Below are positions 1-33,651 of a DNA stretch of 33,651 bases, piece by piece (position 1 is the stretch's first letter; each line of letters opens with the position of its first letter). The position numbers and the translations under genes were made by a program. The stretch comes from Candidatus Altarchaeum sp. GTDB lineage: Archaea > Altiarchaeota > Altiarchaeia > Altiarchaeales > Altiarchaeaceae. Location: contig JAGWDQ010000101.1 in assembly GCA_018260615.1 (NCBI GenBank), positions 1 to 33,651 of the forward strand, in the 5' to 3' direction. Under the pieces are notes generated by a model that worked only from the letters and a program-made list of their open reading frames with translations, searched no databases and was not told the origin of the DNA.

Positions 1-2
1 TA

Positions 3-618
3 GAAACAATAATTAAAATTTTGTCACTTTCCCGTAATATGCCCGCCATAAACATAGATGAAGGAGATACAATAAAAAATAGAGGGAAAAATGAAAATTT
101 CGATAAGTTATGTAATCAGTTAAAAACTCTTAATGAACCAAAAATTACAGATATTATTTTCCATTTGTTAGATTGGTCTGGTGAAGCAAGAAAAAATCCC
201 GTGGATTTTATAATTCAGACGAAGCAAAAAACTTTACAAGATGGGAAATTCCATAATTTTTCTATGCCCCCGGATGATAGTTATTCTCCTCGTGTTGGTG
301 TTACTTACATTTCATTAAACTCTGATGATTCGGAAGAATTAAAAAAAAGATTGCTGACTTTATGCCAAGTAAGGAAATATAAAAGCAAAGGAGATGTTTG
401 GATTGGTTTTGGAAGTTTAAAGGGGAGTGATGAAATGATAGATGCTGTTGTGTTCAGTAATCACAAATGGGAGTGTGATCAAGAATTAGAACAGTTATCA
501 AAAGTCATGTTAGGGGGGAAAAGGACAAGGGAGACAAATAAGAATCGAGAAAAAGATTGGTAGAAACGAAAAGTGTTCTTGCGAAAGTAGACTAAAATAT
601 AAAAAGTGTTGCGGGTAG
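3..618 (+). pseudogene. C-terminal part of a SEC-C motif protein, +1 frameshift at the G6 run 513-518 (5' end outside window)
   Basis: The frame is open from position 3. Removing one base at G6 joins it to GKGQGRQIRIEKKIGRNEKCSCESRLKYKKCCG* (stop 616-618), a SEC-C motif (canonical GRNDPCPCGSGKKYKKCCG). Confidence 0.7.
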
Positions 619-789
619 AACAAATAAGGTGTTTTGGGCTACGGGCATTCACCCCCATTTAATTCCTCTCTATCCTTCGCCCAAAACGAAAAATTTTTCA
701 CTCGAAAACTAATAAAAAGAGGCTTGGAAATACGCTTCGGGGCCGTTGCACTTCATTTTCTTCTGTTATCACTACCGAAAATCACCCTC

Positions 790-904
790 GCCTAACATAG
801 TCTATCTGGCTCACTCCTGCCATCGCTCGACCCATATTTGCTTCCATAAGTTGAAATAATAAAATGGAATGGAGGCAAACATCAGACATACTGAAACGTT
901 ATAT
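790..904 (+). other. attC-like imperfect hairpin (possible gene-cassette recombination site)
   Basis: GCCTAAC (790-796, fits RYYYAAC) ... GTTATAT (898-904), with nested inverted repeats agtctatctg/cagacatact and tttgcttccat (837-847)/atggaggcaaa (869-879). R' does not fully match GTTRRRY. Confidence 0.35.
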
Positions 905-1089
905 GAAAATGTGACTCCAAATGTCACAAATATTTTTTAACAACGCCTATTTTTAACACGCTCACGTCCTTCGTATCTTTAAATTAAATTTAAAATAGCA
1001 GGAAAGCATAGGATTGATTGCTGCAAATTTTAATCTTTAAATTTTAATCTTTAATGTTAAATTTTATTAAATTTTTAAAACATTTAAAA

Positions 1090-2325
1090 ATGGATAAAGA
1101 AAAGGTTGTATTGGCATACAGCGGTGGTCTTGATACCTCTGTAATATTAAAATGGCTGATTGAAAAGAACTATGAAGTTATTGCCTACACCTGTAACATC
1201 GGGCAAAATGACTTTGACGAAGATAAAATCAAAGAGAAGGCATTGAATGTCGGAGCAGGTAAATTTTACTCGGTTGATGTCAGAGAGGAATTTGTAAACG
1301 ACTTTGTATTTAAGGCAATAATGGCAAATGCAAAATACGAAGGAAGATATTTGCTCGGAACTGCACTGGCAAGACCGTTAATCGCAAAAAAACAGGTTGA
1401 AATTGCAAGAAAAGAAAATGCACAAATTTTATCACACGGAGCAACGGGAAAAGGCAACGATCAGGTAAGATTTGAACTTGCATATTTAACACTTGCTCCT
1501 GAAATGAAAATTTATGCACCCTGGAAAGACAGGGAATTTCTGGATAAATTTAAAGGAAGGGACGACTTAATTGAATACGCAAAACAAAACAACATTCCGG
1601 TAAAGCAGACAAAAAGCGATCCCTGGAGCACAGATGAAAATTTAATGCACATAAGTTATGAAGCGGGAATTCTTGAAAATCCCATGCAGGAACCATTGGA
1701 AAGAATGTTTCAGCTCACTGTTTCGCCGAAAAATGCTCCTGACAAAGAGACAATAATTGAAATCGTCTTTGAAAAAGGAATTCCTGTTGAAGTCAGAAAT
1801 TTAAGTGACGGAACAGCAAAAAGAGGTGCCTTAAATTTATTTTCTTACCTGAACGAAGTCGGCGGAAAAAACGGAATAGGACGATTGGATATGGTTGAAA
1901 GCAGATATGTCGGAATGAAATCAAGGGGCGTTTATGAAAGTCCTGCAGCAACGATACTTCATACCGCTCATATTGACCTTGAAGGAATGACTATGGACAG
2001 GGAGGTTATGAAAATCAGAGATATGCTTATTCCTTTATATGCTGAAAAAATTTATTGTGGGTACTGGTTCTCGCCGGAAATGGAAATTTTGGGAAAATTT
2101 TTCACCTCAACACAGGATTATGTGTGCGGAACTGTCCGACTTTCACTTTATAAAGGAAATGCAAATGTAATCGGAAGGAAATCCGAATTTTCGCTTTATA
2201 ATGAAGAATTGGTCAGTATGCATGAAAAAGGAAAATACGAACCGGAAAAAGCAAGAGGATTTATAGATATTAATGCGTTGAGATTGCAGATAAATTACGA
2301 AAGAGAAAAAATGGCAAAGAAATAA
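1090..2325 (+). CDS. argG: argininosuccinate synthase
   Basis: [60 protein letters not shown] at 1090 (MDKEKVV) preferred over 1054. Confidence 0.97.
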
Positions 2326-2345
2326 TAATATCGAGTTAGGATAAA

Positions 2346-2549
2346 ATGGAGGAATATTCACTTAAAAAATCCGCTGATTCATACAGGAAAGGTAATGTAA
2401 ACATAGAAGAAGCTGCAGTTAGAGCAAAAGTCAGTATATGGAAAATGATGGATTATATAAAGGAGAATAATATAACTCCTCGTCCCGAGACACCAGATGA
2501 AATGGAAGATGGTTTAAAAAGAACAGCAGAAATATTTGGAGATAAATAA
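2346..2549 (+). CDS. UPF0175-family HTH (antitoxin-like) protein, probably N-terminally truncated
   Basis: YRKGNVNIEEAAVRAKVSIWKMMDYIKENNI resembles the UPF0175 pattern (Y..G.IS..KAA..AGVS.W.F...L). Only 67 aa. Confidence 0.6.
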   Translation: MEEYSLKKSADSYRKGNVNIEEAAVRAKVSIWKMMDYIKENNITPRPETPDEMEDGLKRTAEIFGDK

Positions 2550-2658
2550 TAAGTGAGATTATCGGCAATAGAAACGATAGTTTTCGGGTTTGAACTTACA
2601 AATTTAAGTATGAAAAAGAGAGAAATTTTAATTTTTTCGGGGAGAATTTTCACAGATG

Positions 2659-2762
2659 AGTATGTATGAAAGAGGCAAATACGAGCCGGAAAAGCAAGGG
2701 ATTTATAGATATTAATGCGTTGAGGTTGCAGATAAATTATGAAAGGGAAAAAATGGCAAAGG
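2659..2762 (+). repeat. diverged duplicate of the argG 3' end (copy of ~2215-2320)
   Basis: agtatgtatgaaagaggcaaatacgagccggaaaagcaagggatttatagatattaatgcgttgaggttgcagataaattatgaaagggaaaaaatggcaaag aligns to argG 2215-2320 with substitutions and two 1-bp deletions. Confidence 0.92.
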
Positions 2763-2782
2763 AAGATAAAATTTAATATGAC

Positions 2783-3637
2783 TTATGTTTTACCGTATCC
2801 GATTAGGTGTATAATATCTTGTCTTAACTCCTGATTAAGTATTCCTCTTTCCAAAAATTTTTCTAAAATTTCAGCATCTACATCGGAGCCGGATTTCATA
2901 ACATATTTTCTTAAGACATCTTCCTTCATCTTTTCATCAATGCATGTGGATTTATCATATAAGTCCAAAATTTCCATAACCTTGTCCCTATTAGATTTGT
3001 CATCTGCTTCACTTAATTGCAGAAACGCTTTATATAAAATTTGTTGCGGAATATTGCTGAAATTTTCTCTTATGATTTTTACAACTTCATCACTTGGATA
3101 TTCGCAAATTTTTGAAAGAACTTCATTTCTAAAATTCGCATCAAATTTATCAAAATTTTCCCTCAAAACCCATACAATAATTTCCTGCACTCCTTTATCA
3201 TTTGTATTTAGAGATTGTGTTATTATATCGTTACGAAGCGATGCAGGAATTAAATTAAAATATGTTCTTAATACCTCAATTGCCAGATTGATATTTTTAT
3301 CTGCAACATGTTTTAAAATTTGCTCTCTTAATTCCTTTGAGACATCTTTAAAATATTCCGAAAAGGCATATTCTGCAATTTCCTGTTCTTTTTCATTTTT
3401 GCTTTTTATGTATTTTTTTAGCAATTTTTCCCTTTCATTCTTTTCTAAATTTAAAAAATTTTTCCCAAATGTACCTAATGTGTCTTCATCCATCCATTTT
3501 TTGCTCATCCATACAAGCAAAATTATTGCACTACTAAAAAGAATTAAAAAAAGCGTTAGAGAAGGGATATTTGTCTGTTGGTCTACCTCTCCTCCCCATC
3601 CTTCAAGTAGTATGTCTGCTATTATTGTTGCTAACAT
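2783..3637 (-). CDS. single-pass membrane protein with degenerate 31-35-aa alpha-helical repeats
   Basis: TM-like IPSLTLFLILFSSAIILLVWM, then YFKDVSKELREQIL / YFNLIPASLRNDII / NFDKFDANFRNEVL / NFSNIPQQIL units. Confidence 0.75.
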   Translation of the reverse strand: MLATIIADILLEGWGGEVDQQTNIPSLTLFLILFSSAIILLVWMSKKWMDEDTLGTFGKNFLNLEKNEREKLLKKYIKSKNEKEQEIAEYAFSEYFKDVSKELREQILKHVADKNINLAIEVLRTYFNLIPASLRNDIITQSLNTNDKGVQEIIVWVLRENFDKFDANFRNEVLSKICEYPSDEVVKIIRENFSNIPQQILYKAFLQLSEADDKSNRDKVMEILDLYDKSTCIDEKMKEDVLRKYVMKSGSDVDAEILEKFLERGILNQELRQDIIHLIGYGKT

Positions 3638-3675
3638 TTTTTCTATATTTTGGCTTTTTGTTTTTATCTAACTTT

Positions 3676-4269
3676 TTATTTTTCTACATCTAAACATTCA
3701 TTCATATTTTCAGTCCTTTTCCGGTAAATTTCCTTTGAAAAATCCAGATAAAGGAAGATAATTTTATCATTTTCAAGACGCCTTTTTAAATTTCTTTCAT
3801 CAATCCTTCTCAAAAAAGCAGTTGCACCGACTTTATCTAATTTATCCGCATCCCATAAAATTTTTGCCTCAATTGTGAGTAAAATTTTCTCATTGTTGTT
3901 GTGGTCGGCAATACTTACTGCGACTTTTTCAATAACCTCCGGCTTGTATGTCAGAGATTTTAAAATTTTTCCCGCAAATGCCCCGCCCTTAACCTCGTGA
4001 TTTTCTTCCTCCTTAAAAACATCGTGAAAGAGCGCAGATAAAAAACAAATTTCTTTACCTGCAACAGGTATTTTTTCCTTTTGTGCTAAATACATGCTCA
4101 CACTTGCAACCCTGAAAGTATGATTCAGTAAATTTACAAAATTTTTATTACGCTTTGACATCTCAGTGATTGCTATTGCCATTGCCTTTCTGCATCTTTC
4201 ATTCGGGATTCCGAATACAAAATTTTCCTCTTTAACTCTTGCTAAAAATTTATTTATATCATCAAACAT
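3676..4269 (-). CDS. HD-domain metal-dependent phosphohydrolase
   Basis: NHTFRV...ALFHDV...H...IADH...LWDADKLD; start overlaps the bud32 stop. Confidence 0.9.
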   Translation of the reverse strand: MFDDINKFLARVKEENFVFGIPNERCRKAMAIAITEMSKRNKNFVNLLNHTFRVASVSMYLAQKEKIPVAGKEICFLSALFHDVFKEEENHEVKGGAFAGKILKSLTYKPEVIEKVAVSIADHNNNEKILLTIEAKILWDADKLDKVGATAFLRRIDERNLKRRLENDKIIFLYLDFSKEIYRKRTENMNECLDVEK

Positions 4270-4900
4270 TTTCTTCCTCCATGAAATACCTCACTCTTTT
4301 TTTGACCTCCTTAAACCGTTTAAAAATTTGAGCCGCTTTTTGCTCTAATCCGGATTTTTCATATTCCTCTTTATAACCATCAATAACATTCTCAAACAAA
4401 AATCCAAAACCCGTAACATTCAGGGAATGTTCCAGCACAACAAGGTCTGTTGCCTTATCTTCATCTCTTTGTGAAGTAAAAGATAGTCCGAAATCAATAA
4501 TATAAATTTCATGATTTTGAACAATTATATTGGATGTTGTTAGATCGTTATGGATTACATTTAAGCAGTGCATTTTTGCAATTTGCTTCCCGAGTTGCAT
4601 TCCTATGCCGGTTAAGTCATCTTTGTCTTTATCATTTTTAACCTCAATGTCTTTCATTAAATTTCCGTCTATAAATTTCATAAAAATTTTAAAATTTTGT
4701 TCATCTACCTTCACAATGTCGGGAACATTTACCCCTTCGTTTTTCAGTTTTTTCAAAAGACGGCTTTCGCCCGATGTCCTTTTTTTTCTTAATTTTTCGT
4801 CAATTTCTCTAATTCTGTATTCCTTCTTTAGTCGTTCCTTTATTAAAATTTCTCCGTCCCTATACAAATTTGATTCCGCACCTTTTGCTATAAGTTCCAT
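4262..4900 (-). CDS. bud32: KEOPS complex kinase/ATPase Bud32
   Basis: IAKGAESNLY, IKERLKKEYR, IHNDLTTSNI, IIDFGLS, EDKATDL. ATG at 4900 preferred. Confidence 0.95.
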   Translation of the reverse strand: MELIAKGAESNLYRDGEILIKERLKKEYRIREIDEKLRKKRTSGESRLLKKLKNEGVNVPDIVKVDEQNFKIFMKFIDGNLMKDIEVKNDKDKDDLTGIGMQLGKQIAKMHCLNVIHNDLTTSNIIVQNHEIYIIDFGLSFTSQRDEDKATDLVVLEHSLNVTGFGFLFENVIDGYKEEYEKSGLEQKAAQIFKRFKEVKKRVRYFMEEENV

Positions 4901-4931
4901 AATAATCATAAATTTACAGATATAAATTTTA

Positions 4932-5249
4932 TCATTCAATAACAACCGCAGTTCCGCTTGCACAAATCATTAACATTCCACCCTGTCCAAGTGATTCATA
5001 ATCCAAATCCACACTTATAACAGCATTTGCTCCCATATCCTCCGCTCTTTTTGACATTTCTTCAATTGATATATCTTTTGCCTTTCTTAATTCCTTTTCA
5101 TAGCCACCAACTCTGCCTCCGATAACATTTCTTATTGATGCTCCGATGTCCTTAAAAACATTTATTCCTACAATTGTTTCTCCGCTTACAATTCCAATAT
5201 ATTTCACAATTCTTTTGCCCTCAATATTCGGTGTTGTTGTAATTAACAT
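4932..5249 (-). CDS. YbjQ/UPF0145 family protein
   Basis: [12 protein letters not shown]...[12 protein letters not shown]...[16 protein letters not shown]...[13 protein letters not shown]...ASGTAV. Confidence 0.95.
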
Positions 5250-5283
5250 TTTAATAACATTTTAAATTTTTAAAAAACGAGAA

Positions 5284-5628
5284 CTAAATTTCAATCACTT
5301 CAACATTGTATTCCTTGTTGAGGTAATTGCTATCTATTTTTAATTTTGGTTTCTTTGCCGCTCTTTCAACTATTTCGGACATCTTTCGGACATCATCACA
5401 CACATTGGCAAGTTCCACCGTAATCCCTTTCCCTTCCAGTTTCAATTTTACCACTCTAAACTCATCGGCGAACGATCTTGATATAAAAGTTACTCCGGAA
5501 AAATCAAATAAGACATTATTGTCATTTGTCTTTTGCAGGACTTCCTCTGTCATTTTCTGTATGTGTCTTGCTTCTTCCCTGGTTCGCATCACTCCTCCCT
5601 CTAAAAATTTGCTTATGTTCATTAACAT
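5284..5628 (-). CDS. STAS-like (DUF4325-type) protein
   Basis: TREEA...VLFDFSGVTFISRSFADEF is a STAS-like signature. ATG at 5628. Confidence 0.8.
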   Translation of the reverse strand: MLMNISKFLEGGVMRTREEARHIQKMTEEVLQKTNDNNVLFDFSGVTFISRSFADEFRVVKLKLEGKGITVELANVCDDVRKMSEIVERAAKKPKLKIDSNYLNKEYNVEVIEI

Positions 5629-5664
5629 TTTCAATTATTGTTTAAATTTTTTATACATCTCTTA

Positions 5665-6966
5665 TCATTTTTTCCTTATCCTTTTCATATGTTCAAGTCG
5701 CTTATTTATCAATTCCTTTGTCCCGATATCCTTTCTGTGTTCTAAATTTCCCTTAACAAATTTCGTTGAATTTTCAGCAATCTTTTCCGCTTCTTCAATT
5801 GTCTCGGCAATTCCTAAAACAGCAATCGCCCTTGAATGTGTGCTGAAAATTTTTCCGTTCTCTTCATAAACGCTCGCATAATAAATTTTTGAATTGAAAC
5901 CAAATTTACTTTCATCAACAGAAATTTCCGTCTGGACAGGATTTTCAGGATAGCCAGCAGGAACCAAATATTTGCAGACAGTTGCTTTATTTTCAAATTT
6001 CAGCCCCGAGCTTAATTTTTTGTCTAAAATTTTTTCAATCCAGTCATCCTTAATTAAAGGCAAAACATTCATCGCTTCCGGGTCTCCAAACCGTGCATTG
6101 AACTCAATAATTTTGACGCCGTCTTTTGTGGCAATGAACTGTCCGTATAAAATTCCGATATACTTTCCGTAATTTGTTCTTAATGTATCAATTACTTTTT
6201 TTAAATTTTTTAGTGCATCGTCATAATCCGTTCGCGTAACAAAAGGCAGCATAAAATTTTTATCCGAATAAGAGCCCATCCCTCCTGTGTTTGGTCCGAC
6301 ATCATTTATGTATGCGGATTTATGATCCTGAACTAATGGACATGCTGCTAAATTTTCTCCGTCGCAAAATGCCTGCAGGGTAAATTCCTCACCTTCAAGT
6401 TTTTCTTCAATTAAGACGAGCTTGTCTTTTTCTAAAATTTCACCTGCATACGCCTTTGCTTCTTTCGCATTATTTAGTTGCTTTCCTACAACCTTTACGC
6501 CTTTTCCGCCGGTCAGTCCGATCGGCTTTACCGCAACATCCTGCAAGTCATCAATAAATTTAAACATCTCTTTAATTTCATTGCTTTTAAAAATTTCAAA
6601 TTTGGGATATCCGTTAATGTTGTATGTTTTCATTAAATTTCTGGCAAATTCCTTACTTGTTTCAAGTCGTGCCAGTGACTTTGTCGGAGAAATGCATGGT
6701 ATTTCGTTTTCCAAAATTTTATCGCTAACTCCTGCTTCAAGCGGTGCTTCGGGACCGATAATTACTGCGTCTGCATTCATACCTTTTGCAAAATGGACTG
6801 CACTTTCGGCATCCAATATATTTCCTATCTTATATTCCCTGCACAATTTAACAATTCCGGGATTTTTGGCAGACATGAAACCATAAAGTTCATATCCGAA
6901 TTTGACAACACTTTCGGCAATTGCATGCTCTCTTGCTCCGTTTCCTATTAATAAAATTTTTTCCAT
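5665..6966 (-). CDS. purD: phosphoribosylamine--glycine ligase
   Basis: ILLIGNGAREHA, IGPEAPL, LETSKEFA, VKPIGLTGGKGV, QDHK, GPNTGGMGSY, EFNARFGDPE. Confidence 0.97.
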   Translation of the reverse strand: MEKILLIGNGAREHAIAESVVKFGYELYGFMSAKNPGIVKLCREYKIGNILDAESAVHFAKGMNADAVIIGPEAPLEAGVSDKILENEIPCISPTKSLARLETSKEFARNLMKTYNINGYPKFEIFKSNEIKEMFKFIDDLQDVAVKPIGLTGGKGVKVVGKQLNNAKEAKAYAGEILEKDKLVLIEEKLEGEEFTLQAFCDGENLAACPLVQDHKSAYINDVGPNTGGMGSYSDKNFMLPFVTRTDYDDALKNLKKVIDTLRTNYGKYIGILYGQFIATKDGVKIIEFNARFGDPEAMNVLPLIKDDWIEKILDKKLSSGLKFENKATVCKYLVPAGYPENPVQTEISVDESKFGFNSKIYYASVYEENGKIFSTHSRAIAVLGIAETIEEAEKIAENSTKFVKGNLEHRKDIGTKELINKRLEHMKRIRKK

Positions 6967-7014
6967 TTTTTTAGAAATTTATAATCATCAATATTGCTAT
7001 CTTTTGATACTCTT

Positions 7015-7545
7015 TTAGCCCACCAGTAAATTGTTTATATTTGGGTCATAGACATTCCAGGCATTAATATTATTATTTCTACAAAAGCCAGCCAGCTTTC
7101 CGTCAGAAGTTAGTATTATTATCTTTTCATCTTTATTGAGCTCTTTTGGACATAAATAGATTGATACATCAGTAAATCCAAATTTTATTAAAATTTTTTC
7201 TTCCTGCAATATCTTATTCATTTCAACATAACATTCGGAACTATTCTTTTTTAAAAAATTTATTGCTACTTCTTTCATCAACTCATAATATTTTTCACCT
7301 TTTACATATTTTTCCAGCCAGTTAGAAAACTCTGCCAAAATTTGCGGCGTTACATATATTTCTCTACCTGATGAGATTTCCCTTATTATCCATTTCATAA
7401 CATCGGATATATTTTTGATGCACGTTTCTTCAGCTGTATTTTGTGGTTTGCTCGCTCTTACGCACTTCTCAAATTCATTTTTACATGAGCGATCCTCGTA
7501 CAGCACTAAAAGAACAAAGACCTTTGCATCTATGACAATAGACAT
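7015..7545 (-). CDS. PIN-domain (VapC-like) nuclease
   Basis: IVIDAKV, VTPQILAEF, FGFTDVSI, ILTSDGKL: the four acidic PIN positions are present. Confidence 0.85.
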   Translation of the reverse strand: MSIVIDAKVFVLLVLYEDRSCKNEFEKCVRASKPQNTAEETCIKNISDVMKWIIREISSGREIYVTPQILAEFSNWLEKYVKGEKYYELMKEVAINFLKKNSSECYVEMNKILQEEKILIKFGFTDVSIYLCPKELNKDEKIIILTSDGKLAGFCRNNNINAWNVYDPNINNLLVG

Positions 7546-7551
7546 TTTGAC

Positions 7552-8184
7552 CTAAATTTTTCTTTCTATTGGTTCTTCAATCATCTTTAAATCAACTTCA
7601 TCACCTACAATTTCAATAACATAAGGAATCACAATAGTCCTTGTTAGTGAATAAAGAATAACTATAGAAAATATTACGCCTTCGTCTTTTGATTTGCACC
7701 ACCCATATACCGGAATAAAATCAAAACTTCTGAAAGTCGTTCCTTTTTCAATGAAGTTCTTTGCCTTTTGGCAGTAATCTTTCATGTCTTTCTCTTTTAT
7801 TTCCTTCCAATAGGGTAAGATCTGTGAAAAATATTTATCAGCAATATCAAAAATATTTATATCTTTAGCACAAGACGCACAAATTTTTCCGTAAGAATTT
7901 ACATAAAAATAAAAACTTGTGCTGCCCTTCATTCCCGCAACCATTTTTTCAGCAATTTTTGCTATTTTTATTTCTCTTGCTACCTCTTCTGTGAGAGCAG
8001 CAAGTTGTTTGGATATTCCTTCAACCCCTAGCATATTCATGAATATTTTTCCTTCAACCACCCACAATTCATCTTTCTTTACAATATTTGATAGAAAAAA
8101 TCCGGATAGTGATCCAAAGACATCGCTTACATAATCTCTTACTATTTCTACCACTTCCTCTTTATTTACAGTTTTAATTACCAT
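7552..8184 (-). CDS. hypothetical protein, probably co-transcribed with the PIN gene
   Basis: 210-aa ORF ending 6 bp before the PIN start; no family recognised. Confidence 0.7.
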   Translation of the reverse strand: MVIKTVNKEEVVEIVRDYVSDVFGSLSGFFLSNIVKKDELWVVEGKIFMNMLGVEGISKQLAALTEEVAREIKIAKIAEKMVAGMKGSTSFYFYVNSYGKICASCAKDINIFDIADKYFSQILPYWKEIKEKDMKDYCQKAKNFIEKGTTFRSFDFIPVYGWCKSKDEGVIFSIVILYSLTRTIVIPYVIEIVGDEVDLKMIEEPIERKI

Positions 8185-8235
8185 TTTAAAAATTTTTATT
8201 GCTTTATTACCATTATTAATTTAAATTTAATTAAA

Positions 8236-8493
8236 ATGAATAATTATCCCGCCGAATGTATCGCATTAAGTAAAGGAAAAAAGGAAGTGCGTTTATTTGT
8301 AGAAAGGGGAACTTATGTGAAATACACCTACATATGCCCTGACACAGGAAATATTATTAAAGCAGGCAAGGAAACGATTATTATTAAAGATGATGGTGGA
8401 AAATTTGAAAAAATTTTTCTCATTCCGACAAATGATAAATCATTCACCTCACTTTGTTTGGAGATTTCAAAACAAGTTTTGAAATTGCAATAA
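8236..8493 (+). CDS. hypothetical protein, possibly frameshifted (alternative frame open 8439-8573)
   Basis: 85-aa ORF. An overlapping frame reads IHLTLFGDFKTSFEIAIKTDFDKEKIKEIKLWDKEKNCATDLF*. Confidence 0.55.
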   Translation: MNNYPAECIALSKGKKEVRLFVERGTYVKYTYICPDTGNIIKAGKETIIIKDDGGKFEKIFLIPTNDKSFTSLCLEISKQVLKLQ

Positions 8494-8576
8494 AAACAGA
8501 TTTTGACAAAGAAAAAATAAAGGAAATAAAATTGTGGGATAAAGAAAAAAATTGTGCAACTGATTTATTCTAAAAA

Positions 8577-9461
8577 TTAAATTTCATCTTCAAAAATTTC
8601 CCTCATAATTTTAATTAAATTTCCCTCTGTTATCTCATCAAACAGCGGAATTTCAGCAACATCGTTATGCAAATTTTTTATTTTTTCAACATACTGTCTT
8701 TGAATTTCTGCCTTTTTCAGCATAAATTTACTGTCGCAGACATCCTTCCGGATAACATTGTTGATAATAACTTTCTGAACTGATATATCGTGCTCTTTAA
8801 ACTCGCCCAGCAGTTTTTCCGTCTGATAAACAGCCAGATTTTCAGGAATACATACAGCCATAAGACAGACCTCTTCTTTAAGAAATTTAATGATTTGCTC
8901 CGAAAGGACTTTCCATTCGTCAATGATTTCATATATGGACTTCGCTGAATTTCTTTTGTAAAATTTTGTGTAAACCTTTGTTGCGAAATTTAAATGGGTG
9001 ATAAATTTTGACGGCATAGAAAGCAGTTTTAATGTATTTCCCATCGGTGCCGTATCCCATACAACAATGTCAAATTTTTTACTTTTCACGAGCTCCATTA
9101 TATGAGCAAGCATAAATTCTTCCTCAATTCCGGGAGCGGTTCCTATGTACTCAACGATGCTGTAATCAACATCTGCGAAGGCGCGCATAACCGCATAAAT
9201 GTCATTTCCGAATTTTTCTTTCCATCGCTTTATGATTTCATCGCCTGAAATTTCAGTTCCGTAAAGATTTTCTTTGATGTCTGAAATTTTATCGGATAAA
9301 TTTATGCCGAATATGTTGGATAAAGACGGCGCGGGGTCTGTTGAAAGAAGTAATGTTTTCTTTCCTTTTGAAGCAAAGTAGAGTGCTATTGCTGCTGATA
9401 TTGTGCTTTTTCCGACACCGCCTTTTCCGCTGAGCATTAGGACGTTATAATTTTTACTCAT
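8577..9461 (-). CDS. arsA: ArsA/GET3 (TRC40) family ATPase, single-domain
   Basis: SGKGGVGKST deviant Walker A, STDPAPSLS switch I, PGIEE, WDTAPMG switch II, QKVIINNV. Confidence 0.93.
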   Translation of the reverse strand: MSKNYNVLMLSGKGGVGKSTISAAIALYFASKGKKTLLLSTDPAPSLSNIFGINLSDKISDIKENLYGTEISGDEIIKRWKEKFGNDIYAVMRAFADVDYSIVEYIGTAPGIEEEFMLAHIMELVKSKKFDIVVWDTAPMGNTLKLLSMPSKFITHLNFATKVYTKFYKRNSAKSIYEIIDEWKVLSEQIIKFLKEEVCLMAVCIPENLAVYQTEKLLGEFKEHDISVQKVIINNVIRKDVCDSKFMLKKAEIQRQYVEKIKNLHNDVAEIPLFDEITEGNLIKIMREIFEDEI

Positions 9462-9534
9462 CTTTTTCGTTTATTAATTTTATAACCTTGTGAATTTTTT
9501 TAAGTTTTCAAATATTCAACACTTTCAAAAATTG

Positions 9535-10659
9535 TTATTGTTCGTCTTCATCATCATCCTGGTAATTAAATTCTACTTTGCTCTGTAAAATAATCTCGTC
9601 AAGAATATTTTTTAAATAACCTTGCTTTACCGCGACAATAAAACATTTATGAAGACGGGGAATATTTATTATTTCTTCAATACACTGCATGTAACGATCA
9701 ACAACGGCTTTGACTGAATATAGGCGGATAGCGTTGTTTCGTATGCCTTCAACTAAATTTTTCTCAGAATCTTCCGATTTAACAACAAATGCAATAGGAT
9801 ATCTGTGGATTTTATCAATATCAAGAAAATACTTTTTTACATCCAGTGTTTCGGTTACCTGAAAAAATCGTCCGAGCGGCTTCATGACAAAATCAATACC
9901 TCCGTCGTTTGCATTTGTTCTTCCTGTTTTGTAAAGAGTTAAATTTTCTTTTTGTAGTTTATTAATTTTGAATCCCCAGTATATTTTTTGATTGTGATAG
10001 TAATATTTCAAAATAGAGTAGCTAACGATTTCAAATAATCTTGCGTCTACATTTGGTGCAAGTAATCCGAGGATAAAATTTTCAACATCCTTAGGATTTT
10101 TACTTTGTATTTCCTGTAATTCAAGACAAGTTTGAACAAATTGCTCAAACGCTGCCTTTTTTGTTTTCGCGTATTCTCCTATTATTTCAATTATCGCTTT
10201 CGCAATATTGTATGTTTTACCGGCGACTTTGATTTTTATTAAATTTTCGTTAATCCAGTATTTGTTTGTCTCCAGGTTTCTTAAAATCGGAGTATATTCG
10301 GAACTCGGAAAAAATTTCTGAAATTCAGAATTCATCCGATTATTAAGTGAGTGGTTTTGCAACCTGGCACCAAAAGGTAATTTTCTTTGCCTCTTGAATA
10401 ACCTGATAAACTCAGCCCCTTTATATTTGGAATAGCTGCCTTTTTTGTCAAAACCTTTTGCTAAATAATCTTCGACAACTACATAGATTGCGTATAAGTT
10501 AGCAAAACTTCCGCGAGCTTTTGCTCCTTTATTTGCAGATTTTGTCTTAATGTTTATGTACTGTAAAATCTGACTTCTATCAAAAACATCAGCACTGGCA
10601 TTGGCAAAGTGTTTTTGTAAAATTTCTTTAATAGTGATTGTAAATTGGTGTTCCTTGAT
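9535..10659 (-). CDS. type II restriction endonuclease, AvaIII/NsiI-like by inference; expected start codon reads ATC
   Basis: The frame is open 99 codons upstream of the tracked start at 10362, back to ATC at 10659-10657 overlapping the MTase stop (TAATC instead of TAATG). GRTNANDGGIDFVMKPLGRFFQVTE is a PD-(D/E)xK-like motif. Adjacent to an MTase. Confidence 0.75.
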   Translation of the reverse strand: MKEHQFTITIKEILQKHFANASADVFDRSQILQYINIKTKSANKGAKARGSFANLYAIYVVVEDYLAKGFDKKGSYSKYKGAEFIRLFKRQRKLPFGARLQNHSLNNRMNSEFQKFFPSSEYTPILRNLETNKYWINENLIKIKVAGKTYNIAKAIIEIIGEYAKTKKAAFEQFVQTCLELQEIQSKNPKDVENFILGLLAPNVDARLFEIVSYSILKYYYHNQKIYWGFKINKLQKENLTLYKTGRTNANDGGIDFVMKPLGRFFQVTETLDVKKYFLDIDKIHRYPIAFVVKSEDSEKNLVEGIRNNAIRLYSVKAVVDRYMQCIEEIINIPRLHKCFIVAVKQGYLKNILDEIILQSKVEFNYQDDDEDEQ

Positions 10660-11528
10660 TATTGATTAAATAAAGCTAATTTTTCTTGTTGTCCGGCTGA
10701 TTGTTCAAAACTTCTTAGCTCTTTGATCAGTTTTTCCCCATTATATTCTATTTGAAGTTCTAGCCTTCTCAGCCCAATTTTTGCATAATCCTCCTGCAAT
10801 TCAATACCAATCGACCTTCTGTCTAATTGTTTTGCTACGTATGAGGTTGTAAAAGTACCCGAAAATGGATCTAAAACCAAATCACCTTTATTGGAACTTG
10901 CTTTAATTATTCTTTCTAGTAAAGCAATGGGTTTTTGTGTAGGATGATTTTCGTATTCGTACATACGATATCTAACTCTTGGGAATTCCCAAACATTGCC
11001 AGGTACTTTTTCGGAATTATAAACTTGCGGGGGATTTTTTCTGTAATCAATTAGTTTTCTGGTTGCCCCGGTTTTTGCTTCTACTAAAATATCATTTGCA
11101 TTAAAAGTGTAATTATCCTCATCTTTTACACAAAACAAAATCGGTTCATATAAAGAGCCATAATATTTTTTCGCCTGCATGCTAGAACTGTCATAATACC
11201 AAACTATTCTTGAAAGAATTTTTATTCTGTTTCTTAAATAAATATCAAAGAATGGCATGAATTGTGTCGAGGTCATTACATAAAAGCTGCCACTATGTTT
11301 TAATTTTTTTATGCAAAGGTCAAGCCATTTATAGCACCAGTTCAAATACTCCTCGTCTTTATCCCACTTATCTTTGTAACCGTTGAAATTTTTTCCTATG
11401 TTGTAGGGAGGATCAGCAAAAATTAAATCAATAGATCCATTGTCAATTGTATCTAAAGCAACAAAGGTATCACCCACTATGATTTTATGCTCTTTATTTC
11501 CTAAATGTTTTAAGTCGGATATTTCCAT
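10659..11528 (-). CDS. yhdJ: beta-class N6-adenine DNA methyltransferase, YhdJ family
   Basis: FADPPYNIGK (motif IV) precedes HPTQKP and VLDPFSGTFTT (motif I). YDSS..QAKKYYGS.YEPIL and VWEFPRVRYRM are characteristic of YhdJ. Confidence 0.92.
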   Translation of the reverse strand: MEISDLKHLGNKEHKIIVGDTFVALDTIDNGSIDLIFADPPYNIGKNFNGYKDKWDKDEEYLNWCYKWLDLCIKKLKHSGSFYVMTSTQFMPFFDIYLRNRIKILSRIVWYYDSSSMQAKKYYGSLYEPILFCVKDEDNYTFNANDILVEAKTGATRKLIDYRKNPPQVYNSEKVPGNVWEFPRVRYRMYEYENHPTQKPIALLERIIKASSNKGDLVLDPFSGTFTTSYVAKQLDRRSIGIELQEDYAKIGLRRLELQIEYNGEKLIKELRSFEQSAGQQEKLALFNQ

Positions 11529-11921
11529 AATTTTATTTCATTAAATTATCAAATGTAATTTTTAAACCTTTGGCAGTTTTCTGAAATCAATCAAAATAAA
11601 TAGGGAAAGCATGCTTTTGGCTCAAAATGTTCCCATACAACAATGTGCAATTTAAACAAATATAAGCAGTATGATTTTTAAATATAAACCCAAGTTTCCC
11701 ACTCACCCGTAAAAGTTTGAGTGTAATTTTTGTTTTTACGAGTAATTAAATTTTAAAATTACCTGTGAATTTTTTAATAGTGGGAATATAAGTATAAATA
11801 TAAATTTTAATAGAAATAAATTAAATTTCAAAATTATCAAATAACATTTTAAATTCAAAATCCCCACCTCCCGGCAATTAATTTATTGTCAGGAAAGATT
11901 GCACGATTGACCAAGGTAATA

Positions 11922-12001
11922 GCTGCTGATATTGTGCTTTTTCCGACACCGCCTTTTCCGCTGAGCATCAGGACATTATAGTTTGGTTTGGTCATACTCA
12001 T
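11922..12001 (-). pseudogene. truncated copy of the arsA 5' end
   Basis: Encodes MSMTKPNYNVLMLSGKGGVGKSTISAA. 11922-11968 is identical over 47 bp to arsA 9391-9437. Confidence 0.93.
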
Positions 12002-12015
12002 CTATCTTTATTTAA

Positions 12016-13167
12016 TCATTTAATTGTTTTCTCATTATTGGTCTCTTCAAAATTTTCAATTTCATTTTTAATTTCTTCATATCTGAGATGAAGCGTTGCA
12101 TGCGTAGTTTTTACTACCTGAATTATTTCTTTCTTTTTGCATTTTTCTCCAATACGCTCGCACGCCAAAAATATAGCTGCTCCGGCGAATCCTGAAGGAC
12201 CCTTTCCTGAATTAATTCCTGTTTTTTTTACAGCTTTAAGTATTCTTTTCAATTCTTCTTTAGCGGCGTTTGAAATCCCGAGTTTTGAAGCATAGAGAGC
12301 AATATAACCGTCTATATTTGTTTTAGGTGGCCTCAGATTCATAGACCTGATCATATTTTTATAACTCCTACCGATTTCTGCTTTTGATATTCCGCTTTTT
12401 TCTGCAATTTCTTCCAGTGATCTTACTTTGTCCGTACTTCTTGTTACATAATGTATTATTGCACCAATCATACTTTTTATACTTATTCTTATAGCAAATC
12501 TCTTATCTACTGCCTGCCTGTATAAACGGGCACAATCTTCCTTTATTGTTTCCCCTAATTCCAGCAAACTGCACATTCTGTCAAGTTCTGGTAAGGCAGA
12601 TGATAAATTTCTATATGTTGAATCACCCATATTTTTAAATCCGCTTATCCATCTGACATATAAAGAAACAATATGTTTATTGGCAGTTTTCAAAAGTAAT
12701 TCATTCATTACATTTTCCGGAAGTTTATTAAATTTATCTGCAAATACATAAGCAATATCCCAATTAACATTATCCTTTTCAGCAAGTTTTAAAAGCAATT
12801 TATGCCTTACATCATCGTCTATTTTATTAAATTTATTATGTGCAGCCACATGAGCAACTTTTGAAGCAGCAGAGTCATTATCTGCCAATTTAAAAAGCAA
12901 ATTCCTGACATTTTCCGGAAGTTTGTCAAAATTATAAGCAATTGCATAAGCAACTCCTCCGGCAGCAGAGTCGTTTTCTGCTAATCTTAAAAGCAATTCA
13001 TTCCTCACATTTTCAGGAATGGCTTCAAATTTATCTGCAACCACATCGGCAACTTCTTTAACAACATCGTCTTTTTCAGCAAGTTTTAAAAGTTCTTCGT
13101 ATGCTTTATTTTCCAAAAGATACTTAATTTTCTCTAAATTTTTAACTATTATGTTGTTCTGTTTCAT
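12016..13167 (-). CDS. tfb: alpha-helical repeat-TFB core fusion protein (copy B)
   Basis: ~4.5 N-terminal repeats, then RW...YRNLSSALPELDRM, RSLEEIA, EIGRSYK, SGKGPSG, TLHLRYEEI. No CxxC Zn ribbon. Confidence 0.88.
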   Translation of the reverse strand: MKQNNIIVKNLEKIKYLLENKAYEELLKLAEKDDVVKEVADVVADKFEAIPENVRNELLLRLAENDSAAGGVAYAIAYNFDKLPENVRNLLFKLADNDSAASKVAHVAAHNKFNKIDDDVRHKLLLKLAEKDNVNWDIAYVFADKFNKLPENVMNELLLKTANKHIVSLYVRWISGFKNMGDSTYRNLSSALPELDRMCSLLELGETIKEDCARLYRQAVDKRFAIRISIKSMIGAIIHYVTRSTDKVRSLEEIAEKSGISKAEIGRSYKNMIRSMNLRPPKTNIDGYIALYASKLGISNAAKEELKRILKAVKKTGINSGKGPSGFAGAAIFLACERIGEKCKKKEIIQVVKTTHATLHLRYEEIKNEIENFEETNNEKTIK

Positions 13168-13219
13168 TTTGTCTTATTTTCCTTATATTATTATAAAAAA
13201 CAAAAATTTTAAATTTTTA

Positions 13220-13284
13220 ATTGTGCTTTTTCCGACACAGTATTTTCCGCTGAGCATTAAAACATTGTAGTTTGGTTCATTCAT
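13220..13284 (-). pseudogene. second, more decayed copy of the arsA 5' end
   Basis: Encodes MNEPNYNVLMLSGKYCVGKSTI (Walker A GG changed to YC), starting 11 bp after the repeat-protein stop. Confidence 0.88.
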
Positions 13285-13294
13285 TTTTGCTGTT

Positions 13295-15160
13295 TCATAT
13301 TTTCTGTTTCATATAATCATCATAACATTTTTTTATTTGCGGGTTTGAAAGCAGTTCGTTTCTAACATTTTCATGAATGGCTTCAAAATTTTTTGCAACT
13401 ATTGTAGCAACCCAGTAAGCAACAGCAACACTATCTTTTTTGGCAAGATTCAAAAGCAAATCATTTCTTACATTCTCTGATATGACTTTAAAATTTTTTG
13501 CAAGTGCACTGGCAACCCTCCATGCCACATTAAGATATCTGAGTTTTAAAAGCAGTTCATTTCTTACATTCTCAGGAATGGCTTTAAAATTTTCTTCAAC
13601 TGCACGGGCAACATTTTCAGCAGCAACACCTTTTTCAGCAAGCTTTAAAAGCAGCTCATTTCTTACATTTTCAGAAATGGCTTCAAAATTTTCTTCAACT
13701 GCACGGGCAATTGCTTTGGCAGCACTCTCTTTTTCAGCAAGCTTTAAAAGCAGCTCATTCCTTATGTTTTTGGGAAATTGAGCAAAATTATTTATAGCTA
13801 CTTTGGCAATTTCTTCAGCAGCGCGATCTTTTTCAGCAAGCTTTAAAAGCAGTTCATTCCTTATGTTATCGGGAAATTTATTAAATTTATCTGCAACTAT
13901 TTTAGCAATCCTCCAGGCAACACCCTTTTTTTCAGCAAGCTTTAAAAGCAATTCAATATTTACCTCATCGGGAAGTTTATCAAGAACTATTCTAACAGTT
14001 CTCCCGGTAACTCCCCTCTTTTCCGCAAGTTTTAAAATCAACTCTTTTCTTACATCCTCACGAAATTTATCAAAATTATGTTCAAAGACATCAACAATAT
14101 CTCCTGTAGCCCTGTCATTATCGGCAAGTTTTAAAAGTAATTCGTTCCTTACATCATCAGGAAAGGTATCTAATTTATTTACAAATATTTTGACCATCTC
14201 TTCAGCTGCACTCTCTTTTTCAGCAAGTTTTAAAAGCAGTTCATTCCTTATATTTTCAGGAAATTGAGCAAAATTATATGCAACTGTACAGGCAACTCTC
14301 CAGGCAGCACTATCCTTCCCGGCAAGTTTTAAAAGCAGTTCATTCCTTACTTCCCCGGGAAATTTATAAAATTTGTCTGCAAGTACCGGAGCAATTGCTT
14401 TGGCAGCAGAATCTTTGTCTGCTAATTTTAAAGGTAAATTTTGTATATTTTCAGGAAGATCATAAAAATTATCTGCAACCGCGTGAGTAACCCAGTAAAC
14501 GGACTTATCTTTTTCGGCAAGTTTTAAAAGTAATTCGTTCCTTACACTTTCTGAAATGGCTTTAAAATTATCTGCAACCGCGTGAGCAATTCCTTCAGCC
14601 GCCGAATTTTTATCTGCTAATTTTAAAAGTAATTCGTTCCGTATGTTTTCAGGAATGGCTTCAAAATTTTTAGCAATTACATAAGCAACCTCCCGGGCAG
14701 CACTATCATTTTCGGCAAGTTTTAAAAGTAATTCATTCCGTATGTTTTCAGGAATGGCTTCAAAATTTTTAGCAACTGCAAAAGCAACACTTCCGGCACT
14801 GATGTTTTTTTCAGCGAGCTTAAACAGGATGTCCTGCACATTTTCAGGAAGGTTATCAAAATTTTTTGCAATTGCGAAAGCAACACTTTCAGCGGTTGTA
14901 TTTTTTTCAGCAAGTTTAAACAATATATCCTGCACATTTTCCGGAAGGTCATCAAAATTTTTTGCAATTGCATAAGCAACACTTCCCGCAGCAATGTCTT
15001 TTTCTGCAAGTTTTAAAAGCAGGTCATTCCTTGTGTTTTTGGGAATTTGAGCAAAATTATCCGCAATAATCCTCGCTGCCTCTTTTGCTGTATTCCCTTT
15101 CTCAGCAAGCTTTAAAAGCAATTCAACATCTGATCTTTCCGGAAAAATTTCAGAGGCCAC
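13295..15160 (-). CDS. alpha-solenoid tandem-repeat protein (~18 repeats of 32-35 aa)
   Basis: Consensus NFEAIPENVRNELLLKLAEKDSAAxxVAxAVAx, ~99-bp DNA period; GTG start; HEAT/ARM-like amphipathic pattern. Confidence 0.9.
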   Translation of the reverse strand: MASEIFPERSDVELLLKLAEKGNTAKEAARIIADNFAQIPKNTRNDLLLKLAEKDIAAGSVAYAIAKNFDDLPENVQDILFKLAEKNTTAESVAFAIAKNFDNLPENVQDILFKLAEKNISAGSVAFAVAKNFEAIPENIRNELLLKLAENDSAAREVAYVIAKNFEAIPENIRNELLLKLADKNSAAEGIAHAVADNFKAISESVRNELLLKLAEKDKSVYWVTHAVADNFYDLPENIQNLPLKLADKDSAAKAIAPVLADKFYKFPGEVRNELLLKLAGKDSAAWRVACTVAYNFAQFPENIRNELLLKLAEKESAAEEMVKIFVNKLDTFPDDVRNELLLKLADNDRATGDIVDVFEHNFDKFREDVRKELILKLAEKRGVTGRTVRIVLDKLPDEVNIELLLKLAEKKGVAWRIAKIVADKFNKFPDNIRNELLLKLAEKDRAAEEIAKVAINNFAQFPKNIRNELLLKLAEKESAAKAIARAVEENFEAISENVRNELLLKLAEKGVAAENVARAVEENFKAIPENVRNELLLKLRYLNVAWRVASALAKNFKVISENVRNDLLLNLAKKDSVAVAYWVATIVAKNFEAIHENVRNELLSNPQIKKCYDDYMKQKI

Positions 15161-15182
15161 ATTATTATGTTTTATTTTGGTT

Positions 15183-16388
15183 TTATTTTGCCTTCTCTTT
15201 TATTTTACTTTTAATCTCGTCATGTCTGCTATGAAGTGTTGAAATCGTAATTCCCACCAAATCCAATAGTTCTTTCTTTGGAAATTCCTCCCTAATCTGT
15301 TCACATGCCAAACTTATAATTGCTCCCGCAACCCCCGAAGGACCTCTACCTGCAGTAATTCCATATTTCTTTGCTTCATTAAGTATTTTCTGGGCTTCTT
15401 CTTCGGCGGTATTTGAAATCCCAAGTTTTGCAGCATAGAAAGAAATGTAATCCTCAATATTTGTTTTTGGTGGTTTCAGGTTCATGGAATTAAGTACATG
15501 TTTATAACTTCTGCCGATTTCCTTTTTTGATCTTCTGCTTTTCTCTGCAATTTCTTCTAATGTTCTTGGTTCGCCTTTATTTCTTGTTACATAAAATATT
15601 ATTGCACCAATTACACTTTCTATACTTCTTCCTTTAACAAAGCCCTTATCCGTCGCCTCCCTGTATAAGTGAGCACATTCCTCTTTTATTGTTTCTCCAA
15701 TGTCTAACAAACTACACATTCTGTCAAGTTCCGGTAATGCAACGGATAAATTTCTAAATATTGTACTATTTGGATATTTAAGTTCGTTTATCCATTTGAC
15801 ATATAAAGAAACAACATCCTTATTCGGAGTTTTCAAAAGTAATTCATTCCTTATATTTTCCGGAAGTTTATTAAATTTATCTGCAACTACATAAGCAATA
15901 TCCCAATTAACATTGTCTTTTTCAGCAAGTTTTAAAAGCAATTTGTTTCTTACATCCTCATCTATTTTATTAAGTTTATTATGTGCAACCACATGAGCAA
16001 CCTTTGAAGCAGTTGAGTCATTTTCTGCCAATTTAAAAAGCAAATTTCTAATGTTTTCAGGAAGTTTGTCAAAATTATAAGCAATTGCCTTTGCAACTCC
16101 TCCTGCCGCAGAGTCATTTTCTGCCAATTTAAAAAGCAGTTCAGTCCTTACATTTTCAGGAATGGCTTCAAATTTATCTGCAACCACATGAGCAATTGCT
16201 TTGGCAGCACCATCTTTTTCAGCGAATTTTAAAAGCAACTCACTCATTACATTTTCAGGAATATTATCAAAATTTTTTGCAATTGCTTCTGCAAGTTCTT
16301 CAGCAAATATCCCTGCAACATCATCCTTATCAGCAAGTTCTAAAAGCAATTCAACATTTACTCTTTCCGGAAAATTTTCAAATACCAT
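15183..16388 (-). CDS. tfb: alpha-helical repeat-TFB core fusion protein (copy A)
   Basis: ~5.5 repeats, then KW...FRNLSVALPELDRM, KGRSIESV, PRTLEEIA, KKEIGRSYK, TAGRGPSG. No Zn ribbon. Confidence 0.9.
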   Translation of the reverse strand: MVFENFPERVNVELLLELADKDDVAGIFAEELAEAIAKNFDNIPENVMSELLLKFAEKDGAAKAIAHVVADKFEAIPENVRTELLFKLAENDSAAGGVAKAIAYNFDKLPENIRNLLFKLAENDSTASKVAHVVAHNKLNKIDEDVRNKLLLKLAEKDNVNWDIAYVVADKFNKLPENIRNELLLKTPNKDVVSLYVKWINELKYPNSTIFRNLSVALPELDRMCSLLDIGETIKEECAHLYREATDKGFVKGRSIESVIGAIIFYVTRNKGEPRTLEEIAEKSRRSKKEIGRSYKHVLNSMNLKPPKTNIEDYISFYAAKLGISNTAEEEAQKILNEAKKYGITAGRGPSGVAGAIISLACEQIREEFPKKELLDLVGITISTLHSRHDEIKSKIKEKAK

Positions 16389-16488
16389 TTTATTATGTTT
16401 TATTTTATCAGATAAATTTAAAATAAATTTATAAAAAACAAATTAAATTTAAACTTTATCTAATTATCTTTTTAATTCAAAATTTAAA

Positions 16489-17370
16489 ATGAAAAGACCA
16501 ATGCGTTATGCAGGAAGTTTTTATCCGGGAACCGAATATGAATGTAAAAGTATGATTGAAGAAATGAAAAAAGATGCTTATAAACCAAATTTTACAAATT
16601 TTGAAAATGTAGTTGCAGGGATTGTTCCACATGCCGGCTGGGTATTTTCGGGAAAAATTTCGTTCAGCGTATTCAACGCGATAAAAGAACTCAATAAAAA
16701 TGTTGATACCTTTATTTTATTTAGTGCAAATCACAGTGCGTGGATTTCAAAGTCGGCGATAATGAGCAAAGGTGCATGGCAAACACCGTTCGGAGAAATT
16801 TTTGTTGATAACGACATGGCAAATGAAATTCTAAAAGAAGGAAAAATTTATATTGAAGATAATCCTGACGCTCATGCCGATGAACATTCGGCAGAAGTGC
16901 AATTGCCGTTTATAAAATTTTTATTTCCGAAGGCAAAAATCGTTCCCATAATGCCGACAATAAGCAGTGAGGCAGTTAAAATCGGAAAAATTGTAGGAAA
17001 TATTGTAAAAAAGGAAAGAGAAGAAAAACAAAAAAAGCTCGCAATAATCGGGACAAGCGATTTAACGCATTACGGATTAAATTACGGATTTGCTCCGAAG
17101 GGATACGGAAGCGATGCATTGAGATGGGTTAAGGATGTGAATGATAAAAGAATAATTGATTTAATGCTCAATCTTGAAGAAGATAAAATTATAGAAGAAG
17201 CAGATAAAAATATGAATGCCTGCGGTCCGGGTGCAATATCAGCAGCAATTGGAGCGGCAAAAATTTTGGGAAGTAAAACAGGAACGCTAATTAAGCATAC
17301 GACAAGTTATGATATGTTTCCTCAATATGGAATGGAGTCATTTGTGGGGTATGCAGGAATTTTGTTTTAA
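16489..17370 (+). CDS. amrB: AmmeMemoRadiSam system protein B (MEMO1 family)
   Basis: YAGSFYP, IVPHAGWVFSG, ANH, W.TPFG, EHSAEVQLPF, SDLTHYG, NACGPG, VGYA. Confidence 0.95.
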   Translation: MKRPMRYAGSFYPGTEYECKSMIEEMKKDAYKPNFTNFENVVAGIVPHAGWVFSGKISFSVFNAIKELNKNVDTFILFSANHSAWISKSAIMSKGAWQTPFGEIFVDNDMANEILKEGKIYIEDNPDAHADEHSAEVQLPFIKFLFPKAKIVPIMPTISSEAVKIGKIVGNIVKKEREEKQKKLAIIGTSDLTHYGLNYGFAPKGYGSDALRWVKDVNDKRIIDLMLNLEEDKIIEEADKNMNACGPGAISAAIGAAKILGSKTGTLIKHTTSYDMFPQYGMESFVGYAGILF

Positions 17371-17386
17371 AAAAATCAGAAGGATA

Positions 17387-18152
17387 CTCACACAATAACC
17401 TCGCTGTTGCTCGGATATTTTCAAAACCTTTGGGTTTTGAAAAAGCCACAAAGTCACCAAGTTACAGAATATAACTCTTTTGTGTCTTTTTCAAAATCAA
17501 CAGATTTTGAAAATCTCCGAGCATTTCAAACTTGTTTGAAATACACGAACGGAGTGAGCGTAAGAGCGAGGTGACTGTGTCTTGGTGCGATTTTCAAAAA
17601 CGAAGTTTTTGAAAATATAGGAGCGAAGCGAACTTATTTTCAAAACGCAGTTTTCAAATCGCCGAGATTTGAAATACTGAAAATCTGCAAGATTTTCAAT
17701 CTTACAAAATGCAAAGCATTTTGTAAATCTCCGAACGCAGTGAGGTGATTTTAAATTCGCAAAGAATTTAAAATATGAGAGTGAAACGAAATTAAGTTTT
17801 GAAAATATCCAAGCAATATCAAAAATGCTTCAAGCATTTTCAAATCGCCGAGATTTGAAATACTGAAAATCTGCAAGATTTTCAATCTTACAAAATGCAA
17901 AGCATTTTGTAAATCTCCGAACGCAGTGAGGTGATTTTAAATTCGCAAAGAATTTAAAATATGAGAGTGAAACGAAATTAAGTTTTGAAAATATCCAAGC
18001 AATATCAAAAATGCTTCAAGCATTTTCAAATCGCAGAGATTTGAAAATCTCCTAACGATGTGAGGTGATTTTTGAATATCCCAAAAATCTTGTAGACTTC
18101 AAGCATTTTTAGTATTCCAAAAATCTTGAAGGTTTTTACGACAGCGAGGTTA
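17387..18152 (+). repeat. composite hairpin repeat element (backbone plus nested hairpin units)
   Basis: Backbone ctcacacaa|agccacaaagtcac...gtgtct|ctgtgtcttggtgcga interrupted by TTTTCAAA...GAGGT(G/T)A units at 17396-17443 (inverted) and 17488-17574, followed by an array to 18152. Confidence 0.88.
17651..18046 (+). repeat. 186-bp tandem duplication (2 copies plus partial third)
   Basis: 17651-17836 and 17837-18022 read identical; a third start ttttcaaatcgc at 18023. Confidence 0.92.
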
Positions 18153-18331
18153 GGTGCCAAAAATAAAGAACGAACTTTCCTGTACGTTAAAAAATTCGCC
18201 CTTATTTTTAATATACACTCACTTTCCGATTTTAAATAAAATTTCAAACTTCCCACTGCTCCAAAATCTGTTGCGGAGAATTTTAATACAGATAAAAGTA
18301 ATCGCAGATTGAAGAATAAGTGCCAAAAAAT

Positions 18332-19585
18332 TTAATTCATATCTTCATATATCGGAAACTCATTACATAAATTTAACATCTCTCCTTTTACTTTTTCCTG
18401 AACTTCTTTATTATTTAAATTTTTCAGGACAACTATTATCTGACCTGCTATCTTATCCATCTCTTTTTCTTTCATTCCTCTTGCAGTAACCGCAGGTGTT
18501 CCGATTCTTATTCCGCTTGCTATGGTCGGTGACAGGGTATCAAAAGGAATTGCATTTTTGTTTACAACGATTCCCGCATTGTATAATGCTTCTACCGCAT
18601 CTTTACCCGTAATTTTTTGTGAAGTAAGGTCAATTAAACATAAATGATTATCTGTTCCTCCGGAAACAATCCTGTAGCCCTCTTCTGCAAATACCTTTGC
18701 TATTCTCTTTGAATTTTTGATAACATTTGCAATATAGTCCTTAAATTCATCCGTCATCGCATATTTAAAACAAATTGCCTTGGCAGCAATTACATGCATA
18801 AAAGGACCTCCCTGAACTCCGGGAAAGACCGCTTTGTCTATTTCCTTTTGATATTTTTCCTTTGAAAGAATAAATGCGCCCCTGGGACCCTGTAATGTTT
18901 TTTGTGTCGTTGAGGTTACAAAATCAGCATAAGGAACAGGCGATATATGAAATTTAGCGGCAACCAATCCCGCAATATGGGCAATATCTGCCATCAGATA
19001 TGCACCAACTTCGTCTGCAATTTCTTTGAATGCCTTAAAATCAATCTCCCTCGAATAAGAACTTGCACCTGCTATAATGAGCTTCGGATTTGTTTTTTTT
19101 GCAATGTCTGAAATTTCTGCAAAATCAATTCGCTCGGTATCTTTGTTTACTCCATATTGCACGGAGTTATAAATTTTTCCGCTTGCACTGAATTTTGCAC
19201 CGTGCGATAAATGTCCTCCGCATGCCAAACTCATCCCCAGGATTGTATCTCCCGGTTTAAGCACAGCGGTATAAACGGCAAAATTTGCGGTTGTCCCGGA
19301 ATTTGGCTGAACATTTGCGTGTTCCGCATCAAATAATTTCTTTGCCCGCTCTATTGCCAGATCCTCTGCAACATCAACAAATTCACATCCGCCATAATAT
19401 CGCTTATGAGGATAACCCTCTGCATATTTGTTTGTCATCAGACCTCCCTGTGCTTCTAAAATTGCTTTGCTTGCATAAGTTTCAGACGCAATTAAATTTA
19501 CATAATTTTTTTGTCTGTTTAATTCGTTTTTCATTGCATTTGCAATTTCAGGATCTATTTTTTCTATATGTCCTATATGATGCAT
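18332..19585 (-). CDS. glyA: serine hydroxymethyltransferase, bacterial-type sequence
   Basis: [64 protein letters not shown]. Confidence 0.96.
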
Positions 19586-19672
19586 TTTCTTTTGTTTTTG
19601 AATATTATTTTAAATTTATAAATTTCATTTTTTTGGATAAATTTTAAATTTCATAAAATTTCAAATTTTATT

Positions 19673-19831
19673 TTACTTCTTCAGCCGGAAGTATATTGAA
19701 ACAAGTGCTATTATTATCAAAATTACAATCGCAACCTTTACGAAAAACATCAAAAATCCCCATAAAAACCAAAGCAATGCCACAACCAAAAACACCGCAA
19801 CTATTCCCAAAATAATTTTTTCAACATCCAT
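19673..19831 (-). CDS. 52-aa two-helix membrane microprotein (below ORF-track cutoff)
   Basis: ATG...TAA encoding MDVEKIILGIVAVFLVVALLWFLWGFLMFFVKVAIVILIIIALVSIYFRLKK, between serS and glyA on the same strand. Confidence 0.7.
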   Translation of the reverse strand: MDVEKIILGIVAVFLVVALLWFLWGFLMFFVKVAIVILIIIALVSIYFRLKK

Positions 19832-19889
19832 TTTAAATTTTTAAAATTTTATTCTTTACCATTTTTTACAGTTTTATGAAGTATATGAT

Positions 19890-19961
19890 TTTCATGAGCA
19901 TCACACGGAGGCACAGAGACACAAAGAAGGTTAGACACCGTGGCTTTGTGACTTTGTGCGA
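19890..19961 (-). repeat. minimal backbone copy of the intergenic element family
   Basis: Minus strand: tcgcacaaagtcacaaagccacggtgtctaaccttctttgtgtctctgtgcctccgtgtga, starting ~15 nt after the serS stop. Confidence 0.8.
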
Positions 19962-19976
19962 ATATTTTACTATTTT

Positions 19977-21476
19977 TCACAAAAATTTAATTCCTTTTTC
20001 TATTTCTTCCCTCTTTGCATAATTTTTAAATTTTTCCGGCCAGTCATCATAATTAAATCCGTGCTGTGCCAAAAATGCAACAAGCCACCTTTCCAGTCCG
20101 ATTCCCGTGCATCCGCTCCATAACTCCCCTTTTTGTGTTTTAATATTGAATGCAGATGTATATTTATCCCCGACAATACTTAAATTCTGGAATTCAAGCC
20201 ACTGACTTTCTTCCCTGTTTCCGCGATAAGGCAAATATGCTTCAAAATCAACAGTCCCTTTCCATAATTTAGCGCCTTCTCCTTTTACACATTCTGCTTC
20301 TCCGGCATGCTGCATATAAAACGGAACCACATCAGCCATTCTCCATTCCAGATCCAAAATTTCATTAAATATAAATTTATACCTTTCAGTCATCCTTTCC
20401 TTTAATTCCGCAAGGACTTCCGGAGTTCCTATATAAACGCATTCAATCCTGTGAAATTCATCCACTCGCTCAATGCCGTGAGTTCCCCCCGACTCATACC
20501 TTGCCGAATTGACCGTTCTTTCAAAAATTTTTAAGGGCAAATTATCTTCCGCAATTGTTTTGTTGTTCAATGCCTGATATATCATCGGACACTGTGCATA
20601 AGTAATTCCGTAATTAATATCAACTAATTCCTTTAAGTCCTCTTTCGGGATGTTTTTGGTTATTTTTACGACATCCTTGAAATGTTCCCATGCTGCTTCA
20701 TCCCTCGTCTTCGGATTAGCCACATAATAAATTTCATTCGGCATTCCGTAAATATGTCCTGTTTTGAGCCAGATTTCCAGCGGTTTTATATTTGAGGCAA
20801 TTACCTCTTTAAATCCAATAAATTTAACGAACTCTTCAACTGCAATTGTTTTCATTACATTGAGCAAGTGTGCCGCCTGCGGAAAATAAAACCACTTTCC
20901 CTTGCTTATCTGAAAAATCCACCCTCTCTTTCGCATCTCTTCGCTTGGGTCCGTATTAAATTTCATATCTTTTTTTTCTGATTGCCATAATAAATTCCAG
21001 TACTCTTTCTTTCCTTCATAATACTGTTTTGCTACTTTTTCCTTTATTAAATTTATGAGCCGGTCGGCATAATTATCCATCAGAAAATTTTCATCCGCAT
21101 CTTTAATTAAGACATTACATAAATTTCCTTCAAATCTAACCTCTGCAAAAGGAACAGAGATTGGCTTTAATGGCTGCTTATCTGTCTCAAATAAAATTTC
21201 GTATTTGTCTGCAAAAATTTCCTTAATGCCGATGTGATATTTCTTTCCTATGTGTTCCGCCAGGATTTTTTTGATTCTGGCAAATAAACTGTGTGCCCTG
21301 TAATCAGACAAAATTTCTAATTTTATATCTTTATCTATATTGACATTTATTTTAAATTCGCCGTCAATTCCCTTCTTTAAATTTTCCGCTTTGCTCAATA
21401 CATCGTCTATTTCACTTTTACTGATTTCCGTAAATTCCCTGCTGCCTTTTATCGTCACCGAAAGTGCAAATTTCAT
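19977..21476 (-). CDS. serS: seryl-tRNA synthetase, methanogen-type (atypical, Zn-dependent)
   Basis: YAQCP, RYESGGTHGIERVDEFHRIE, WLEFQNLS, SGCTGIGLERW; long mixed alpha/beta N-terminal domain rather than a coiled coil. Confidence 0.93.
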   Translation of the reverse strand: MKFALSVTIKGSREFTEISKSEIDDVLSKAENLKKGIDGEFKINVNIDKDIKLEILSDYRAHSLFARIKKILAEHIGKKYHIGIKEIFADKYEILFETDKQPLKPISVPFAEVRFEGNLCNVLIKDADENFLMDNYADRLINLIKEKVAKQYYEGKKEYWNLLWQSEKKDMKFNTDPSEEMRKRGWIFQISKGKWFYFPQAAHLLNVMKTIAVEEFVKFIGFKEVIASNIKPLEIWLKTGHIYGMPNEIYYVANPKTRDEAAWEHFKDVVKITKNIPKEDLKELVDINYGITYAQCPMIYQALNNKTIAEDNLPLKIFERTVNSARYESGGTHGIERVDEFHRIECVYIGTPEVLAELKERMTERYKFIFNEILDLEWRMADVVPFYMQHAGEAECVKGEGAKLWKGTVDFEAYLPYRGNREESQWLEFQNLSIVGDKYTSAFNIKTQKGELWSGCTGIGLERWLVAFLAQHGFNYDDWPEKFKNYAKREEIEKGIKFL

Positions 21477-21499
21477 TTTAAAATTTAATTTTCAGTGTT

Positions 21500-22333
21500 T
21501 TAATTTTCATCACGCTTCTTTTTCTGAAATTTTTCTATTGCCGAACGAATGTCAATATAATATGTTCCTTCTCTGAGAGCGGCAATAACCGGCTTATTCC
21601 CCATCAGTCCGGGAACATCAATTTCATATTTTCCTGTCCTTAAAATTTTAAGCGTTTCCATATCCATAGAAACAGCTCCGTCAATTTTATCTTTAAACAC
21701 ATTTTCAAGCCATTCTTCATCAGTTAAGGGTATTGGCTTTGGTTTCTCTTCAGCCACATCTGCTTTTTCTTCAGGAACCTTTACCACATCTGCTTTTTCT
21801 TTTTTCTTACCATCAATAACTATTGGTTTAAATGTGTTTATATCTTCTATTCCGCCTCGCCTCATTATGCCGTCTATCTTCTGTTTATTCTCTTCAATTT
21901 GTCGTTGCTCGGATGTTTGTATTTGCGGAACTACATTTTTACTTTCTTCTTCCGCAGCATATTTTTTCCAGCCGTAAAAGTCCGCTTTAAATTTTACCTG
22001 TTCAGGTGACGGGGCTTCAAGAATAACTGGCTTTTTGACTTCCTCTGTTTTCTCTATATTTTTCCCTACTGCTTCTTTGACAATTTCTTTTTCAGTTTCC
22101 TCTTTTGATTTTATCTTTTTTACAATTACGACATCTCCGACCCTTCTGACCTCAACTTCACCTGCCACACCCAAAGCTTTCTCCTCAGGTGTTTGAAGTT
22201 CTTCCTTCTTTAGTAAGTCCTCCTCTGTTCCTGCTGATAAAAAAAACCTTCCTCCGCATTGTATACATTGCTTAACTGTAAGGATTTCCTCATCGGAATA
22301 TATTTTACTGCACCTTAAACATTTATGAGCCAT
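21500..22333 (-). CDS. DUF2072 (OapC/ArvC-like) Zn-ribbon protein with long low-complexity linker
   Basis: MAHKCLRC...CIQCGGRFF N-terminus; ETLKILRTGKYEIDV...EGTYYIDI C-terminus. Confidence 0.8.
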   Translation of the reverse strand: MAHKCLRCSKIYSDEEILTVKQCIQCGGRFFLSAGTEEDLLKKEELQTPEEKALGVAGEVEVRRVGDVVIVKKIKSKEETEKEIVKEAVGKNIEKTEEVKKPVILEAPSPEQVKFKADFYGWKKYAAEEESKNVVPQIQTSEQRQIEENKQKIDGIMRRGGIEDINTFKPIVIDGKKKEKADVVKVPEEKADVAEEKPKPIPLTDEEWLENVFKDKIDGAVSMDMETLKILRTGKYEIDVPGLMGNKPVIAALREGTYYIDIRSAIEKFQKKKRDEN

Positions 22334-22361
22334 TTTAGTTAATAGTTGATTAAATAATTAA

Positions 22362-25300
22362 TTAATTTTGAATAACAATTTGAGCAATTAAAGCAAAGGC
22401 ATCAGGTAAATTTATATCATGGTTGTTATCTAAATCGCAATATAGCGGATAACTTAAATTTTTCTCTCCGTTTAAATATTCAAGCATTTCAACCAGATCA
22501 AAAAGGTCTTTTGCTTTACAGGTATTTGCACATCCAATTGCGGAGGTGTCATTCCAACCATTTGCTTTATCACAATAATTGTTATCTCCTAAACTTGGAA
22601 GCCAGTTTGTTGAATTAAAATCCAATTCAGTATTTTCGCAAATGTAATTTCCGTTTATTGTTGAATTTGATTCCCGAGAGAAAATTCCGATTTTGTTGTT
22701 TGAAATTTGATTATCTTCAATTGTGTTATTTGAATTTTCTTCTCCAATAAAACAATGTCCCCGGGCATCACAGTTGGAAATTGTAATTCCCGTTTCGTTG
22801 TTGTTTGAAATTTGATTGTTTGAAATTTTGTTGAAATTTGAATAACTAAAGATGTAAATTCCGTTTTCGTTTAAATTTATTGTATTGTTGACTATGTAGT
22901 TATTCCCTGAAGAATGTAAATAGATTGCTTGATGATTTGAATTTGCCGTGTTGTTTGCCAATGTATTATTTGAAGCGGAAAGTAAAAAAATCCCATACAA
23001 ATTTGAATTTGCTGTGTTGTTAGTCATATTATTGTTAAAAGAAGAAAGCAAAAAGATTCCATTATTATAATTTGAATTTGCCGTATTATTTGTCAATGTA
23101 TTATCTACCGAGTAATAAAGAAAAATTCCTTCTTCGTAATTTGAATTTGCTGCGTTGTTTAAAATTTTACTATTTGTTGTATTTACAAGCAGAATTCCCT
23201 GAGAATTGTTATCTAAATTCAAATTTTTAACTGTGATGTTATCACACGAAATCAGAGCAACAAATCCGGCATTGCTTGATTCGTTAATTTCCAAATTTTT
23301 ACAGTTCGTCAAATAGAATATTGGTCTGGTATTAATTACATTTGATTTATCTATATCCTGAACATAATGAGAAATGTCTTCGCCGTCAATGTTAAAATTG
23401 AACATGTTGTTTGTGAATAGGTTGTTTCTTAAAATGTTATCTTGTGAGGAAAATAAAGAAATTCCAAAAAGGTTTGAAATTGCTGTGTTGTTTGATAAGG
23501 TATTATTTGGGGAGTTCTCTAAAGAAATCCCTTTCTCAAAATTGGTAATCCCACAATTCTTTATAGTGTTATTTGTTTTGCCATTTAAATAAATCCCAAC
23601 ACCTCCGCCATTACCCGTAATTGTATGTCCTTGACAATCAAATATCCTGTTTGTGAAATTTTCAGGATTATCAATACATGTTGGAAAAGTTTCGGAAGGA
23701 ACTACTACATCATCATTCAAGGTCATAATTGGACAAACAGAACTATGTCCATTTAATTTGGCATAACAACTATTACAGGAGGAACAATTGCAATTCACCA
23801 TACAAATATAAGTGCAGCCTCCGGTTGTCCCAGTATCATTCCATCCGTTTGAATTACTACATGTATTATTAGTCCCATTACTTTCAGACCAATCCGGTGA
23901 AGAAAAGTCAGATTGTATATTGTCACAAGCCCAGTTTTCAATTATTGTTGAATTTGAATTCTCTGAATAAATACCTACATTATTCTCATTTACATTGTTG
24001 TTTCTTAGCGTATTATTTAATGACCCATATAAAGAAATTCCATTCTCCATGTTTGAATTTACTGTGTTGTTTGTTATATTGTTGTTATTTGAATAAAAAT
24101 TTATAAAAACCCCGTAATGCCAATTTGAATTTACTATGTTGTTTGTCAAGACATTATCCGATGAATAATCTATATGAATTCCTATATCCCTATTTGAATT
24201 CGCTATATTGTTTATCAAGGTGTTATTATTTGAGGATAATGATAAACTAATTCCTTCCCTTATATTTAAATTTGCTGTATTGTTATTTATACTATTGTTA
24301 TTTGAAGTAACTAATACTATTCCAAATTCATTTGAATTCGCCGTGTTATTGATGATTTTACTGTTTGTTGTATTTATAAGCAAAATTCCGTGTGAATTAT
24401 TATGCAGATTTAAATTTTTAACTGTAATGTTATCACACGAAATCAGGGCAACAAAACCGGAATTGTTTAATTCATTGATTTCAGCATTTTTACAACCATC
24501 CGGAACATTCTTTTCGTTTGTCCAGTAAAATATTGGTTTGCCCTCAACTGAATTTGATTTATCTATATCCTGATAAAAATGAGAAATTTCCATTCCTTTA
24601 ATGTTAAAATTTTGTCCGTTATTTGCAAATGTGTTATTTCTTAAAGTATTGTTTGGTGATAAAAATAAGCCAATTCCAAACATATTTGAATTTGCGGTAT
24701 TGTTTGTTAAAATATTATTGAAAGAAGAAAATAGATAAATTCCAAACATATTTGAATTTGCGGTATTGTTTAAAATTTTACTATTTGTTGTGTTTACAAG
24801 CAAAATTCCATGCGAATTATCCTGTAAATTTAAGTTTTTAACTGTAATGTTGTCGCAGGAAACCAAAGCAACGAAACCCGTATTATTCAATTCTGAAATT
24901 TCTGCATTTGTGCAGCTATTCGGGCCATATTTTTCATTTGTCCAGTAAAATATTGGCTGTCCATTAACTAAATTAGATATATCAATATCCTGATAAAAAT
25001 CAGAAATTTGCCCTCCATTGATGTGAAAATTATATGTGTTATTTGTAAATATGTTGTTCCTTAAAATATTGTTTGAGGAAGATAACAAAACAATTCCCAT
25101 AATATTTAAATTTGCTGTATTGTTCGTCAATGTGTTATTTGAAGAACCATCAGATAAGAATATTCCATTCACTGATGAATTTAGAGTATTATTTGCCAAA
25201 ATATTATTTGAAGAATAATCTCGCAATAAAATTCCGTTTTCCAGCGAATTTAATGTATTATTCACAAGAGTGTTGTTTACAGAATCTCCCATTTCAATTC

Positions 25301-26225
25301 CTCTCTCAAACTCAGTAATAACGCAATTTCTTATAGTGTTGTTTTGCTTATGTTTAAAACCAATCCCAAAACTGCCCGGATATTTAATCCCGTCAATTAT
25401 ATGTCCCTGACAGTCAAAAATCTTATTGTTAAAATTTATGGGATTTTCAATACAACTCCCACTATGATCCATCATATCTGCGGTTAAATTTACTTGTGAA
25501 CAATCAGGATGAGAAAGTTTATAACTACATTCTCCACAGGATGAGCAATTACAATTATCTATTTGACAAATTGACTTACATCCGCTGACATTTGTTGCAT
25601 CGTGATAATTCAGGGAAGATAAGCAGGTATTATTATCACCTGTTGCAGCATTTATTTGATCCACATAAACATCGGATTGTGAATTATTACACATATGATT
25701 TAATGTTAGTGAGTTGTTGTTGCTATCTCTACCTAAATAAATTCCAAATTGAGTATTTGCACTTGCCGTGTTGTTTGTTAATATATTATTTGATGAAGAA
25801 TCCAAACCAATACCTAAATCAAAGTTGGTAATTATACAGTTTCTAACGGTATTGTTCGTTTTATTAAATAAATAAATTCCTGCGCCATCTCCAGAACCCT
25901 CAATTGTGTGTCCCTGGCAGTCAAAAATTTTATTATTGAAATTTTTCGGATTAGTGATGCAATCTCCGGAGTCAGGATTTATACTGTTGTTTAATTTTAC
26001 CGTGCCGATGCAATTCATATTATCATTTAAAGCATCCGTGCAATCGCCGCAGGAATCACATTCACAATTTCCACCCCCATCTGGAGCATAAGCAAAAACA
26101 TTCCCGCCTGCCAAAAAAACCAAAACGACAGCAAATAGTCCTGCCAAAACAAAATTTAATGCATTTCCCTTTCCAAAATTTCCATTCCCTCTTTGTGTTT
26201 CGCTAACACATTTTTTTGTATTCAT
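22362..26225 (-). CDS. secreted/surface parallel beta-helix (NosD/PbH1) protein with Cys-rich modules and dockerin-like tail
   Basis: Signal-like FVLAGLFAVVLVFLAGGNVFA; many GI.L.SS.NNTL.NNTAN.N repeats; three NCxCxSCxxC...FDCQGH modules; CDLDNNHDINLPDAFALI tail. Confidence 0.9.
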   Translation of the reverse strand: MNTKKCVSETQRGNGNFGKGNALNFVLAGLFAVVLVFLAGGNVFAYAPDGGGNCECDSCGDCTDALNDNMNCIGTVKLNNSINPDSGDCITNPKNFNNKIFDCQGHTIEGSGDGAGIYLFNKTNNTVRNCIITNFDLGIGLDSSSNNILTNNTASANTQFGIYLGRDSNNNSLTLNHMCNNSQSDVYVDQINAATGDNNTCLSSLNYHDATNVSGCKSICQIDNCNCSSCGECSYKLSHPDCSQVNLTADMMDHSGSCIENPINFNNKIFDCQGHIIDGIKYPGSFGIGFKHKQNNTIRNCVITEFERGIEMGDSVNNTLVNNTLNSLENGILLRDYSSNNILANNTLNSSVNGIFLSDGSSNNTLTNNTANLNIMGIVLLSSSNNILRNNIFTNNTYNFHINGGQISDFYQDIDISNLVNGQPIFYWTNEKYGPNSCTNAEISELNNTGFVALVSCDNITVKNLNLQDNSHGILLVNTTNSKILNNTANSNMFGIYLFSSFNNILTNNTANSNMFGIGLFLSPNNTLRNNTFANNGQNFNIKGMEISHFYQDIDKSNSVEGKPIFYWTNEKNVPDGCKNAEINELNNSGFVALISCDNITVKNLNLHNNSHGILLINTTNSKIINNTANSNEFGIVLVTSNNNSINNNTANLNIREGISLSLSSNNNTLINNIANSNRDIGIHIDYSSDNVLTNNIVNSNWHYGVFINFYSNNNNITNNTVNSNMENGISLYGSLNNTLRNNNVNENNVGIYSENSNSTIIENWACDNIQSDFSSPDWSESNGTNNTCSNSNGWNDTGTTGGCTYICMVNCNCSSCNSCYAKLNGHSSVCPIMTLNDDVVVPSETFPTCIDNPENFTNRIFDCQGHTITGNGGGVGIYLNGKTNNTIKNCGITNFEKGISLENSPNNTLSNNTAISNLFGISLFSSQDNILRNNLFTNNMFNFNIDGEDISHYVQDIDKSNVINTRPIFYLTNCKNLEINESSNAGFVALISCDNITVKNLNLDNNSQGILLVNTTNSKILNNAANSNYEEGIFLYYSVDNTLTNNTANSNYNNGIFLLSSFNNNMTNNTANSNLYGIFLLSASNNTLANNTANSNHQAIYLHSSGNNYIVNNTINLNENGIYIFSYSNFNKISNNQISNNNETGITISNCDARGHCFIGEENSNNTIEDNQISNNKIGIFSRESNSTINGNYICENTELDFNSTNWLPSLGDNNYCDKANGWNDTSAIGCANTCKAKDLFDLVEMLEYLNGEKNLSYPLYCDLDNNHDINLPDAFALIAQIVIQN

Positions 26226-26326
26226 CTTTTATCACCTTATAATCTAAACTTTTTTAAATTTAAACATTTATAGTATATTTTAATTTATTTACAATTATTA
26301 ATTTAAATTTTAGTAAAATATTTCAA

Positions 26327-26998
26327 ATGAAATTTTCGGAAAAAATTTTAAAACGCGCAGCGGAAATAAACAGCAGAATGATATTCAATTTAGATGTTGA
26401 AAAAGGCATTGCCATATTAGATGAAATTTACCCTTATATTGCCGCCTGTAAAATAAACCGCACACTTACGGACATTATCGGCATGAACGAAATTAAAAGG
26501 ATAATTGAGCAATACCCCGATATGGTTTTTATTGCAGATTTCAAAATTGCAGACATTCCCCATACAAATGAAGTCCTCTCAAAAAATGCCAAACAATTGG
26601 GATTTGATGCAATCACGGCGCAAGCATTTGTCGGAAGTGATGCCGTAATGGCGGTTCAAAAAAATTTGGATGTTATTCTCGTTGTGGCAATGTCCCACGA
26701 AGGAGCAAAGGAATTCATAAGCAAAAATACCAAAAAATTTTGCGAACTTGCCTTAAATTTAAACATTGATGCGGTTGTTGCTCCTGCAACGAGGACCGAA
26801 GAGATAAAAACAGTGAAGAAAATTTTAAAAGCTCAAGCAATTATACTCTCTCCGGGTGTGGGAATACAGGGAGGAAATTTCGGAGATGCGATAAAAAACG
26901 GAGCCGACTTTGAAATGCTCGGAAGAACAATTTACGATGCAAAAAATCCGGCAGAAATTGCGAAGGAAATTTATGAAAAATTACCTTTTAAAAAATAA
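26327..26998 (+). CDS. pyrF: orotidine 5'-phosphate decarboxylase
   Basis: ACK, ADFKIADIPHT catalytic DxKxxD, VAMSH, VAPAT, SPGVG.QGG, GRTIY. Confidence 0.96.
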   Translation: MKFSEKILKRAAEINSRMIFNLDVEKGIAILDEIYPYIAACKINRTLTDIIGMNEIKRIIEQYPDMVFIADFKIADIPHTNEVLSKNAKQLGFDAITAQAFVGSDAVMAVQKNLDVILVVAMSHEGAKEFISKNTKKFCELALNLNIDAVVAPATRTEEIKTVKKILKAQAIILSPGVGIQGGNFGDAIKNGADFEMLGRTIYDAKNPAEIAKEIYEKLPFKK

Positions 26999-27006
26999 AA
27001 AAATAT

Positions 27007-27092
27007 TCACACAAAGCCACAGAGTATAATACTGTCTTTGTGTCTCCGTGTCTTTGTGTGAGGAACTAATGAAAAACTTATGCTTTATAGAA
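27007..27092 (+). repeat. minimal backbone copy of the intergenic element family
   Basis: TCACACAAAG (27007-27016)...CTTTGTGTGA (27052-27061) inverted ends, plus a tail aatgaaaaac...ctttatagaat shared with 31112-31139. Confidence 0.85.
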
Positions 27093-27175
27093 TAGTAAAA
27101 AAACAAAATAAAAAATAAAGAAGGGGTAAAAAGAATAAAATTTCCTGCTAAATTTTCAACTTCCATACATAAATT

Positions 27176-28171
27176 TTATTTTTTCTTAAACATCTTTCTC
27201 AATTCAGCCCCGACCTTTTCAATTTGTATGTCTGCCTCTTCTTCTCTCATCTTGTTTAAATTTTTCATTCCACCTTTGCATTCATTTACCCATTCGTCTG
27301 CAAATTCTCCGCTTTGAATTTCTCCTAAAATTTCCTTCATCGTATCTTTGGTTTTTTCATTGATAATCCTCTTTCCCCTTGTCCTTCCTCCGTATTCTGC
27401 TGTATTTGAGACCTTATCCCACATATTTTCAATTCCTCCTTCATATATTAAATCAGTTATTAATTTCAATTCATGTAATGTCTCAAAATATGCAATTTCC
27501 GGCTGATAACCTGCTTTTACAAGCGTATCAAACGATGCCTTTATTAATTCTGCTGTCCCGCCGCATAAATCAACCTGTTCTCCAAAGAGATCTGTTTCTG
27601 TTTCTTCCTGAAATGTTGTTTCTATTACTCCCGCTCTTGTTGTTCCGATTGCCTTTGCAAATGCCAGTGCCTTGTCTTTTGCCTTTCCGCTTGCATTCTG
27701 GTAAATTGCTATCAATGCGGGTGTTCCAAAGCCCTCGGTGTATGTTTTCCTAACTCCTGCTCCCGGTGATTTCGGAGCAACCATTATAACATCAATATTA
27801 TTCGGCGGAATAATTTTCTTAAAATGTATATTAAATCCGTGTGAAAACATCAACGTATTGCCTTTTTTAATATACTGCTTTATGGACTTTTCATATACAT
27901 TCGCCTGTGTTTCATCCGGAACCAATATGTGAATAACATCTCCTTTTTTTGCTGCTTCTTCTATTGAAACCGGTTTAAATCCGTCTGCAACTGCCTGCTT
28001 ATAGGTCTCACTGTTATTATTTCGCAATCCGACAATAACCTCCATGCCTGATTCCTTTGCATTTAATGCCTGTGCCCTTCCCTGAATTCCATAACCGATA
28101 ACTGATATTGTTTTTCCTTTAAACACACTCATATTTGCATCGTCATCATAATATATCTTTGCCATTTTCAT
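27176..28171 (-). CDS. ilvC: ketol-acid reductoisomerase
   Basis: [61 protein letters not shown]. Confidence 0.97.
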
Positions 28172-28331
28172 ATATTTGTTTAAATTTTTATTTTATTTAT
28201 AATTTTATTTTAAATCTTAATAATAAATAATAATTAAATTATGTTTCTATAACAAAATTTATAATATTCTTTGTTTAAATTTTTTACCACATTTTTTATT
28301 TAATATTTAATATCCTACTCCTAATTGATAG

Positions 28332-28452
28332 TGGATCAACGGTCATAGAGATGATGGAAACACCTGCTCTCATCCCGAACGCAGAAGTTAAGCATTATCT
28401 CGATCGTGTCAGTACTGCTCCATGAGTGGGAAAGCTGATTGCTGTTGATCCA
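28332..28452 (+). rRNA. rrf: 5S rRNA (stand-alone)
   Basis: Terminal helix tggatcaacgg/ctgttgatcca; conserved GGAAACACC, CATCCCGAAC, GAAGTTAAGC, AGTACTG, GGGAAA; 121 nt. Confidence 0.93.
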
Positions 28453-28547
28453 TTTGTAAATATTTTTAAATTTATTTTTTCTCTGTCAGTTTTTAAATTT
28501 TCTAATTCTAAACCTAATTCTAAATTTGAAATCTTAAATACATTGAA

Positions 28548-28988
28548 ATGAAATATACATCGGCAAATCTAAAAAGAATATTTATTGTAGAATTTGAACA
28601 TGGTGATGATTTAATTGAACAACTTACGGCACTTGTTAAGAAAGAACATATACTCGGCGGAGCAATTCTTCTTATAGGAGCAATGAAGAAAGCCACAATT
28701 GTTGTCGGTCCGGAAAAAATTTCAGTTCCGCCAGTTCCGATATGGAAAAATTTTGATGACGGACGGGAAATTTTGGGCGTCGGAACTATCTTTTGGAAGG
28801 AAAATGAGCCGAAAATTCATATTCATGCGGGGTTCGGGAGAGAAGACAATGTCCTCATTGGCTGCGTAAGGAAAAATACAGAGGTTTATTTGGTTGTTGA
28901 ATGTGTAATCTTTGAATTTGACAAAAAAACAGAGAAGAAATTTAATTCCGAAACGGGAATTGATTCAATAAATTTTGAGAATGTCTGA
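28548..28988 (+). CDS. PPC-domain (DUF296) DNA-binding protein
   Basis: FEHGDDL, LIGA, EILGVGTIF, PKIHIHAGFG, GCV...VECVI. Confidence 0.92.
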   Translation: MKYTSANLKRIFIVEFEHGDDLIEQLTALVKKEHILGGAILLIGAMKKATIVVGPEKISVPPVPIWKNFDDGREILGVGTIFWKENEPKIHIHAGFGREDNVLIGCVRKNTEVYLVVECVIFEFDKKTEKKFNSETGIDSINFENV

Positions 28989-30897
28989 AAACATAATTAA
29001 AGGAAGAGAATACAAGGAAATTGCAGATATACTTAATGCAATTAAGATAGATAAAAAAGCGGCAAAAGAAATAGTTGAAATTTTTATAAAAAATAATTTA
29101 TTGCTCACCACGCATGCTTATGAGTATATTTTAAAGAATAAAATTTATGAGAGGGGATGCATAGAAGACATCCTGAAAATTGCCAAAGATAACGAAACAA
29201 ACATAGTTACGGAAGAATTTATTATTGAATTCTGCATAAAAAAAGAGGAAAAAGCGGATGAACGAGGTGAAAAATTTAAAGGAGAGGTGAAAAAAAAAGC
29301 AGATGAGAAAAAAGAGGAACCGGAAAAAACAGCGAATAAAGAAGAAACAAATAAAGAAAAAGACATAAGTGAAGAGAGTAAAAACAAAGAAGAAAAAACC
29401 GGAGAAGAATTGAAAGTAAAAGGAAAAAAAGCGGATGAGCAAGGTGAAAAATTTAAAGAAGGGGCGGAAGCAGGAGAAGAAGAGGAAGATATAAGTGAGA
29501 GTGAAGAAAAAATTGAAGAAAAATTTAAAGAAGAGGTGAAGGAAAGAGCAGATGAGAAAAAAGCGGAACCGGAAAAAACAGCGAATAAAGAAGAAAAAAC
29601 CAGAGAAGAATTGAAAGTAAAAGAAGAAAGAGAAGAGCAGCATAAAGAGCAACCCAAAGAAAATAAACGACTCGCAATTAAACCAAATTTTAAAATTTTG
29701 GACTACAACATTGCAAGTGATGGAAAAATTTCCGACTTTACCTCATATTTTCAGGACAAGTATAAAATTTTGAGTTCGGTTATCAGAAGGAGAATTGAGT
29801 ACAGAGATGCCACTGATATATGCAAAATAAATGAAGGAGATGAATGTTGTCTCATAGGAATGATAAGCGATAAATTTGAGAATAAGCAGTATGGGCTAAC
29901 ACTGACAATAGAGGACTTAACGGGAAATGTGAGGATAATCCCTGATAAAAGTAAGCTCTCACCCGATGCGGAGAAAGTCATAACGGGCCTGGTGTATGAT
30001 GAAGTAATCGGGGTGAAGGGAAAGATTGCAAAAAGCAGTAAAACAATGTATGTATCTGGTATTGTAGAACCGGATGTTCCTTATGATATTGTTCCGAATA
30101 AAGCAGAGGAAGAAATTTATGCGGTATTTACATCTGATTTTCATATAGGAAGTATTTTATTTTTACAAAAGGAATTTGAAAATTTTTTAGAATGGCTCAA
30201 TTTAAGGAGGAATCGTCTTGACATCGCAGAAAAAGTAAAATATGTCCTGATTGCAGGAGATATTGTTGATGGTGTCGGTGTGTATCCTCGTCAGGATAAA
30301 GAGTTAGCGTTATCTGACATTTATAAGCAATATGATTTTGCAGCGGAGTTAATAAGCAGGATTCCGGAAGACATTGAAATAATAATCTCTCCGGGAAATC
30401 ACGATGCTGTCCGGATTGCCGAACCGCAGCCGGCAATAACTAAGAAATTTGCACCGAAATTATATAATATGAAAAATGTCCATTTGGTTAAAAATCCCGC
30501 TTATGTAAATCTTGAAGGTGTTAATGTTTTAATGTATCACGGAGAGGCGCTGGATAATTTAATACGGGCAATTCCGGGATTGTCGTATTCATCGCCTGAA
30601 AAAGGGATGAAGGAATTTTTGAAGAAAAGGCATCTTTCTCCCATTTATGCGGATATATTTCCGTCTGAGAAGGACAATCTAGCTATTAAAGATGTTCCGG
30701 ATGTTATTCACAGCGGACATGTACACGCGATAGGGTATAATAACTACAGAGGCGTTCATTTGGTAAATTCAGGGTGTTTTCAGGGCAGAACAAAATTTCA
30801 GGAAGAAATGGGGCATATTCCCACACCTTCAAAGGTTCCGGTGATGAATTTAAAAACACATAATATAACTATACTGGATTTCGGAGAAAATAAATAA
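28981..30897 (+). CDS. polB: DNA polymerase D small subunit DP1 (3'-5' exonuclease)
   Basis: OB-fold region, then SDFHIGS, AGDIVDGVGVYP, PGNHDA, MYHGE, HSGHVH, QGRTKFQ. ATG at 28981 overlaps the PPC stop. Confidence 0.95.
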   Translation: MSENIIKGREYKEIADILNAIKIDKKAAKEIVEIFIKNNLLLTTHAYEYILKNKIYERGCIEDILKIAKDNETNIVTEEFIIEFCIKKEEKADERGEKFKGEVKKKADEKKEEPEKTANKEETNKEKDISEESKNKEEKTGEELKVKGKKADEQGEKFKEGAEAGEEEEDISESEEKIEEKFKEEVKERADEKKAEPEKTANKEEKTREELKVKEEREEQHKEQPKENKRLAIKPNFKILDYNIASDGKISDFTSYFQDKYKILSSVIRRRIEYRDATDICKINEGDECCLIGMISDKFENKQYGLTLTIEDLTGNVRIIPDKSKLSPDAEKVITGLVYDEVIGVKGKIAKSSKTMYVSGIVEPDVPYDIVPNKAEEEIYAVFTSDFHIGSILFLQKEFENFLEWLNLRRNRLDIAEKVKYVLIAGDIVDGVGVYPRQDKELALSDIYKQYDFAAELISRIPEDIEIIISPGNHDAVRIAEPQPAITKKFAPKLYNMKNVHLVKNPAYVNLEGVNVLMYHGEALDNLIRAIPGLSYSSPEKGMKEFLKKRHLSPIYADIFPSEKDNLAIKDVPDVIHSGHVHAIGYNNYRGVHLVNSGCFQGRTKFQEEMGHIPTPSKVPVMNLKTHNITILDFGENK

Positions 30898-30910
30898 ATT
30901 TAGAATAATA

Positions 30911-31139
30911 CTCACACAAAGCCATTTTCAAATCGCAGAGATTTGAAAATCTCCGAACGATTTCCAAAATACTGAAACCTTCGGTTTCAATCTTTAAAAA
31001 ATCTGCGAGATTTTTTAAATCGCAGAGATTTTGAAAATACACGAACGAAGTGAGCGTAAGTGAGGTGACAGTGTCTAACTCCCTTTGTGTCTCCGTGTCT
31101 CGGTGTGAGAAACCAATGAAAAACAATACTTTATAGAAT
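30911..31139 (+). repeat. backbone element carrying a 144-bp hairpin insert (30925-31068)
   Basis: ctcacacaaagcca | ttttcaaatc...gaggtga | cagtgtctaactccctttgtgtctccgtgtctcggtgtgag; removing the insert gives the 19890-19961 backbone junction gcca-c(a/g)gtgtctaac. Confidence 0.88.
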
Positions 31140-31203
31140 GAGCAAATAAATTTAAAAATAAATTTAATAAATTTTTGAAATTTTATAACGAATAAATTTT
31201 AAG

Positions 31204-32268
31204 ATGTACCTTATTGTCGGCTTTGACCCCGGCACAAGTGTCGGAATCGGAATAATAAATTTTAACTGTGAGGTTGTTGATTTATTCAGCGGCAAGAATA
31301 TGGGAATAAATGAAGTAGTTGCACACATCAGACAATTCGGCACGGTTGTCTTAATTGCTTCCGATGTTGACCACATACCTTATACTCTTTATAAAGTTGC
31401 CACCGCGCTGAATGCAAAAATTTTTATCCCTGAGAATTCAATAAGTGTTTCCGAGAAGGTATTCCTGACGAGAAATGTAAAATATCATGATGCACATCAG
31501 CGCGATTCGTTATCCGCTGCACTTTACGCATACAAAAGGTATAAAAATTTATTTGAAAAGATAAAAAATCTGGGTTACGGGGATGATGTAAAGGCATTAG
31601 TAATCAGGGGAAAATCACTGGCAGAGGCAATTGCTGAAACATCTGCCGAATCTGTTCAAATAGACGAAATTATTCACCCTTTGGACATTTCAAAGACAGA
31701 TATTGAAATAAGCAAAGAAAAAGTTTCAGACCTAAAAGAGCACCTGCGAATATTAGAAAAAGCCAACAAAATTTTGAAAACACAAATTAAGACAAAGGAT
31801 GCAGAAACAGAAAATTTAAAAAATAATATTAAATCGCTTGAAAGAGAGATGAAATTTAAATCGGAAAAGTCAGTCAGAGCAGAAGAAAAATTTGAAAAGA
31901 TGGCAATGGAAATTTCGCTTAAAGGCATTACAGGGCAGATAAAAAATGCGGAAGAAGTAATCAAAGACCTTGAAAATTTTTATGAAAGAGTAGGTAAAGA
32001 AGAAATTTATTTAGTTGGAAATTATCCTGAAATTTTTAACGGACTGACTTATGTTGATAAACATAGTGTTGTTAAGACCTCGGATGTGAGCAGAATAGAA
32101 ATTGCTTTTACTGAGAAAAAAATAAGTAACTGCAAAAATGTCTCCCCGCAAAAACTGAAAAAAATTTCAAATATTTATTATATTGAACGACTGAATTTGG
32201 AAGATGTAAAGGCAGGCGGTGATGTTGAAAGTATTATTAAAGAATACAGGAAGGCGAGAATGTTGTAA
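31204..32268 (+). CDS. DUF460 domain protein (RNase H-like fold plus coiled coil)
   Basis: IVGFDPGTSVGIGI, LIASDV, HQRDSLSAA, then a heptad-rich region. Confidence 0.88.
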   Translation: MYLIVGFDPGTSVGIGIINFNCEVVDLFSGKNMGINEVVAHIRQFGTVVLIASDVDHIPYTLYKVATALNAKIFIPENSISVSEKVFLTRNVKYHDAHQRDSLSAALYAYKRYKNLFEKIKNLGYGDDVKALVIRGKSLAEAIAETSAESVQIDEIIHPLDISKTDIEISKEKVSDLKEHLRILEKANKILKTQIKTKDAETENLKNNIKSLEREMKFKSEKSVRAEEKFEKMAMEISLKGITGQIKNAEEVIKDLENFYERVGKEEIYLVGNYPEIFNGLTYVDKHSVVKTSDVSRIEIAFTEKKISNCKNVSPQKLKKISNIYYIERLNLEDVKAGGDVESIIKEYRKARML

Positions 32269-32343
32269 TACTCTCACTCTGTGTGACTTCTTAAATTTTG
32301 GTGAATTATTGTTTCTGAAAATAAATTTTTAGTATGTGTTAAA

Positions 32344-33453
32344 ATGCAACCAATCATAAAAATAAAAGAAGGTGATATTGAAATTTCAATTCCCGAAAAT
32401 GAAAAACTTTCAGGCAAAATCCCGTTCTTCAATCCCGTGATGAAATTTAACAGGGACTTTACAATAGCCATCGCAAAAATTTTTAAGGTCCGACGATTTC
32501 TTGACGGATTATCTGCCTGCGGAGCACTTTCAATACGGCTGAAAAAAGAGGCGGAGGATATTGAGGTTCATTCCAATGAAATAAGTGATGAAACAATAAA
32601 ATTTTTACGGCAAAACAAGGAAGATAATAATGTTGACATCATCATTCACAACAGGGACTTAAATTTATTGCTGAACGAGGATGGAAATTTTGACTTTATT
32701 GATATTGACCCTTTCGGTTCGCCTGTCCGTTTTTTATCCAATGTATTGCTGAATGCCAGGCATAATACAATAATTGGAATTACGGCAACTGATTTGGGAA
32801 CATTGTGCGGAAGATTTGGGGATGCGTGTATCCGAAGATACGGGACATTTTCCTCAAAAACCGGCTTTGACAAGGAATTCGGACTGAGAAATTTAATTGG
32901 TTATGTGGCAAGAGAAGCTGCAAAATACGAAGTCGGAATAGAAATTTTATTTTCATATTACTTCGTGCACTATTTTAAGGTTTATTTCAGAATCAAAAGG
33001 TCAAGGAGATGTGCAGATGAGACATTAAGAAATTTAAATTTTCTTTTATACTGTGACATAAGTATGAGCAGAAAGTATATTGCTTTTGCGGATATAGGTA
33101 CTGAAAATTTTTGCGAGCAACAGCGAGGTGAGTGCGGAAATAAATTTAAAATTTTAGGGCCAATATGGAGTGGTAAATTTGCAGATGAGAATGTTTGTAA
33201 TTTGTTAAGTAACGAAGTCAAAGAGAAAACAGAGCAGAAAATTTTGACACTTGTTAAAGAAGAACAGGAAATACTCGTTCCGTATTATGATTTACATAAA
33301 TTTTGCAAAATTAATCGTTTGCAGATTAAAGGAACAGATGAGATAATAAAAATTGCCAGGGAAAATGGATTAAAATCAACAAGGACACATTTTGATGGAA
33401 CAGGGTTGAGGTTTAACGGAAATGCAGATGAATTACTGAAAATTTTGAAGTGA
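32344..33453 (+). CDS. trm1: tRNA (guanine26-N2)-dimethyltransferase
   Basis: FFNPVMKFNRD, DGLSACGALSIR, DIDPFGSP, ITATDL..LCG, E.GLR.L.G, GPIWSG, YYDLH, RTHF..TG. Confidence 0.95.
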   Translation: MQPIIKIKEGDIEISIPENEKLSGKIPFFNPVMKFNRDFTIAIAKIFKVRRFLDGLSACGALSIRLKKEAEDIEVHSNEISDETIKFLRQNKEDNNVDIIIHNRDLNLLLNEDGNFDFIDIDPFGSPVRFLSNVLLNARHNTIIGITATDLGTLCGRFGDACIRRYGTFSSKTGFDKEFGLRNLIGYVAREAAKYEVGIEILFSYYFVHYFKVYFRIKRSRRCADETLRNLNFLLYCDISMSRKYIAFADIGTENFCEQQRGECGNKFKILGPIWSGKFADENVCNLLSNEVKEKTEQKILTLVKEEQEILVPYYDLHKFCKINRLQIKGTDEIIKIARENGLKSTRTHFDGTGLRFNGNADELLKILK

Positions 33454-33482
33454 CTTATTTCCTTATTAAAAAATAAAAAATG

Positions 33483-33651
33483 CTCACACAAAGCCACAAA
33501 GTCACAGAGTATTTTAAAATCAATAGATTTTAAAAGATTGAAAACTTTGGTTTTCAGTATTTAAAAATGCATTGCATTTTTAAAGATTGAAACCGAAGGT
33601 TTCAGTATTTAAAAAATCTCACAGATTTTTTAAAGATTGAAAATTCTCAAA
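33483..33651 (+). repeat. backbone element with alternating hairpin array (runs off window)
   Basis: ctcacacaaagccacaaagtcacagag, then hairpins ttttaaaatc/gattttaaaa, gaaaac/gttttc, tttaaaaatgc/gcatttttaaa, tgaaacc-gaa-ggtttca, tttaaaaaatc/gattttttaaa. Confidence 0.85.

Follow-up and report, generated by a model that had tools for sequence, protein, structure and literature searches.

Fusions of a HEAT-like repeat arm with a TFB cyclin core in Altiarchaeum, candidate gated competitors of TFB

In archaea and eukaryotes, TFB/TFIIB is the universal bridge that connects the TBP-promoter complex to RNA polymerase (RNAP), and to our knowledge few global repressors are known in archaea. A locus of Altiarchaeum, an uncultivated groundwater archaeon that is an abundant primary producer of the subsurface and for which lytic viruses are known, raises the question of what becomes of a TFB that has kept its promoter end only and carries a sensor-type arm instead of the rest. 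The fusion genes found there encode a natural, selected TFB variant of this kind, whose arm would be protein-binding, and constitute a ready-made experiment on the blocking or gating of initiation at the archaeal TBP-TFB step. It is proposed, at slightly under an even chance, that the fusions are TFB paralogues that bind TBP and promoter without recruiting RNAP, and thus act as competitors gated by a ligand-binding arm; the mechanisms put forward in an earlier note on this DNA, regulated availability or dominant-negative blocking, are the most reasonable ones.

Layout of the locus

The window, that is, the whole stretch of 33,651 nucleotides that was analysed, contains three co-oriented minus-strand genes, FUS1, MID and FUS2 (Table 1), which share a two-helix repeat of 33 aa. 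This organisation had been noticed in the earlier note and is recovered both by the open reading frames and by a unit HMM, which gives a period of 32-34 aa and counts six units in FUS1 and five in FUS2; in the middle gene it finds repeats only, in the number of about 18 that had been estimated. MID starts with a GTG located 22 nt past the FUS1 stop and is probably co-transcribed with FUS1. The AT-rich region upstream of FUS1, a candidate promoter, contains the motif TTGTTTTTTATAA, which recurs near 13203-13215, ~36 nt before FUS2 begins, and, by sequence comparison, ahead of the one fusion gene that A. hamiconexum MSI_BF has. The locus serves as a variable insertion site, at which a restriction-modification (R-M) cassette is also found. 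The inserted methyltransferase, whose orthologous contig gives a PF01555 (N6_N4_Mtase) match, and its partner ORF are absent at the corresponding place of MSI_BF.

Table 1. Coordinates of the features in and around the fusion gene cluster
Feature	Coordinates	Strand	Description
FUS1	15183..16388	(-)	401 aa; repeat arm and TFB cyclin core
FUS1 arm, HEAT-like	15822-16388	(-)	residues 1-189
FUS1 junction helix	15759-15821	(-)	residues 190-210
FUS1 TFB cyclin core	15186-15758	(-)	residues 211-401
MID	13295..15160	(-)	621 aa; repeats only, 18 full units and a stub
FUS2	12016..13167	(-)	383 aa; repeat arm and derived TFB core
FUS2 arm	12664-13167	(-)	residues ~1-168
FUS2 junction		(-)	residues 169-189
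FUS2 core, derived TFB	12019-12600	(-)	residues 190-383
arsA 5'-end relic, decayed	13219..13284	(-)	directly past MID stop; 40 nt, 92.5% identity to intact arsA
arsA 5'-end relic	11921..12001	(-)	directly past FUS2 stop; 59 nt, 96.6% identity
arsA/GET3-type ATPase, intact	8577..9461	(-)	next gene downstream of the fusion gene in the ancestral state
Inserted methyltransferase (10659-11528) and unannotated partner ORF	9535..11528	(-)	between arsA relic and intact arsA
AT-rich divergent intergenic region	16389..16488		upstream of FUS1; candidate TATA-containing promoter

The TFB core and the missing polymerase-engaging end

The assignment of the C-terminal regions of FUS1 and FUS2 to TFB, with both cyclin folds, is borne out by two matches each to PF00382 (the Pfam TFIIB repeat; E 7e-29 in FUS1 and 3e-24 in FUS2) and by the NCBIfam TFB model PRK00423, of length 312, which matches over model positions 101-307 in FUS1 (E 9e-51) and 106-306 in FUS2 (E 3e-44). 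The FUS1 core aligns with residues 7-197 of P. woesei TFBc (E 2e-38, 40% identical), and in the AF2 model of FUS1 (pLDDT 83) it matches 1AIS_B with a Z of 22.2 and an rmsd of 2.5 Å over 187 residues, the two cyclin-fold repeats of the fusions being arranged as in TFBc. FUS1 departs from only two invariant core columns in an alignment of 12 canonical TFBs, the position aligned with human TFIIB R169, a residue that we take to be in TBP contact, is R or K in the fusions, and the helix of the C-terminal helix-turn-helix is present in the second repeat. Since the core is 85% identical to that of the resident TFB and has a TFBc-like predicted fold, the retained core should dock on TBP-promoter complexes.

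Some features of the core count against an anti-TFB function. The canonical TIRNRY motif of the last helix is TLHSRH or TLHLRY here and TLDLRY in MSI_BF, and both the full-length TFB of the genus and the fusions thus have H (D in MSI_BF) in place of the Arg, presumably the BRE recognition residue, which suggests that promoter recognition is unusual across all of them. In the HGW population, an in-frame deletion removes the first cyclin helices. Moreover, the older core of FUS2 and MSI_BF has substitutions at around 15 positions that never vary among canonical TFBs (RISIKS for GRSIES, for example), so that its TBP or DNA binding may have been lost or altered.

The N-terminal end of a TFB is missing from both fusions. 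No cysteine occurs in the N-terminal half of FUS1 or FUS2, a genome-wide scan for the Zn ribbon (PF08271) matched two full-length TFBs (C98 and C109) and nothing in the window, and PRK00423 positions 1-100 have no match in either protein, the matches being limited to the ranges given above; the part of the model that holds the Zn ribbon and B-reader is therefore unmatched, in line with what had been claimed for both elements. The B-linker reported in the same note stands only in part: its last ~20 residues remain in degenerate form (LY-V-K/R-W ... RNL, where the class consensus is LYRLRKWQRRSRMSDS.QRNL), and most of it is gone, the conserved RSRMSDS segment being replaced in FUS1 and FUS2. At the DNA level, homology with the resident TFB sets in exactly with the RNL codon. 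The roles of the TFB ribbon and linker have been described (PMC7289017, PMC6101591), and B-reader and B-linker are required for loading and stabilisation of the template DNA (PMC7289017). Based on this established TFB biology, the fusions are not expected to recruit RNAP, because the Zn ribbon is missing.

In the fusions, a HEAT-like arm of 5-6 units, predicted to be an alpha-solenoid, has taken the place of the Zn ribbon, the B-reader and most of the B-linker. In the proposed mechanism, the two-cyclin core would dock on TBP-promoter DNA, and a fusion without ribbon would be unable to recruit RNAP, so that TBP-promoter complexes would be occupied or sequestered unproductively by a competitive anti-TFB. 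The outcome would be repressive, and the core would be switched, tethered or titrated by a protein ligand bound to the arm. A precedent for a basal-factor paralogue turned inhibitor is TFS4 (PMC5715097).

The same architecture could be read as a productive initiation factor, in which the arm takes over from the Zn ribbon through direct contact with RNAP or TFE and serves a special set of promoters in a sigma- or TFB-like manner. The core is intact, the gene has a promoter-like motif of its own, the arm is predicted to be rigidly helical as far as the junction helix, and TFB paralogues are used for promoter choice in archaea (PMC7289017). However, B-reader and B-linker, with the RSRMSDS segment, are absent, and these are the elements required for handling the template DNA (PMC7289017); outside the fusions, the arm family is confined to sensor positions in proteins of conflict or signalling type and does not accompany transcription machinery, and the gene is missing in three congeneric species; we regard a productive factor as unlikely. 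Bacterial sigma/anti-sigma pairs offer a possible functional analogy, as a partner-binding module there sets the availability of an initiation factor, but there is no homology and in the fusions it is the initiation factor that is devoid of its polymerase-binding part.

Archaeal TFB/TFIIB (PF08271 and two PF00382; PDB 1AIS, 1D3U) shares with the fusions both cyclin repeats and a candidate C-terminal helix-turn-helix region; the fusions differ from it in their predicted HEAT-like solenoid at the N-terminus, the loss of Zn ribbon and B-reader and the degenerate B-linker tail. Sulfolobus TFB3, an activator of transcription in trans, is likewise a non-canonical paralogue but keeps the N-terminal Zn ribbon and has a shortened core with no helix-turn-helix. 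The fusions present the opposite architecture, as the earlier note had recognised, with a repeat arm on a TFB core that keeps the TBP/DNA end and has lost the RNAP-contacting end. TFB3 is unable to serve as the sole TFB (PMC7289017, PMC6101591).

The repeat arm, its relatives and the middle gene

The AF2 secondary structure consists of paired helices in each 33-aa unit. The arm is predicted to form a solenoid of two-helix repeats similar to those, ~31-33 aa long, of HEAT-like proteins such as alphaRep scaffolds, CpcE/F lyase, PP2A-A and symplekin; since the structural Z values of ~9-11 are common among helical repeats, the resemblance is one of fold class only, and no Pfam HEAT family is matched by the three window proteins. 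Helix B has its variable positions (18, 21, 22, 25, 29 and 32) on one face, which we take to be the pattern of alphaRep libraries. The arms are acidic (pI 4.9-5.9) and the cores basic (pI 9-9.5), which points to an arm that binds protein and not DNA; a TALE-like DNA-binding reading of the 33-aa repeat was rejected for the same acidity. The sole sequence match to the repeats among solved structures, 8VD6, belongs to a repeat protein designed de novo and gives no natural family (PMC12339374).

The repeat HMM also matches the C-termini of nSTAND3 proteins in this genome (C99, where two tandem genes with PF20720 carry the arm repeat) and in G002. The same arrangement is found in many metagenome proteins, and in others the repeat lies N-terminal to TIR_2 or HATPase_c. 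It is because of these sensor positions, together with the hypervariable helix face, that the arm of the fusions is proposed to bind a protein ligand. The shared arm connects basal transcription with NLR-like STAND proteins in Altiarchaeum. Avs5 combines an nSTAND3 domain with C-terminal repeats that are used for sensing; the window genes differ from proteins of this type in that no PF20720 NTPase domain is matched in the three proteins and the fusion arm is N-terminal. The AF2 model places the two domains relative to each other with little certainty (pTM 0.52, junction pLDDT ~60), so that no gating mechanism can be read from it.

The earlier note had also suggested the 621-aa solenoid as a binding partner of the fusions, for which no support was obtained; joint modelling of MID and the arm of FUS1 gave a score of 0.00 and no verdict, which weighs neither way. 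The evidence shows MID to be a degenerate paralogue, a fusion copy without its former core. Its 5' leader is homologous to that of FUS1, and its orthologues of 654 and 687 aa differ in size by whole 33-aa units. The most likely role of MID would be that of a buffer or sponge competing for the ligand of the fusions. Pfam matches of MID (Rep_fac_C, DUF7070, FliG_M and others) are partial, cover single helices, are multiplied by the repeats and were rejected as families.

The company that the arm keeps suggests an immune role, in which the arm would be a pathogen sensor, possibly acting with nSTAND3 NTPases, and the core either an integrated decoy for viral factors that target TFB or TBP or the agent of a ligand-triggered transcription shutoff of the abortive-infection type. 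The arm also occurs in the nSTAND3 (Avs5-type) NTPases that this genome encodes, in arm-TIR proteins the effector takes the same slot at the C-terminus, the locus is a variable one whose insertion site also hosts the R-M cassette, MID is polymorphic in copy number by whole repeats, and the helix B face is hypervariable. A precedent also exists for a basal-factor paralogue as inhibitor: TFS4 of Saccharolobus solfataricus is a virus-induced global inhibitor of transcription (PMC5715097), although it belongs to the TFS/TFIIS family, acts at the secondary channel of RNAP and lacks a sensor arm. On the other hand, the cluster contains no NTPase or other effector, the nSTAND3 genes lie on another contig, the identity to STAND arms is only ~50-55%, the arm dN/dS is below 1, PADLOC returned weak OloA-like and PDC-S73-like matches of which none is significant, and a scan of viral contigs found no relative. 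An immune bait or effector is accordingly considered improbable. The same holds for the fuller scheme of a sensor-effector pair, in which an NLR-type arm senses a protein of viral or mobile-element origin and unleashes or withholds the Zn-ribbon-less core to shut initiation at TBP-bound promoters, or the core is a decoy for viral anti-TFB factors, MID being a threshold-setting ligand sponge; if true, it would be the first immune module with a dominant-negative basal transcription factor as effector.

Distribution, origin and selection

Among 1.84 billion representative proteins, the fusion architecture makes up a single cluster; of the 61 genomes of the class one has it, and it is confined to part of the genus Altiarchaeum. 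Searches of Pfam, NCBIfam and representative proteins returned neither a described family nor another lineage with it, which agrees with the novelty claimed in the earlier note, and no paper connecting Altiarchaeum with TFB variants was found in the literature. Long TFBs of 478-821 aa in the representative library all have a Zn ribbon, are long because of inteins or extensions and represent a different phenomenon. Assembly chimerism is very unlikely, since two other contigs, one of 62 kb from JGI and one of 18 kb from ENA, have the same three genes in the same order, and two NCBI assemblies contain the single-fusion form. In three congeneric species the gene is absent at the corresponding locus, which counts against the gated competitor proposed here.

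FUS2 is the orthologue of the MSI_BF single fusion gene, and the junction of its stop with the arsA relic is orthologous to the MSI_BF fusion-arsA junction. The ancestral state is a single fusion gene directly upstream of arsA, which was amplified in the Altiarchaeum sp. lineage. The core of FUS1 is of recent date, having been overwritten with sequence of the resident full-length TFB; the two are 91% identical in nucleotides from the RNL codon onward, with a dS of 0.26, while the dS between TFB orthologues of three congeneric species is 0.57-0.62 for two and 0.31 for the third. The locus documents the birth of an architecture by tandem amplification at an insertion hotspot, domain loss and gene conversion from a housekeeping paralogue. 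Fragments of the repeat that follow the TFB gene in G002 lie beside a run of N and were for this reason not used as evidence of the origin of the fusion.

Such a history would also fit domain-shuffled duplicates left by a recombination hotspot, which are tolerated, have little function if any, and decay slowly. Serial duplication that left relics of the arsA 5' end, the core lost from MID, the internal deletion in the HGW copy, the absence from congeners, and a relaxed constraint, with invariant TFB residues replaced in FUS2 and MSI_BF, are all consistent with a by-product. Purifying selection on the fusion core is 3-4 fold more relaxed than on the housekeeping TFB, which also counts against the gated competitor. 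As to the by-product, however, every population sampled has open frames, dN/dS is 0.3-0.4 for the core and 0.4-0.5 for the arm and not ~1, the FUS2 and MSI_BF orthologues keep the whole architecture across a dS of ~0.25-0.34, and start codon and leader are conserved. A by-product is an improbable explanation; the fusions have been assembled independently in at least five datasets from different sites with intact ORFs, which together with the dN/dS values of 0.3-0.5 indicates that they are maintained and are not junk.

A sister family of the same class has core-only TFB paralogues of ~225 aa, for which no description was found either. Similarly to the fusions they are Zn-ribbon-less TFB cores, but they have no repeat arm, share ~30% identity with them and lie at a different locus. 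They are conserved genes in seven genomes and adjoin an NFACT-like gene in all four loci fetched.

Domain architecture and predicted fold

Three genes on the minus strand of the window, FUS1, MID and FUS2, form the cluster (see table). A unit HMM built from MID matches in all of them, with 18 full units and a stub in MID, six units in FUS1 and five in FUS2 at a period of 32-34 aa, which bears out both the common repeat of ~33 aa and the ~18-repeat middle gene described in an earlier note. That FUS1 and FUS2 end in a TFB core devoid of Zn ribbon and B-reader, as the same note had claimed, also holds. FUS1 and FUS2 each have two Pfam matches to the TFIIB cyclin repeat PF00382 (E 7e-29 and 3e-24), and the two proteins cover just positions 101-307 and 106-306 of the 312-position NCBIfam TFB model, an alignment in which the Zn ribbon, the B-reader and most of the B-linker have no counterpart. 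There is no cysteine in the N-terminal half of either protein, and a profile scan of the whole genome with the TFB Zn-ribbon model matched two other TFB genes and nothing within the window.

The B-linker attributed to the fusions was only partly recovered. Just before the core the class consensus reads LYRLRKWQRRSRMSDS.QRNLSIALPELDRM, and the junctions read LYVKWINELKYPNSTIFRNLS in FUS1 and LYVRWISGFKNMGDSTYRNLS in FUS2; against this consensus ~20 linker residues remain, running into the would-be helix B of the last repeat, but the basic RSRMSDS segment is gone. At the DNA level, similarity to the resident full-length TFB sets in exactly at the RNL codon. The fusion orthologue of the HGW Altiarchaeales MAG (P0005) carries an in-frame deletion by which the last repeat abuts KGRSIES, neither the junction nor the first cyclin helices remaining.

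Coordinates of the features discussed, in the window unless another contig is given
Feature	Position	Strand	Remarks
FUS1	15183-16388	minus	401 aa
MID	13295-15160	minus	621 aa, GTG start
FUS2	12016-13167	minus	383 aa
arsA 5' relic after FUS2	11921-12001		59 nt at 96.6%
arsA 5' relic after MID	13219-13284		40 nt at 92.5%
Methyltransferase and partner ORF	9535-11528		inserted in the window's lineage only
Diverged ORF	2783-3637	minus	284 aa
Full-length TFB (G000:C109, L001)	1204-2721	minus	505 aa
TBP (G000:C9, L039)	319-1767		482 aa
TBP (G000:C84, L040)	811-1764		317 aa in total
Tandem nSTAND3 genes (G000:C99, L049)	30386-34498		
Repeat-arm fragment (G000:C2)	15585-16049		at contig end
Degenerate repeat fragments (G002:C129, L010)	2086-2690		

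The AF2 model of FUS1, computed from a 21-row alignment, is all-helical (mean pLDDT 82.9, pTM 0.52), with each repeat forming a helix pair as far as residue 186; a junction helix follows at 190-202 (pLDDT ~60), and beyond it comes the core. Since the pTM is low, the placement of the arm relative to the core is undefined in this model. The predicted core superposes on the P. woesei TFBc of the TBP-DNA complex (1AIS_B; Z 22.2, rmsd 2.5 Å, 187 residues, 40% identity), and the core sequence alignment to 1D3U/1AIS spans chain residues 7-197. The modelled arm resembles HEAT-type solenoids (Pds5, symplekin, PP2A-A, alphaRep and CpcE/F) at Z 9-11, values that show fold class only. Across the 29 repeat units of the window helix A (ENVRNELLLKLAEK) is nearly fixed, and variation peaks at positions 18, 21, 22, 25, 29 and 32, which share a single face of helix B. 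Acidic arms stand beside basic cores, a composition that fits a protein-binding arm carried on a DNA-binding core.

In canonical TFB, polymerase is recruited through binding of the Zn ribbon to the RNAP dock, placement of the template strand falls to the B-reader and B-linker, and the BRE is recognised by the second cyclin repeat (reviews PMC7289017, PMC6101591). Given these roles, a core-only fusion would be expected to yield TBP-DNA-core complexes unable to proceed. It is proposed that the fusion core forms a TBP-DNA complex that stalls before the polymerase step, that a ligand of the arm sets the activity or location of the fusion, and that MID may act as a core-less competitor for that ligand. 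This reading of the fusions as competitive, non-productive TFBs governed by an arm ligand is put forward tentatively, at somewhat less than an even chance. An arm that itself recruits RNAP would instead make the fusions productive factors, which we consider improbable. By their core the fusions belong to the TFB/TFIIB superfamily, but two of its defining features, the ribbon and the reader/linker, are missing, and their architecture is the reverse of that of TFB3, as had been pointed out earlier. The nearest described functional case is TFS4, a virus-induced basal-factor paralogue that became a transcription inhibitor (PMC5715097).

Distribution of the fusion and of its repeat

When residues 1-230 of FUS1 were searched against a word index of 5.8 billion proteins, the matches that also carry PF00382 were Altiarchaeum proteins only: a 401-aa orthologue 93% identical to FUS1, a 383-aa FUS2 orthologue, a 412-aa protein from the A. 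hamiconexum groundwater biofilm assembly MSI_BF, and a partial protein from the HGW MAG. A HMMER search with whole FUS1 against 1.84 billion representatives gave a single cluster matching both halves, the rest matching arm alone or core alone, and among 61 genomes of the class the fusion occurs in one, that of the window. The survey of this architecture thus ends within Altiarchaeum, and neither Pfam and NCBIfam nor the searchable literature yielded a description of it, in agreement with the earlier view that it lies outside described families; UniRef labels the MSI_BF protein a plain transcription initiation factor. Long TFBs elsewhere are not instances of the architecture: they retain the Zn ribbon and owe their extra length to inteins or extensions. 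A sister family of the class has a conserved core-only TFB paralogue of ~225 aa without ribbon, matched in seven genomes, which adjoins an NFACT-like gene in all four loci read (L051-L054: G005:C12, G007:C9, G013:C46, G009:C92) and seems undescribed. Ribbon-less cores are hence not exclusive to Altiarchaeum, whereas the arm fusion is.

The repeat itself extends further. In the window's genome, contig C99 bears two genes in tandem whose products match the unit HMM at the C-terminus and each contain an nSTAND3 NTPase domain (E 5e-20 and 1e-22). The two have a common N-terminal domain (FLIY.DILGF...), and the second runs off the contig end; a third repeat-arm fragment, on contig C2, is probably its continuation. 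The congeneric species G002 encodes an nSTAND3-type protein whose C-terminal arm counts at least 15 units, and database matches come from the HGW Altiarchaeales MAG, Theionarchaea, Methanosarcinales, Methanoperedens, Omnitrophica and Brocadiales. Among the Pfam-scanned matches, the Altiarchaeales one and three metagenome proteins have the arm on the C-terminal side of nSTAND3, a Theionarchaea protein and one metagenome protein have it N-terminal to HATPase_c, and in one metagenome protein it precedes TIR_2; the HMMER pass over 1.84 billion representatives also returned many long arm-only matches with repeats close to the C-terminus. The NTPase domain of Avs5 is nSTAND3, and its C-terminal helical repeats are required for sensing (bioRxiv 10.1101/2025.07.08.663546); taken with the placements of the repeat, this puts the arm in the sensor position in every protein for which its place could be assigned. 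The fusions have the arm alone in common with STAND NTPases and are not members of that group, and a role as immune bait or effector tied to STAND proteins seems rather unlikely. Elsewhere in the window, the 284-aa ORF has a hydrophobic N-terminal segment and a weak, diverged similarity to the repeat (28% to MID, uncorrected BLASTP); its match to the unit HMM is not significant.

Resident basal factors and history of the locus

The genome holds four TFB-type genes: FUS1, FUS2, a divergent 364-aa TFB with a canonical Zn ribbon (contig C98), and the 505-aa TFB of contig C109, in which an insert of ~215 aa splits the ribbon between MRCPEC and CSNCG. The latter gene, insert included, is kept in all three other species of the genus searched (proteins of 500-513 aa), and its core dN/dS is 0.08-0.12, from which it is likely to be the housekeeping factor. 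The first part of the insert is loosely like an FxWDDVPG module found elsewhere in the genome. Both TBPs of the genome are N-terminally extended, and the extensions hold F(E/D)W(N/D)(N/D)(I/V)PGKD modules, so that every basal initiation factor of the organism is decorated.

A. hamiconexum MSI_BF has one fusion gene with arsA directly after it, and its junction is orthologous to that between the FUS2 stop and arsA. The window shares with two further contigs, one of 62 kb (JGI) and one of 18 kb (ENA), the order FUS1, MID, FUS2, arsA fragment, methyltransferase with partner ORF, and intact arsA. The arsA 5' end is a hotspot of insertion and duplication, every event leaving a short copy of the gene start. 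The MID leader and GTG start align with the leader and ATG of FUS1 and of the MSI_BF gene; together with the arsA relic after MID, this indicates that MID is a fusion copy whose core was lost. MID orthologues of 621, 654 and 687 aa lie whole 33-aa units apart and are otherwise ~97% identical. In the congener G001 arsA directly follows SHMT, and in G002 and G003, too, no fusion stands beside arsA. Members of the genus thus differ at this locus.

In the core tree FUS2 and the MSI_BF gene group on a long branch (100/100) and FUS1 is placed among the full-length Altiarchaeum TFBs; synonymous distances agree. Core dS is 0.26 between FUS1 and the resident TFB and 0.67 between FUS1 and FUS2, compared with 0.57-0.62 between the resident TFB and its orthologues in two of the three congeners; in the third, G001, it is 0.31, so the resident TFB is only marginally nearer to the FUS1 core than to that orthologue. 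The FUS1 N-terminus is ancestral, starting M..ENFPER as in MSI_BF. Combined with the closeness of its core to the resident TFB, this argues that FUS1 is a mosaic of an old arm and a core over which the housekeeping sequence was recently copied. Such renewal fits a need to match the contacts of the resident factor, and it could also represent neutral conversion.

The fusion genes are maintained, though less tightly constrained than the housekeeping factor: dN/dS is 0.3-0.4 in the fusion cores (0.8 in one near-identical pair with few changes) and 0.4-0.5 in the arms, against ~0.1 in the housekeeping TFB core. Of the core columns that are invariant across 12 canonical TFBs, FUS1 departs at two, and FUS2 and the MSI_BF protein at about 15, including GRSIES to RISIKS. 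That the fusions are a tolerated by-product of the recombination hotspot is given a small probability beside the favoured reading as arm-governed, non-productive TFBs. Degenerate repeat fragments also occur in G002, immediately 3' of its full-length TFB gene and next to a run of N; they are either a product of faulty scaffolding or a vestige of the joining of arm and TFB.
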